A stretch of DNA of 62,574 nucleotides, the filler included, from Rhabdomonas costata (lineage: Eukaryota): the NCBI GenBank assembly GCA_019059605.1. It is 36 parts of 36 records of this genome, joined end to end, with 100 filler letters (N's around TTAATTAATTAA, not from the genome) between each part and the next. Parts side by side here need not be neighbours in the genome. Positions count along the whole stretch, not along the records: positions 50,496 to 52,135 come from JAHMHO010011479.1; positions 52,236 to 53,875 come from JAHMHO010011480.1; 34 more parts are not named here. The stretch is one strand, 5' to 3'. The notes beneath the pieces were generated by a model. It saw only the letters and a program-made list of their open reading frames with translations, made no database searches and was not told where the DNA came from. The position numbers and the translations under genes are program-made. Below, piece after piece: positions 1-62,574 of this stretch (the stretch's first letter is position 1; each line of letters begins with the position of its first letter).

Positions 1-12
1 TGTGTGGGTTGT

Positions 13-167
13 GTGTGTACCCCTCTCGACTCGCCTTTGCTTACTCCCTCACAGCCCACTCAGCTGGCTTCGGCTGCGGGGAGGGGCTCCGGGGCGAACT
101 GCGCGGCCGTCACCAGCTGAGTGGGCTGTGAGGGAGTAAGCAAAGGCGAGTCGAGAGGGGTACACAC
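13..167. repeat. Perfect 55-bp inverted repeat with 45-nt loop at a contig start
   Basis: 13-67 is the exact reverse complement of 113-167. Confidence 0.95.
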
Positions 168-730
168 TGCGGGAAGGGAGTCGAATACTCATGGCGGTAA
201 AATGTCTTTGCCCGCACGAACGGGGAGCCGCACAATGGGTCGAAAAGACAACGCCGCGAGTCTCGTGTCGTCACCGAAGGTAAAATCTTGGGGTCCTTAA
301 TTGTTGCCTGCTATTCCTTTGCAACGAATGCGGGGACAACATAGAAACGATTACTTGAAAGCGCACAGAAGTTCACGGCAAGCCACAGGTGAGAAAGAAA
401 ATGGGATCTAAACACTTCCCTGTTGGGGGGTTGACATCCTCCTTGAAAGGATTCAAAAAGACTTACAAGACATGGTCGGGGGCACTGGTCCAGCCATAGG
501 ATCATCCCGCGCATACTGATTAAATCCGCTTATCTTCCGCCGGAGTCCAAGGCGCGAAGAACGAGACAAAGCGACGTTAACTAAATGAGGCGTGGTGGCC
601 ACCAAGTTGTTGCAGAGGTCAAGCCAAAAATCAAGAAAAAAAAAGATCAAGCCACGGTTTGTGGCACAGCAACGCCATCCCATCCCATCTCCCCTCACTG
701 TGTCCCCGCCGAATCCAGCCTTTCACAGAC

Positions 731-1641
731 CTTGCAAAAATACTCCATCAGGGCGGTCCACAGCCAGGTCTCATGGTCCCAGCGCCACACTGTTACCTTG
801 AAGCCTCCGGTGGCGCCCCGCGTCACGGTCACGGAGGCCAGCAAGGGCCAAGGCTCCGGGCCCCAGCAGACGTGCGTGACCATCAGAGAGGGATCAATCT
901 AAGGCACACAGGTGATGGTCGTTCAGTGAACAGCGGTGGAAAGCAAAGCGGGCGGAAAATGGACTATTGACGCAATGATACAGCAGGCACAAATCCCGTG
1001 TATGGCAGAGAGGCACAAATGACTCGTACAATAATTATTCACAATCGAGGCGTGGTACCACGCAGTCAGATAGACGGGAATTATTCCGAATGCGGATTAC
1101 GTCATTCTGACGCACAGGCACACGCGCATGCTTGAAAGATGGCAACAGCAACTCAAAAAATAACACCCAACCACCCACACGCACACAGAAGAGCACAGGG
1201 CAAAACACGGTGCGCAGTGCACGTACGTCTGGATTCAGGAAGGACGCGGGTCGGTTGGTGGGGGTGTCCAACAAGGGGTCTCCGGATAGCCGGAAAATGT
1301 TCAGCACGCGCGGGCCGCCGCCCACAGCCAGGTAGCCCGAGCTCAAGCTCCGCGCCACACAGTCAATCGCATCCTGTGGCCACAACAGCCCACTTCAGGC
1401 GAATCCGCGGAGAGGCCCTCACCCCCATCGGACACAGAAACTGCGCATGCATACATGACAAATACAGTGGCAAGCGCAGTTTTTTTTTACACACACTTTG
1501 TACCATGAAATGACAAACTGAAAAAAGGCCCGCGCACCATCGTTGGTGGAGGTGGCGGCTCGGGGGCAACCCTGACCTCCTGCACCACCAGCATCTCGTA
1601 GGTGAACTCCAGGGGGCTGGGCCTGTGGTTGGCCTGCCGCG
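731..1641 (-). CDS. Partial spliced gene, probable WD40/beta-propeller protein
   Basis: Phase-0 GT-AG exons 1641-1538, 1373-1227 and 898-731 join in frame: ...PPTM|DAIDCVARSLSSGYLAVGGGPRVLNIFRL...NPD|IDPSLMVTHVCWGPEPWPLLASV...FKVTVWRWD. The blade pattern is WD-like; no specific family recognised. Confidence 0.55.
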
Positions 1642-1741
1642 NNNNNNNNNNNNNNNNNNNNNNNNNNNNNNNNNNNNNNNNNNNNTTAATTAATTAANNN
1701 NNNNNNNNNNNNNNNNNNNNNNNNNNNNNNNNNNNNNNNNN
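1642..1741. other. Artificial contig-joining linker (first of 35)
   Basis: N-run + TTAATTAATTAA (stops in all six frames) + N-run recurs about every 1740 bp. The flanking contigs are unrelated. Confidence 0.98.
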
Positions 1742-4700
1742 GTGTTTTGTTGATAACGCGGGCCGTTAATGGCGACAGTGCTTATCCAGTTTGTAAAAAA
1801 TGCAATTGGGCCTCTTCGGTCAGATGCTGCATCACACTGGGACCATTCGTGCATTGTTTGCACATCAATCCGTCCTTTCATAGAGACCCCCATCAAAGGA
1901 TATCCAAAAACAGCACTGTTGGACTTGGAAGCCCACGATTAGTCGAAATTTTGATCTTAAGGTTAATGACAGTAAAAGATAAATCCAGCACTTCCTAGCG
2001 TACGTAGTGCCTGGTGTTGGGGCCGAATTGATCCACATTAATTTGCACTATGTCCTTGTTACTGGGCATATAGGTGATCTCTCTTCATGGAACCATTTAT
2101 TGTGGCCGACTGCTGGTAGGACCGTGTTCCCTCATTGATTGCTTTCAAGTTATCGCCGACTAGGACGCCTCCACCGCTACCTTTTACCACCAATAAAAGG
2201 CGTATATTGTCAAGGACTGAAAAAGCGACCATCAGGAATTACTGGCGCTTTTTGGAGCCGTATACCGCAAACTCTTCTTTTGTGGACTTTCCACATCACG
2301 TGAATTCGCAGCGAACATCAGTGCAAAGCTGGTGCACTTGACTGCAGCGGACGTTTTGGTGAATCTCCAGTGGAGTCGGATCTGGCGCCGGAACGCCTCT
2401 TACACAAGTCTGTGTTCTTCTTTCCGTGGATGCGGAAACATATGACCGAGCACATGAACCCTTGCGACGTCAGCACGCCAAGTCTGTCCATCGCAAGGCA
2501 CGTGAACAAACTTAAAATTTGCGGTTCATTTGGATGGATAGGATCTTAGACCTCACAAAAGTGCTTTGAGATGGTAGGATGTTTGAATAGGTATAGGTAG
2601 CGACTGACAGGGCAACAAGATGGCCCATTTCATCCACACATGAATTGAAGCTTCTGTTGTAGATACTGACGCCCCAGTTTACCCACTACATTGCGAAGTA
2701 CGACAGAATGCCAATATCAGTCATCTAGCTTCATATGGCCTTCTTGGTGCAATTGCGGTTGGAGCTGAACATCCACAATCAGGCCGTCAAGTGCACTTCA
2801 CCAACAAAACAACGGTAAAACCCAGCGGATGAATGCTACCATTAAGTAATTTCGATCTACGAGAAACGGAAGTAGTTGGATGTTTTGGACAGCTACAACG
2901 CTTCACTTGCAAAGTGTGACTATTTCCCATACTTTCTGAGCTATGTCTTCCACACCACGTTCTACCACGACATGCTTCATTTCCGTGGCAGCTCAGAATA
3001 CGAAAAGAGCACCAGCAGCAGTTTTTGAATGACCCGATGGCCTGATGGCATTTCCAGCAGAATCAGGAACTCGCCTTTGAGCGTGCCAACCTTGGACATG
3101 TTGAACACATGTTGTTTCAAAATGGAGATATTGTTTTTTTGATCGCCTGGTTTCAAGAAATTCCATGATTTATTCCAATATTTGGTATAATGTTTATTAA
3201 ACGGAAACCATCATTAAAAAATGGAAACCATCTTTGTTCGCGCAAAAACGTTTGAGGAGCAATGTTCGAATGCGGAACGGAAAAAGAGAACTGATGATTG
3301 GTGGGGTAGGTTCTTATCAAAAAAGGTGCCGGGGCGGGCCGTTGAGAATGGGGGTGGTAGTGCGGCTATGGCACCCCACCCCNNNNNNNNNNNNNNNNNN
3401 NNNNNNNNNNNNNNNNNNNNNNNNNNTTAATTAATTAANNNNNNNNNNNNNNNNNNNNNNNNNNNNNNNNNNNNNNNNNNNNTTTTTTGATGGGTGGGAG
3501 GGTCGTTGAACGTATTGCACCACTTAACGTTTAGCGCTGGCCCCCCTCCTCCCCCGGAAATTTGCAATTGTCCCCGAAATCTGCCAGCGTCGGGCTGAGG
3601 ACAGCGCTGCTTCAGCTCTATGCTTGTGGGAGTACTCGCGCACACACGCCCGTCAATGTCCCAAGTTCATGGTGCCTCAGAAAAAGTAACAAGGACGCCT
3701 CCGCCGCGGCAACGGCAGAGGCGACAGCAGTGGCAGCATGACACCGAGACCAACACAAGCCCAGCTTATCAGCGTAACAGGTCACGCTCAGCGTGGGGCA
3801 TGTGGGATAGCTTCCAGAGACTCCAAGAAATTAGTGGCAATGAGCCGGTTTCCTGTGGCACCGCTGCGGCAGAGGACCACACACAAGCCTGAAGTATATG
3901 GGGCAGCCACCGGACACTCTGACCACGAAGTTAGTGGCAGTGAGGCGGTACCTCGTGGCACTCATGGGAGATGAGCGCCATATGGTGATCAGCGATATGT
4001 GTTACACCAGCCACCTGACTCCAGGCACAAACGCAGCTCTCAGAAGACCGGGGATCATCAGGAGCCCAAAACATCTAGTACCCTTTTTGCGCTCAACGAG
4101 CACGCATACACACTGATTTGGATGTAAAGGACAAACATTGGTACAAATACTGTCAGGCACTGAAATCGGCTCGAATCCAAATTACGGTGTAACAATGACA
4201 CGCTGGTCTCGATTGGGCGTTACCCCAACCAGGGCTTTCCCTGTGGGACATGGGGGCCAGGTGCCCGGTTGGGCAAATCAGTTGCCTCGGCGCGCTTAAA
4301 TTGCCGGAGTGTCGTTCGGTGGAAAAACTTTGGATGGCTGCTGGGAAAGTACACGCATGCACACACAAAAAGGGAACGACCTCTGAACGGGCTGAGCAAC
4401 TTCATGCCCTATGCGCGAGTGCTGCTGTACTTCTGGGACGTAGCTTGATCTTGATCTGGGTTTTTAACCGCACTTCAAAATTTAGATCCAAAATTCTTCC
4501 AGCACGGGATTGAAATGACCTCCAGCTGCATTTTTGACTTCGTTGGCTTCCGCTACGCTACCACTCCATCTCCACAGACGTGCACACGTGCACACAACCG
4601 CCAGTTTCCAAAAGGTACAGCCACAAAAATTCACAATAGTGGCAAAAGTGCCACGTTATTCTGCTTGAACGAAGTTCAGCACGAAGCATCCGGTTGGGGA

Positions 4701-5221
4701 GACGGATCGCAAAGAGCAACGACACAACCAGCTTTCATACCCGCAGTGGCCAAGACTTCCGCCTCGTCGATCTTATACACAAGCCCTGCACACGAAACGA
4801 AAGTGCCAATGCAAACTCTCATCCCAAGCTAGGTCCAAGGAATATTGATTTGAGACAGAAACGAAGAAAAACCTCGAACATGGATCTTCCCGCCGTGGCT
4901 TTTTCATTGGCATGGGTTAAGCTCCTTTTGCTTGCACGTGGCCCAATGTCAAACACATCTTTTTACGGAGCTCGTCGATCAGCAATAGATGCACAACACC
5001 GTACTCATCGAGGCACATACCGACGCTGAGTTCCGGAAGACAAGAGAAGCCCGCGATGACGGGCTTCGAGCGGTAGTCCGGAGCCTCCACACTGCCGGTC
5101 TGGCACTCCACCGCGGCCTTNNNNNNNNNNNNNNNNNNNNNNNNNNNNNNNNNNNNNNNNNNNNTTAATTAATTAANNNNNNNNNNNNNNNNNNNNNNNN
5201 NNNNNNNNNNNNNNNNNNNNA

Positions 5222-6862
5222 AAGCAAAGCCAATCAGCCTCAAAGCCCAACCGAGCCGGAGAGCAAGCCGAAACGCCTCGGGCGAAGCGAGAGTTCGTTC
5301 TGGACGTGCGGCCGCTCCCCATTCCCGAGCCGTACGACAAGCACGACCCGCACCCCTCCCGCAACCGGCGGCACCAGGACGAGTGGACCTGGCCCGCCTG
5401 GAGAGAGTGGCTTCTGGCCCTTGCTGGTCGCAAGTGGAACAAGAGCTCCATTCGAAAGGTGCTGGCCCTCAGAGACGCAGACCCTGCCAACGGTACCACG
5501 GACTTCAAAGACACCACCAAGCAGTGGAATGTCAAGGGCTGGATTTACGCCCTCTTCCACTTCTCTTCGGGCCGCTGGTACGTCGGGCAGACGGTGCGGA
5601 ATTACTGGGTCCGCGCCAAGGAGCATTGGGACCAGCGCAAACAGCTCACCGATGTCTTGCACAATGCGCTTGCCAATGAGACCGCCCCTTTCTCCTATGC
5701 AGTCTTTCCCCTGGAAAAGATCGATGGGACCCTGTACCAGTGCGAATCGTGGGACGCCACCAAGAAAGCGTTTAAGCACTACGCAGATCCCCGAGAGAGA
5801 TACTGGGTGGGCCGCCTCAACACGTTGTGGCCCCACGGCTTCAATTCGGCGGTCCCGGGGAGACCCGTCTCGGCCTGGGTGATGCGACGGTGGCGCGTCC
5901 CCCAGAGAGACTGTATGGAGCTGGTACCAGAAGAGGATGACGAAGTGGGGCGACAAGTCCAGACCTGGCTCAACCGGCTGAAGTCGGAGGGGGCAGCGGC
6001 CCTGCAGGAGCTGAGGTCCTGGAACAAAGACAAGCTGCGAGAGACGCTTGATTGGATTCAAGCGAACGTGCCAGCCAGGGAGAGGAAGGCGAACTTGATC
6101 TCGGTGGAAACGGCCATCATCGACGAACTCAAGGGGCGCCGATCTCCTCCCAGGAACAGGCACTTCCTGAAGTTCGATTTCGGCCACAAGGACGCCTGTC
6201 ACCTTCTCCTCCGCAATGTCCTGCGCGACCCGGATGTATACATAAAACATCCAGAACCTGAGGTCGGGGCGGCCATCATGGTTTGCGACAGGTTTCGGCC
6301 GCAGTGGCAGGCCATCCTCAGCAACTATGCCAAGGCCGCCCAGGAACTGGACCTTTCCAAAGCTCTGAAAGATGATCTGAAAGATTGCAAGTGCAGCAGC
6401 TGCCTGTTCAAGCCCGAGGCGGCCTGCCTCAATGAGTTCGGCCACGTCAACACCATTGACACCAACAACCTCAAGTGGCCCTATCTCCGGACGATAGCAG
6501 AGAGGGGCCGCAAGTTCCGCCTTCAGGGGGATATCGACCAAGTCTTCTCGGACCTGAAGATCTCCCTGGACTCTTACGTCAGCTGGTGCGCTCGGAGTAA
6601 CCCCACGCGTCTCACAAAGCTCGAGGACTGGGCGGATGCGGTATACGCAGCTTGCAAGAAGAACTGGGCCAGAAAGGCGCAAGATGGCACTCACCGCCCT
6701 GAGCCGCAAGGTTTCCCTGGCTTAGGGGCTGCAATTCGGGAAGCGCATGAGCATCTGGTTTTCCTGCTGGATGACAGGGCTCCCCATGGCATGGTGGTCG
6801 TCTGCAAGCGCTGGTACCAACAAGAAATGGCCAGGTACCTCTCGGACAACAAGGTCTTCGAG
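5222..6862 (+). mobile_element. Penelope-like retroelement ORF (partial): N-terminal GIY-YIG endonuclease followed by the start of the RT region (Naiad/Chlamys-type order)
   Basis: Intronless frame open across the whole contig. GIY-YIG motifs GWIY...WYVGQT..NYWVRAKEH and RERYWVGRLNTLWPHGFN (about 5537-5845), then CKCSSC...FGHV...LRTIAERGRKFR, then LDDRAPHGMVVVCKRWY...LSDNKVFE, which matches the PLE pre-RT DK(G/A) motif region. Confidence 0.8.
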
Positions 6863-9280
6863 NNNNNNNNNNNNNNNNNNNNNNNNNNNNNNNNNNNNNN
6901 NNNNNNTTAATTAATTAANNNNNNNNNNNNNNNNNNNNNNNNNNNNNNNNNNNNNNNNNNNNGGTGTGGTGTGGGTAGAAGTCGTAAAGCAATGGTTAGC
7001 CAGGAAACTTGGCAAGAACGTACGCAAGTGCAGGTGAAAGGTGGAAAACGAGGCGAAGAGAGGAGAATCTAGTTGAATTGGTACGGAGAAGGTGGGATGG
7101 AGAGGCCAGTTGAGACTGGCACTAGAAGGAAGGGACAAGTAGGGCCAACCCTCGCGACAATTGACGTTTGCGGTGTTGGAGGGGGAGGCGGTATAGTTCG
7201 AGGCTACCCGTCTAACCATACCGGAAGTAGCGCTTGCCTGTGGCGGAAAAATGAGGAGCATGTAGTGATATTTTGAACATGGAAAAGGATTACTCTAAAA
7301 ATGGCAGCAACCTCGAAATCTAGACTGAAGTGCAAGGGGGTTTGGAAAACTGCGCTTCGGGCGAGTTAGCCAACCAAAATTGCTGCTGGCTAAGGAATAC
7401 CATGTTACCAGGAGATGGACGAATGAGTGGGACTGCATTGGTTTTGGGGCAAAGGAGGAAAGGCTGCAACCACAGTTAAGGGCTAATACCCCCCTTCTAG
7501 TTGAATTGCAGCCAAGATAAAGGAGTTCTTCATACAAGGTCAATGCCACCCGCCCCAAGCCGAGTTGCCAGCGCAAGCAGACTGCTGATCAGCTGTGTCT
7601 TCAGAGTAGAACTGAGGTGTTGTCCCACCCGCTAGGCTGGGCAAGGTCTTCACCCGCGCGGCATGGGCTTCACAAGTCCTTCACAAGGGTCTCGAACATA
7701 GAACGGGTGCACGAAGGATACAAGGAGACGAAGGGCCGAAAACAGCAGAGCTTGTTTACCTGGAATGCACTCGGGCGGAACCCCCAGCGTGAGGGGACAG
7801 GCACACGAACCAAAACCACCACACTTCCACAGAGTTTCAGAAGACACGAAAGGGGCATAATGGGGCTCAACAGCGTAAAACATCTTTCTTTCTTTTGGCG
7901 TTTTTGCACAGCGGATATACAACTGATACAACTGGCCTGATGCTTAGACAGAACTGTCAAGCGGCAGCACGTACCACACACAACGATCACAAGGCATTGT
8001 TTTGGTGGCACGCATCACACACACACACACAAGAAGAAACGTTGCAGAGAGCGAAAAAGAAATAAGCTATAGTAATCGTACATACATCAACATCAACATG
8101 ATGAGGGGTCTAGATGCCAGAAAGGGACGCACCGATGCAGGGGAAGGTTTCGGGTACCTTAAAGGTCTCTGTTTGCCCGGAAACTTCTTGCAGCCCTTGT
8201 ATGTGTGCGCACACGAGGAAGGTCTGCAGGAAAAGGAGAAGGTAGCAATATGATAATACATAGACGGCGTATCGAATTTTGGCAGAGATAGAGAGAGGCG
8301 TGTGCGTGTGTGCTACGCAGCCGATGAACGAAAACCCAGGAGAACGATATTGCCGAAAAAACGAGCAGCGCTCTCCCGTTCCCAACGCAGGGTTAAGTTC
8401 TTCACTTCGCACTGCCACTCTTCTACCCTGACCAAGACCAAAGGTATAAAAAAAGAGAGGAAGCGGGAAGGTGCACAGGGGAGACAATGCATTATGCCGG
8501 ATTCCAAAAAGAGGCATGCAAGTGGTCCAAGACACAAGCTCAGTCAAGTACCAACCAAGAACGCCTAGATTCGGAAAACACGCCACAGCACCACACACCA
8601 CACNNNNNNNNNNNNNNNNNNNNNNNNNNNNNNNNNNNNNNNNNNNNTTAATTAATTAANNNNNNNNNNNNNNNNNNNNNNNNNNNNNNNNNNNNNNNNN
8701 NNNGGGTGTGTGGCTGTGCAGGCTCGGTATGCAGGCCTGCAAAGGTCCAAAAAGTGCTCCCCATGCTTTGGAAATGCGGAAAGTCGAAAATGTCCTAAGA
8801 AGGGTCCCAAATACCCACAAAATGCCCCAGATCTCGGCGTAGAGAACGACTCCGAGGCCAGGAAGCGGCCAACCAACTCATCTGTGGAGTGCCACCATCC
8901 CACCAAATATGCGCTCCAACCCTTGCTCAAGGTATGAGGTACATGTTAGGTCTCCGGCTCCGCTCCAGCTCCAGTCCGGTCCAGGGAGCCTGGATGAGGT
9001 CACCCAGTCTTTACGAGTGAGGTTCAAGCCTCGACTTCAATGAGGTACCCCTGCCCCCATTCTTGAGGGAGCCCGGACGCCCTGCACGCCTCCCAGGCCC
9101 GTATGTGAAGGCTAGATGGGTGCCTGGGGACCCCCCCCCCTGAACACCAAAAAGAGAAATACTTGTCAAGCTTATAATTGCATTCCAGGGGAACGTGGCA
9201 TTCAGGGGTTTTGGTTCAGGCCGCCGCGCAAGCCCATACGCGAGTGCAAGTAACCTGTGCAGAAAGTCCCCGAGAGTCTA

Positions 9281-10313
9281 CAACGTTTGTCAAATTGTGG
9301 GCCACCCCAATTGTTGAACCCCCGTTTTCCCTGGTATCAATGTTGGGAGGCAACGGCAACTCGCAAAATCCAACATTCACTCGGGAAGGGGGTCTGAGAC
9401 CTTGGATTCATTTTCTTTTGACAAACGTCGTGTACTTGAGGGAAACTAAGATACTGGCACACTCAAAGAGATACTGAGATTCGACTTTTGTTTTCCTTTC
9501 TTTTCAGCCGGTCCACCACACGGCAGTGGAAGGAGGGCCTTCCAGGCTGATTGAGGGACTTTAATGCTCAGTGTGCGAGTTTGGGGGGTTAGTTCTTCTG
9601 AATGAAATGACCACTGTTCTCAGAATTCCAACAGCATCAAATGGTAAAACAAACATTTTGGCCGCTTATGAATTGTTTTTAGCGGGTTAAAAATTGCTTA
9701 TGTCGTTCCCACCTATTGCAAAGCACTTGCTTTAAGGGATCTACTCTTTTGAAATGTCTTCAATTAGCTGTAATATGCGGTTCTAGAGATGGCTTCTGCA
9801 GTATTTAAACGGCAGAATGCCTTTCATAAGCGGCAAAAAGTATTCTGCCACTGAAAGAATAGTTGGGCAACGTTTTCTGGAACATAGAAGCTGGAATGGG
9901 TCTAATTCGACCCATTTTGACCTTTTGTGAGGCCTTTCCGTGGGAGTTGATGCCTTGAAAAGGTTCGCTTTTTTCAACCTGAATCACGTTACTATAAGAT
10001 TTACACACTAGGAAAATGATCCAAAAAGCATTAATTGGTAAAAACCAAACATTTATCCGCTTATAAATTTCTCGGCGGCTTAAAGCTCTGCTTAAGCAGG
10101 TTCCAGCCCCAGAGCCAAGCACTTGGATCTGGATTTTCAGCCTGTGTGAAGCTACTAGTACCGTTTTTATGGGAGGGGAACTAAAGGTTTACTGTGTTTT
10201 TGTCAAGTGCTCAGTCGCACTCTGTATTTCTTGTTTGTTGTTGAAACGCAACGTTTGCCAAATTGTGGGCCACCCCCATCTAGTGAACCCCCCGTTTTCC
10301 CCGGTATCAATGT
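9281..10313 (+). repeat. Imperfect ~65-bp direct repeat pair
   Basis: CAACGTTTG.CAAATTGTGGGCCACCCC...GAACCCCCGTTTTCCC.GGTATCAATGT at 9281-9343 and 10249-10313. Confidence 0.8.
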
Positions 10314-12988
10314 AACTCGCAGCATCCAACACACCCAAAACCACNNNNNNNNNNNNNNNNNNNNNNNNNNNNNNNNNNNNNNNNNNNNTTAATTAATTAA
10401 NNNNNNNNNNNNNNNNNNNNNNNNNNNNNNNNNNNNNNNNNNNNCAGGTTTGGGGGGGGGGACGTCGAACAGTTGTTGTCACCGCTTTGAGCTTGATGGT
10501 TGCTGTGAGCCCGGGTGAGGCTTTGGGAATTGCACTTGCGGGGCAACGGAGAAACAAATGCGCGAATTCTGGGAGGAGTCGGCTTTGCTCTTCTTGTGCT
10601 CCGCTGACCGGTCAATCTTGCAGGGACCATGTCGCAGCCCTTCTGGCCACGCTCCGGTGTCTTCCTCGTGCCAGCGCCTCCCTTCCAGTTAGGCGGACAC
10701 AAGGTTTTCCCAGAAAGCCCTCCCGGCACAGTGTGGAAAGGCCATCGAGGCTGCTGCGGCTTTTCTCGTGCCATCGTCGCCCCTCGCCTGGACAACCCCA
10801 GCCCGAAATTACGGGCACCCAAGCACCTGGTTTAATGCAATAAGGCTTTTGCAGCACCGTGTGCTAGGGTGTGCTAGGGCACCGTCTTTGTTTCGCCATG
10901 TCGAGCACCCTCTAGCGGCGAGCCAAAGGTAGAGCAGGATGCACTGTATACATGAAAGGCCCTCTTGGATCCCTCTCCTGCTATTCTTTGCGCCGAGCGC
11001 GTTTTCCGTCTTCTTCTTCTTTTTTTTTTCTCGATCATTTGCTTCAGGTGGTCAATATCACATGTGCCTAAGTGGACAGTGTAATAGTTGAACCGAAGGG
11101 CTAGCAGAGGATGGCTACTTTTCGACCTCGTCACGGTCATGGCAAGGGTCTGGGTCTTTCCAACTCCCAAACCAGCAGCCGTGTCCTGGAATTCTGACCC
11201 TTTCAAATGCCATATGTACTCCATCAACATCTGAACAAACATTCGCGAGCTACTTGTACAGCCTCTCATCCTGCCTGCAGTCCGGCATCTTTCACTACTT
11301 CTTGAGGGTCTTCGTGCAAACCAAAAGGAATGCAGCGGGAACGAACCCCCTTACTCCGCTTCATTCCCATTCACCTTCCCGAAGTATACATACACGCGGG
11401 TAGGCGTATGCTACTTGGTCGTGCTCATATACTGTGCTTTTCATTCGGTGAGCTCCGCTCCCTCTGTGTGCAGCTCTGGCCGCTCGCTAATAGCTGACTC
11501 ACAACAAACAAAGAATACGCGAGTGGAAAGGGAAGGGACCGCGGTGGAACTCGAAGAAGATGCGAACACGTTGAACAAATAAACAAGCAAACCAGCAAAC
11601 AAGCAAACAAACCAAAACCCCACCAACCAACCTGCGAACTCACTTACAGGCTGTCGTTTACAATGAGAGATGGGGGGAGGTCGGGGGCTTTACGGGTCCA
11701 TCTCCACCGGTCAAGAGTCCGGCTCATCGCCGGGAAATGGTGATCCCCGAGCGAAAAAAAAATAGGGCCACTTTATCCCCGATACACTGAAGCGATAAGG
11801 TCACGATGATAGGGCGTGGAAGTTAGCAGGGATATTATGCAACAGTTGTCTGGAAGAGACAACTCTTATCAAATCGAAGCTTTCTGAAGTCAAACCCGCG
11901 CGGTAGCCTTTCCAACGCGCACAGGCCCCCGGCCTGTGCATAAGCTGCCCCTAGCTGCGGAGCCACCGCTTTGCGGAGCGCGACTGTGATTTTCTGCCAG
12001 CATTGTTGTTGGAGTTGACCTGGAAACCTCGTGTCGCTCGAAGCGCTTCGCGTACCGCGCTCCGAAAGTGTCTGCAACCCAAAACCNNNNNNNNNNNNNN
12101 NNNNNNNNNNNNNNNNNNNNNNNNNNNNNNTTAATTAATTAANNNNNNNNNNNNNNNNNNNNNNNNNNNNNNNNNNNNNNNNNNNNCAGCAAGACTTCGA
12201 GATGACATTCCGCAACTATCCGTTTAACAGCCCCGGGGCGCCCGCGAAGGGCATGGCCCCTGAGCCGCAGCAAATGAAGTAAAGGTAATCCCGAGGACGT
12301 GAGCGCTTGGCGCCTCGCCTCCTGTTTTAGCTGCCCATAACCCTCGAAAAGAAAAGAAAAGAGAAGAGAAGCAGCAGGGCGATTGAGAAGAGCACTCCTG
12401 CGCGCGTTTTTCTTTTGGTTGGTGTACTTTACCTGCGAAGTCCCTGTGTTTCATTTGCAAGGTGTCCATGTTTTCCCATCGCTATCTTTTGGCATCCCCA
12501 GAACGCCGATTTCTCCCTCCTTTGCTTTCATGGTGTGGCAGCCTTCCCACACACGCATGCTTGCTGCACCGCTTGTCGCTGGGGCTTGCCTTGTAACTGA
12601 TACTGCGCTGAAAGGTTCCTCGCTGAATGGGTGGTTTGTTCTGAGTAACTGGAGTTCTTTGAGCCTTGGGGGTGACACTCTTGGCAACGGAGGAAGGGCG
12701 TGTCCAGGGCGTGTCCAGGTCAGAGGATAAGCTTCGAATGGGAGTGAGGCGGACAATATAACGAGATGGGTCGGGCTCTATTTTTTTTTCCTGTTTGCGC
12801 TGGTTTGCATTAGATGAGATTCATTTTGATTCTTTTGTGAGTGCGTCAGAATCGTGTTCACACCAACTCTCTCTTCTGCCGTTTGACTGCATACAATCCG
12901 TCGTGCTCGCAGTGGCCCTGTAGCTCATCAAACCTGTTTTTTGGGTTTCATCTCCCGGTTTGTTGCTTTGTTCTCGGGGAGTGCGAGG

Positions 12989-13761
12989 ATGGCGGCTACC
13001 CCGCAGCAGTGCACAGTATGGATCAACCCCGCGTGCTCAAAGTGTCAGCGTGCGATGGCCTATCTTAAGGACAAGGCTGTGCAGCCCACCGTGGTGAAGT
13101 ACCTAGAGAGCCCTCCGACGGAGAAGGAGCTCCGTGAGGTTCTCACAAAGTTGGTGTGAATGTGCGTGTGTGTTTTGTCGTCCGCTTTTTTTTTTCGGAG
13201 ATCGCAACACACATGGAATGCGCGAATATGGGAAGAGGGGGTGCATACAATTACTTATCTCACGTAACAATTGTTTCTATGGTGCCGTGGAAACACAGAA
13301 CTTCAGACGTGCCTCGAAATTTGAAGACTTCCGCACTCACCAGTTTTTTGAGCTGATTCAGTCTCTTAATTTTCGAGCGCTAGTCTCTTGCGGGGCTGCC
13401 TTCCCTGAGAGAGGGAGGCTAAGGTCTTCTAAGTGTCTGTCTTTGCCGTCTTCCAATATCGGGAAGAAAAGCAGAGATCTTTGTCGTGTTGCTTTTGGCT
13501 GTTATGAGCGTGAAGAGCGTGCACCACCAATTTCTAGGCTGACATTTGTTCCTCTCAAAGGGGGTTCCTGCTCGGGAGCTGCTCCGCACCACGGAGAAGG
13601 AGTACGCCGAGCTCGGCCTGGCGGACCCGGCGCGGACGGAGGAGGAGCTGGTGCAGGCCATGGTGGCTCACCCGGTGCTCATCCAAAGGCCCGTGATCAT
13701 CTCCGGGGGCAAAGCTGTGATCGGCCGCTCAGATGACGCTCTGAAGGCCATCGTTCCGTGA
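12989..13761 (+). CDS. arsC: ArsC/Spx-family (glutaredoxin-type arsenate reductase-like) protein, complete, 2 exons, 121 aa
   Basis: Exon 12989-13153 (MAATPQQCTVWINPACSKCQRA...VVKYLESPPTEKELREVLTKL), GT-AG intron 13154-13560 with a CTGAC branch-like motif, exon 13561-13761 (GVPARELLRT...HPVLIQRPVII...VIGRS). NPxCSK, YL..PP, LLR, HPxLIQRP and IGR are ArsC-family motifs. Confidence 0.88.
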
Positions 13762-15808
13762 GGTTCCGTTGGGCTAGGGTACGGTCCAGCGCTCACGGCA
13801 CAATGGCTGGACCGTACCCCAACACANNNNNNNNNNNNNNNNNNNNNNNNNNNNNNNNNNNNNNNNNNNNTTAATTAATTAANNNNNNNNNNNNNNNNNN
13901 NNNNNNNNNNNNNNNNNNNNNNNNNNGTTTGGGGGGGGTTGGATGAAGTGGAGGGGCCCATGCGGAGCGCGGCGACCTGGTTCCGGAGCTCCACAATGCT
14001 CTGGAAAAGCTCTTGGGCCCATTCCTGAGATGCGGAGCCGGCTGCCGAGACCACCCGGGTCTTTTGAGCCTGGGCAGAGGCTTCAGCCATAGGTGCAGTG
14101 TAGTGTTGGAAGGCGGAGTGTGGTGCACCACAAAGCACGAGAATGAAAGTGGGACTGTGCGCCGAGATGGAAGAGGGGCGTGGGACATGGGCAACCGCTA
14201 AAAGTGGTGTGCCCCTGCTTGCGCGGCCGTCCTTTTATGACCATTGCGCCAAACCAACATTGCGGTGATCCAAACAACGCGTTCGAAGCACTATGCATTG
14301 AGCCGGGCGTTGCATCCAGGACCGTGCGCATTTCTGCCGCTCCCGCCGCCAACCACACCACGGAAGAAGCTTTCCGCTTTGCGTTTCATCAAGCATTGCT
14401 CCGCTTTTCCAGAAAGCGTGTGTTTACACAAAGGTTTTTTCGACGTTTTCCGCCAAAGGGGCGAACGAAGCCCACACAGCTTTCCACCATTCCCCTGCTT
14501 TTTTGTCTCGTGCGAGGCTTCACGCACCATGGCCCTTCCGTTGGCATTTCTGCGTTGCAACGTTCTTCTGTCGGTTTGTCCCCATTTTTTCACTCTTCCC
14601 CTCCAATTCTCTTTCCACGGATTGGGACGAACGGAAGGGCATCCGCCTGTTGCGGCTGTACCAGGATGGAAATGGCGCCCGCAACGTTTTTTTGCCGCAA
14701 ACCTCTTTTTCAAAACAATCATGCCGTAAGTGCTGGGTTAGTACTGGATGCTCCATCTTCCAGTCCGCTGGACTGGAAGGCCGAAATTTTTGAGGTCGGC
14801 GGTTGAAAATGGCACGCTCACCAAGAATAGTGCGCTCAGAAAGCAGCCCCACTGATCTTCAGGCACTATACACGGCCCCGACAGTTTTTCTTGCCACAAA
14901 TATCCGAAATATAAGCACAAAGTCAGTTAAATCTGTGACAGATATGGTATGTGCCATGGGTTCCTGATCACATCCAATGCATGCCATGATCGTATGGAAG
15001 GTACTGTTTGACAATACAACCAGTTCTCATGTCTCGTTCAAGGTGCGCGGCGTTGGGATCAATATGAAAATACGGCTAAGTACCCGCTCCAAATGCCCAA
15101 CAGCTTATCCGAAAACAAATAAAGCGCCTCTAGCGCTATTAAGTCATTCCGTACTTGCAGCCCATGACAGTGTGTTGGACATTACGGCGTCACTATCTTC
15201 ACAAGCAATTCCCATTCCGCGCAAGAAGAACCCAGTATCGTCACCACCCCAACGGCCCGCTCGCAAAGCAGAGCCTCCATGCGAAGAAATCTCTGGCTGA
15301 AGACTTCAAAGTGGTAATAAATGGCAGGTCAAACATCCTGTATTGCCACCAAGTACGGGCCTGTTTTATTACCCCAAGCCTGGATGCGCGTTCGTGCACG
15401 ACATGGTCAATAGTGATCGGCAAGTACCACAAAGTAGCTGGGGCTAACAAATCACTACTAAGTGGAACGCTGTCTCCTAAGACTCGCTTATCTCTCGCAT
15501 TTAGTCTTGCACAAAACCACGCTCCTCAACCTCAAAGTCCAGTCAATACGCACTTCAAACAACACAANNNNNNNNNNNNNNNNNNNNNNNNNNNNNNNNN
15601 NNNNNNNNNNNTTAATTAATTAANNNNNNNNNNNNNNNNNNNNNNNNNNNNNNNNNNNNNNNNNNNNCTGGTTTGGGAGGAATATTTTCAGGGTTGCTGC
15701 GAGAAGGCAGTTGCCAACTCACAAAAGAAAGATAACAAAAGATAACAAAAAGCACAACGTCAACAGGTCACGACCCCCCGAAAAAACTTTATACACTCAA
15801 TAACAGTA

Positions 15809-16071
15809 CCGAGGCTTCCCGCCGACGTGGTGAAGTTGGCTGCCGCGCTCGCGGTGCTGGCGCGGTAGTACGGGCGGTCCACCAAAGTCAGCACAAACGC
15901 GCTCAGCGGGGTTGTTGTTGCGTTGGAGGCCGCGGCGGCGATGCTTCCATTCCCCACGCTGGAGGAGTTGGCACTGGCACTGGTGAGGTTTACACCCATG
16001 AGAAGGGCGAGGGGGATGAACAAGGTCTCGTTCGCCGTTCCATTGCGGAGCACCGCTTTCAAAGCAGCGCT
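15809..16071 (-). CDS. Exon of an Ala/Ser/Thr/Asn-rich protein (possible surface glycoprotein)
   Basis: GC3-rich segment between an AG and a GTACTG donor with several N-X-S/T sequons (NGT, NET, NLT, NSS, NGS, NAT, NFT). Boundaries approximate. Confidence 0.4.
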
Positions 16072-17408
16072 CCCTATGCGCGTAGTAATGCAGTATAGCA
16101 CGGAGAGACACATCGACAGCCTTACTATTGGAAACGCGACAACCCTTGGGCGAGCTGGTGAACAGTCCCCCAGCTCCCCACCTCCCCTCCAGTTCAGTCT
16201 GGTAGCTGGTAGCTGCCATGCAATACTTTCCGTATTTTCCGTTGCGATGAAATCTATCATTCCTGCTCGTCTTCCGACATGTTGCCACTGGGAGCAGAAG
16301 CATCGTGACATTTTCACTTATGACACCCACGTTCGTTTGCATAGGCATCAATGTCCAGAAACATCACATGCAGCCAGAATGAGTCAGCCACCTGCGGCCG
16401 ACAGTCTGCCTTCTCCCCGGGAGTTTCTCTCGCATCTCACAATGTCCAACGTGATACCTGCGTTTCCAACAAGCTCTGGAGAATGCTGAGGGGGTTGATA
16501 TGATCAATGAAGAATGCAGATGACCCGGAGAAGGCAGATGACTATCCTGAATTCGGGGAAGATGACTATCCTGAATTGGGAGGCACGACTGCAAGGGGAA
16601 AAGGGAGGGAAATGAGACACAAGAAAGAGAAACAGATAGAATGTGGTACGTTTTAACCTCCAATGCTATCCCAGTAAAACAGAGGCTTCGAGGTTGCAGA
16701 GAAGCCAGCAAACACAGACGATGAGCTTCCGTCCAGAACAACTCCATCGCACCCTGAGCAGAGAGCGGGCAGGGATGGATTTTATTTTGCTTTTCAGGGT
16801 CAATTTCATCACTGAATTCCAACTCCATGCAGCCTTTGCCACCACCAGTGCGATTCCCAACTTTTACGGAATTTCCAAGCACTTTTTGGTCAAACGTTCA
16901 CGCAAAAATTACACAGCGTTTGTCCACTGTTCACCAGAAAGGTAAAACAATGGGGAGAGGCGATGGGCACCCAATGGCAGCAAAAATGGCGCACAAAGGG
17001 GGCGCTTCAGCATTTAGCCGGATATGGTTTTTGGCGTGCCACTGTTGTGGGTGTTTCGTGCGGTTTCACAAGGAGCCGGTGCATGTGTCAAGTGTCAGGT
17101 TACATAAACTGAAAATGAACATTACTCCGCCGAGCATGACTCACGGCAACGGTTGGATTTGCATACTTTTTCAGACAATAGAACATGGTTGAATGTGCTC
17201 GAATAGCTAAATACACAATAACCAAGTAAAATTGTTCCCGTGCCAAAGATATGGTGCAAAAGCAGCTAAAGAAAATACGAAAAAAAAAACCAACCAAACA
17301 CACCCACCNNNNNNNNNNNNNNNNNNNNNNNNNNNNNNNNNNNNNNNNNNNNTTAATTAATTAANNNNNNNNNNNNNNNNNNNNNNNNNNNNNNNNNNNN
17401 NNNNNNNN

Positions 17409-18530
17409 TTGTGGGTTCGGAGTCAGAAGGTTGGTATTGTGTGTTCGGAGTCGGAAGTGTGGGTGACTTGGGGTTGAAGTGTCACGTGGGAGGTTGGAGT
17501 GTGGAGGTGGAGGGTTGTGTCAGGATAAGGATTTGGATTTTGGATTTGCGTCTAAGGGGGTCAAATGGTAAGATTGTCAGAGGTTCAGAGGTTCAGATGT
17601 TGGGGTCATATGGTGCGTAGTGTTGGTGGTGTGTATGGTGGTCATGGCGGTGGGTGGATCTTGCGTTTCGAGGGACATGTCATGGTTCGGTTTCATGGTT
17701 TTTGTGAGTGTGGGAGGGTAGATGCGTGAGTTTGGAGGGGGAGTGAGTCTGTTCTGTGAGGTGTGGTGATGGGAGGTGTGGATGTGACTGTAGGTTCAAA
17801 GGGTGTGGAAAGTGTGGATTGTTTGCGTTTGGATGGTGTTGTGAGTCATATGGTCAGCGTAATGGTCACGGTGGTTTTTCGCGATTTAGTATTCATGGTC
17901 GTGATGGTGCTGGTGGGTGAGAGTGTGAGGGTGACGTGGAGATTGAGTTTAGTGTGCAGGGTCAGTTTCGTGGGAAGTTTCAGTTTTGTGTGAAAGTCTC
18001 AGAGGTGTGAAAGGTGACGTGGATGACAAGATGTGTGCTTAGAGGTTGTTTGCGTGATGATGGAGTGAGAGTGTGACGTGACGGAGAGAGTGAAGGTGGG
18101 TGTGACGGAGGGGTTGTGGGATTGGCACGTGAGTCGGAGGCAGTCATGGTCTGTCGTGAGGTTGGATGTGAGTGTCATGGTAATGGTGATGGTCTGCGTG
18201 AAATTAGTGCGTTTCGTTTCTCGGTTTCTGTGCGTATGGTGCTGAGGGGGAGGGTGGTGCGAAGGGTGGTTGGTGCGAAGGTCACTGTGATGGTCACGGT
18301 GTTAGGATGTGGGTGAAGGTCACGATTGAGTTTTGGTTCGAGGGTCAAGGTTGCGTGTCTGATGGTCAGGATCAAGGTTGCGTGTGACGCGAAAGGTAGA
18401 TGCTGAGTGTAAAGTGGGTGCGTGGATGCGTGGATGGATGGTCAGGGTCAACGTGATGGTTGTGGTCTTGAGATGGTGGTTCGAGTGTCAATGGATTGAA
18501 TGTCTGTTTAGCGTGGGTTTGTGATGTCCC
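17409..18530 (+). repeat. Strongly G/T-skewed degenerate short-period satellite
   Basis: The plus strand is G+T dominated with recurrent GGTCA(T/G), GTGAGG and GATGGT hexamer-like words. No credible ORF. Confidence 0.6.
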
Positions 18531-19330
18531 TCGAGGTGTTCAAGATGAGATCACTGACTCCTACCCGAAGCAGATGGAACAAAGTACGCCGTGAGCAATG
18601 ACAGACGAAGGTGAAGAAAGACCGAGCATGTCAGGAAGTCCAGACCGCCCCCACATGATGATCGACATGAAGGCCAGGATGAGAAGTCCACTGTATCCGC
18701 TTCGACGGCAACGCTTGATGAACGCTTGATGAATCAACATACATACGAACAGCGATAAGCATGGAGATGCGACTAAGTTGGACGGGCCCATGGTGTAAGT
18801 TAAACCGCTTTGTGTGAGTTATGTGTTTAATTCGGACGAGCCCATGGAAACAGTAACAGACGATAGAGCCAGTGGTTCGATGGCTCTAAACTATTACTGG
18901 TTGACACACACAAGCGGATTACCACGATGGGTATATGCCACGTTGGGAAACCTGTGATGTCAGGAGTCGCCTAGTCCGCGTGATGGATGTGACCGGTAAA
19001 CCCCTCCGGAGGAAGCTAAAATGTCAGGCCAAGGCTCAAACCACAAAAANNNNNNNNNNNNNNNNNNNNNNNNNNNNNNNNNNNNNNNNNNNNTTAATTA
19101 ATTAANNNNNNNNNNNNNNNNNNNNNNNNNNNNNNNNNNNNNNNNNNNNTCCTGATCGGGGTCAACCTTCAGAGCTCCACCCCAAGCTATGGGGTCGCAG
19201 GTACATATGGGAACCAAGGATTTGATAACGGCACTGCCGACACACTTCGCAGCGCCACAGTTGAGACGTGTGGGAATTGGAATGTGAACGTAGGAACCCA
19301 ATTCTGGTCTTCGAGCCGAGTCTGGCAATG

Positions 19331-19386
19331 ATTGGTATTAGATTGATTGGTATTTGATTGATTGGTATTTGATTGGTTGGTATTTG
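19331..19386 (+). repeat. 15-bp tandem repeat (ATTGGTATTTGATTG), about 3.7 copies
   Basis: Read directly from the sequence. Confidence 0.9.
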
Positions 19387-19658
19387 CCTCCAATCCATGA
19401 TCGAGATCGGCGTGTGAATGACAGTGCAGTGACAATACCACAGCAAACTATAATCCCTGTCACCCTCCATCTGCCCGTACGGCAGTGGGTGAACATTTCG
19501 AGTTGGCTAGCTCGAGTTGGCTGCGTTCCAACCGGCCCATGGATATCTGGGATGTCTGGTAGCGTTTGTTATAGGTTCATCTGCTTTCCAACGTTTTTTG
19601 TAATGGATTGCCAGACTCGACGATCGAGTCCCCCCCCCTGCCATCGCTGCGTGCTCAG

Positions 19659-20190
19659 TGGCCCGTGTTTGGCCCGTGGGCAGCAGTGGGGTTTCTGGGA
19701 GCATGACCTTGGTCTCCAAGGGGCTGCTCGGCACCCCCAGCCTGTCCGCGATGGCGGTGGACCCACCCTCCAACGTCGGCTACCTCGCCACCAACTTGCC
19801 CTCCGACACCGCTAGCACGGTGTTCAAGTTCTACGTCACCCCTCAGCTCTCCGTGTTCGGGAAGGTCTCCTTTCTTTTGCGCGCGCTTGCCAACTCTCAT
19901 TCTCGTGCCCAAATAATGCACCTGTGCTCATACGGAGTATTTGTTCTGTTAGCTACCGAACCTCGACGTCCAAAGGATCCTCTATTTGTAAAACAAGAAA
20001 GACGGTTCCGGATCCAGAATTTCTCCCTGCACGATGGATCTCGTCTTGCTCGCTTGTGCAGTCCCTATAAGGACCATTGTAAGGTTGGGTGAGGAAGGCA
20101 CACTTTGGATATCTGTAATGTCGCAGGTTGACCTGCGCGCCTACGCGACCTCTGCGCTGATCCAGGATTTCTTCATGGACGTCGCCGGCT
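19659..20190 (+). CDS. Two exons of an unidentified, possibly beta-propeller-like protein
   Basis: Exon ...LGTPSLSAMAVDPPSNVGYLATNLPSDTASTVFKFYVTPQLSVFGK|GTCTCC and exon CAG|VDLRAYATSALIQDFFMDVA join in phase 0. The downstream donor is uncertain. Confidence 0.4.
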
Positions 20191-20956
20191 GCACCTTATG
20201 GTTTGTTGGGGGTTGGGGGCGTTCTTTGGTTCAACGAGACGCCTTTTTTCTTCTCCAGTGCCATGAAGCGCAGCCTCTGATTCTTATATGAGGCACACAT
20301 GCATCCGAACTTTCGAGCAAAGGTTTGGGTTCGCTCCCGTGCCCTGGGACCACTTGAGATCGAAATCGAACGAATCAGCCAGCAATATGTGCACTTATAT
20401 CACCCCATCACCTCAAGCGAGGGCCAAAAAAAAGAGGCATTTTAACTCTGCGGGAGAAGGAAGCCAAAAGCCGAAAATGACGAGAGCACCCCTGATGATA
20501 AGCGTTCTCTGCTCTTCTCCTTGACCACGCTACTCTTTCATTTTGGCATCGTCAGCTGGGCGGTAGATTTCGCTCCATCGGGCAGTCCTGAGTCGATGGA
20601 AGCAGTGGACTCGGCAGCGGCAGTGTCGGTGCACCGCTTCAGCTCAGTGGCGACCAGGGGCAAACGAAACAGTTTGAGGAATGGCCATGCGGCGCATCAA
20701 TCCACCGTGCCTGAGTGGTGGCTGCATAACCATCATTGAGCCGAAGCAGACCCGACGTCCAATCAGGGCGGTCAGGCCAGACGCGAGCCAGAGACCCACG
20801 GGGCNNNNNNNNNNNNNNNNNNNNNNNNNNNNNNNNNNNNNNNNNNNNTTAATTAATTAANNNNNNNNNNNNNNNNNNNNNNNNNNNNNNNNNNNNNNNN
20901 NNNNGGGTGGGGTTTGTGATGCATGCTTGGCGATGCTTTGATCCAGGATTTTCAGG

Positions 20957-22370
20957 AACGTCATGCTCTGTGTGGTTAGGGCTTCACCCCCCAAGGACAA
21001 GGATGGCTTCGCCATCCCCGCGACCCTCCCGTCTTCAGAAGTGCATCGAAACGCCGTGCCGCAGCCCTCTCCACTTCCCGACCCGCCGCCGCCGTCGCCG
21101 CCGCCCGTGGAGGGCAACCACACAGCAGCAAGCTCATCACAGGTGTTTTTGTGCGCTGCTCCGGGGGGTGGTGCACCCCTTATGGTATGCCGGTGTTGTA
21201 TCGGACCAGGGATCCCCTCTGACGGATTACGAGTTTTAGGAATGTGTGCTTTATTCTTTTTTGAAATTTTTGAAGCCCTGAAAATATGAAAATTATGGGA
21301 TATTATGGGTCAGACAGAAATATAGGTGCGTAAAAAAACACAAAAGACATCGTTAGACGAACGCAAAATGCAGGGGTCCTGGAATGCGAACGAAAATCGA
21401 AAGGGAAAACGATAAAGAAAAAGTTTCAGCCAGCAGTAGAAATCCGTCTCCGCATCCAATCAAGTGGGTGTGATATCAGGCGTGTACATGGTTAGGTAGT
21501 CCTTGTTTGCCAAATGAAATTGGTTTTTTTGCTTACCCACACTCTGTGTGAGCCCAAGTGGTGGTCGCGGGCTCTTTCGCGGAGTGTGGGAGTGCCTGGT
21601 TTCCTTTCCCTCCTGCTCTTCTTTTGTCTGCTGTTTTTTATCAATCAATCATGGATGCGGGGCGTAAAGGAGCTGATATTGATACTGATTTTGAGAAGAT
21701 GAGGTGAGGGAATAATGTCAAACCTTGGTACAAGGTGAGTGCTGCACTTTTGCTGTGAGCCTTGGGTTTCCACCACAATGCTTGTTTCGCTGCCACACCC
21801 ACAGGCGCACATACCATACCTTACTCTCTCTCTCTCTCTCCAAACTTCACCCCCTTTTCACAGCCGCTGGCTAGTGATATACAGTGCTGCAGGGATCCTC
21901 ACGTATAGGAGTGACATTTTTATGTCACGAGAGGAGGTCGACTACTCGCTCTAGTCCATTCGCGGCTTCGCCATCGAAGAACTTCAGTAAGGCGTTTCCA
22001 AGGAAAGTGGGGGGATGACCCCTGGATCTCTGTTGTCTACAATGCTATTAAGTGCTACAAAGCCCATCATGCGAGCCCTCAGGAACTGCGGGTGTCTGGG
22101 AGGGACATCTGTCGTGCTTCCCATTTTTCGCGCCTCGATCCAACTTTCATCGCCTTCTCGACCCAACCCGTAAGCGATCGAGGGTAGTGCTTTCTTCACG
22201 TACAATTGCAGACCTTTTTGGAGCAGCATGAGGTGCCCGCTGCTGAGGACGATGTGGCTGGTACCGAGCCTTCGGATTCCACCGCTGTCCGCACAGCCCA
22301 GCTTCCCCAGTCCGCCGTGACACGTAGGGAGCGGTTGCTGCTGAACCGAGTGCGCAACTTGGAGCACCAG
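20957..22370 (+). CDS. Two exons of an unidentified Pro-rich/coiled-coil protein
   Basis: Exon ending ...HTAASSSQ|GTGTTT (about 21141) and exon TGCAG|TFLEQHEV...RERLLLNRVRNLEHQ|GTCTGC (22212-22370). Confidence 0.4.
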
Positions 22371-22979
22371 GTCTGCGCTGCATCGTGCTCCCACTGAGAA
22401 TGACAGAGGAGGAGGGAAACGGAAGGAGGAAGAGCAAAACTCGGAGAGAATTTCTTTTGTTTTTAAACGCTATGTCGATTTTAATGGCCGCACTCCCGGC
22501 CCTAAATACTGTGAGCTGGGTGAATCAGCACGCAAAAAAAACCACNNNNNNNNNNNNNNNNNNNNNNNNNNNNNNNNNNNNNNNNNNNNTTAATTAATTA
22601 ANNNNNNNNNNNNNNNNNNNNNNNNNNNNNNNNNNNNNNNNNNNNGGGGTGTGTTTCGGGTGGACGGCGTGCTCCTTAAACGCCAAACCTCAGCCGACAC
22701 ACTGACTGCCCAGATTTAGTGCCGCTCAGCCCTAAACCCAGTGCTTGAACTGCTCCGACGAAAGTCTCAGTTTACCGTGGAGCCTACTATAGAAATTTTA
22801 ATAAAAATAAAGTGAATTCTTATTTTGCTCGTAGTGTCGAAGAGGTTAGGTCGGGTGGTTCTCGTGTTTGGATAGGAGAACGCATTACACTGCGTTCGCC
22901 GAGTAATGCGTCAGCAATTTCGGCTCTTCCCCTACATGCTTCCGCTGACCAAAAAGCTGAAAAGCAGAGATAAGGCCAA

Positions 22980-23410
22980 GTGGCTGCGCTTCTGTTGATG
23001 GCTGCTGGGCAAGTGGGAAGTCCCCGCTTCCGGCCCAAAATGGACTGTCAACAAGAACGGGTGTGGCTTGAGAGTCCTCAGCATTGCCTTGGAACAGTAA
23101 GAGCGCTCAAAGTTCCTTACAGTATGGCGTGGCTTGACCACTTCCTGTTGGTCTTCAGTACCGGGGGAATGGGGGAAGGACCGTCGCGGTATCGCGGTAC
23201 AGGGGTATGTTAGAATTTCTTGACTCAGAGCTCCAGCGCTTGCATGTCCCGTTACCGCGGGTCTGGATGAGCACCCACTTTACCCGTGGTTTACTGGTCT
23301 ATCTTCAGAGGTCGTTCCCTGGGAAAGTGATTCCAAAGGGAGCTTCCGTCTCTTGGCCACCCCGGTCACCGGACCTCTCCTCTCTTGACTTCCTTTCTCT
23401 TATGGGTGAA
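22980..23410 (+). pseudogene. Degenerate Tc1/mariner-superfamily transposase remnant
   Basis: YLQRSFPGKVI...VSWPPRSPDLSSLDF matches the WPPRSPDLxPLDF catalytic-end motif. An upstream QQERVW segment lies in another frame, so it is frameshifted. Confidence 0.75.
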
Positions 23411-26126
23411 TTGGTTACAGTACCGCTTTTCACACCGCTTACACAGCCACTCCTGTCCTCCCCCACTCAATACCAATTACGGTGTACCAATTACGACCAC
23501 TTTCCGACTTCAGAAGGTTCCACTGCTTGCTGGAAAAGAAAAGTAAACTGTACTCATTTAGATGGAGCTCCCGGAATTGTGGGTTTAAAATGATGAATAT
23601 AGTGAGAGCAACATAAAAGTGAGAGTTTCCTGTCAAACTATGTAAATATCTTTTTTCGTGTCTAAGGCATGCGGGGTGCACCGTCCCGCTGTGCTACTGG
23701 CACCCCGTTTGTGCGGGCATGCCCTGTTCCGATTTGTTTTGGCAAAAACGGTCAAAACGTTGAGGAAAGATGCACATCAAACAACAAAGGGTTGTGTTAA
23801 TTGCCTTTACGCAATCACCCTCGGAAACACAGGTGTTTTGTACAAAAGACGGCACCCAATTTACCCACTGAATCATCTGGAAACGCCCACAGCCACACGA
23901 AGTTTCTCCTCTCCAAACCTGTGTAAGTCGAAGTGGCTCCTTTTTTCTTTTTGCAAACGGGCAGTATTTTAAGAGAAAGAAGGGCTGTTTGCTGCAATTG
24001 GCGATTTTGTTCCTTCTGCTCGTACAGGTGTCTTTTTGGTCATATTCATCCCCACACCGACCGGCCCGGATGCGCTTACTTCCCGCCAATCCATGGCGCA
24101 CCGCTTCCCGAGTGGCACTCACTGTGGCGATTCTTACGCTTGTGGTGCATGACCTCTGCAGGGACTCGGTCAAGCCCGAGGCATTGGGTAGTGCAATGAC
24201 CGATAAGGCGGTACTCCCCTTGTCAGCGAAGAAGCCTCTGCCCTCTCCAAGACTTGCCGTCCAACAGCTCTCCGCACCACCCCACANNNNNNNNNNNNNN
24301 NNNNNNNNNNNNNNNNNNNNNNNNNNNNNNTTAATTAATTAANNNNNNNNNNNNNNNNNNNNNNNNNNNNNNNNNNNNNNNNNNNNTGTGTTGGTGTGTT
24401 TTGGGGCAAAATGTGCTGCTCTTCTTCCAGGGGAAATGTTGCAATAAAAATGTGGATGCACTCAGTTCCCTCGGTCCCACGGTATCTCATGGACTGCACT
24501 TTGCCGGACCGGAAACCCCATTGTTACCTGTAACTGTGTTGAGTACTTTAATTTAATTTAACTTAATGAGGTTAATGAGGCAAGAGGCTTTCCAGCGTGA
24601 CCTTGTATTTCCTGCAGTTCCGCCAACGTTCTTGTTCTGTGATACTTACTGTGTGTTTTGTCTTCAGCGAAGACGAGTGAGAGAGACTGAGAGAAAAGAA
24701 GGCAAGTGAGGGAGTGAGAGAGAAAGGGTACGGTTGAGAGCCGATGCCCTCGGCGAACTTTGAGCGGGGGCAGAGGTACTCATGGAACCTTCGCTCTGCC
24801 AACGGCATCCGGGATCTCGAGTACAGGGACCAGATCCACAAGAACAGGGTTTTTGTTTTCCCCACCACCGCACTTCAGCTCAATTCTTGTGCGTCTTTTC
24901 TTACATGCGAGGTTGTCGCTTCTCTTGTGGATCCTTTGACTTTGATTCTGGTCCTAATTCACCGAGGAACACTTTTCTTGGCGTATTTATTGTGTAACTT
25001 CCTTGTGTTGCTGTCTGAGAACAAAAGCGCAGTCTTACATATTGTTCATCTCTCCTCCTAAATGCCCATATTTCGTAATTTCTTTCTTCCTTTGTATTTT
25101 TTACTTTTCTGAAGCATTGTGTCGTTGCGCTTTTACTCTATCCTTTTCTCTGCTTGCTTTCGCTCCTGGTCCCCTTTCAGTCAGCCAAGAAGGATGAATG
25201 GCCTGACTTTTTATGTTACGACTCCTCCCATCCGGAAACCTGGGACATCCCTCTTTCTGTCGCACTCCTTGTTTTTTTTTATACACAAATCTTACATCGG
25301 TGATTCTTTCCTTCCTCTGATTAAAATGCGCCAACCAACCACACCAAACCACACCAAACCGTGATGTATTCTGTCTGACACCATGTTGGTTTTTGAATAC
25401 TTTTTAAAGGATATTTGAATGAACTCGGCACACCATCCAAAACACAAACCAAAGATATAAATACAACACTTTCGTTCCTTGCGTGACCCTCCGCCTGAGC
25501 ACCGGGAGGGGGGGTGCTTAGATCCGAAGGGTTAAGTCAGCGATCGATGCCAGCCAGCCGAAATACTTCCATGCCCTACGCCGGCCTCAGATGGCCCCCG
25601 AAGTTCAGGTGCCTGTTCTGACTCTGTCACTCTCAGCATTGCTGTGCAGGGTTGGAAGTGTCTGATATTACCACGATCAACGTTTGGGAGTGCGGTGTGG
25701 TAGGCTGCAGACGACCACTGTCCTGGGTCGTCCAGGTGAGGGTTCCTCTGAGCGGGCGATGCTGGTTGATGTGACTGATTAAGTTGGTGGATCACCTCAA
25801 AAGCAGAGGTTAGAGTTGAACGTCAAAAATCACATCAGTATGCATTGGAACCCGGTTGTTTTCCCCACCCGTTTTAGCTACTAGTCTGAAAGCACCAGAT
25901 TTAATGCACCCTTTTGTTAGCTTTGAGGTGACACGGATAATACCTTTTTTGTTTTGCTGAGGGCACCACATCACGCCACAGACACGGGTTCCAGATATGT
26001 GTTGTTTCCTTTTCGAATATGCGTTGNNNNNNNNNNNNNNNNNNNNNNNNNNNNNNNNNNNNNNNNNNNNTTAATTAATTAANNNNNNNNNNNNNNNNNN
26101 NNNNNNNNNNNNNNNNNNNNNNNNNN

Positions 26127-27767
26127 GTGTTTGCCTTTGCGGATCCGATCACCGATCTTCTCTCCGAACCTCTGATGGCGTACTTAGGATTGTCTTCGGA
26201 AGCTGATTCGTCTGTTGTGGAACAGGTGTGGCCCCATTTGTTAGCCTTTGTGGCTGTGGTTCTTCAAATGAAGGCATTGGGTTGGAAGCAGTCTTTGGGG
26301 CACCTCCCATCCACCAGGCAGCTCGAGTTGCTTCCTGGTCGTACGGCTGAGATCGCCCCTCTCTTGAGCACTTCCGATGATGCAGAGCCCACAGCCGTCG
26401 ATATTGGAGGTCCAGTCTGGAATTCGACAGTGGACGAGCCCACCATCTATGAAGTGAAAATTGCTGAGGTTTTGTGTCGGTTTGGCTCTGTGGCCATGCT
26501 TTTGGCACTTCTTCTGGCGGCCAAAGCGATGTACTTGAGGGTTTGGGGAACTGTTCTGTTTTTCCTCGCCGGGGCTTTGGCGATGGTTGGGCAGAAAGCC
26601 CTTGCGAAACCACTTCCATGGGAGCTGCTTCAGGGCGTCCTGTCGCTGCTGTTTATCCTGCAGTTTGCGCTTCTTCTGGGGCCTCCCGTGTTCTGGCAAG
26701 GTGGATTGCCGTTCTTTCCCAACACTGCCCTGGCATGCTCGTTCTGGAAGCAATACTACGAATATCTTTGCCTGGAGCCTGCCACTGCTCAGCTTTGGAT
26801 ATTCTTTCTCGCCGTCCAGCTTTGTGGGTGCTGCCGCCAAGCCATACAACACGCCAGTTCATTGGGTCGGGAGAGCTCCTCGGGCGGGCTTTCCTCGACA
26901 ATGAGACGCCTGCACAAGGAAATCCAAGCGTGCCGGAAGCGGTACGATCTCGGAGGTGTGCCCGCTCTGCAGCATCTTCTCCCGCCTCCGGACGCTCCAA
27001 ACTACCTGCTGCAAACTCCACGCCCCCTTTTCACCTACCTCCGCTTTCGGTTGCCGCCTTACTTCACCCTGGCCCTGATTTTTGCGGTTTGTGTGTTCGC
27101 GTCAGCCTCCACGCTGTCGATACTTCACTTGATTGTGCTCAGCATCGCGCTTTTCCTAACTCACTTTGGAGGTGAGCTGACCTGGCAGGGGAACCGTTGG
27201 TGGGCAGGGGTTTTGTGGCTCTGGTTCGGCCTCGGCCTACTGGAAAGCATGCTCACGGTTCCTGTTGTGGCCGACTTCGTCGTCGACCACAGCGTGTTTG
27301 ACTTGGTGGGTGTGCGGGTATTCTCCACCAAGCAGTGGTTTTATATTCTAATTCTCGTTCTGGTGTACCTTCAGTATTTGGTATACGATGACTTCTTGTT
27401 TGTTTTTGTTCTTCATCACCAACTTAATCATCTTCTCGAAGCCCAAGACCGAAGCAAGCAGAACGTGATCCTGCGCCAGCAGCTGCTTCAGGACATGAAG
27501 AGCCGCGAGGATCAACTTAAACGGGACCGCAAGCGCAGACTTCATTTCATTCGGAGCTGCCATCGTCAGAGCTTAGAGTTTCCAGGCCGCTCTCGTTCCG
27601 AATCTGCTGGTGTCACTCCCCGGGATACAACTCGTCAGGCACTGGATGGTCGTGCAACTCCTCGGTCGGGTCCCATTTACCCCGCTTTGGGCCCGCTGGA
27701 GACTTTGACTGCAGAACGTGACGTGCCCACAGCTGCTCGGGTTCCACCGGAAGCCTTGCCCACCACC
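26127..27767 (+). CDS. Piezo-like mechanosensitive channel, internal fragment (blade TM units plus beam region)
   Basis: Intronless frame across the contig with about 10 hydrophobic helices. QFALLLGPP, YFTLALIF...LTHFGGEL...WW and VYLQYLVY followed by a charged helix (EDQLKRDRKRRLHFIR) match the Piezo pre-beam/beam arrangement. Confidence 0.7.
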
Positions 27768-28078
27768 NNNNNNNNNNNNNNNNNNNNNNNNNNNNNNNNN
27801 NNNNNNNNNNNTTAATTAATTAANNNNNNNNNNNNNNNNNNNNNNNNNNNNNNNNNNNNNNNNNNNNATCCTGGCGTCCCGGGCCAAGTATTTTGGCGGA
27901 GAAACGGAGCCACATGGTCCCTTTTGCCAAAATAAAAAATCCAAACTCAAAGAAGAAAACGAACGAAGAGGGTTTGGGTAGTTTTGTCTTGATTTTTTTT
28001 TTTTACAATTCTCTCTTCTCCACGGGGAAGTTTGTGAGGTTCTTTTTTTGTGCTTTTCTCTTTTTGTGCCTCGGAGAT

Positions 28079-29048
28079 ATGGCACTTTCTGTGGAGCAGG
28101 TCTTAAGGCTTCCCAACGGCTCTGCGGTCCATCTGAGCTGCCCCACCGGCTTCCTGTTCTGCTCCGACACTCACCCCATGGTGGCCGCGACTGCTGCGAA
28201 GGGGCACCCGGGGACGGTTTTTGTGGCGCTGGGGACCTCTCCCCTGAGCGGGGGCGGAGGGCTGGTGCTGCACTCCATGGCCGCCAACTCCTCCCTAAGG
28301 CTGGCTGGGCATGGCTGGGACCACCGCCTGTGTGCCCCAAAGAGGAAGGATGGTCAGGTGGACGACGCGGGGGCCCAGGATAGCTTCCAGGTCATCGCTG
28401 ACCCGAGCTTGCCCGCGGGAGGGTTCCGGCTGCTCAGCATGGCCTCGCACCAGTTTATCTGCCAGAGCAGCAGTGGTGGCTTTGGGTCGACGAAGAGAGC
28501 AGACAAAGGAACCGTGTTTAGCATGGTACGGCCCGTCTGTTCCCTCTCACCGCCGTACGTTGGCTTTCAACTCTTTGGTCGTGTCATGGGTTCTGTAGTC
28601 TCACTCGCCTCGCCTGAAGGGAATCCTCGGTAGCGAAGCAGGGCGTGGGAGTCGGCTCTGTTCCCCTTCTGACCCCTCTCTCTAGAAAAATCGGGGTACA
28701 CACCTTCAATATTCCCGTCCCAAATGAGGTACCGTGCGTTCCTACTGCTGCAAACGACGAGTTTACACCGCCTGCACCGAAAGAAGTTGGCCATAACCGA
28801 TGCACAGGGCCGTTGGAGCATCAAAACCCGGCGCGTTCGGAATCCATTTCTCAAAGTTTCGAGTAAAGGTCTAGTCTCATTATTGTTTTTATTAGACCAC
28901 ACGGCATTGTCCTTACACCTCCCGCGCGCCTTTTCCCCATTCTTTTTGACCAAGACATGCCCTCCCTGCCCGCCATCTGTGCTCATTTCTGCAGCGTGTG
29001 GTGGGTCCATCGTGGCGGCCGCAAGGTGCACCCTGTGACCCCCGATAG
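28079..29048 (+). CDS. Small protein with possible fascin-like beta-trefoil fold, 2 exons
   Basis: ATG after a pyrimidine-rich acceptor. MALSVEQVLRLPNGSAVHLSCPTG...FRLLSMASHQFIC...TVFSM|GTACGG, then CAG|RVVGPSWRPQGAPCDPR*. The fold call is tentative. Confidence 0.4.
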
Positions 29049-30218
29049 TGGTACCTTTGGGGCGAGCGCCGAGGACTTTTCAGGCCACCGGGTGCTCGTG
29101 CAGCAGCGGTACAGGCTAGATGCCGGTCCATCAAGCACGATGTCGCTGCCGTTAGGTTCCCCTAACGGTCCGATCTCCCCTGTTGCGACGGGGGTTACCG
29201 TCGATGTGGAACATTGAGCCTTTGGTGGGGCAATGCGCAAAACGCATCTCCCCCGGCATCCTCTCCACACAGCTCCATTCACCCATCTCACCCATTGCCC
29301 ATGTGCACACGCTGTCCTCATGCAGGAGTACCTGCTCTCCCTGCAATTATTTCCCGCGTCGATTGTGAATATCTGACCATCTATTTGCGATGTACTGGAT
29401 TGAACAACTACGGCAACACGAACGCACGCACGAATACCCAGTTAGTAAGTGGTTTTGGCTGGCAATGTTGCTGTGGTTGCGTTGCCCCCCCTCCCTCCTG
29501 CACAACCANNNNNNNNNNNNNNNNNNNNNNNNNNNNNNNNNNNNNNNNNNNNTTAATTAATTAANNNNNNNNNNNNNNNNNNNNNNNNNNNNNNNNNNNN
29601 NNNNNNNNGGGGGTGTGTTTGGTTTTGTGGTTCACCTCATACCGTTGTATCCATTAACTTCGGGCCTCTTGTATTTTCAGGGGGATTGGGCGTTAAACGT
29701 TAAACGTTCATAAATGTCTTTGCCTCCTTTAAAATAAACTCCGTCTTTTTGTTTGGGGGGGGGGGTTGTCTTGTGGCCCAGTACGGAAGCCTCTAGACGT
29801 CATATTAGTTGTACGATGTGCGATATGCAAGGAATGCAAAAGCAATGAATCCAATTCAATGACTGGAAATTCCGGGGGCTGAACCACACAGCAATTTCGA
29901 TGTCACCCTGCTTACCGGACCGCACTTGCTACTGCCCAAGGCCACGTTCAGGGCATGTCCAAGGGGTTGTCAATCGGAACGGACTGTGGTAGGTTGCGCT
30001 TTCGTTTCGCTCAGGCGCACCCTAAGGGGGCAGCTGAGCAGAGACAACATGTGAGCAAGACAAAAGTCATGAGTGAAACACACGGCACGACACCGCACGC
30101 AGTCGGGGGAGCCACAACGATAAATGAATCGAAGGCTAAGAAAGGATTATCTTCTTCGTTCCACTCGCACCCACACCTGTCTTCACGGTACCCAGCGAGG
30201 GGCCGGAACTGCACGAAC

Positions 30219-31249
30219 CAGGACCAACCCCTGGCACCGCGGTGCCCTCCAGGTACTCCACAAGCCCAGCGTAGTCCTTGGCGGCGTGCATCAGCTCGTA
30301 GGCCCGGGCGTAGCACTGCTGCAGCGCGAGCTGGGCTGAGGTGGCGACGGCGCGGGGGCAGACCAACTCGTAGACCTCCGTGGCACTGGTCTTGCCTTTC
30401 GCAACCACGGCGTCCAAGTGGTTGAACACGAAGTCCTCCTCAGTGTGCTGTGGGTCAGGTGTGGGAACTCTCCTTGTCTCGAAATGCTTTCATAATTTGG
30501 GCCAAGACAAAATAGGTCTCATTCACAATCGCAAAATGACGACCAGTCGTCGGAAAGTCATCCCGACTGATGACGAATCACCATGAACTCAAAAAGAAAG
30601 AACAAGAAAGTAGGGACCGCACCTCCACTACTGCGCTGGAAACCATGATGGTCACCCCGTAGACCTTCCCCAGAGCTTCCAGGCGAGCGGCCAGGTTGAC
30701 TCCGTCGCCTAGTGGCGACCGAAACCGACACCCAGCAAGCTCCACGGGAGTACCCAGATTCGAACTTGAGCAAGTTTCGTTTTCAAGTTTTGTGCAAGGA
30801 GGGGGGTGGGGAGTTTGAAACAACTCGATTGCTGCCGATGTTCTGCTAAAGCTGGCCCTGTTTAACCCGACCTGTGGCCACCCTTGATTTCTCGTCTTCT
30901 TTTTGCTCCAGTCTTTGCTTTTCTGTGGTGAGCACGATCACCCCCCACCCACGCTGCATCAATGTAGAAACGTATTATTCTCTAACATGTTTCAAACAGC
31001 GGCCGGAAAAAAACGCAAAATTCATACAAAAGGCAAATGCGTTCCCCCAGAGCTGAAGGCAGGCCAGACCGACTTCTCCTCCTATTTCCAAGTAACACAG
31101 TTGGCCTTTATCCCTTTTTGCGTCAGTGAATTTCATTGTCTTAGGCAAAACACACAACCTCCCGTATTCTGGTGGCCTTCTTAAAACAAAAGAAAAGCAA
31201 AAGTAAAAGAAAAGTAAATGCACCACCCAATGGCTCGGAAGCCCTGTGT
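30219..31249 (-). CDS. Class III adenylate/guanylate cyclase, C-terminal catalytic half (partial)
   Basis: Exons 31249-31228 (TQGFRAI-G), 30708-30623 (GDGVNLAARLEALGKVYGVTIMVSSAVVE) and 30447-~30219 (HTEEDFVFNHLDAVVAKGKTSATEVYEL...). GDxVNxAxRLE and KGK motifs are diagnostic. Confidence 0.88.
30709..31227 (-). other. Non-canonical intron (GG...AG) with paired termini
   Basis: Joining ...GCC ATT G to GC GAC GGA... restores AIGDGVN. The intron starts GGTGGTG and ends CGCCACTAG; +1..+7 pair with -3..-9. Confidence 0.55.
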
Positions 31250-32123
31250 NNNNNNNNNNNNNNNNNNNNNNNNNNNNNNNNNNNNNNNNNNNNTTAATTA
31301 ATTAANNNNNNNNNNNNNNNNNNNNNNNNNNNNNNNNNNNNNNNNNNNNGTTGGGTTTTCCATCAGAGCGCGTTTTGCACTGACATTCGTGCTTCTGTTC
31401 TATGTTGCTCCGAAATAAAGGCGATTTGCATTTCACGGGCAGGACTGTGGTATAGGAGCCGTCAGAAACCCGCTGAGTATTCGGAGGACTGATATCGAAT
31501 TGGTCGCTCGGGAGGCTCTAGTGATGTGAAGCATGCGGTATTCTCCACTCTGAAGACTGAAGAACAAGCCTCTGAAGACAGCGGCAATACATGCTTCACT
31601 TGTTTAACTTCAAGAACGTCGGACGCCAAAAGAGCAGTTGAAACTGCTTGGAGTGCCTGCCAAGTTAGTCTGACCTTTGTGGAGGTGGGCTGGAGTTGCT
31701 GCTACACGACGGCTGTGGATTTCGACATTGGCAAAAGTTTTTTTTAGGAGCCCTAGTGCCACGGTGACCCAACTCGGCCCGTTTCCTGTTTGGGTTTCTG
31801 AGCTGTGAATGCTCTCAGAGGATGATTTGCAATCAACTTAAATTGCAGTACCTGGCTACTTTCGAAGATTACAAAAGCTATCAAAAGTGTTTGCCACTAT
31901 CTAATATAGTCTGACCACATAATGGAGGTCATGTCCGTCATTCCAACTCAATGAAGCCAGTAAGCCTTCCCAGCGGCCTGCTTTCTTTCCTTTTCCTTTT
32001 TGAGTTTTGGAAGTTTTGAACTTTTCTGTAGTTGCCGTGCGGGTTTAACTTCAATGTTCCTGGTTTTGCCATGGAGTTTAATATTAATACTGTCTTCTTT
32101 CTGCCTTCTACGTGCGAATGCAG

Positions 32124-32990
32124 CCCCGCTGTCGCGGTACTGCCCCACATGCCTGTTTGAGGTTCATGGGGAGGCCCCTCCCAGTCAGATTCGGGTGACA
32201 ATGACCTCGCTCGCGGGGTGGGGCCGGTCTGGTAATGCTGTGATCTCCCTGTTTCACGCCTTGAGCCTGGGATACCTTTGCAGGGCGCGCGTGAGCTTGC
32301 CCCTGCGGGACGACCTCCACCAAGGCTTTGACGTGCAGCCCCGGCACAGCCAGTTTGACTTTGCGACCGCGGAGGCCTTGCCCCCAGTGCGCTTTGTTCG
32401 CTGTGGAGAGCGCATGGTGGGAGATCAGCAAATTTTTTACCACCGCAGGGAGGCTCTGTATGCCCTCAGTGACACTGTTAAGGTCAGTGCTGTGCATTAC
32501 TGCTTGCTGTTGCGCACTTGTTTTCTGCTGTTCTTTTCCACAGCCCCAGGCTTTTTCACACTTGTGGCAGGCATCCCTTTCTCCCACGTTTTCTAGACCA
32601 ATTGTCATTGAAATGAACTTTTTGGTCCTCCTTGCTTTTCTGGTTGCAGTGGTTGTGCTAGCTGCTTTTTCATCCAAGCCCCTGGTGAGCCATAACCATG
32701 ACCATGAGCGGGATCCCGGGATCCAGAAAATATGGAAAGGAGTCGCTGGTATTTCAATCACTGTGGTCCTGTGTTCTTGCCTCACATACATCAAAGCGTT
32801 TGCTGATGAACTGCTTGAGGCGCTACCTGGGCTACTGCGTTCCCGGATTCTGTGACGAGGAGGACACCCGCGATGGGACGCTTGTGATGCATCTTCGGCA
32901 GGGTGACCTGTACGGTCCTCCCCACCCCCCGCGTCACGGGCAGCCCTCCCTTGCCTTCTACCTTTCCATCCTGAACTTTACCAACCCAAC
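32124..32990 (+). CDS. Alpha-fucosyltransferase-like glycosyltransferase (GT11/GT23/O-FucT clan), partial
   Basis: Exons 32124-32482 (WGRSGNAVISLFHA) and 32797-32990 (TLVMHLRQGDL...GQPSLAFY) join in phase 0 across a GT-AG intron. GRxGN and HxRxGD are GDP-fucose-binding motifs. Confidence 0.7.
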
Positions 32991-33098
32991 NNNNNNNNNN
33001 NNNNNNNNNNNNNNNNNNNNNNNNNNNNNNNNNNTTAATTAATTAANNNNNNNNNNNNNNNNNNNNNNNNNNNNNNNNNNNNNNNNNNNNGTGTGGGT

Positions 33099-33205
33099 GT
33101 GACCTTAGTACTCTGTAGCAGCCGTGATGTGTTTTTCGCGAGAACATTGCCCGGTCGGGTACACGCGAAAAACACATCACGGCTGCTACAGAGTACTAAG
33201 GTCAC
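33099..33205. repeat. Perfect 42-bp inverted repeat with 23-nt loop at a contig start
   Basis: 33099-33140 is the exact reverse complement of 33164-33205. Confidence 0.95.
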
Positions 33206-33612
33206 CCTCACAGCTCCATTCCAACCACATCAAGATCAGGCACACTCCCACCGCCCACGATAATTGGAGAATAATACCCGACAGCAGCAGCGTGACGGAT
33301 TGTGCAGTTGAGCACTATGAGGGTAAGAGCAGGCAAACAATTGAAAGTTGGTGAACGCCAGCGCGAAGTGCGGAGAGGGGCAAGATACGAGGGGACATCA
33401 CGGGAAACAAGAAATACATGGGCAGCCGGGCAGGCGCCAGTGAAAAACGGGGGTGGTGATGTGAGCTGGAACCATGTTGCGGGGAGGAGGAAAAGGATCC
33501 TGCCTTAAAAACCGCATACGCCCTGGAAACAGGTGAACAGATTTTAAGCAGGAGAGGAGGACACGCTCTGCCTGGATGACACGGGAAGGCTGTTATGAGT
33601 AGGCACGCATAC

Positions 33613-33841
33613 CATGCGGGTCGTGGGGCGGGCCCAGTCCTGGATCACCAAAATGCCCAGCGTGAGGTTCGCCGTTTCCGGGCTGGGCGGCACGATGACC
33701 TGGCGATGGAAGAGGTTGTAGTAGGGGCTGTCCTGGTCCAGGTGCACGTTGGATGCGATGGGAGGCACCGGCATGGCCTCCAGCAATGGGTTGAGCGCCT
33801 CCACTGAGGAGGTCACAAACCCAGGATTCTCAAAGGCCCAC
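33613..33841 (-). CDS. Single exon of an unidentified protein
   Basis: CATCAG|...WAFENPGFVTSSVEALNPLL...VIQDWARPTTRM|GTATGC, GC3-rich. Confidence 0.45.
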
Positions 33842-36800
33842 CTGATGGAGTGATGGAACCGCGGACCCACATCATACATGCGAGGCAATGAGGATGCACT
33901 CTCACAAGATCGATCTGGATCAATGCTGAGACTCCTTATCTCCCTGAGGTCCTGTGGTGAGCTTCCAGAGCCGTTCAGTTTCCTGGGTATCGACAACGCT
34001 TGCAATGCGTCCCCTTTACCGCGAATCAAAAAAGGTCTCAGGTGCGCACAGTAAAAGCAACGTAACGACTCTTCACAATTGAAACAATGGGCAAGGAAAG
34101 TTATGCAATCACCCGCAAAGTCCAACATCTCCAAGGCGTCGCCAAGCCTCAGAGTTGATTGCCCGGCCCAGAGGGTGGAACTCAACCAACTTCGAAGAAG
34201 TGTCAATCCACAACACTGTGGTCTGAAGGAAAGGACAGCGGAACCCAAAGGCCATGCAGCATCGTACAAATAGGTTTTAGTTCAACACTTCCGCGAGCCT
34301 GGCCGGGATCTTGGGGAGACAGTGACTCTGTGATTCTTGTGGGTTGCGGGCGGCCAAGTGGCGTTTGCCTGCCCCGTTCGGTACGGGTTCGTTATTTGGT
34401 AACTACGTGGTTGGTCCTATGGGAAACCCTCCCGTGCATGGCAAGAAGTAGATACAAAAGAAACTCTGACTCCAAACACCAGACCGGAACGGCCACACAT
34501 TCGTTTTGCCCAACCCTACCCGTTCACCCATTGCTGACTACCTGTTCCCGAAGACACCGATAGTGTGAGAAAAAGGCCCGGGAACAACCGAGCGCCGTAC
34601 TAAGACGTTTCATGTCCAGAAGTGTATGAAACCAACTCTCCTCTCCCAAGAAAATTTGCACCGTAAGGCAGAAAGCCTTGTAAAACTAAACTCAGTGAAA
34701 GGTCAAATAGTAGGACGAAAACCGCACGTACNNNNNNNNNNNNNNNNNNNNNNNNNNNNNNNNNNNNNNNNNNNNTTAATTAATTAANNNNNNNNNNNNN
34801 NNNNNNNNNNNNNNNNNNNNNNNNNNNNNNNGGTTGGTGGTGTTAGAACGGAAGAGTGCCCACGTGTGCTTTTTGTATGAATCTGTGCAAGTGGGTCAAC
34901 TCTGGCCAAAAACATGACATGCCAACTGAAGGCCTGTTGAAACTTTTTCAGTCTCTGTATGGTGTAATGCTGTATTCGCTGTTTTCCGCATTCTCTGCGA
35001 GTAATTGAATACAGATTAGTTGTTGCCTTCTATGCTACCTGTAACTCTACTGTTCTGACGTGATTGGAAACGTCACAGTATATTGCGGTATGTCGGGTCA
35101 GTGTGTGAAATATCGCTTTAGTTTTTAAATAGACGTTGTTCACCAGATGTGTCGGAATGAAAAATGCCTCGTTGACATTGTTAAGCATATACATGGTGAT
35201 TATTGTTGGATGCTCATCTGTGTTTACCTCACTACTAATATCTGGGAATCAGGAGACGGCGTAGACGGCAGCGTATTGAATAATTAACGGTTGTCAAACT
35301 GACATTTGAGATAATGAATATACTAGGGCGTTTGCATGAGACGTCGAGTTGGTACATCAACTACTGAAGTCTTTCATATTCATAAAATGGCCTTAACCAC
35401 TAATGCCAATTGATGCATTTGAGGAAGCGTCACATCACCTGCATATCAGAGCAAATAGTTTTTCTAGTGTGCCATGATATAAAATTAGCGTGCCACAGCG
35501 CTGTGATTGAAAGGAGTTAAAAACGCCTGCCTTCAGGCTGCTTTTATGTCCCAGAAGACGTCTTTGAGAAACGGTGATGGCGTGTTGTAATGTTCAGACA
35601 GTTCTATCATATTTTATAGGAAGTTTGAGAAGAGATTCTTGAAATGTAAGCGGCTTTTCTCAGACGCAATTTCCAAGTGTTTACTTCAATGCATTCAGAG
35701 TTTGAAAAACGCTACGGAGGTGTCTGATATGTAAAGATTTACATATATTACCGCGTTTCAGCGTTTTGACGTGTGACTTGTAAGACGTGCCAAAGGCCTT
35801 CGAAGCCTTTTGCCGAAAGTGATGGAGGCAAGTCGTCAGCGGTTTTAGGAACCATTCAATGGATTATATTATCCGTCGTGTCATTTGGTTCACGCAACGA
35901 TGGGTCACAAGTTCATCTTGAGACACTTGAAACCACATGTACCACATGTAGTGTTTAAAAGCCGTCTATTGCAAAACGTTCCTCAAAAATTACGCGCTAC
36001 AAACTCGTAACCATATACACGTGATGTGTACGTGTCGTCATCGCTGATGGGCTGTGGACAATTGTAGCGTTGAATTTGGCTAGTACCGCTTGCGGAGTGT
36101 GCGAAATTGTACAGTCTGTGAGGATTTTCTACAGGGCAATTCAAAACTGAAATAGTGTATTCAGTTGCATCAACTTGGGTCTCATGTGCGTGTATAATGT
36201 GTACAATTAAATGCGGAATTTGTATTTTCTGTAAGAATGCAGGAGATATGACTTGTGACTGTAAAGTAAAGCTGGCATGCTCGCAATCAACATAGTAGCT
36301 ACAGCAAATTTACCGTAATAAAACCTACATGGCACAGCGCGCAACGTGCGAATGAGGTACATGTGGCAGTGATTACAATTATATTTCAAGTTTTCATTGC
36401 TTTGTTGTGTCTGCGTAGTGGATGACAAGAATTCATTGAATATTCAATGATATTTGTGATGTACCACAACAANNNNNNNNNNNNNNNNNNNNNNNNNNNN
36501 NNNNNNNNNNNNNNNNTTAATTAATTAANNNNNNNNNNNNNNNNNNNNNNNNNNNNNNNNNNNNNNNNNNNNGGTGGGTTGTGGTGCTGTGCTTTCGGCG
36601 CTTCTTTCGCGGTCGTGGTGGGGCATCTTCTGCCTGTGAGCATGTATGAAAAAAATTCTGGGACAGAAAAAGGCAAAACAAAATGCAAGAGCTGTTTCAG
36701 CCGAGGCGTTATCCAAATGTGAAAAGGAAATCCCGCTCTTATCATTTTCCGCCGCTCTCAATAGTGTGTGTGTGTGTGTGTTCGCAGGGGGCAGATGGGC

Positions 36801-37411
36801 AGCGCACCTCAAAGCCCAGCCCCGAGGTCACTATCCCGCTCACCAGGGGCATCACAGGAAAGGGAATCCCGTCCTGGCGCTTCCCCAGGCCAGTGCCCTT
36901 GCAGACGGAAGAGAGAGGACGAACAGAAGAAAGAGCTAGGCAAGGTTCTCAAGACTTATCCAAAGACTTAACCAAGACTCCGACAACAGGGAACAAGCCA
37001 ATGCCAACACAGCTGCAACATCAGGTTCCTAGGACCAATCCTGGTTGCGGTGCATCATCCAAGGTGAGCTACAAGTCCCTCCCTGTTGGTCTTAGGTGTG
37101 GAAGACCGCTTTTTATCGAACGAGGGACAGCAACCATATATACGTTCGGCATAGTCGACAGTCACCGCTGTGTGGGTATCACACCTCCAGACGCACATGC
37201 ACACCCAACATGCACTCGTATTTGCACAGCGTGCAGGCTCGCACAAACACGCACAAACACGCGCACTAATAAAAACAGACCGGGCGGAACCCCATCTTGC
37301 TAAGCACCCGAAGACCGAAGTCCCCCTCGAGGGCGGTCCACAGAGCAAAGCCCTGAAGCATACGGGGGCACGTTCAGGGACGATCTGGGCAGTGTTGTGA
37401 CGCACAGACAC

Positions 37412-38213
37412 CATCCAGCGAAAAAGCGCTTCGACAGCATAAATGACAATGCAAAGAACTATAAGGTGCACCAGGGTTCTGTGCCGACGGCAACGTAAAT
37501 GTCCACAGCCCTCCCCTCGCTCTCCTGTTTTCCGCCTGACTGGATCACTGCAATCGTTGGGAGCTTGCATACTTTTTTCCTGCAGTCGCTAATGGAGAAA
37601 TCCGGCCTAAAAAAATTCTACAGGCATTTGCCGAATGGACAAATCGTTGATATACCTATGCACTTAGAATCAATACACGCAAGTTACAGGTATTTCCCCT
37701 TTGCTTCACAAGGAGCCCCGCCAATCGCAGCACCACAAAAATGCTCTCCCAGGGAAGAATCAGAAATAGCCGAACTGCCCAAATCCTCACACATATCCAC
37801 CAAACCAACTCATCCATCACGCATCACATATCATTGCTCGATACATATAAGAAAGCAAGCGCAAGCCCTGCCTAAACTGCGGAATCCCACCACTTCAAAT
37901 TCCACACACCTCAGCCTCCATTATCGGTGATCTTGGACTGCATGGCGGCGGTGATGGCTGCACAGCACAAGGGGTCGATGCGACGCGTGCTGACGCAGCA
38001 CTTGCCGCAGAGGCCCGTGATGAGGCCAACAGTTCAGGCGGCCGCAGGAAGCCCGCACAGCGCCAGAATTGCGCCCCCGAGTTCATCGCACAGTCCAGCA
38101 TGGATTCTTTCATGCCACTGTCTACAGGCCGGTCCGCGGCAGACTGGCACCGAGAGACGGGCGATAATGGGTCGTATTCATCACTGCTGCTGCTACCATC
38201 GTCGTCATCTTCA
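37412..38213 (-). CDS. Two exons of an unidentified protein with a predicted TM helix
   Basis: EDDDDGSSSSDEY...SPIMEAE|GTGTGT then CTGCAG|EKSMQAP...TLVHLIVLCIVIYAVEALFRWM|GTGTCT, phase 0. Confidence 0.4.
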
Positions 38214-40738
38214 NNNNNNNNNNNNNNNNNNNNNNNNNNNNNNNNNNNNNNNNNNNNTTAATTAATTAANNNNNNNNNNNNNNNNNNNNNNNNNNNNNNN
38301 NNNNNNNNNNNNNGGGGGGGTGAATGGAACGTTGGGTATCTAGTGAACCGTTGTAGAGAACTACGCTAGCACCTGATATCTAACATCTGGTATTTACCGT
38401 TGCCCAAGCCAATGTTATTTTTTTTGCAATATAGAAAACTTTTTCCAGGAGAGCCTATTGGGCATGCACTTTGTCACCTAGCGGCATTTACTCTGCGGAG
38501 GTTCAAAACCAATTCTGTGGTGGCTGCAAATATACCCGCTCGCAACGTGTACGTCACTTAGTTCAACATATGTCCGATGTAATGGTCTTTTCTCACGGCA
38601 ACATGGTTTAAGTGTTTTAACTTCTCGCTGATAAATGGACCATAAAATTGACGGAACTCCTACCAGGAGGAAAAACCGTTTTCTTTATCTGGATTTCACC
38701 TGCGCTTGTGGAGTTGTCGATATTTATGCCCAAAACAATTTGCTCAAACTATTTAATCACACTTCGTTATTTGAACTCCTGAATTAACTAATTCTCTAAC
38801 ATACATCCTTTACGCTTTGTGTTGGATATAAAAATGACTTATATCCGACGTCACTCATTTATTCGCGAAGCAAATACTGCCATTAATCAACCAATTAGTT
38901 ACGCAAGACATCCTAAGAGCTTTTTGCGTGGCGCTTACTGCAAGATCTTCCATTACTTTTCCCTTGGAAGGTAAAAAGTAATGGAAGAGCAGGCCCAGGT
39001 CGTTTGCCAGTCTGATATATTGCTTATTGTCTGATTCCAGTTGGCATATGGTATTGCGGTGGATGTGGTGGGATGTGTGAAGTGGTGGCGGTGTCTGAAA
39101 TGCGCATGAATTGGGAATCAGGAGGTGGTTGTGGTACCTGGAACAGTTGCTGTGGCATGACACGTGGTGCAATACGTTGGGGGTTTATGGTTGGAAGGTG
39201 GTGAAGCATAAGTAATGGTTTCATGGGGGTGGCGAGGTTTACGGAGGTGGGTGGTGGAGTGGACGATGGGATAATCTTGACGCGTGCCGTTTGCTGGGAA
39301 GCACCTTGCTTTTGTCTGTTTTTGGTTGGTGGTTTGGTGTAGGTTCAGCGTGGAGATTGATGGTTCCATGTAAATGGATAAAATCACCGGAATATCGTTG
39401 AGCTGGTTCATTGTGACTGTGCAGGACCTGGATAAATTGTCTTCCTGAAACAGACCTGAAATGGCCGCAACCGAGACGGAGTACGTTTATTTGTATGTGT
39501 GTGGGAGTCCTTTGTGAATCGGAGTCCAGCTCTTCACGAGCGAGTGCCTCACAGGTGAGTGGAGGGGGGAGGGTTTGGTGCCTAATGAGGCATTTTGACA
39601 CTTGTTTTGATGGAGGAGGAGGAGGATGTTCTTGGGGCTTTTGTTGCGTTTGGAAGAAGCTGTGTGTTGGGGTGTAATTGTTCATAGTGGACGAATGTAT
39701 GGGGGGTCGATGTCACACATGGAAGGTGGGACCAGTGAGGTGACGTGGTGTGGCACATTGCCTTGGAACATGGTAGAAAGATCTTGGATTATAGTGATGT
39801 AGCATGATCGGTGGTGTGTGGTGGGCGAGGATAGTAAGTTGATAAGGAACAAATCGATATATGGAATGAAGGAGAGATGGATGGAGAAGTGGTCACAGAG
39901 GTCTCGCGGCGGCGAGAAATGAGGGGGGGACTCAGGACGGTACGCAGATAAGAGNNNNNNNNNNNNNNNNNNNNNNNNNNNNNNNNNNNNNNNNNNNNTT
40001 AATTAATTAANNNNNNNNNNNNNNNNNNNNNNNNNNNNNNNNNNNNNNNNNNNNGTGGTGGGTGTGTTTGGTTTTGGGTTGGGGTTGGGTTCCCTTCCGC
40101 ACTCTCCTCGAGGACTCCCAGCGATGGGAGCAGCCGCACCGAAGGCATCACACTGCCTTGGGAGGAAGCTGCCACATGAGCATGTGACCCTCACCATCGC
40201 ACACACAAATCGCACCCACCCGTACAAAAACCAGCGTAGTGGAGGTCTGCCGCACAGTCAACCAGCAATCGATTCCCAATAGACGCCCTCAAGACGGCTC
40301 CCCACCGTGAACACTCGCAAGCAGCTTGAGCTGTGCTCTGAACCCTGAGTTGACTCACACGGCTCGGATCAAACCGGTGACCGAGTTGCTAAAAACAAAG
40401 CACGCACAACAGCAGGTCCCTGGGCAATGTTAGCAGTCCTGCTCCGGGAACCTCGGTTCGAGCCCCGATACCTCGTCTGAGTGGGTGGGTACGAGATCGA
40501 GAAACAGGCTTCTGTTCAGTGGTTAATCTTGGATGAAACTGGGACCAGCAAGTATGTCAGAATAAATGCCGGCGACCCCGGCGTCTTCTTGAAACCCCAC
40601 CCACCCACTCAATTGCTGTTCCTTCCCGACTGAGGAAAAGCCACTGTGTAGTGAAGCGGCGACGGATGGGGGGAGGGAGGTGTTGGGAGAAGAGAGGAGA
40701 TTGACTTTTCCTGAGCACTTTGGTTGGCCGTAAGAGAC

Positions 40739-41369
40739 TCAGTGGTCGTCTTGGACATCGTCGAACTCCTGCTCGAAGTGCCGCTTCTCCGCCTGCACCT
40801 CGTCCATCTTTGCCTGCGTTATGCTGAGGCTGAGCTCCTGCTCGATCTTGCGGAGAATGTCAGTGTTCTGCTCCTACAAGGAGGGAAAAAACACAAACCC
40901 ACATGCTGGTTGTAACCGGATTCATTGCAAACACCCGCATTCACAGATGGGAACAGGAAAATGGGATAGGGGATGGGGAAAGGGAAATTTCTCATTGCGT
41001 CCGCACAGCAGAGTAACCTAGGCAAATTGCTCACCTGCAACTCAGGCCACGGGCCCTAGGCACTGAGAATAATTGCTCCTCAGGAGCCTTCCACGAAAAC
41101 ACTTCTCCATGCCACGCAAAGTCCACTTCCTTCCCTTCTGTCCTCGCCCATCAACCCAAACGTAACAAAGTGATCATCTGAATCGGGTTTCCCACCCATC
41201 CCATCCGTCCCCCATCTCCCATCTCTTCCCATCCTTCAGTCCACCGCTGTGACCTTAGTCGCCAAACAACCAGAAAGCTTTTCGGTCAACCTTGGCGGAG
41301 GTGAGGGTGCAGTCCGCGTCAGCACAGAGCTTCCCGACGCTCCAAATCTTACTGAGCGCGACACCCAGC
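40739..41369 (-). CDS. Last two exons of an unidentified coiled-coil-tailed protein
   Basis: LGVALSKIWSVGKLCADADCTLTSAK|GTTGAC ... TAG|EQNTDILRKIEQELSLSITQAKMDEVQAEKRHFEQEFDDVQDDH*. Confidence 0.45.
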
Positions 41370-43682
41370 CTGCAAAAACAAGCGCATATGCATGCAAAGG
41401 AAGCGAACCAGCAAGATCTCTACTCCGTCATGTCAAATAAATAAGCGGTCTCAACCGTGAAGGAGAAGGATAGGCGGCCATTCGAACGTTGACGAAAAGA
41501 TGAGCAAAAAGGAGGGTGCAATAACTCCATCAGGTCACAGGCGAACATTTGATATTAACCACAAAAAACCAAAAAGAAAACAAGATTCCTCTGTTGAGCT
41601 CTTCAGAAACCGCGTTGGCACACTATAAGTTCGTCCCATTACTGCCACACTAAAATCGGGAACGCCAGAACCACATGCAGGAGAACAAAAAACAANNNNN
41701 NNNNNNNNNNNNNNNNNNNNNNNNNNNNNNNNNNNNNNNTTAATTAATTAANNNNNNNNNNNNNNNNNNNNNNNNNNNNNNNNNNNNNNNNNNNNGTGGG
41801 AGGGGTGAATCTCTCAGGGTGGAGCTTGCGCTGTTCGCAACCTGTGAGTGTCTCGAGGCAGGCCTGCGGCAGGGGCCCACGGAACTCTCAGCTTGGGGGC
41901 CTCCGCCTCCGCGGTATTCTTTCGAAGGTCCTGCAGGGCACGGGGGATACGAATCTTGACAGGCTTTGTTCCGCTGCCTCCCCGGGACGGTAGGCCGCTG
42001 CGCCGCGGTCGCACTGCGGGCCCACTCCATGGTCTTTCCTGGAAGTGAACCAGCGTGTGTGTGGTACCGGGGGTAAATAACGTGCATTGCGATGGGCTGG
42101 GCAGTGCAGTGGTGAGTGGAGGCCGTGGGGAGAGCTAGAACGTCGACCGATCTGTTATCTAACGTCCTGCGAATGAGCTTTCCTCCGCACCTTGACTGCG
42201 AGCCATCGCCGACCTGCCAATGTCTTTCTTCTTCCCGTCATTCCTTTTTGACACGGCTGTACTCCTTAGCTGAAACGGCACTTTGTATCTCCTGTGCAGG
42301 TTGCTTTTTGTGCAATTTATCTGTGGAGACCGGGGAGTTTGTAGCTTCGGGATTCTGTGGACGCAAAAAGGGCAGTCATTCCTGAGTGTTTGTTGCTGTT
42401 GCCTGGTTGACTGTTGGTGACCACTTTGGACTGACGGGCGCACGCGCTGTTGGCCACATGTGCTCGCGAGAGCCGCGCGAGCGGTGCCGTGCGTTTCCGG
42501 CTCACTGCCGAACGTTCCACATATGGTGACCTCCGTTCTGCCCCAAGGGCTTTTGTCGCGCAGCTTATTTTTTCTGATGGCTACCCGCGGTGCTCCATTG
42601 CTGCTCCGAGGTTTCCCTCTCCTTTCTGGGGAGGCTAGGGCCTTCTCAGAAACGACCCTGTGAGCTTTTGCTTTAATATGTGCGGTGGTTGTGGGGCCAA
42701 CACTCACCCCACATACATGTATGTGCTGCCTCACCCCGCATCGCTTAATTTGTCACACCCAAACATCAGCCTCGAATGTTTCAACGATGCGAGTACGTAA
42801 GAAAAGCTGCCTAACCCACTCGGGTGACACCCTAAACACGACCTGGAAAATACGCGTGGATGCCAAAATTGGTTCCCGAAAGGATTCTCAAATACGCAAA
42901 GCACCAGAAGGCAATACAGGACTGCACCTAACCTGGCGAACGGACTTCCAAAAAACCGAACAGGGGATACCGTCGCCGTTGAATTCTGTGGTGTCGGCTT
43001 GGTCAGAAACTCCTGCTGCTGCTGGTGCATTCGAAGGAAGGCGCGGCGCAACGCCGCGGCATTGTCACCGGGTAAGTTCTGCTTCCCATCCTGAGCACCA
43101 AATAATAGGAAGGGAGGGAGAAATTGACGTTACATTTGGACCACTGCTCGACAACGTTCGCGACAGTGTTTCAAAGGAAACACGAAGGGGTTGCTCCTGT
43201 TTCTATCTAACCATTCTTGAAAGGAGTCCAGTGTTACGTGTTACGTCACGGATCAAAAGAAGTTTAGTTTTGCAGGTTCACGGGGGGGGGGGGATGAAAA
43301 AGACAATTCGAGATCAAGAACCGGTTGGCCTTAAGGCAAGCGTGGATGGTTTGTTGCCTGTGATTGCACTGCCTTTCTCTATTGACTTCTGGTCATGAAA
43401 TCTATGTGGCTGGATGTGCCAAAGAGGTTCCCAACCNNNNNNNNNNNNNNNNNNNNNNNNNNNNNNNNNNNNNNNNNNNNTTAATTAATTAANNNNNNNN
43501 NNNNNNNNNNNNNNNNNNNNNNNNNNNNNNNNNNNNTGTGACGCACAACAGCACGAGATCAGCGTGACACCACTCAGCGTGAGCAGAAGTAAACTGGCAC
43601 CTGGGGCAGAAGGTACGGTGCATGAAAGCGCAGGGAAAATACAGTACAGTGGAGGCCCACACGGTGCAACCCGTGCGCACTA

Positions 43683-45170
43683 TCACCGGGCGTGCTCAGA
43701 GTGGGCCATCTTGTACATCGTCAGCAGCACCAGAAGGTGCATTGCCAGGGAGTACACAAAGCAGCATAGCCTGCCGTACCGGTGCGAGAGCAGGGCCCGG
43801 GAGGCGGTCAGAGTGATCCGCTCGGGTACGCTGAGCTGCTGCAGCTGGCTCTCCTTGACCCGACGATGGAACTCGGTGAAGGGGTTGACAGAGTCCTCGA
43901 ACGCGCTGCCGTACCGCGCGTCCAGCTCCTCGTCTGGGAAGACCTAATTCCAAAGAATACGCTGTGACAACAAGGAAAAAAGGCTCCTCCCAAGCACCAC
44001 AGTGCATCAGAATAGCCCCAGCAATCACCAACAAGAAAAGGGAAGAAACGGAAGGCCCCATTGGGTGCCTCTCGCACAAAGACCAGCGAGGAAGTTCACG
44101 CAAATCAAGAAAGAGAATCAATTCAAAAAAAGCCTCCCAAAAAAAATCAAGGCGCTGGCTCATCGAGTACTTGTCCACCCTGGGCAGCCGTGAGGTCTTT
44201 CAAATCGGGTGTCGAGATTAGTGGGGGTGCTGTTTTTCAAAGAGGCAAAACAGGGAGGAGAGGGCCGGAACGCAGGGAATGCGATACCATCACCCAAAAA
44301 ATCATCGCCCCACCCCGCCCCAATAAAGCTATGAGATTTTAAGGATGTGACATCGGTCAATACCAGACAAATGAAACACACAAACGCCGACAGAGGACAA
44401 TGGGTGAACCCTTTTTCGGTGCCAAACAAATGCACAGGAAGGAAAGATGTTAGCACATTTCTACTGCGATACCTTACGGTCGGTGTGCTGCGCGGCGTAC
44501 CGCAGCCGGCCGTACAGCAGGGTGTTGTCCTGGCGCAAACGTTCCAGGTCGCTGCGCGCCGTCTTGAGCTGGCGGTGCAGCCCCTCGTGCTCCGCCTCCA
44601 GCTCCTGCACCCGCTGCCGGCATCGGTCTCGCTGAATGCCCGACACAACACACACGCTTCCCATAATTCATCCTGGAAATCCAACAGATGCAGCATTGAA
44701 ATTTCTCAATTTGCGGTTGCATTTGGTCGCTCTTGAGAATCACGCGACAAAGGGATTTTCTTCCGAACTCGAATCTAAATGCTGATAAGCGCGATCCGTT
44801 TTTGTTAACAAGGCCACAGGTCCACCACCGCTACACAGCGTGTGTGAGAACAACAATGGCCTGGATCTCCAGTCAAACTCGCACAATGAAAACTTACTGA
44901 TGATGCGCCCTGTCTGATTTCGTGGTAACTTCGAGCTTTGCAAGCCGCCCTCCCACAGCACGCACGGCAGCGCCCGAAAGAAGTCATACACTGGAAAGAA
45001 TTCGCTGGACTCACAAAAACACCACACTGGACCACAGTCTCAAAGAGCGAGACACTGACAAGATGCACACCTGTCCGGCCACGACCTGCAGCAGCGAGGC
45101 AAGATCCATGCCTTCCACAGGGCACTCAGCCCTCCCACTACTGGCGGAGGCTTTCCCATCAGCGCTACCA
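43683..45170 (-). CDS. CASP: Golgin CASP/COY1 C-terminal region
   Basis: Exons ~45170-45071, 44631-44473 and 43943-43683 give SLLQVVAGQ|RDRCRQRVQELE...LRQDNTLLYGRLRY...|...FEDSVNPFTEF...FVYSLAMHLLVLLTMY*, the CASP_C signature including the TM Tyr/His. Confidence 0.88.
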
Positions 45171-47365
45171 CAACAACNNNNNNNNNNNNNNNNNNNNNNN
45201 NNNNNNNNNNNNNNNNNNNNNTTAATTAATTAANNNNNNNNNNNNNNNNNNNNNNNNNNNNNNNNNNNNNNNNNNNNTTGTGGGGGGGGTGCCGATGAGC
45301 ACGTTTTCCACCTTGGCCACCAAAACCAAGAGTTGCTCAGCAGGAGATGAGCTGACCAAGCTGCAATGGTGGCAAGAATAATCACTGTGAGGAGGACAGC
45401 CACGACGGTCCGCGTTGCAAACATAACGGAGGGAGGGAGGGAGGACTCGTCGCGACAAGAGAGATCGGACCGTAGACAACGATAAAGAAGCCTGAATCTT
45501 CCGTCGTTCAACTGGGCACTGCCCCACGTTGGGCAGCGGAAAAAGGGCTGCACAGGAGAAAGGAAAACGTGAGACCAACGTCGTAGTCGACTAAAGCACT
45601 GCTAAGTGAGCAAAAGAGAAGGAAAGTTCCTCTGGGAAAGACCTTGCTAAGGTTTAAAACCTTGGTGACCAACTTTGGTTGGTGAACAACCAAAGCAGAG
45701 TAGACCGGAAGGAATCCTACCGTAGCAAAGAAATCAGAAAGCAGGGACGCGATGCGTCATCGACCCAATTCAGTTTCCTTGAGTTACACCAAAATCGTAC
45801 ACAACCTGCAAAAGCAAAGACTGCACGTAAGTGCAGGTAAGTAAGAAATTGTGCGTGCTCTTTTGCGCGATTCCAACTGAGAGAATCCTCAAGCGCAGTA
45901 ACATCGGCTGGAAGCAAATCCACAAAAACTACCCTCACCACTAATCTCTGAAAATGTGTTGACGATTGGGGTCCCAACGACCAACGAGTGGTCCTGATAC
46001 CCCAACCCCACTTTCCATTGACAGTAGGCTTTCAGGTTTCAGAGGCCGTGAGAAAAACAGTCCAGAGCTCTGTTCAGCTGGTGGAGCTCTGTTCAGATGG
46101 TCGGACAAGAAGGGGGGAAACACTCGGAAGGGACAGAGGAGCAAGGGGAGGGGAATGAGGAAGGTTGAACCAGAGAAAACTAGGAGTGTGAGGGGAGGAG
46201 GCGAAGTTGCTTTCGCGATTGCCGTACGCAATGCCGGTCCTCTGGCAGACATAACAAAAACCCGACTAGCGGAAGCCCTCGTCCTCTTCTGCAGAAAATC
46301 CTCTTAGTGCCGCCGCACCTGTGGACAAAAGCAGATCAGCCACTAGATTTTTAAAAATGAAATGCAGAGTCCGGGGAAAATCAGGAAATGCCGGAAGGGA
46401 ATCTGCGCGAATACAGAAGAGACAAGAAACATGAAATGTACCGTTGGAATGTAACATGCATCGGGCTCATAGCAATGTGGCACTCCAAGCACATTTCCAG
46501 GTAATTATTACTGGAGTGAATAAGATACGATTCGGCTGAAGCAGGAGTCAAGTCAGCATGTGTGGCCCACCCCTCCATGTGAGGTAACCCTGGGAAAGCC
46601 GAATAAACCTCCCTGAACAACAAAGAGGAACCCACGTTCACGACACAATGTCTCAAAGCACAATGCAACACTCACACCTCGCACACAGTGCAGCAGGGCT
46701 TCGCTTACCACTGAAGGGCCCAAATCCTGGCGTCCTGGCAACCACATGCACAACCTCCGCGTAGCCCAGATGGCAGCATGCAAACAGGGGGCATTCGACG
46801 CTTCACCTCCTCGCCCTCATAGCCCACCTCCGTCTTGTGTTTAACCAAAACCTCGGTGCCCACGTTGGTCCCGAAAGCCTGTGTCTGACTTGTGGAGAAG
46901 CAGAAGCTCCACAAAACANNNNNNNNNNNNNNNNNNNNNNNNNNNNNNNNNNNNNNNNNNNNTTAATTAATTAANNNNNNNNNNNNNNNNNNNNNNNNNN
47001 NNNNNNNNNNNNNNNNNNAAGCTGATTTCCACACAAGAAAGTGGAAGAGGCACATGGTACCACGCAAGACGAGAAGCGTTGATTGCACCCAGAGATGCAC
47101 AACAAACATAGCCTGCTCTGCGCCGCACACCACAGATCATACAAATCACGCAACAGGAATCCACATACAGAGAATACGCCAGCTTCGAGAAGACCCGAAC
47201 CTCTCAGGGTCCTCGCTCAGCAAGCCTCATTCATGTCCACTAATTGAATGCAGGATAAATACTAACCACTGCGGGTTAGAGGGCACATAGTTCTTGCAAC
47301 GAGGCTATTCACGCACTCGCACAGGGACACGCGCACGCACGCACACGCGGAGCGAATGCTCTGCT

Positions 47366-48471
47366 TCAGTGGTCATGGAGCTGAGGGAGAAGATCAATCT
47401 TCCTTCCTTCCTTCACGATGTAGAAGCTCGTCGGCCACATTAGGTCGGTGTACACACTGGAGTACGCTGAAGACTCCTGCGAAAGATAATATTGTTATAC
47501 AGTTATCCCATGTTCGCTACCTTGATGCCGGACGCTGATTTTTCAAAAAAAAAAATTGGGGGGGGGTCCAACGCTGTTTCAAAGTGAGGAGTTGTAGTTA
47601 ATTAAAACTAAAAATAATAATAATAAAAGTAATTAAACTCGGTGTCAGCTCGCGTCTAACAACAACTCACTCAACAATAGTCGTCGAAAAAAGCCCAAAA
47701 ATCAAAACGGGAGCGTCTCTCAGGAGCCATATCTTCAGAGGACGGGGTCCTTTGGTATGTACAGTGGACCTCCCGAAACGCTGGAAATCGTTCCTTGCAC
47801 CCTCGCTGGTACCCACGTGCGCCTTGGCAGCCCTTTCCTTTAAGTTTTAATAATGCCGCCTCTTTCTCCAACGCAACGGTTGAGGATTGATCGACGTCAC
47901 CCACAACGCTGTGTATGTATGAGCGTCACTGCAATCAACGAAGTGTCACTTTGCAAAGTCATTCTTTCAATCGCGAACAAACCAATCCTATCTAAATATG
48001 AGAGGGCATTGGAACCTTTGCACTTTTTGGGGACCTTTAAAAGCCTTCATTACCGCAAGAGGAAAGAAGTCAATTGTATGTTCCCAACCACATTCGTACA
48101 GATGTTAGCTTGAGACAACAACACTCGCACTCGCGCCAGCCATACCTTCCCCGTGGGGACGCCGCCCGCGCCTTGGTGGACCTGCACCCCGACGCACACC
48201 GCGTAGTCCGCCTTCTCTGTGTGTACGGTGGCGGCGCACAGCGCCTCGAGTTGCTCCAAGATGATCGCCGCGGTAGTCTTCGTGATCTCCAGCAGGTCCG
48301 GGATCTTCCCGTACGTCAGGTGTTCTGTGACTTTCTGCTTCACAAGGGAGAACTCCAGGTCCATCGGGTCCAGGACGTACGACACCCGCCCCGACTTCAG
48401 CTCGCTGCGCACCGCACAAAGCGCCCCGCAGGCCGAGGACTTCGAAGGCCGACCCGCGCGCAAGCAATCCC
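47366..48471 (-). CDS. LCIB/LCIC-like theta-class carbonic anhydrase, C-terminal part
   Basis: Exon 48471-48146 (RAGRPSKSSACGAL...DPMDLEFSLVKQ...PDLLEITK...ADYAVCVGVQVH) and exon 47476-47366 (DLMWPTSFYIVKEGRKIDLLPQLHDH*). ACGAL and DYAVxxGxQxH are LCIB-family motifs. Confidence 0.85.
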
Positions 48472-50495
48472 CTGAAAGAAAAAGAATGCAGCGTAACATT
48501 GCTCTAGTCTCCTCCAAATGACGAAAACGAATCCGTCAGGTGCTTCACCAGGGTGAAGATGAAAGACGCACGAAAAGAAAGAAGACAAATACACAAATAC
48601 ACACATCATCCCACCAGGCATCGGCATCAGCTGACGAATCTAGCTACAACAAACACCTNNNNNNNNNNNNNNNNNNNNNNNNNNNNNNNNNNNNNNNNNN
48701 NNTTAATTAATTAANNNNNNNNNNNNNNNNNNNNNNNNNNNNNNNNNNNNNNNNNNNNAAAAAGGGGGAAGGGGGTTGAGGAAGGCCTATAAACAGGATT
48801 GTTGCCGAGAGCGGGAAGGTGAATTGAACAGTTTACCAGCACAGCCAAAAAAGAAAGAGAAAGAAATGAGAATTCACAAAGAGCACTGCGTAAAAGTAAC
48901 AAATATAGTGAGGTGAGGCCTTGAGAGGACTTCTGACCCCGTGCAGACCCCTGCACCAAGAAAGCCAGGAGAATAAGCTTCTCGGGAAACCGACTTTCCA
49001 GGGGAGAAAGACTCCAACGTTCCTTCTGTGGCGTCTTCTGTATTTGCTAATTCCGCGGGTATCACTGATAAAAGCGCAAGTATCAGTCTCAGAGAAGTTC
49101 TCAAGTGGGCATGGAGCAACACATCATCCCCCCCTCACCCTCCACGTGCAGGGGATGAGCAGTTCCCGCGATGGGTTTTCTGGGTGTTTCCCACAACCGT
49201 TTTATATCTTCACATACTCAAAGGATACCCACACGCACCCCTCCCGCCCTCCCCACGTAATGTCCCTGATCCCCGTGAGCACTACCCTTCGGCTGCGAGC
49301 TGGATATTCGTGCCTGTGGTTGCTCATACCGTGTCCTCGGACAAAACGGAAGGTTTACGAGAATCTTTTTGTCCCCACCCACATTACAACTACCCTGAAA
49401 CCGGGGAAAGCGTGTGCTCACTTCTGCTCGCTAACGCAACACTCAAGTTCACGGGCATCCAGTGCCTCACGTTCCCCCCACAGATCTCGGAGTGGCGTTG
49501 TGCGCAGCTCTGCTACCTACCTACGCGCTGAGCTCATCACCTGAATGTCAAGCACTTTCCTCTCAGAGTTCCCACTCACCCTCTCCTGGTCGTCGCAGAG
49601 TTCCTGGAGGGTCCGATGTGACGAAGCAGCTGCGGTTCCATGGGACAGTTAAGCTGGCGACCGTCTCGCAGGACGACGACTGGGGTGCGGCGCCCATTCT
49701 CCGCACCTGAGAGGCAGACCCTTCTTCGTTTTCGAGTGGGGGTAACCTTTCTTGGCTCCAAACGCTGCTCTGGGTGCCTCTCTGAATCGTCTTGATGCCT
49801 TCGAGGACCACGGTGACTAAACGTACAGAGTCCATTTGGTGCGCGTGTTCGGACTCGGGGGAGGTCAGCCGCTCCAATCAACCGCCCCCTCCCCCCTCTT
49901 CCTGGGAGTGGGACAGTCAGTGACACTTGGCCTGCTTCTTTGTGTTTTGGTTCCTGTGCCTGTCCCTCACCTCGCGAGATCTGCCCGTGCGCCTTCCAAG
50001 CAAACCTGTTCTGTTCTGCGTTATGGCTGAACAGAACCTGACTCCCGTCTCCTTCCAGACCTTTCTGTTAGATATTGACCCTCTTAACCATCTCTCAGCT
50101 CCCCTTTCACTTCTTGCTTCCGTCCTTCCAACAAAATTCTCCTCTCTGATATCACTGGTTTCCCCTTGCATCCGCAATTGCCTATGTGTCAAACAGCCGA
50201 AGGAAGGATAAAGAAAACCTTCAGTGGTCTGGGGATGCTTTTTAAACGCGGCAGCGATGCTGAATTTTGACTCGAGCGATCTGAAAACGCTATATACTCC
50301 TTCCACTGAGCGGAGTCTCACATGATGCACCGCAACGCAGAGGCACTGTGTGTGCAGTGCAACAATCATAAGGCAAAAAGCGCATAACGACAACANNNNN
50401 NNNNNNNNNNNNNNNNNNNNNNNNNNNNNNNNNNNNNNNTTAATTAATTAANNNNNNNNNNNNNNNNNNNNNNNNNNNNNNNNNNNNNNNNNNNN

Positions 50496-50865
50496 GTTGT
50501 TTGTTCTCGAAGTTAGCGAATACTGTCTCAACTTCGCTGAGAGTTTCCGATGACAACTTTGTTGTTATCGTGTTCTCATTGTCGGTAATGTTGACTTCAA
50601 CGGCATCGAAACCGGTGATCGTGTATGGTTTGTACACTTGCCGATCTTTCAGATGACCAATTTTTCTTTGGAGGTTGATGATCATCTTGTTGTTGAGGTC
50701 CGTAAGAACATGGATAGATTCAGCAGGTGGGCGGTCGTTCTCCGCAATCAAGAAAAGCAAAATGACTTCGTCGACCTTCATCTTTGAAAAGCTAATTGGA
50801 GAGACATTTCTTCCTTGATAAAAAGAAGTCAAGTCCTGCGCAACATTGTACGTGCGAATTTCCAT
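50496..50865 (-). CDS. Intronless low-GC orphan ORF (3' truncated), putative viral early gene
   Basis: At least 123 codons (MEIRTYNVAQDL...). No family recognised. AAAATTGA lies about 90 bp upstream. Confidence 0.55.
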
Positions 50866-50954
50866 CCATTCAAGTTTGGTCTTCAGATTACAATACGATT
50901 GTACACATTGGATACTTACATATTATAATATGTGTTTTACACATATTTATAATT

Positions 50955-50962
50955 TCAATTTT
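50955..50962 (-). promoter_or_regulatory. AAAATTGA Mimivirus-type early promoter motif
   Basis: The minus strand reads TTTAAAAATTGAAATT in an AT-rich intergenic region, 90 bp upstream of the ATG at 50865. An octamer can occur by chance in AT-rich DNA. Confidence 0.55.
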
Positions 50963-51130
50963 TAAATATCTATAGTTGTACCCTAAAAAAATTTTTAATT
51001 CTGAATTATATTTGAATTTTTATCACAAAACAAAATATATTTTTATATATTATTTGAAAATATATATTTTTTATATATATTTGAAAAATACATGATTTTA
51101 AATAACTAATAAACAAAATAGTTGTTATTA

Positions 51131-51842
51131 TATCATATATATTCTGCGTCATTGATTGGAAAACGTGAACAAAATGAAGATTATTTAACTATTGAAACAT
51201 CACAAAGAGATATTAAATTATATGCTATTTATGATGGTCATGGTGGAAGATTCACATCCTATTTCCTATCAAAGGTTATACCTAAATATTTTTTTAATTA
51301 ATTGTTATTATTATTATTATTAAATGTTAATGTTACTGTTAATGTTATATGTATTTTTTGTTTTGTATCAATACATTAATTACATTAATTAAATGTATAA
51401 AATTAATACATAAATACATAATACATTAATACATTAATTAATGTATTAATGTATTATGTATTTATGTACATAATAATTAAAGTTAATACATAAATACATT
51501 AATTTATGGTATTATTTTTAAATTTAAATTTAATGTATTTTTAATGTATTTATACAATTTAATTAATCAATTAATTGATACAAAAATACATATTTTAAAA
51601 ATATTCAATTTGTTGCATAACAAATATTTTACAGAAGCAAATGATACGGGTTCTACTTGTTTACTTTGTTTGGTTAGTAAAGAATGTAATGATACTTACA
51701 TATATAATATTAATAATGTATAATATTAATTTGGGAGATTCTAGATGTGTTATGTCGCGATAATTTTCCTATTCCATTGAGTAAAGATCATAAACCTAAT
51801 TGGCCTGAAGAAAGAAAACGAATTGAAAAAATAGGTGGTGAA
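51131..51842 (+). pseudogene. Disrupted PP2C phosphatase resembling Mimiviridae-type PP2C
   Basis: IYSASLIGKREQNED...YAIYDGHGGRFTSYFLS (51131-51298, then TAA); KYFTEANDTGSTCL (about 51622-51663); NLGDSRC / VLCRDNFPIPLSKDHKPNWPEERKRIEKIGGE (about 51728-51842). No ATG, two frameshifts, an AT-rich insertion and a missing C-terminus. Confidence 0.8.
51347..51593. repeat. AT-rich foldback element inside the PP2C pseudogene
   Basis: Perfect 62-bp palindrome 51407-51468. Outer imperfect inverted repeats ATATGTATTTTT..TTTTGTATCAAT / ATTGATACAAAAATACATAT. Built from TAATACAT-like words. Confidence 0.85.
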
Positions 51843-52251
51843 ATGCTACTGCAAGAATTCCACGAGAACTCATCTGTGCTGTTTCCTTGTCATTATGATA
51901 ATATTGTATTAGATGAAATAAGAAAATAGAAGAATATATTTATGAAGGCTTGAATACATTAAATGTAGTATATTCCAACGATATTATGAAATATATATAA
52001 TTTGTCCAAATATGAAAACATTAGGAAAGAAATGTAGAAGCAAGTTAAATTATATCAAAGACAAATTACAATTATTAGATCAAAATAGCATAAAGGATAT
52101 ATACGAGATTATTTATCAAATCAGTACAACAACACNNNNNNNNNNNNNNNNNNNNNNNNNNNNNNNNNNNNNNNNNNNNTTAATTAATTAANNNNNNNNN
52201 NNNNNNNNNNNNNNNNNNNNNNNNNNNNNNNNNNNTGAAGTTGTTAAGGGT

Positions 52252-52405
52252 GCACTTTTCCGAAACTGAGCCCCTTTAGAAGGTTGCACTGTCTGCAGGT
52301 AATCAAGAATGTCAACGTGCGCAAAACAGCACTTTTCCGAAACTGAGCCCCTTTAGAAGGTTGCACTGTCTGCAGGTAATCAAGAATGTCAACGTGCGCA
52401 AAACA
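52252..52405 (+). repeat. Perfect 77-bp tandem duplication
   Basis: 52252-52328 is identical to 52329-52405. Confidence 0.92.
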
Positions 52406-52609
52406 ACAACAATGCCGAGAACGCAGTGTGTTGCAGCGGGTTTTGGGTTATTGCGGTGCAGGTTGAGCTGTTCTGTGTTGTTGGCCTCTCACATAGTTTA
52501 TTTAACTCATTGGTCTTCTTAACCTTCGCATAAATAGCTTTATGTGATGCAGGCAAGTTCATGGTAGTCGTATCATTGCTCTGCGTAACTTGGGGGACTA
52601 CATTTTCAA

Positions 52610-53875
52610 GGCCCCTCTCTACGGAATCGAGGGCTGGGGTGAGGGTTCTGGACATGTGTAGTGCCCCTGGTTCTAAAACTCAGCAGCTGATTGACTGTCA
52701 CTCCACCACCCTGTCCTGCCTCCTGGCAGCAGAGAACGACCCCCACCGCGCCTGCCTGATTCTCCCGGGTACGCTGACCCGCGTCCCAGAGCCCGCTCTG
52801 GTCTGCTTTGCCGGCAACGCTTCAAGGCTGCCCTCCTCCACAGGGCCCTTCACTCACATTCTGGCGGATGTGCCGTGCAGTGGAGATGGCACTCTGCGGA
52901 AGATCCCCCGGCTTCGGTCGCAGTGGAGGTACCGTGACGGAGTGGAGCTATTCGCGCAGCAGCGGAGGCTTCTACTGCGCGGGCTGCATCTCCTGGGTGC
53001 GGGAGGGAGGCTGGTGTATTCAACATGCACGTTTGACCCGGTGCAGAACGAGGCCGTGGTCGCTGCGGCTGTTACTCGGGCGAAGTATGCCACGAAAGGG
53101 GCAGAAGGCGGGGTAGTTGGACGTCTTGGCCACGATATGCAATGTATTTTTGGGAGGGAGGTGCCAAACGGTTTAACCAAAACATGCCCGCCCCCACTAA
53201 TTTGTCACTGTTACCGTTGATGGTCTCGAAAATTTCCAGGCAACGAACCCGTCTCCACTGGCCGCTCCGCGGCTGGCCTCAGCACACTGAAATAAACGTC
53301 TCGTTCCCGTCCACCAAAGCCCAACAAAGCTATACCAGTGGTTTCAACCAGGCAAGCGCAATCCAGAAAGACTCAGAAGAGACACAGTTAGGCTGATGCC
53401 ATCTCTCCGTTTTTAACGTTGAACCGTTGAAGCGTCACCCCACCCATCGGAGTCTTTGGGTGACTCAGATTTGCGTGGAAAAGGGTAGCGGGCTGTTTGT
53501 TGTGGTAAGTTTTTTATTTGGGGCTCCAATTGCTGCTCTTCATTTGTTTAGCTCTCGAGACCCGCTCTTCCGGTACCATTTGGTGGACTGTCTGCCTTTG
53601 CTTCCTCCCGGCCTGCGGTACGATCGGGGACTGTGCACCTGGCAGGTGCCTTTTCCCTGTGATGGCGAACTTCGGGCTGAGAACGAGCTGTGGCGGATGG
53701 CACACAGCTTTGCCGAGGTTGGGGACAAAAACCATGCCGCTGGGATCATTCGAGAGGATATGTTTCCAGCCTTTTCCAGCCCCGATTGCAGCCAGCAAGC
53801 CCCGGTAGATCTCTCTATTTGCGTCCGTCTGCTTCCCCACCGCAGCGACACCGGGGGCTTCTTCATAGTCGCAAT
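52610..53875 (+). CDS. NOL1/NOP2/Sun-family RNA m5C methyltransferase (NSUN2/Trm4-like), partial
   Basis: Exon ~52610-53084 (VLDMCSAPGSKTQQL, ILADVPCSGDGTLRK, RLVYSTCTFDPVQNEAVV), phase-2 GT-AG intron, exon 53552-53875 (CVRLLPHRSDTGGFFIVA). Both catalytic Cys motifs (PCSG, TC) are present. Confidence 0.92.
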
Positions 53876-53975
53876 NNNNNNNNNNNNNNNNNNNNNNNNN
53901 NNNNNNNNNNNNNNNNNNNTTAATTAATTAANNNNNNNNNNNNNNNNNNNNNNNNNNNNNNNNNNNNNNNNNNNN

Positions 53976-55617
53976 CGTGTAGCCTGCCGTGAACAATGAA
54001 TACGGAAGGCATCACCACCCGTGTTCTGTGCCGCCACGCAATTCATGAGGACACCTCTGGACACACTTCGTAGACGGATAGCAAGCAATCTCCAACAAAT
54101 AATACAACACAAAAGGAGATTTGTGAAGCATGTATAATCTATATGCTTCACAAACCACACCAATAAAGTTTTAAGTAAAGACAAGCCCTCTTCACTCCGG
54201 CTTTCCGAGGCGCACTGATGCCATATTGAGTATCACCTATGAAGGCTTTTGTATGCATTGTGCCAGGTATTTCTTACGGGCTCCCATATGCAAAAGCCGG
54301 TTTTCGCTCCTTGTGTAATTTCGTTTCTGTGCACTAATGGTTTATGTTTTCCAGTAGGTTGGTAGCACACATTTGTGGTAGCTTATCTTTTGCTACCGTT
54401 CTATTTGACCAGTCTTGTGGCGTTTTTTACGCCTCTGTGGTAGTTCTTTTATATAACGTTGTTTGTCTGCATGCCCCACTTTGTGGAACTGATGTCTGAA
54501 CTCCTGACTATAGGTTAAAGTGAAAAATGGCCCTCGGACAGGTGCTGAACACCGAGATCCTGATATCTTACGTAGACACGAAGTTCACTGGTGCCTTTTA
54601 CAAGGCACTGTGCCTCGAATTTCAGCCGCACACCACTGTGGATTGGAAATCCAATTGATGAAGGCTGGAGAACGCACGGCCCATTTATTATTGTAAATGC
54701 AAGCGTAGCTCTTTGTACCGCCGGCTCTCCGCGCAGACGCATCCAACATGAATAGGATAATCAAAGACTCCGGATTTTAATGACCGCTGCCCAATTCCAA
54801 GCTGGATTCCTGTGTATGCTGAGTTCTCTTGTAACTTGTGCGTGTGTGTACTTTTATATCACAGCCAAACATCAGGGAAGGCACGTCAGCAGCATCGCGT
54901 TTACAAAACCAAAGCTCAAGTGCACCTAGCAGTCCAAAAAGTACGAAAACAACTGAGAAATAGCGTCTGAAGAGCCACGTCCACTGTGACCATTCTACGC
55001 ACAGCTATCCACATTGCCTTCCAGGCTGCCCAGTATCAATCTGCGCGAAACGCGCCAGCTGGGGATCACATGTCATGACCATCCAATACATGACCATCTC
55101 GACGCCAACCTGACTCTGGCACGGCCCGTGTAGCCTGCCGTGAACAATGAATACGGAAGGCATCACCACCCGTGTTCTGTGCCGCCACGCAATTCATGAG
55201 GACACCTCTGGACACACTTCGTAGACGGATAGCAAGCAATCTCCAACAAATAATACAACACAAAAGGAGATTTGTGAAGCATGTATAATCTATATGCTTC
55301 ACAAACCACACCAATAAAGTTTTAAGTAAAGACAACCCCCCTTCACTCCGGCTTTCCGAGGCGCACTGATGCCATATTGAGTATCACCGATGAAGGCTTT
55401 TGTATGCATTGTGCCAGGTATTTCTTACGGGCTCCCATATGCAAAAGCCGGTTTTCGCTCCTTGTGTAATTTCGTTTCTGTGCACTAATGGTTTATGTTT
55501 TCCAGTAGGTTGGTAGCACACATTTGTGGTAGCTTATCTTTTGCTACCGTTCTATTTGACCAGTCTTGTGGCGTTTTTTACGCCTCTGTGGTAGTTCTTT
55601 TATATAACGTTGTTTGT
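53976..55617 (+). repeat. Long direct repeat, period 1151 bp (two copies of at least 491 bp)
   Basis: 53976-54466 matches 55127-55617 with 3 substitutions spotted. Both copies run to the contig ends. Confidence 0.92.
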
Positions 55618-56085
55618 NNNNNNNNNNNNNNNNNNNNNNNNNNNNNNNNNNNNNNNNNNNNTTAATTAATTAANNNNNNNNNNNNNNNNNNNNNNNNNNN
55701 NNNNNNNNNNNNNNNNNGGTTGGTTTTTAGTGCATGTAAGTAATTTGTTGATGCACGGATTTTGGGTTAGAGGGTCATGAACGGTCGGGCGGTGTGAAGC
55801 AGTAGTCTCGGATGCGGTTAGATGGTGAAGCAGATGGTCTGAAAAAGGCTCCAGGGTCCTGCGATTTTGCATATGTGGCGATGCGCGTGCCCGTGAAAAT
55901 TGGAGCGATTAGGTTCCGGAGAGCATCCCACCTCCACATACATACTAACAGTACGTGCCGCTCTCCTTGAACATCCTGCAGGTTGTTCACTTCTCCATTG
56001 CACCCCGCTTTCGCTGTACGTGGGGTGGCCTGCGCAATTTCTGGACAAAATGGGAGAGTGCCCTGACAAAAGAAACGGCCACCAC

Positions 56086-56415
56086 ACCATTTCCAGGCGC
56101 AGGGGCAGTGAAGTAGGTCCACCCGGGCCCCAGCCCAGCCGCCAGCGCCAGGCTGTACCCCGCTGTGCCCACCTCGAACAATGTCCGCGAAGGTGGCAGC
56201 CCCACTTCCGCACCACCGCCGCCACCACCGCGCGGCGCACAAGAAAGCACCAGCTTGGTCAGCAGCCCGTGCACCTCACCGGGCTGTTCCTCTGAGCCAC
56301 TGCCGCACCGTGCTACGCTGCCATTCGAGGGGGTCAGGCACAGCACAGGGCTCAGTCCATCGTCGAAGGGGCCCTCGCTAGCGGAGGGGCTGGCTGGCTC
56401 CAGCCAAGTGGAGGC
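56086..56415 (-). CDS. Exon of an unidentified Gly/Ser-rich protein
   Basis: TGTAG|...LEPASPSASEGPFDDG...WTYFTAPAPGN|GTGTGG, GC-rich coding bias. Confidence 0.35.
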
Positions 56416-57460
56416 TACATATTCAACACACCGTGAGGAGAGCCACAGAAAAAAACAAGACCAATTCTGCGATTTTACCCTGTACTAGAGCAGCGACGAT
56501 TCCTGGTTGTTCCCTAGTACTTTTTCCGACCAGGCAAAAAGATGCAAGCTTGTGAACACACGTACCAGACGGAGAAGGAAGGTACCTCTCAATCCCTTTG
56601 AATGTCGCCTATACTAATCGTAGCAAAAAGACAAAAGTAAATGAAAGCAAAAGAAAGCAAAGCAAAAGAAAGACAGGAATCTTTAAATCTACACAAAACA
56701 CGAGACTTTTCTTGTCTATGGGAATCTATCCCTTAACGCAACTGCGCACCCTCGCCATGCACCTGTAGAGCGGTTGCTCGACCCCACCGGAGCAAATACA
56801 GTTTCGGAGGAACCTGCGCAAAAGCAAGGACGTGAGCGTTGAGCAGTCGCGCTCCCAGCCCGCATTCCCGTTTTAGCTCTGCAACACCATAGCCTGACCG
56901 CTGCATTTTTGTCTGTGCGTGTGTGTATGTGGGTCCATCTTTTTATGGAAAGACATTGTCTCAGGGATACACTCGGAACTTGTTAGGCGAGTCCTTGCTC
57001 TCTTCTTGCGGACGGGTGTGGTTGTTCGTTCACGTTTGCAGCGTGTGCAGGGGCGGAAAAGGAAACCTCACTCACAAAGGAGAACTATGATGAAAAGAAA
57101 GCCCCATACCTGAGACGCGCGCAGCATGGGCGCTCGCAGAAAGTCCTGTGTCATTGTTGTCAGCCGTGGGGTGCCGGCTCATGACAACATCTCAGTACCC
57201 TCCGCACGTGGGAAGCAAGGCGACACACTTTTGCTTTCGCAGAACATTTGACGCCGATGAACAGAAAAAACGATGAACCTTTAATACGACAGTGTCATGA
57301 CGTCGCCCCGCGGTAGCCCCTTTTTGGCACCCCTCCCATCCACCCACCCACCAACCNNNNNNNNNNNNNNNNNNNNNNNNNNNNNNNNNNNNNNNNNNNN
57401 TTAATTAATTAANNNNNNNNNNNNNNNNNNNNNNNNNNNNNNNNNNNNNNNNNNNNGTGT

Positions 57461-59096
57461 GTGGGGTTTGCTCACCGCACCGTGGTCCCCGCTGCTGCTA
57501 CGGAGACGGAGGGGGGACTGGAGGGCAGCGTGTCCTCATCAGGCGCCGAGGCCGAAGAGGCTGAGGCGAGGTTCCGGAGGCGCAGCTTGGGCAACATCCG
57601 GTTCATCTCGGAGCTCTTCAAGAGGTTTGTGGGCATATCGGAGGGTTTCAGGACATGTGGGCATCTTGTAAACGAGAGGGCTAGTCTCTTGTTCATACAG
57701 CATGCCCTCTGAAACGTTGAGTGGCCGGTTCTGGCCCTCTCAGGCCGGAACCCATCCGTGCCCCTTGGTGGCTCTTTCCTTATTTTTGTTTTAATCTTAT
57801 GCCGCTTCTTTCCCCCCAGTGCGGCGGAGGGTTTATCGACGGCACCCAAAACCCACCTTCCTCTAACCCCGCAACTGGCTCATTATGATTTTACCTAGAC
57901 ACGCTGTGGAGACGCTCAGTGGAATTTGATTTGGGCTTGGACCCGCACGTTGGAATCCAGGTCCCTCTTGTCGGAGCGGATCATTCACAAGGTGATCGCG
58001 CAGCTGCTGGAGGTGGACCACTCCGACGCGGCTCACGGGGACCTCCTGGAGGGTTTGCTGCTGCTGCTGACCACCGTGGGGCAACGCCTGGATCACCCTA
58101 AGGCGAGGCCCCGGATGGACCAGTACTTCACCATTCTGCACAGTCTCTCCGAGGTGCGTGCCACTGCGATCTTGAAAACGAGCGCTTGGGTTTGGTTTTT
58201 TACGAGAACGTTTGAGGGGTGAAGGGGGAAGGGTAACGGTTTCCAGTGATAATAATGCTTCCCGTTGTATTTTTCTTTTTTCATTGAATGAAAAGCTGGT
58301 CACCAGAACCATGATATAGAATAACGGGGCACCAAGAAGATGCTGCTCCTTCATACTCCTTCATATTGCACTGCGCTCCCACGGAAATCCATAAGTTATA
58401 GATTTGCTTTGAGCCAATGCGCCCAAAAGGGTCTTGAGAGGTCCCCACCTCACTTTCCCGACCAGCCACCCGCTCCAGCTACGCAGCCGACTGGCCTGTG
58501 ATTCTGAGCTAATGCTGTCCCACTTCCAGCAATTTTAGCAGTATTTTTAAGGTGCAAATAATTGTTAGAGTTATTTTGTGGGCCATTACATATTTAACCC
58601 CCCCCCCTTCAAGTATAATAACAGCAATTTTCGTAAGCTTTTTGTTGTCAGCGGTGCAGCGGTTTCTCTTCTCAAAAGAACACGTCATATAACAACAGTG
58701 ACTCCTTTTTTACGGCACTCACGACATGCCCTGAACTCGCCACAAAAGTGTGCAGCTGTGCAGTTTCCAGGACTGACAAAAGGTCTCAGTACCGCTGGGA
58801 GCGAAAACCAAACCTATTGACTTTTTTGAACCTTCCCTTCATGACGTAGAGGGCTTTTGCATATACAGCAGCATTTTCCTACACCCTCGGCCGGATGTGG
58901 TGCCCCACGGCGGCTGTTAGTATTCCTTTTGCACGCCATGAGAGATCTCTTCTTCTCTTCCTTGTCGTTCGTGGTTTACCCTCACCCTTTTATCCGCAGA
59001 ATCACCCCACAGCCAGGCTGCGGTGCCTTTTGCTGGACCTCCTGGAGCTCCGCGATGCCAACTGGGTCTCCCGCCGCGACGCCGCCGTCGCCGCCC
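57461..59096 (+). CDS. eIF4G: eIF4G-family MIF4G domain, partial
   Basis: Exons to 57624, 57961-58153 and 59000-59096 give RRRSLGNIRFISELFKR|SLLSERIIH...LLTTVGQRLD...MDQYF...|...ARLRCLLLDLLELRDANW. Confidence 0.9.
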
Positions 59097-59352
59097 NNNN
59101 NNNNNNNNNNNNNNNNNNNNNNNNNNNNNNNNNNNNNNNNTTAATTAATTAANNNNNNNNNNNNNNNNNNNNNNNNNNNNNNNNNNNNNNNNNNNNTTGT
59201 TTTGGGACTGATTTGATCTTTGCTGTGGTCTCTTCTATTTTGTCCTGGCTGCACACCTTTGGCGATGTTTGAAAATTTTTCAGTGTGTTTGGTGTTTCCC
59301 TGTGCTCCAGACTTGGTCGCTGGCGCCTTTCATTTCCGAAAATTGCACGCAG

Positions 59353-60734
59353 CTTCAACACCCCGTTCCAGCTGGCCGTGCCTCACTCTCGGATGGGTGC
59401 GATCTGCAACAAACCCCCCGACAGCGCCTACACGGAGCTTCCTTTGCAGGAGGGGGACCTCGTTGTGATGGGTTTGTGCGTGCCGCCTCTCCTCCCGTGG
59501 CCCTTTGTGTCTGGACGTTCCTGAGAGCTTTGTTCATTGATCATAATGGAACTGCACTTGTAGTAAAAAGAGCGGTCGCCGCGCAGCATTCCTCCGGACT
59601 GATGAGGTGGGACCGTGAGGCAAACTTTTTGTACAGTTTTTATATAAAGGTGGCAAATGTGTACCCCCGCTGAACACATGTTATTTTCCGAGCACGGTGG
59701 TTTGGAAGAGCATGTCTATGGCCAATTGAGGATGCTTTTCGCCGAACGGGGGTTAGGCCTACTGTGCCACTTCCCCTTGCATGACGAGTTTTCGACTGTT
59801 TAACGTTCAACGCCCCATCCTCCATCCTCCTACCCCAAGGAAACAACAGTGACTTCGTCTTATTCTATGTGAATCACCACTGGAAGAGGAGGAATTCAAC
59901 TCTGCCGCTCCTTATGCTCCTTTCTCTCTCTCTTTTTCTTTTCTCGTCTCTATTTCTTACGATCAGCATTCATCTTCTTGCCTATTCGTTCGCATCCGTT
60001 AAATCCCTTCAAAAAGGCTCTGACGGGTTGTTTGACAATCTCTTCCCGGAGGAGATCGCGGCGATTGCCTCGCAGGCCAACCACCAGTCCGCGTTCTTCC
60101 TGACCAAGCTGCTGCGCCCCCCGCTGAGCATCAAGGAGACAACGGAGCTGCTGGAGAAGCAGTGCTTCGCTGCCTCCAAGGACCGCTTGAGGTCCACACT
60201 GCACCGAACCGCCCCAGAAGCTGCGAGCGATTTTTGAGGGGCTAACAGGCACCTGTTAACCCATGGCAGCAAAGTTGAGCAGTGTCATCAGCAACGTGCT
60301 AAGGCAGCCCGTGAGTGCTTTGGGAGTGGGGCTGTCCCAAAGCATCTGGAAGAGCGCAGGTTTTTTGTTGGGTGAAAGAAACTGCCTATACACCCTCTTT
60401 GTGCACGACACGGTGGTCATGTTCAAGGACAGCGGAACGAAGAAGGCTTTTGAAGTGCCTCTTTAGCAGCTGCCTCCCCCGCTCTCCCGCCTCTCCCGCC
60501 CCACTGCTAAGGAAGACTCCGTTCGGGGAGGACGCGGGGCGTGCTCGCATCAATTGGATGGGCGGGAAGCCCGACGACATCACGGTGGTGATGGCTCGAG
60601 TCCGCCGCCGCAAGCCCGCCACCGGGTACCCCACTCCGCCCCTTGGTTCCTTTGACTTGAAAGAAAGACCCGAAAGAAAACCTTTTCCGTATCGGAGGCA
60701 TGTTGTGAAAGCTTGTCGGAGGGAAAATAGTTGA
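59353..60734 (+). CDS. PTC7: PTC7-type PP2C phosphatase, C-terminal part
   Basis: Exons 59353-59471 (FNTPFQL...LQEGDLVVM), 60017-60191 (GSDGLFDNL) and 60512 onward (KTPF...GGKPDDITVV). Phases are consistent; the 3' end is uncertain. Confidence 0.88.
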
Positions 60735-61080
60735 TGCTCTTCATTGCTCTCTTTTTTCTTACAAGGCTGCGAGAGTGCTAGTCTTGTAAGAAAAAAGAGA
60801 GCAATGAAGAGCATCAACTATTTTCCCCCCCACANNNNNNNNNNNNNNNNNNNNNNNNNNNNNNNNNNNNNNNNNNNNTTAATTAATTAANNNNNNNNNN
60901 NNNNNNNNNNNNNNNNNNNNNNNNNNNNNNNNNNGGGGGGGTGGTGGGTGCGACAAGCTTCCAAGCTGCTGCTGGTGGTGCTCCCGTCACAGTCAGCGCT
61001 TTTCAGTAATAACCTGGCTGAGTTTGAGTTCCGGGAGGTTGTTCCGGTGTGTCTGTACCCGTTGTATCGCTCTGTGCCAG

Positions 61081-61267
61081 GTCTCGGTCCCGCTGTCGAT
61101 GAGCACGGGGTTGTACCTGCTGATGGAGTCCATCGCGCACAAGCTTCGGGCTCGCCGCGGGGTTTGCTATGCCCACGTCCCGTCCCGCGAGGAACTTTAC
61201 GCCGTGTCCGTCGTCGGCACGAGCTCGGCCCGTGCCCAGTTTACGAAGCACTGGGTCCCCACAACAA
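61081..61267 (+). CDS. Exon of an unidentified protein
   Basis: CCAG|VSVPLSMSTGLYLLMESIAHKLRARRG...HWVPTT-A|GTATGG, strongly GC3-biased, ends in phase 1. Confidence 0.45.
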
Positions 61268-61821
61268 GTATGGCATCCCGAGAGAAAGGAGTACGATAGG
61301 TCGCGTGCCTTTTTGTTTCCAGTTTTCGGCGGGAGGCCTCGAAGGTCATGTTGGGAATCGACTTTGCACCGAACTTTGGAAGGGACTATAGGTGTTCCCT
61401 CACTCCCGCTCTCTCCAACCAAGAAACAGCTTGCCGACCTCTTTTTCTGAGACTCTCCTCTCTTGGCCCTCACGAGTCCCTTTGTCGGGGCCTTTTTTAA
61501 TCCCTCCCTTTTGTCTCTGAACCACTCACTTGTCGCTGTAGATGGTTTGCCGGGTGGTGGTGGTCTCCTCTTAGCTCCTGTGTATCAATGATTGTTCTCG
61601 AGGATTGCAGTCCGGTTGTGGTTGAGTGATTAGGCGCACCTCCTGGTTACCCGCGTGGGGAGGTCGGTTTTATGAACAAAAAGACTCCAGGCCTGCATGG
61701 GCTTAGCCCTCTTAACACCTCTGTTGCCTGGATCCCTCCCACTGGGTTCACCGGAAGCGCCCCTCCTGCAGTTGTGGTTGCAAATTCATCTCCTCCCTTC
61801 CTTCACTCCCCGCGTTTTAAG

Positions 61822-62400
61822 GTGAACGCCATCTCGGACGCCCTGCGGAGCGGGATCACCGAGGCCGACCTGGCCGGGTGCACGGTGTACGTCACCCTGG
61901 AGCCCTGCTGCCACACCGGCCGTACCCCACCGTGCACCTCCGCTCTGTTGCGAATAAGAGCGGCCCGGGTGGTGGCAGCCGTGCAGGACCCAGACCCTCG
62001 GGTTGCGGGGAAGGGCCTTGAGCTGCTGCAGCGCTCGGGAGTCTCTGTTGCTGTGGGTACCTTTTCCCCTGCAACCCCTCCCTCCTCCTTTCACCGTTCT
62101 TGCATATTTTGGGATGTCATAATCCTTGGTTCCTTGGCGAGGGCCGCATATGAAAAAGGAAACGTATCTCTTAAATCCTTTCTCTTCCGTTTTCTCTTCT
62201 CCCGCACAGGTGTGTGCGCCGACGCTGCGCGGGCCTCGCTGGCGCCTTACCTGCACCACCGCCGGACGGGGCTGCCGTATGTCGTGCTGAAGGTGGCGCT
62301 GAGCGTCGACAGCGCTATCGCGTGTGCCGACGGCACCTCCCAGTGGATTAGTGGCCCTGAGGCACGGGCCCATTCCCACGGCATCCGAGCCGCCTCCCAG
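61822..62400 (+). CDS. ribD: RibD riboflavin biosynthesis deaminase/reductase, partial
   Basis: Exon 61822-62056 (TVYVTLEPCCHTGRTPPC...DPDPRVAGKGL), phase-1 GT-AG intron, exon 62210-62400 (GLPYVVLKVALSVD...DGTSQWISGPEARAHSHGIRAASQ). Confidence 0.93.
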
Positions 62401-62574
62401 GCACCCCCCCCTACCCCTCACTCATCAAACCAGAACACCCTCACACTCCACACACTGGGGAAGAATTTTGAGTGCTGGTTCTCTGCTCATGTGCGCGAGC
62501 CAGTTCATGGCACCTCCCATTCGGGCTTGACCCTCATTTCAATCATTGAAATGAAAGTCACAAGAACCCACCAC

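Follow-up and report, generated by a model that had tools for sequence, protein, structure and literature searches.

A 1642-bp contig from the assembly labelled Rhabdomonas costata (GCA_019059605.1) encodes a GIY-YIG endonuclease (EN) followed by motifs of Penelope-like elements (PLEs), and this raises the question of what kind of element, if any, it belongs to. The contig (positions 5221..6862, + strand) is the fourth of 36 in the window, by which we mean the whole 62,574-nt stretch of DNA that was analysed. We conclude that it is very probably an internal piece of a PLE with an N-terminal EN (the Naiad/Chlamys type) and with a Chlamys-like anatomy. This kind of element is already known, and the window copy is a modest variant lineage within it.

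The contig and its open reading frame

The window is made of 36 unrelated contigs of 1637-1655 bp each, with GC contents of 0.255-0.595. They are separated by artificial spacers, seen as 70 N-runs of exactly 44 bases each that are paired around the 12-mer TTAATTAATTAA and recur every ~1.74 kb. Contig 4 lies between two of these spacers (N44-TTAATTAATTAA-N44, at 5121..5220 and 6863..6962). The first lies outside the element and divides unrelated contigs; the second begins at the contig end beyond which the reverse transcriptase (RT) is expected. The neighbours of contig 4 in the window are separate contigs and therefore not genomic neighbours of the element. Coding sequence of the element fills the contig from end to end, and one copy of the element was found among the 36 contigs.

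The open frame P0001 (5222..6862, + strand) has no stop in 547 codons and probably represents the N-terminal half of an EN-RT polyprotein, while the remaining five frames contain 11, 12, 3, 11, and 18 stops. In 1000 shuffled versions of the contig, no frame was open over more than 342 codons, and the longest open stretch per shuffle had a mean of 153 codons. The 547 uninterrupted codons of the original prediction were borne out. GC at codon positions 1, 2, and 3 is 0.600, 0.433, and 0.753, which is a coding signature. An antisense frame of 493 codons and the +2 frame were also considered as genes, but they gave no Pfam match and were read as shadow frames of a GC3-rich gene. Elsewhere in the window, the contig at 26127-27767 is likewise open over 547 codons; it is unrelated to the element.

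The element had been described as intact-looking, but both of its ends are missing. Since the frame starts and stops at the ends of the 1642-bp contig and not at element ends, the ORF is cut on both sides, and the contig ends 25 codons past the D-R motif described below. In-frame ATGs occur at codons 221, 232, 353, 524, and 536. None of them is upstream of the conserved N-terminal block, and thus the start of the ORF lies off the contig. Within 5221-6862 we found no start codon of the element, no RT, no termini, and no flanks. A check for in-frame TGA, which had been suggested, found none in the 547 codons. As far as can be judged by alignment, the part that is present looks undecayed: at the 187 positions that are invariant in four longer homologues (P0002-P0005), the window copy agrees at 178, and the nine departures are mostly conservative, such as K/R. 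The further claim of recent activity was not upheld, as there is one copy in 36 contigs and the closest database identity to it is 68%.

Domains and motifs along the protein

The motifs listed in the original prediction are each present in P0001 at the place given. Close to the N-terminus is a Trp-rich block (D28...PEPYDKH...W72; 5303..5437, +), which was defined from the invariant columns of the five-sequence alignment (P0001-P0005) and belongs to no known family. Residues 1-50 were modelled as disordered. The GIY-YIG endonuclease follows at residues 105-210 (5534..5851, +) and was located by Pfam, by profile search against the PDB, and by comparison of an AlphaFold2 model with the PDB. It contains GWIY...YVGQT at residues 106-124 and RERYWVGRLNTLWPHGFN at residues 191-208. 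Its landmarks are GIY at 107-109, YVG at 120-122, R131, H135, E192, and N208, and Y109, Y120, R131, H135, E192, and N208 are all invariant in the five-sequence alignment.

Between the EN and the CxC motif is a helical middle region (residues 241-385; 5942..6376, +), modelled mostly with pLDDT > 90. The sole hint to its function is a weak winged-helix match at residues 244-265 (Pfam HTH_29, E 0.068). The CxC motif itself (C389-x-C391...G407-H408-V409; 6386..6448, +) is the diagnostic linker of N-terminal-EN PLEs (PMC8557442). It had been predicted as CxCxxC...GHV, and CKCSSC...GHV is indeed found at residues 389-409. Across 62 rows, the conservation of C389 and C391 is 90% or more, but the third cysteine is not kept in the relatives: P0002-P0005 have alanine where the window copy has cysteine (A394C), and thus the third Cys is no conserved feature. 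The GxKF/Y motif, which is conserved in the relatives, is G429-R-K431-F-R433 (6506..6520, +), within RGRKFR at residues 428-433. The pre-RT 'DK' motif region LVFLLDDRAPHGMVVVCKR (6755..6811, +) contains DDRAPHGMVVVCK at residues 517-529, with Arg519 in place of the Lys of other PLEs.

Fold of the nuclease

Sequence comparison detected the nuclease weakly. Pfam GIY-YIG matched the fragment at E 0.11 (13.2 bits, below the curated cut-off of 22.6), and a PDB sequence search with the fragment alone gave no match. The family profile matched I-TevI (1ln0) at E 0.035, with the Y, Y, R, E, and N residues aligned. We built an AlphaFold2 model of the window fragment from a 62-row alignment; its mean pLDDT is 87, and it is low solely at residues 1-50 and 222-231. 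The model matched 1ln0_B with a probability of 1.00, a target-normalised TM score of 0.80, and an rmsd of 2.3 A over 111 columns; the E-value for the whole chain was no better than 0.025, and no PDB match to the fragment model reached E<=0.001. For residues 240-547, the fold search with the model gave no convincing PDB match. The modelling thus supports a predicted GIY-YIG fold like that of I-TevI, with the full set of catalytic residues. The I-TevI catalytic domain (PDB 1ln0, 1mk0) has in common with the window nuclease both the fold and the catalytic Tyr, Tyr, Arg, Glu, and Asn. I-TevI, in contrast, is a phage intron homing enzyme that has its own DNA-binding tail and no RT, and it is ~20% identical in sequence to the window nuclease.

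Relatives continue into a reverse transcriptase

The four longer homologues are 1017-1159 aa long, are 60, 57, 46, and 46% identical to the window copy, and cover 95-99% of it. P0001 is collinear with them through its last residue, and all four continue in frame into an RT with YIDD. Their RT motifs read YNYGIWKP..KFRFIAG, DF.TMYT, Q..GMPMG..AAPQ.ANL, and RYIDD. Pfam RVT_1 matched all four, with E-values from 3e-5 to 7e-4 and 19.7-24.2 bits, below its cut-off of 29.6, and Pfam GIY-YIG matched three of the four. When the five-sequence profile was searched against 1.84 billion representative proteins, 2640 proteins passed E<=1e-3, of which 1234 also passed E<=1e-10 and 308 passed E<=1e-30. Fragments are common among them, and most relatives are fragments on contigs of 1-8 kb; a large, fragmentary family is as expected for transposons. 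In the homologue searches no relative had an informative name, the few that are given being 'hypothetical protein'.

Among the matches listed, 46 relatives are at least 850 aa long. Both EN and RT are spanned in 32 of these, with the EN first in all 32, and an EN after the RT was found in none of the 46. The prediction of a Penelope-like element with EN before RT therefore stands on its relatives, but the contig itself holds no RT. Since the window lacks the RT, the start, the termini, and a second copy, the PLE membership of the window copy rests on homologues that are 46-68% identical to it.

A model of P0003 (pLDDT 81, pTM 0.73) contains EN, CxC, GxKF, D-R, and RT in one chain. Of its 73 PDB matches at E<=0.001, the best 15 are all telomerase RTs (E-values from 9.1e-8); group II intron RTs and viral polymerases come next in rank. 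The family profile also matched PDB RTs (8bgj, E 0.0045). PLE RTs are the sister group of telomerase RTs (PMC8557442), and the matches of P0003 fit this published relationship. The spacing between RT motifs A and B is 68-107 aa in 11 relatives, and additional helices occupy this stretch in the P0003 model.

A full-length relative in tandem

L001, a 5462-bp contig that is 57% identical to the window copy, came to light in a scan of contigs from bacterial and archaeal genomes; its record bears the label of an uncultured Terracidiphilus bin. P0003 is nearly identical to its ORF. A relative with D-K was found in a record labelled Mucilaginibacter. Bacterial-labelled matches of this sort are eukaryotic contaminants according to Craig et al. 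(PMC8557442).

The two ends of L001 (1-240 and 5247-5462) share 96-98% identity across ~215 bp and differ by a 24-bp indel, and L001 thus reads as a head-to-tail arrangement of a ~5.2-kb unit. Partial tandems are typical of PLEs (PMC8557442), and the ends of L001 match this PLE-type arrangement. The reported size range of Chlamys, 3.3-8.2 kb, takes in the ~5.2-kb unit (PMC8557442). A single phase of the unit stays open through the tandem junction, and ~1.8 kb without any EN lies between the RT thumb and the next EN.

N-terminal-EN PLEs are generally without canonical hammerheads (PMC8557442). An Rfam search of L001 gave nothing at E<=1, hammerhead included. The same search gave no match at gathering score in the whole window and, on the contig at 5221-6862, which is an internal piece, three lncRNA/CRISPR rows at chance level (E 0.9-9). 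The ribozymes and SECIS elements that the original prediction suggested for the termini have no support from the window.

The arginine variant of the pre-RT motif

The pre-RT motif was scored in 75 rows, of which 43 have D-K, 31 have D-R, and one has another form. The D-K forms are VDK (31), ADK (4), IDK (3), TDK (3), GDK (1), and MDK (1), and the D-R forms are DDR (21), EDR (9), and NDR (1). In the window copy, D518-R519 occupies the site that D-K has in the other rows, within a shared surrounding pattern (LVF..D[KR]..H....CK..Y).

We built two trees after removing the columns of the DK motif. In the tree of the region from the nuclease to the DK motif (50 rows, IQ-TREE quick, LG+G4), 27 D-K rows are on one side of a branch with an SH-aLRT of 96, while P0079, a D-K row with a long branch, joins the tree beside the opposite side. 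The window copy is in a group of eight rows (SH-aLRT 98) with P0003, P0158, P0165, P0161, P0002, P0157, and P0159. In the tree of the RT region (67 rows, from which the window copy is absent), 42 D-K rows are on one side of a branch with an SH-aLRT of 94. The original prediction had noted DR in place of DK, and this substitution is real and marks a clade, being present in 31 of the 75 rows and following the split in two trees. The D-R relatives thus appear to form a well-separated lineage, and close relatives have no informative names. Since both trees are unrooted, a sister and a nested position of the D-R clade are indistinguishable. The D-R form is not mentioned in the available parts of PMC8557442, and the reference ORFs of its File S4, as represented by the first 400 residues per row, contain neither YDKH nor FDKH nor GWIY.

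Placement among Penelope-like elements

The marks of N-terminal-EN PLEs are the position of the EN, CxC, GxKF/Y, DK(G/A), and an insertion in the RT fingers (PMC8557442). The window copy has an EN with the R, H, E, and N residues, the CxC motif, and GxKF/Y, but not D-K. Because Arg519 replaces the diagnostic Lys, we filed it as a variant lineage and not as a typical N-terminal-EN PLE.

Cysteines of the nuclease distinguish the known groups. In Naiad, two Cys of a CCHH motif lie within the GIY-YIG core, a CX2-5CxxC finger is located upstream of it, and the DKA motif is present, whereas Chlamys is without CCHH and CX2-5CxxC and keeps R, H, E, and N; CCHH is found in all canonical PLE nucleases (PMC8557442). 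P0001 has no Cys before residue 174, and therefore its nuclease is without CCHH and without the upstream finger, as in Chlamys. The core Cys pair takes the form C-x2-C, which was found between GIY and YVG in none of the 49 relatives displayed; adjacent CC was seen in two D-K rows. The wording of PMC8557442 itself is 'two cysteines inside the core'.

Chlamys is the nearest known system, with the nuclease ahead of the RT in one ORF, no CCHH or CX2-5CxxC, and CxC and GxKF after the nuclease, as in this family. The ~5.2-kb unit and the tandem are Chlamys-like features of the relatives, and the RT A-B spacing of 68-107 aa and the lack of a hammerhead by Rfam may be further ones. By eye, the first 400 residues of Chlamys-1_meVir and Chlamys-1_cAtm from PMC8557442 are collinear with the window ORF, and the three have in common the pattern (V/W)IY-x9-11-YVG.T...R...H...PLE...RE..W...L...P.G(F/Y)N. 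Chlamys-1_cAtm also has C.C...HV...G.KFR, as does the window copy in this comparison by eye. Compared by motifs and by eye, the window copy differs from Chlamys in the change from Lys to Arg in the DK motif and in its conserved N-terminal PEP[YF]DKH/GWIY signature. The reported hosts of Chlamys are green algae and Physarum (PMC8557442) and, in 2025, Ectocarpus, the first report of N-terminal-EN PLEs in the TSAR supergroup (PMC12477816).

Naiad, from animals, has in common with the window family the domain order, CxC, and GxKF/Y, but CCHH, the CX2-5CxxC finger, and DKA are all absent from the window copy, which is also without in-frame TGA. Canonical PLEs (Penelope/Poseidon, Neptune, Nematis) have in common with it the telomerase-related RT, GIY-YIG, GxKF, the DK region, and the tandem or pseudo-LTR structure. 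In contrast, their domain order is the reverse, with the nuclease C-terminal to the RT as in none of the 46 long relatives listed, their CCHH is absent here, and Rfam found no hammerhead in the contig or in L001.

A scheme for the whole element can be proposed. The contig encodes the first half of a single polyprotein, with the Trp-rich block, the GIY-YIG nuclease with its complete catalytic set, the helical region, CxC, GxKF, and the D-R pre-RT motif in this order. The second half, as predicted from the relatives, would consist of an in-frame telomerase-like RT with a long motif A-B insertion and then the thumb. By analogy with established PLE biology, the element RNA would be translated, the GIY-YIG domain would nick chromosomal DNA, and the freed 3'-OH would prime copying of the RNA into the target by the RT (target-primed reverse transcription). 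Such an insertion would often leave partial tandem copies, or pseudo-LTRs.

Alternative explanations

It is extremely unlikely that the ORF encodes a stand-alone GIY-YIG homing endonuclease or another non-PLE GIY-YIG protein. Such a reading could draw on the best match among solved structures, which is the homing enzyme I-TevI, on a language-model protein atlas that gave viral and bacterial GIY-YIG clusters only (all with scores < 0.9), and on the diffuse placement of Chlamys nucleases between PLE and homing nucleases (PMC8557442). However, the EN makes up only ~105 of the 547 residues. It is fused to a CxC/GxKF/D-R module that accounts for the remainder, and in all spanning relatives this module runs on into a telomerase-like RT. 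We also considered a canonical PLE with a C-terminal EN that is seen across a tandem junction, in which the EN of one copy merely seems to be ahead of the RT of the next. Tandems are indeed known from PLEs (PMC8557442), and L001 is open in one phase through its junction. But EN, CxC, GxKF, D-R, and RT form one conserved chain that was confidently modelled (pLDDT 81, pTM 0.73), the order RT-then-EN was absent from the 46 long relatives listed, ~1.8 kb of L001 between the RT thumb and the next EN is EN-free, and the nuclease is without the CCHH of all canonical PLE nucleases (PMC8557442). This explanation is therefore very improbable.

A PLE-derived host gene that is domesticated or single-copy and no longer mobile would fit the one copy in 36 contigs, the unbroken frame with its conserved residues retained, and the lack of a near-identical database protein (best identity 68%). 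Against this, the relatives form a large and varied set, present mostly as fragments on contigs of 1-8 kb, L001 is in a transposon-like tandem, and a sample of 62 kb in 1.6-kb contigs is much too little to judge copy number by; we regard domestication as quite unlikely. A less improbable alternative, though still an unlikely one, is that the contig comes from a co-sequenced organism and not from the main genome of the assembly. The composition of the window is mixed (contig GC 0.255-0.595), and it includes a contig at 50496-52135 with PP2C exons at GC3 0.20 and one with an uninterrupted RibD-like frame of 315 codons; relatives also occur in bacterial-labelled bins. However, with a GC3 of 0.753 the ORF agrees with the range of the other coding pieces in the window (0.60-0.745), and the question concerns the host alone and leaves the identity of the element as an N-terminal-EN PLE unchanged.

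To look at the host, we scanned the window outside contig 4 with Pfam (20 + 65 frames, from the 150 longest of 173 frames). The frames that could be named are an RsmB/F exon, a RibD-like frame, an exon of an LCIB-type carbonic anhydrase, and the PP2C exons, whose contig has a GC of 0.255. Algae that possess a carbon-concentrating mechanism are the typical bearers of LCIB proteins, and thus the LCIB-type exon, although on another contig, is a hint at the lineage; its GC3 of 0.745 is close to the 0.753 of the element ORF. The protein atlas gave no usable lead to the host from this exon. Spliced-leader motifs of Euglena and of dinoflagellates each had no match in the 62-kb window, which is a weak test. 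Nothing in these analyses supports the probable euglenozoan origin put forward in the original prediction.

Significance of the D-R lineage

A bolder proposal is that the window copy and its D-R relatives are an undescribed, deep branch of N-terminal-EN PLEs with algal or protist hosts beyond those reported, that its tandems are translated by stop-free read-through, and that a 2A-like ribosome-skipping peptide releases the EN-RT. We hold this as a tentative idea, open to considerable doubt. Arg in the DK motif and the branch's own Trp-rich PEP[YF]DKH leader may be the marks of such a branch. The idea of 2A-like release comes from GDVHPNPGP, which was seen once, in L001. The NPGP of P0109 (GEASNPGP) was also considered as 2A-like and was rejected as a chance occurrence, because by a rough estimate ~1 NPGP is expected in the scanned proteins. 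Our search found no publication that ties Penelope-like elements to NPGP.

Elements of this kind are easily overlooked or mislabelled, since Pfam cut-offs miss both domains and relatives are filed in bacterial bins. It was only in 2021 that N-terminal-EN PLEs were recognised, and the mapping of where they occur beyond animals and the green lineage is still under way. The D-R branch would add a piece to this map, and it would also supply a naturally occurring replacement of Lys by Arg in a motif that plays an ill-understood part in PLE and telomerase-like RTs.

Tandem arrangement and a 2A-like peptide in L001

L001 is a 5462-bp contig outside the window that carries a relative of the window Penelope-like retroelement (PLE) and whose ends are diverged copies of each other, head to tail. 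In L001 (1-5462), the entire tandem unit of about 5.2 kb appears to be stop-free in one phase. The open frame crosses the tandem junction into the frame encoding the GIY-YIG nuclease (EN) and reverse transcriptase (RT) with 0 stops, compared with 4-14 in the other forward frames. The contig contains a 100-N gap, and the 55-nt repeat flanking this gap is read in the same phase by the frames before and after it. Among the metadata entries for some Chlamys families are "tandem repeats at 3' end" and "no stop codon" (PMC8557442).

A 2A-like peptide, GDVHPNPGP, is encoded once in L001 (4858-4884, + strand), with the RT upstream and the nuclease of the next unit about 330 codons downstream. The 2A consensus is D(V/I)ExNPGP, and the L001 peptide differs from it in having His in place of Glu. 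A literature search combining Penelope-like with NPGP found no paper. This candidate 2A-like peptide is a possible lead to the way in which discrete proteins might be made from a stop-free tandem transcript.

The record of L001 is labelled as Terracidiphilus and that of P0181, another relative, as Mucilaginibacter. These are most likely eukaryotic contigs that were placed in bacterial bins, and the same mis-binning of eukaryotic contigs was seen by Craig et al. (PMC8557442).

Other coding contigs in the window

Thirty-six contigs, each 1637-1655 bp long, make up the window, a pseudo-molecule in which they are linked by spacers of the form N44-TTAATTAATTAA-N44 (for example, 5121-5220 and 6863-6962), and the adjacency of contigs inside it has no biological meaning. 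A second contig (26127-27767, + strand) is open over its whole length of 547 codons. Its product is hydrophobic and resembles a membrane protein; a Pfam search of this frame gave no match, and the frame is not related to the PLE. Three further pieces are of host-gene type: an exon of an LCIB/C-type carbonic anhydrase (48053-48535, − strand, E 1e-16), which hints at an alga, an exon of an RsmB/F methyltransferase (52534-53217, + strand, E 9e-27), and a RibD-like frame with deaminase and reductase (61630-62574, + strand), which is uninterrupted for 315 codons and runs past the window end.

The contig at 50496-52135 has a GC content of 0.255 and contains PP2C-like exons (motifs YAIYDGHGG, LGDSRCV, and DHKP) with AT-rich sequence between them. 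The other coding pieces in the window have a GC3 of 0.60-0.75, compared with 0.20 for this contig, which was probably derived from an organism other than the one that supplied most of the window.

Accessory domains in relatives

P0037 (2811 aa) is a single predicted protein in which GIY-YIG and RT are preceded by a kinesin motor domain (E 4e-68); this is probably a gene model in which the reading of a host gene continues into an inserted element. Several other relatives (P0104, P0145, P0135, P0088, P0030, and P0109) carry accessory domains, all located C-terminal to the RT. A ubiquitin C-terminal hydrolase (UCH) was found at this position in four relative proteins (E 2e-9 to 3e-15) and DnaJ in two, and there was a weak OTU match among the relatives. 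A Josephin-like protease has been described in one Chara Chlamys (PMC8557442). Deubiquitinase-type additions may be recurrent within this clade.

What the first reader, a model, noticed from the sequence alone, without database searches (positions are those of the whole stretch)
50496..52135. Decaying giant-virus-like DNA: candidate endogenous Imitervirales element
Seen: an extremely AT-rich contig in an otherwise roughly 50% GC set, with compact divergent genes lacking GT-AG introns, AAAATTGA upstream of one ORF, and a PP2C with no start, frameshifts (a 16-bp duplication at about 51715-51730 and a short deletion at C-V-L), an insertion, and truncation into further broken AT-rich coding-like DNA. 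Known: AAAATTGA is the Mimiviridae early promoter, mimivirids encode PP2Cs, and a klosneuvirus infects the euglenozoan Bodo. From memory, SLxGKRExNED and CVLCRDNFxxPLxKDHKPxWPEE resemble the viral subtype. Inference: pseudogenisation favours a viral segment integrated in the host over a replicating virus, which would record a possibly undescribed giant virus of euglenids.
Basis: partly seen in the sequence, partly recalled or inferred. Interest (0 to 1): 0.8.

Follow-up and report, generated by a model that had tools for sequence, protein, structure and literature searches.

The report
Broken giant-virus phosphatase gene relic
A 1.6-kb AT-rich contig carries the wrecked front 60% of a protein phosphatase gene of the kind found in mimivirus-like giant viruses, next to DNA that looks like the host's own, so it is probably a small dead remnant of a past giant-virus insertion.

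Summary
The window is a chain of 36 unrelated contigs of about 1640 bp. Contig 50496-52135 is the only AT-rich one: 25.5% GC against 41-60%.

It holds four collinear pieces of one PP2C gene in three frames. The gene has no ATG. A 284-nt palindromic microsatellite block interrupts it, and a 16-bp tandem duplication and a 2-bp deletion shift its frame. It ends at profile position 160 of 267.

The gene belongs to the short, roughly 265-aa PP2C family of Imitervirales. The only organism names among the best 120 database hits are Fadolivirus, Catovirus and 'uncultured virus'. In a tree, the window copy nests with the first two.

- **Host-like left end.** The left 390 bp has host-like codon usage, so the contig may itself span a virus/host junction.
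- **Promoter motif.** The AAAATTGA 'promoter' is no more than chance.

Three things remain open. Integration is likely but unproven, because no reads or genome were available. The host's identity was not tested. No cellular PP2C was in the tree.

Giant endogenous viral elements of Euglena gracilis are already published, but as Asfuvirales (PMC12455990). This is therefore a new member of a known kind, of modest interest.

The parts
50496..50885 (-). Segment of host-like composition (about 42% GC). One frame is open over its whole length: ATG at 50865-50863, running off the contig end, 123 codons from the ATG. No known relatives.
   Evidence: GC per 50 nt is 0.34-0.56 and GC3 is 52%. Codon-usage log ratio is +0.69 per codon, inside the range of the other contigs. 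A frame open over 129 codons is reached in 1.7% of 3000 simulations. No hit in 5.8e9 proteins of 67-216 aa, in 1.84e9 representatives, in Pfam above cut-off or in the ESM Atlas. AlphaFold pLDDT 36.8.
50886..51133 (.). Very AT-rich spacer (8-26% GC) between the two divergent reading frames. It holds a 25-27-nt tandem repeat (51032-51104) and the single AAAATTGA (50955-50962, minus strand).
51134..51304 (+). PP2C piece 1: profile positions 2-65 (GKREQNED and DGHGG motifs). The start codon is missing, and 7 residues are deleted relative to the relatives.
   Evidence: 39.7 bits, E 1.1e-13 against the family profile. Alignment. Virus-like codon usage, -0.75.
51305..51588 (+). 284-nt insertion replacing 8 profile positions. 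It is an imperfect palindrome built of microsatellites (ATT x7, AATGTT x5, AATACATT x8 and its inverted copy ATTAATGT x4), at 8-14% GC.
   Evidence: Inverted repeats I1 and I2. Tandem repeats. The DNA fold of 51340-51605 is -56.6 kcal/mol against -29.0 +/- 3.1 for shuffles, z -8.9, with 0 of 200 shuffles as good. The net +260 nt accounts for the frame change.
51589..51714 (+). PP2C piece 2: profile positions 74-119 (GST motif), in a second frame.
   Evidence: 11.2 bits, E 5.2e-5. Alignment to the sister protein P0004.
51715..51730 (+). 16-bp tandem duplication (14 of 16 bases identical to the preceding 16). It shifts the frame by +1.
   Evidence: Sequence. Repeat D10. Frame change between pieces.
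51731..51751 (+). PP2C piece 3 (LGDSRCV). It ends at a 2-bp deletion in a TG run (about 51750) that shifts the frame again.
   Evidence: The two frames overlap by 2 nt (my reading of the coordinates).
51750..51851 (+). PP2C piece 4 (LCRDNFPIPLSKDHKPNWPEERKRIEKIGGE), up to profile position 160. The homology stops here, and the last 107 profile positions are absent.
   Evidence: 54.1 bits, E 4.3e-18. PF00481 28.2 bits. 79% identity to P0001 over 34 aa.
51846..51895 (.). 50-nt patch of 42% GC directly after the break in the PP2C. Origin unknown.
   Evidence: No match to the other contigs or to the viral loci.
51896..52135 (+). AT-rich tail with a short frame open to the contig end (ATG at 52014). 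No relatives were found.
   Evidence: no family above cut-off. Codon usage -0.46, virus-like. No significant tblastx hit to 1.28 Mb of viral loci.

Best explanation
The right 1250 bp of the contig is a dead remnant of giant-virus DNA. It is the 5' 60% of a PP2C serine/threonine phosphatase gene of the Imitervirales (Klosneuvirinae-like Mimiviridae) type, with AT-rich flanks.

The gene cannot make a phosphatase (shown):
- The start codon is gone.
- A 284-nt hairpin-forming microsatellite block, a 16-bp slippage duplication and a 2-bp slippage deletion each break the frame.
- The C-terminal 40% is missing. By established knowledge of the PPM fold, that part carries the remaining metal-binding aspartates.

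Inferred: the left 390 bp is host-type DNA. The contig would then span one edge of a short endogenised viral fragment that is eroding by replication slippage and deletion in the host genome, and it has no function today.
For: Family and origin:
- Searching piece 4 for longer proteins found 8 proteins of 265-293 aa with E <= 0.01 among 32 candidates, at 61-79% identity.
- A profile of those 8 found 96 relatives in IMG/VR. 79 loci were kept, and 43 of them are named giant-virus bins.
- The same profile gave 5645 hits with E <= 1e-5 among 8000 candidates scored from the 5.8e9-protein collection. The best 120 are all 261-302 aa, and the only organism names among them are Fadolivirus algeromassiliense, Catovirus CTV1 and 'uncultured virus'.
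- Both named viruses are Mimiviridae, Klosneuvirinae.
- The three nearest ESM Atlas clusters are 92%, 100% and 74% Viruses, commonest Nucleocytoviricota.
- In a tree of 99 rows, the window copy lies in a 48-row clade (SH-aLRT 99) with Fadolivirus and Catovirus, sister to L005/P0004 (SH-aLRT 96).
- 3 of the 4 records searched that hold family members are giant-virus bins of 0.59-1.77 Mb with NCLDV capsid genes over the cut-off.

Decay:
- Four pieces in three frames, and nothing beyond profile position 160.
- Only 33 of 41 columns that are at least 95% conserved in 131 family proteins are kept, while no family member misses more than 4.
- The end branch is 0.53 against a median of 0.25.

Junction:
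- Codon-usage log ratio is +0.69 for the left ORF. PP2C pieces 1, 2 and 4 score -0.61 to -0.75.
- The host-contig 5-95% range is 0.44-1.30, and the viral 99th percentile is 0.07.
Against: - No reads, coverage or host genome could be examined. A chimeric contig or co-sequenced free viral DNA is therefore not excluded.
- About 1% of the 661 viral ORFs also show host-like codon usage (maximum 1.51), so a GC-rich gene inside a virus is possible.
- The 'host' codon model comes from long open frames in 35 short contigs, not from verified genes. It mostly reflects GC3.
- The left ORF has no relatives at all, so it cannot be shown to be a host gene.
- The AT-rich part has not drifted towards host composition (coding GC3 is 12-17%). 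An old insertion in a 50% GC genome might have been expected to drift.
- No NCLDV hallmark gene is on the contig. The other 35 contigs gave 0 tblastx hits to the viral loci, but that database holds only PP2C neighbourhoods.
- The tree holds no cellular PP2C, because none could be fetched. The prokaryote scan failed three times.
Confidence: 0.55

Rival explanations
1. This is co-sequenced, non-integrated DNA from a giant virus or another AT-rich organism in the culture or library that happens to carry a PP2C pseudogene. The GC-richer left end is either an assembly chimera or a foreign-looking gene of that same genome.
For: This is the only AT-rich contig of 36. There is no drift towards host composition. 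About 1% of the 661 viral ORFs have host-like codon usage. The left ORF has no relatives, so it cannot be tied to a host. A second GC-richer patch at 51846-51895 sits exactly at the PP2C break, as a chimeric join would.
Against: None of the 131 family members comes close to this level of damage, whereas replicating giant viruses keep this gene intact and about 265 aa long. A 1.6-kb fragment with two composition switches is more easily explained by erosion in a host. Published work argues that NCLDV-like DNA in eukaryote assemblies is usually inserted (PMC5294986, passages read).
Confidence: 0.27
2. The contig is a piece of one of the already described Asfuvirales-type endogenous elements of Euglena gracilis. 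An example is the 25.4% GC outlier CP87_12, which would have carried a PP2C acquired from an Imitervirales virus.
For: The published elements are 25-37% GC and are eroded by duplications and mobile elements. CP87_12 is 25.4% GC and shares under 50% amino-acid identity with the rest (PMC12455990, Results read). The contig is 25.5% GC.
Against: The gene nests with Klosneuvirinae. By eye, 0 of the 43 giant-virus bin names among my loci are among the 28 GVMAG names in the Asfarviridae table of PMC8005611. In the main text of PMC12455990, 'phosphatase' and 'PP2C' occur 0 times. Its supplements could not be seen. It was not tested that the window comes from that species.
Confidence: 0.12
3. The gene is intact in reality, and the breaks are sequencing or assembly errors.
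For: The assembly is very fragmented, with all contigs about 1.6 kb. AT-rich microsatellites are error-prone.
Against: Five independent lesions of different kinds are present. They include loss of the ATG, loss of 107 C-terminal profile positions, and 4 substitutions or deletions at near-invariant columns away from any break.
Confidence: 0.04

Closest known systems
Short PP2C (PF00481) of Klosneuvirinae / Imitervirales, e.g. Fadolivirus algeromassiliense and Catovirus CTV1 proteins (P0071, P0086)
   Same: Same family-specific motifs, and collinear over profile positions 2-160. It nests in the same 48-row clade at SH-aLRT 99.
   Different: The window copy has no start codon, three frame breaks, and a 284-nt insertion, and it lacks positions 161-267. 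Its identity to members has a median of 46% and a maximum of 53%, against a member-to-member median of 59% on the same columns.
Giant endogenous viral elements of Euglena gracilis (Jivaji et al., J Virol 2025, PMC12455990)
   Same: Low GC (25-37%) in a genome of about 51% GC, and erosion by duplications and insertions (Results read).
   Different: Those elements are 86-311 kb and are placed in Asfuvirales by MCP and PolB trees. Here there is only a 1.25-kb relic of one gene, and its relatives are Imitervirales. It was not tested that the window is from this species.
Bodo saltans virus, the one isolated giant virus of a euglenozoan
   Same: It belongs to the order Imitervirales, as stated in the introduction of PMC12455990. 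That it belongs to Klosneuvirinae is recalled, not from a call.
   Different: It is a replicating virus of a kinetoplastid. I did not see its PP2C, if it has one, among the named hits.
Cellular PPM/PP2C phosphatases with solved structures (e.g. 2i0o, plant clade-A PP2Cs, human PPM1A)
   Same: Same Pfam family and motifs (RxxxED, DGHGG, GDSR, DHKP).
   Different: The best solved chain scores 104 bits against the sister protein P0004, while family members score 440-492 bits against the family profile. Pieces 1 and 4 score 26-27 bits more against the family profile than against Pfam's general PP2C model.

Membership tests
PP2C / PPM phosphatase (Pfam PF00481) | Match to the family model above the curated cut-off | tested here: met
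   Piece 51717-51926 scores 28.2 bits against a cut-off of 20.3. Piece 51122-51298 scores only 12.9 bits.
PP2C / PPM phosphatase (Pfam PF00481) | Complete catalytic domain, including the C-terminal metal-binding motifs, in one open frame | tested here: not met
   No ATG, three frames, and nothing matching profile positions 161-267. It is a pseudogene, not an enzyme.
Imitervirales (Klosneuvirinae-type) 265-aa PP2C family | Higher score to the family profile than to the general model, and family-specific motifs (VLCRDN, KDHKPNWPEE) | tested here: met
   54.1 and 39.7 bits to the profile of A2, against 28.2 and 12.9 bits to Pfam.
Imitervirales (Klosneuvirinae-type) 265-aa PP2C family | Phylogenetic position inside the clade that holds named Klosneuvirinae | tested here: met
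   48-row clade at SH-aLRT 99 with Fadolivirus and Catovirus; sister to L005/P0004 at 96. Caveats: a quick search with the LG+G4 model, the window row fills 49% of columns, and there are no cellular sequences in the tree.
Endogenous NCLDV element (EVE/GEVE) | Physical linkage of viral DNA to host DNA | tested here: inconclusive
   There is a composition and codon-usage switch at about 50885-50930. No reads or genome were available to verify the join.
Endogenous NCLDV element (EVE/GEVE) | NCLDV hallmark genes (MCP, PolB, A32, VLTF3) in the same region | not testable with these tools
   The contig is 1.6 kb and holds none. The other 35 contigs give 0 tblastx hits to the viral loci, but that database covers only PP2C neighbourhoods.
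Mimiviridae early promoter (AAAATTGA upstream of genes) | Motif present upstream of genes more often than composition predicts | tested here: not met
   One copy, and 35% of simulations have at least one. The window has 2 against 3.55 expected. Only 2 of 39 family PP2C genes carry it within 200 nt upstream.
Published Asfuvirales GEVEs of Euglena gracilis | Asfuvirales affinity of the viral genes | tested here: not met
   The one gene present groups with Imitervirales. By eye, 0 of 43 bin names are shared with the Asfarviridae MAG table.
Spliceosomal GT-AG intron (for the 284-nt block) | GT...AG borders that restore the reading frame and the homology | tested here: not met
   There is no AG between 51560 and 51632. 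The first AG lies downstream of residues that still align to the sister protein. The block is a microsatellite palindrome.

The most novel reading that the evidence does not exclude
The contig is a true host-virus junction. It would record the endogenisation of a Klosneuvirinae-like mimivirid in this protist. If the host is a euglenid, that would be a second giant-virus order besides the published Asfuvirales elements. It is also the order of the only isolated euglenozoan giant virus. The donor lineage is not sampled closer than about 53% amino-acid identity.
Probability: 0.35. Interest if true: 0.55.

Novelty: new member of a known kind. Interest (0 to 1): 0.35.

Why it matters
If the relic is integrated and the host is a euglenid, it shows that mimivirus-like viruses, and not only asfarvirus-like ones, have left DNA in that lineage. 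That widens the known past host range of Imitervirales within Euglenozoa.

The relic is also a compact example of how such inserts decay. The damage here is replication slippage (a 16-bp duplication, a 2-bp loss and a microsatellite palindrome) and truncation, rather than base substitution.

On its own it is one dead gene fragment on a 1.6-kb contig. Its value is as a pointer to screen the rest of the assembly.

Tried and rejected
- **Left ORF.** There is no relative among proteins of 67-216 aa (longer and shorter proteins were not searched) and none in 1.84e9 representatives. The only Pfam match is below the cut-off (GRIM-19, 12.7 bits). The ESM Atlas gave no usable hit. The AlphaFold model had pLDDT 36.8, too poor for a fold search, so none was run.
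- **Right-end ORF and GC patch.** They have no match to the other contigs or to 1.28 Mb of viral loci.
- **Palindromic block as a mobile element.** A search of IMG/VR for its 12-nt terminal arms at the same spacing found 1 locus (L080). That locus turned out to be an unrelated tandem array of a short hairpin. I therefore dropped the reading of the block as a MITE (miniature inverted-repeat transposable element).
- **Global DNA alignment to three viral genes.** It was not informative because of the insertion, so the breaks were set from the profile alignment instead.
- **Literature look-up of six bin names.** It gave one paper through a substring match (…-4 inside …-40). That was a false lead, but the paper's table served as a negative check.
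- **Rfam on the whole window.** 0 matches.
Full report
**What the window is.** The 62.6-kb window is not one locus. It is 36 separate contigs of 1637-1655 bp joined by N/TTAATTAATTAA spacers. The finding is contig 30, at 50496-52135. At 25.5% GC it is the only AT-rich one; the other 35 range from 41.0 to 59.5%. None of those 35 has a 300-bp stretch below 36% GC.

**The PP2C pieces.** Pfam's PP2C model (PF00481) matches the translation of 51717-51926 at 28.2 bits (cut-off 20.3). It matches that of 51122-51298 only weakly, at 12.9 bits.

A search of 5.8e9 proteins with the first of these pieces, allowing longer proteins, returned 8 proteins of 265-293 aa among 32 candidates. They were 61-79% identical over the matched part.

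A profile of these eight (alignment A2) was run against all six frames of the contig, with stops read as X. It finds four collinear pieces:

| Window coordinates | Profile positions | Score |
|---|---|---|
| 51134-51304 | 2-65 | 39.7 bits |
| 51589-51714 | 74-119 | 11.2 bits |
| 51716-51760 | 115-129 | 4.2 bits |
| 51741-51851 | 124-160 | 54.1 bits |

The pieces lie in three different frames. Nothing matches profile positions 161-267 in any frame.

**The lesions.** Five lesions can be read from the sequence.
1. The start codon is missing: the window reads YHIYS where relatives read MNVHS.
2. Between pieces 1 and 2, 284 nt replace 8 profile positions. The net gain of 260 nt accounts for the frame change. 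The block is an imperfect palindrome made of microsatellites: ATT x7, AATGTT x5, AATACATT x8 and the inverted ATTAATGT x4. As single-stranded DNA, 51340-51605 folds at -56.6 kcal/mol, against -29.0 +/- 3.1 for 200 shuffles (z -8.9, none as good). It is not a GT-AG intron. There is no AG until 51633, which lies downstream of residues that still align to the sister protein.
3. A 16-bp tandem duplication at 51715-51730 (14 of 16 bases identical to the preceding 16) gives the +1 shift between pieces 2 and 3.
4. The frames of pieces 3 and 4 overlap by 2 nt in a TGTG run at about 51750. That implies a 2-bp slippage deletion at C-V-L (my reading).
5. Homology stops after ...KIGGE at 51845. It is followed by a 50-nt patch of 42% GC and then more AT-rich DNA without relatives.

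Away from the breaks, the copy has also lost near-invariant residues. Of 41 columns that are at least 95% conserved in 131 family proteins, up to the break, it keeps 33. Four are lost by substitution or deletion, and the others fall at or beyond the breaks. No family member misses more than 4, and the median is 0.

Its identity to members has a median of 46% and a maximum of 53%. The member-to-member median on the same columns is 59%.

**Whose gene it was.**
- The profile found 96 relatives in IMG/VR. 79 loci were kept, and 43 of them are on contigs named as giant-virus bins. Some contigs reach 530 kb.
- Against the 5.8e9-protein collection, the profile gave 5645 hits with E <= 1e-5 among the 8000 candidates scored. 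The best 120 are all 261-302 aa. The only organism names shown are Fadolivirus algeromassiliense, Catovirus CTV1 and 'uncultured virus'.
- NCBI taxonomy places both named viruses in Imitervirales, Mimiviridae, Klosneuvirinae.
- The three nearest ESM Atlas clusters of P0003 are 92%, 100% and 74% viral, commonest Nucleocytoviricota. The first eukaryotic cluster is at rank 8.
- Of four records that hold family members and could be searched, three are giant-virus bins of 0.59-1.77 Mb with NCLDV capsid genes above the cut-off. The fourth is a 64-kb fragment that holds the sister gene and has no capsid gene.

I built a tree of 99 rows: the window read-through with X at each break, 77 genes from the loci, and 21 database proteins. 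The method was IQ-TREE quick search with LG+G4. The window copy falls inside a 48-row clade (SH-aLRT 99) with Fadolivirus and Catovirus, sister to L005/P0004 (SH-aLRT 96). Its end branch is 0.53 against a median of 0.25.

The tree has limits. The window row fills 49% of the columns. The outgroup rows are other PP2Cs from viral contigs and are not one clade. No cellular PP2C is in the tree, because I had no way to fetch one. The scan of prokaryote genomes failed three times.

Indirect evidence for distance from cellular PP2Cs:
- The best solved cellular chain scores 104 bits against the sister protein, while in-family scores to the profile are 440-492 bits.
- Pieces 1 and 4 score 26-27 bits more to the family profile than to Pfam's general model.

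**The left end.** The first 390 bp are about 42% GC. One frame is open along the whole stretch (129 codons), which is reached in 1.7% of 3000 simulations. It has an ATG at 50865 on the minus strand and so runs divergently from the PP2C.

Its GC3 is 52%, against 12-17% in the PP2C pieces. I computed a synonymous-codon log ratio between two sets:
- open frames of the other 35 contigs (56 frames, 11,529 codons);
- open frames of the viral loci (661 frames, 272,744 codons).

| Sequence | Log ratio per codon |
|---|---|
| Left ORF | +0.69 |
| PP2C pieces 1, 2 and 4 | -0.61 to -0.75 |
| Right-end frame | -0.46 |
| Host frames, 5-95% range | 0.44 to 1.30 |
| Viral frames, 99th percentile | 0.07 |
| Viral frames, maximum | 1.51 |

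The ORF has no relative in any search and no usable structure model. So the contig switches from host-like to virus-like composition at about 50885-50930. This is what a virus/host junction would look like. A chimeric contig or a foreign gene inside a virus would look the same.

**The promoter motif.** AAAATTGA occurs once, at 50955-50962 on the minus strand, about 90 nt upstream of the left ORF. This is not evidence for a viral promoter:
- The window holds 2 copies against 3.55 expected.
- 35% of 5000 simulations of the AT-rich part hold at least one copy.
- Only 2 of 39 family PP2C genes have it within 200 nt upstream.
- Over all 79 loci the motif is about 1.5-fold commoner than the mean of eight permutations (464 against 301). 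That fits Imitervirales relatives but says nothing about this contig.

**What is known already.**
- Jivaji et al. (PMC12455990; abstract, Results parts 1-2 and term passages read) describe eight giant endogenous viral elements in Euglena gracilis. They are 86-311 kb and 25-37% GC in a genome of about 51% GC. They are eroded by duplications and mobile elements and are placed in Asfuvirales. One outlier, CP87_12, is 25.4% GC. Its main text has 0 occurrences of 'phosphatase' and 'PP2C', and mentions Imitervirales once, for Bodo saltans virus.
- Gallot-Lavallée and Blanc (PMC5294986; passages read) already listed E. gracilis among assemblies with NCLDV core-gene homologues.
- By eye, none of the 43 bin names among my loci appears among the 28 GVMAG names of the Asfarviridae table in PMC8005611 (passages read).
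- My searches for Euglena + giant virus + endogenous (15 papers), Euglena gracilis + Imitervirales (6 papers, listing only) and PP2C + Mimiviridae (0 papers) showed no report of an Imitervirales-type relic in a euglenid.
- I did not test that the window comes from a euglenid. The composition of its other contigs only agrees with the published figure.

**Verdict.**
- The Imitervirales origin of the gene, and its death, are well supported. My estimate is about 0.9 for these two points together.
- Integration in a host is the best reading (0.55) but rests on composition alone.
- This is a new member of a known kind, endogenous giant-virus remnants in protists. It is of modest interest by itself, and is most useful as a reason to screen the rest of the assembly for Imitervirales genes.

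Noticed in passing
window 50911-50961 and 51691-51732: A 13-nt exact repeat (GATACTTACATAT) extends to a gapped local alignment of about 45-50 nt. It joins the composition boundary and the PP2C region around the 16-bp duplication. The score of 40 was reached in 0.7% of 1000 simulations. It could be a small internal duplication of a PP2C fragment, or chance in AT-rich DNA.
   Followed up: partly
window 51032-51104: A tandem repeat of a 25-27-nt AT-only unit (2.1-2.7 copies) lies in the spacer between the two divergent frames.
   Followed up: no
window 52252-52405 (next contig): A unit of about 77 nt (starting GCACTTTTCCGAAACTGAGCC...) occurs twice head to tail at the start of the neighbouring, GC-normal contig. 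Seen by eye.
   Followed up: no
L007, about 9858-9933 (upstream of its PP2C gene): Six copies of AAAATTGA at spacings of 11-22 nt sit 72-140 nt upstream of the PP2C gene of a 279-kb viral contig. This is an array of the mimivirid early-promoter motif.
   Followed up: no
L080 6013-6360: A 57-kb viral contig carries a tandem array, with a period of about 100-190 nt, of a short perfect hairpin. Its arms equal the 12-nt ends of the window's palindromic block, but the interior is unrelated.
   Followed up: partly
L008 and L020: The PP2C genes of these two IMG/VR contigs (482 kb and 115 kb) are identical in protein sequence to the Fadolivirus and Catovirus proteins respectively. These contigs can therefore serve as named anchors.
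   Followed up: no
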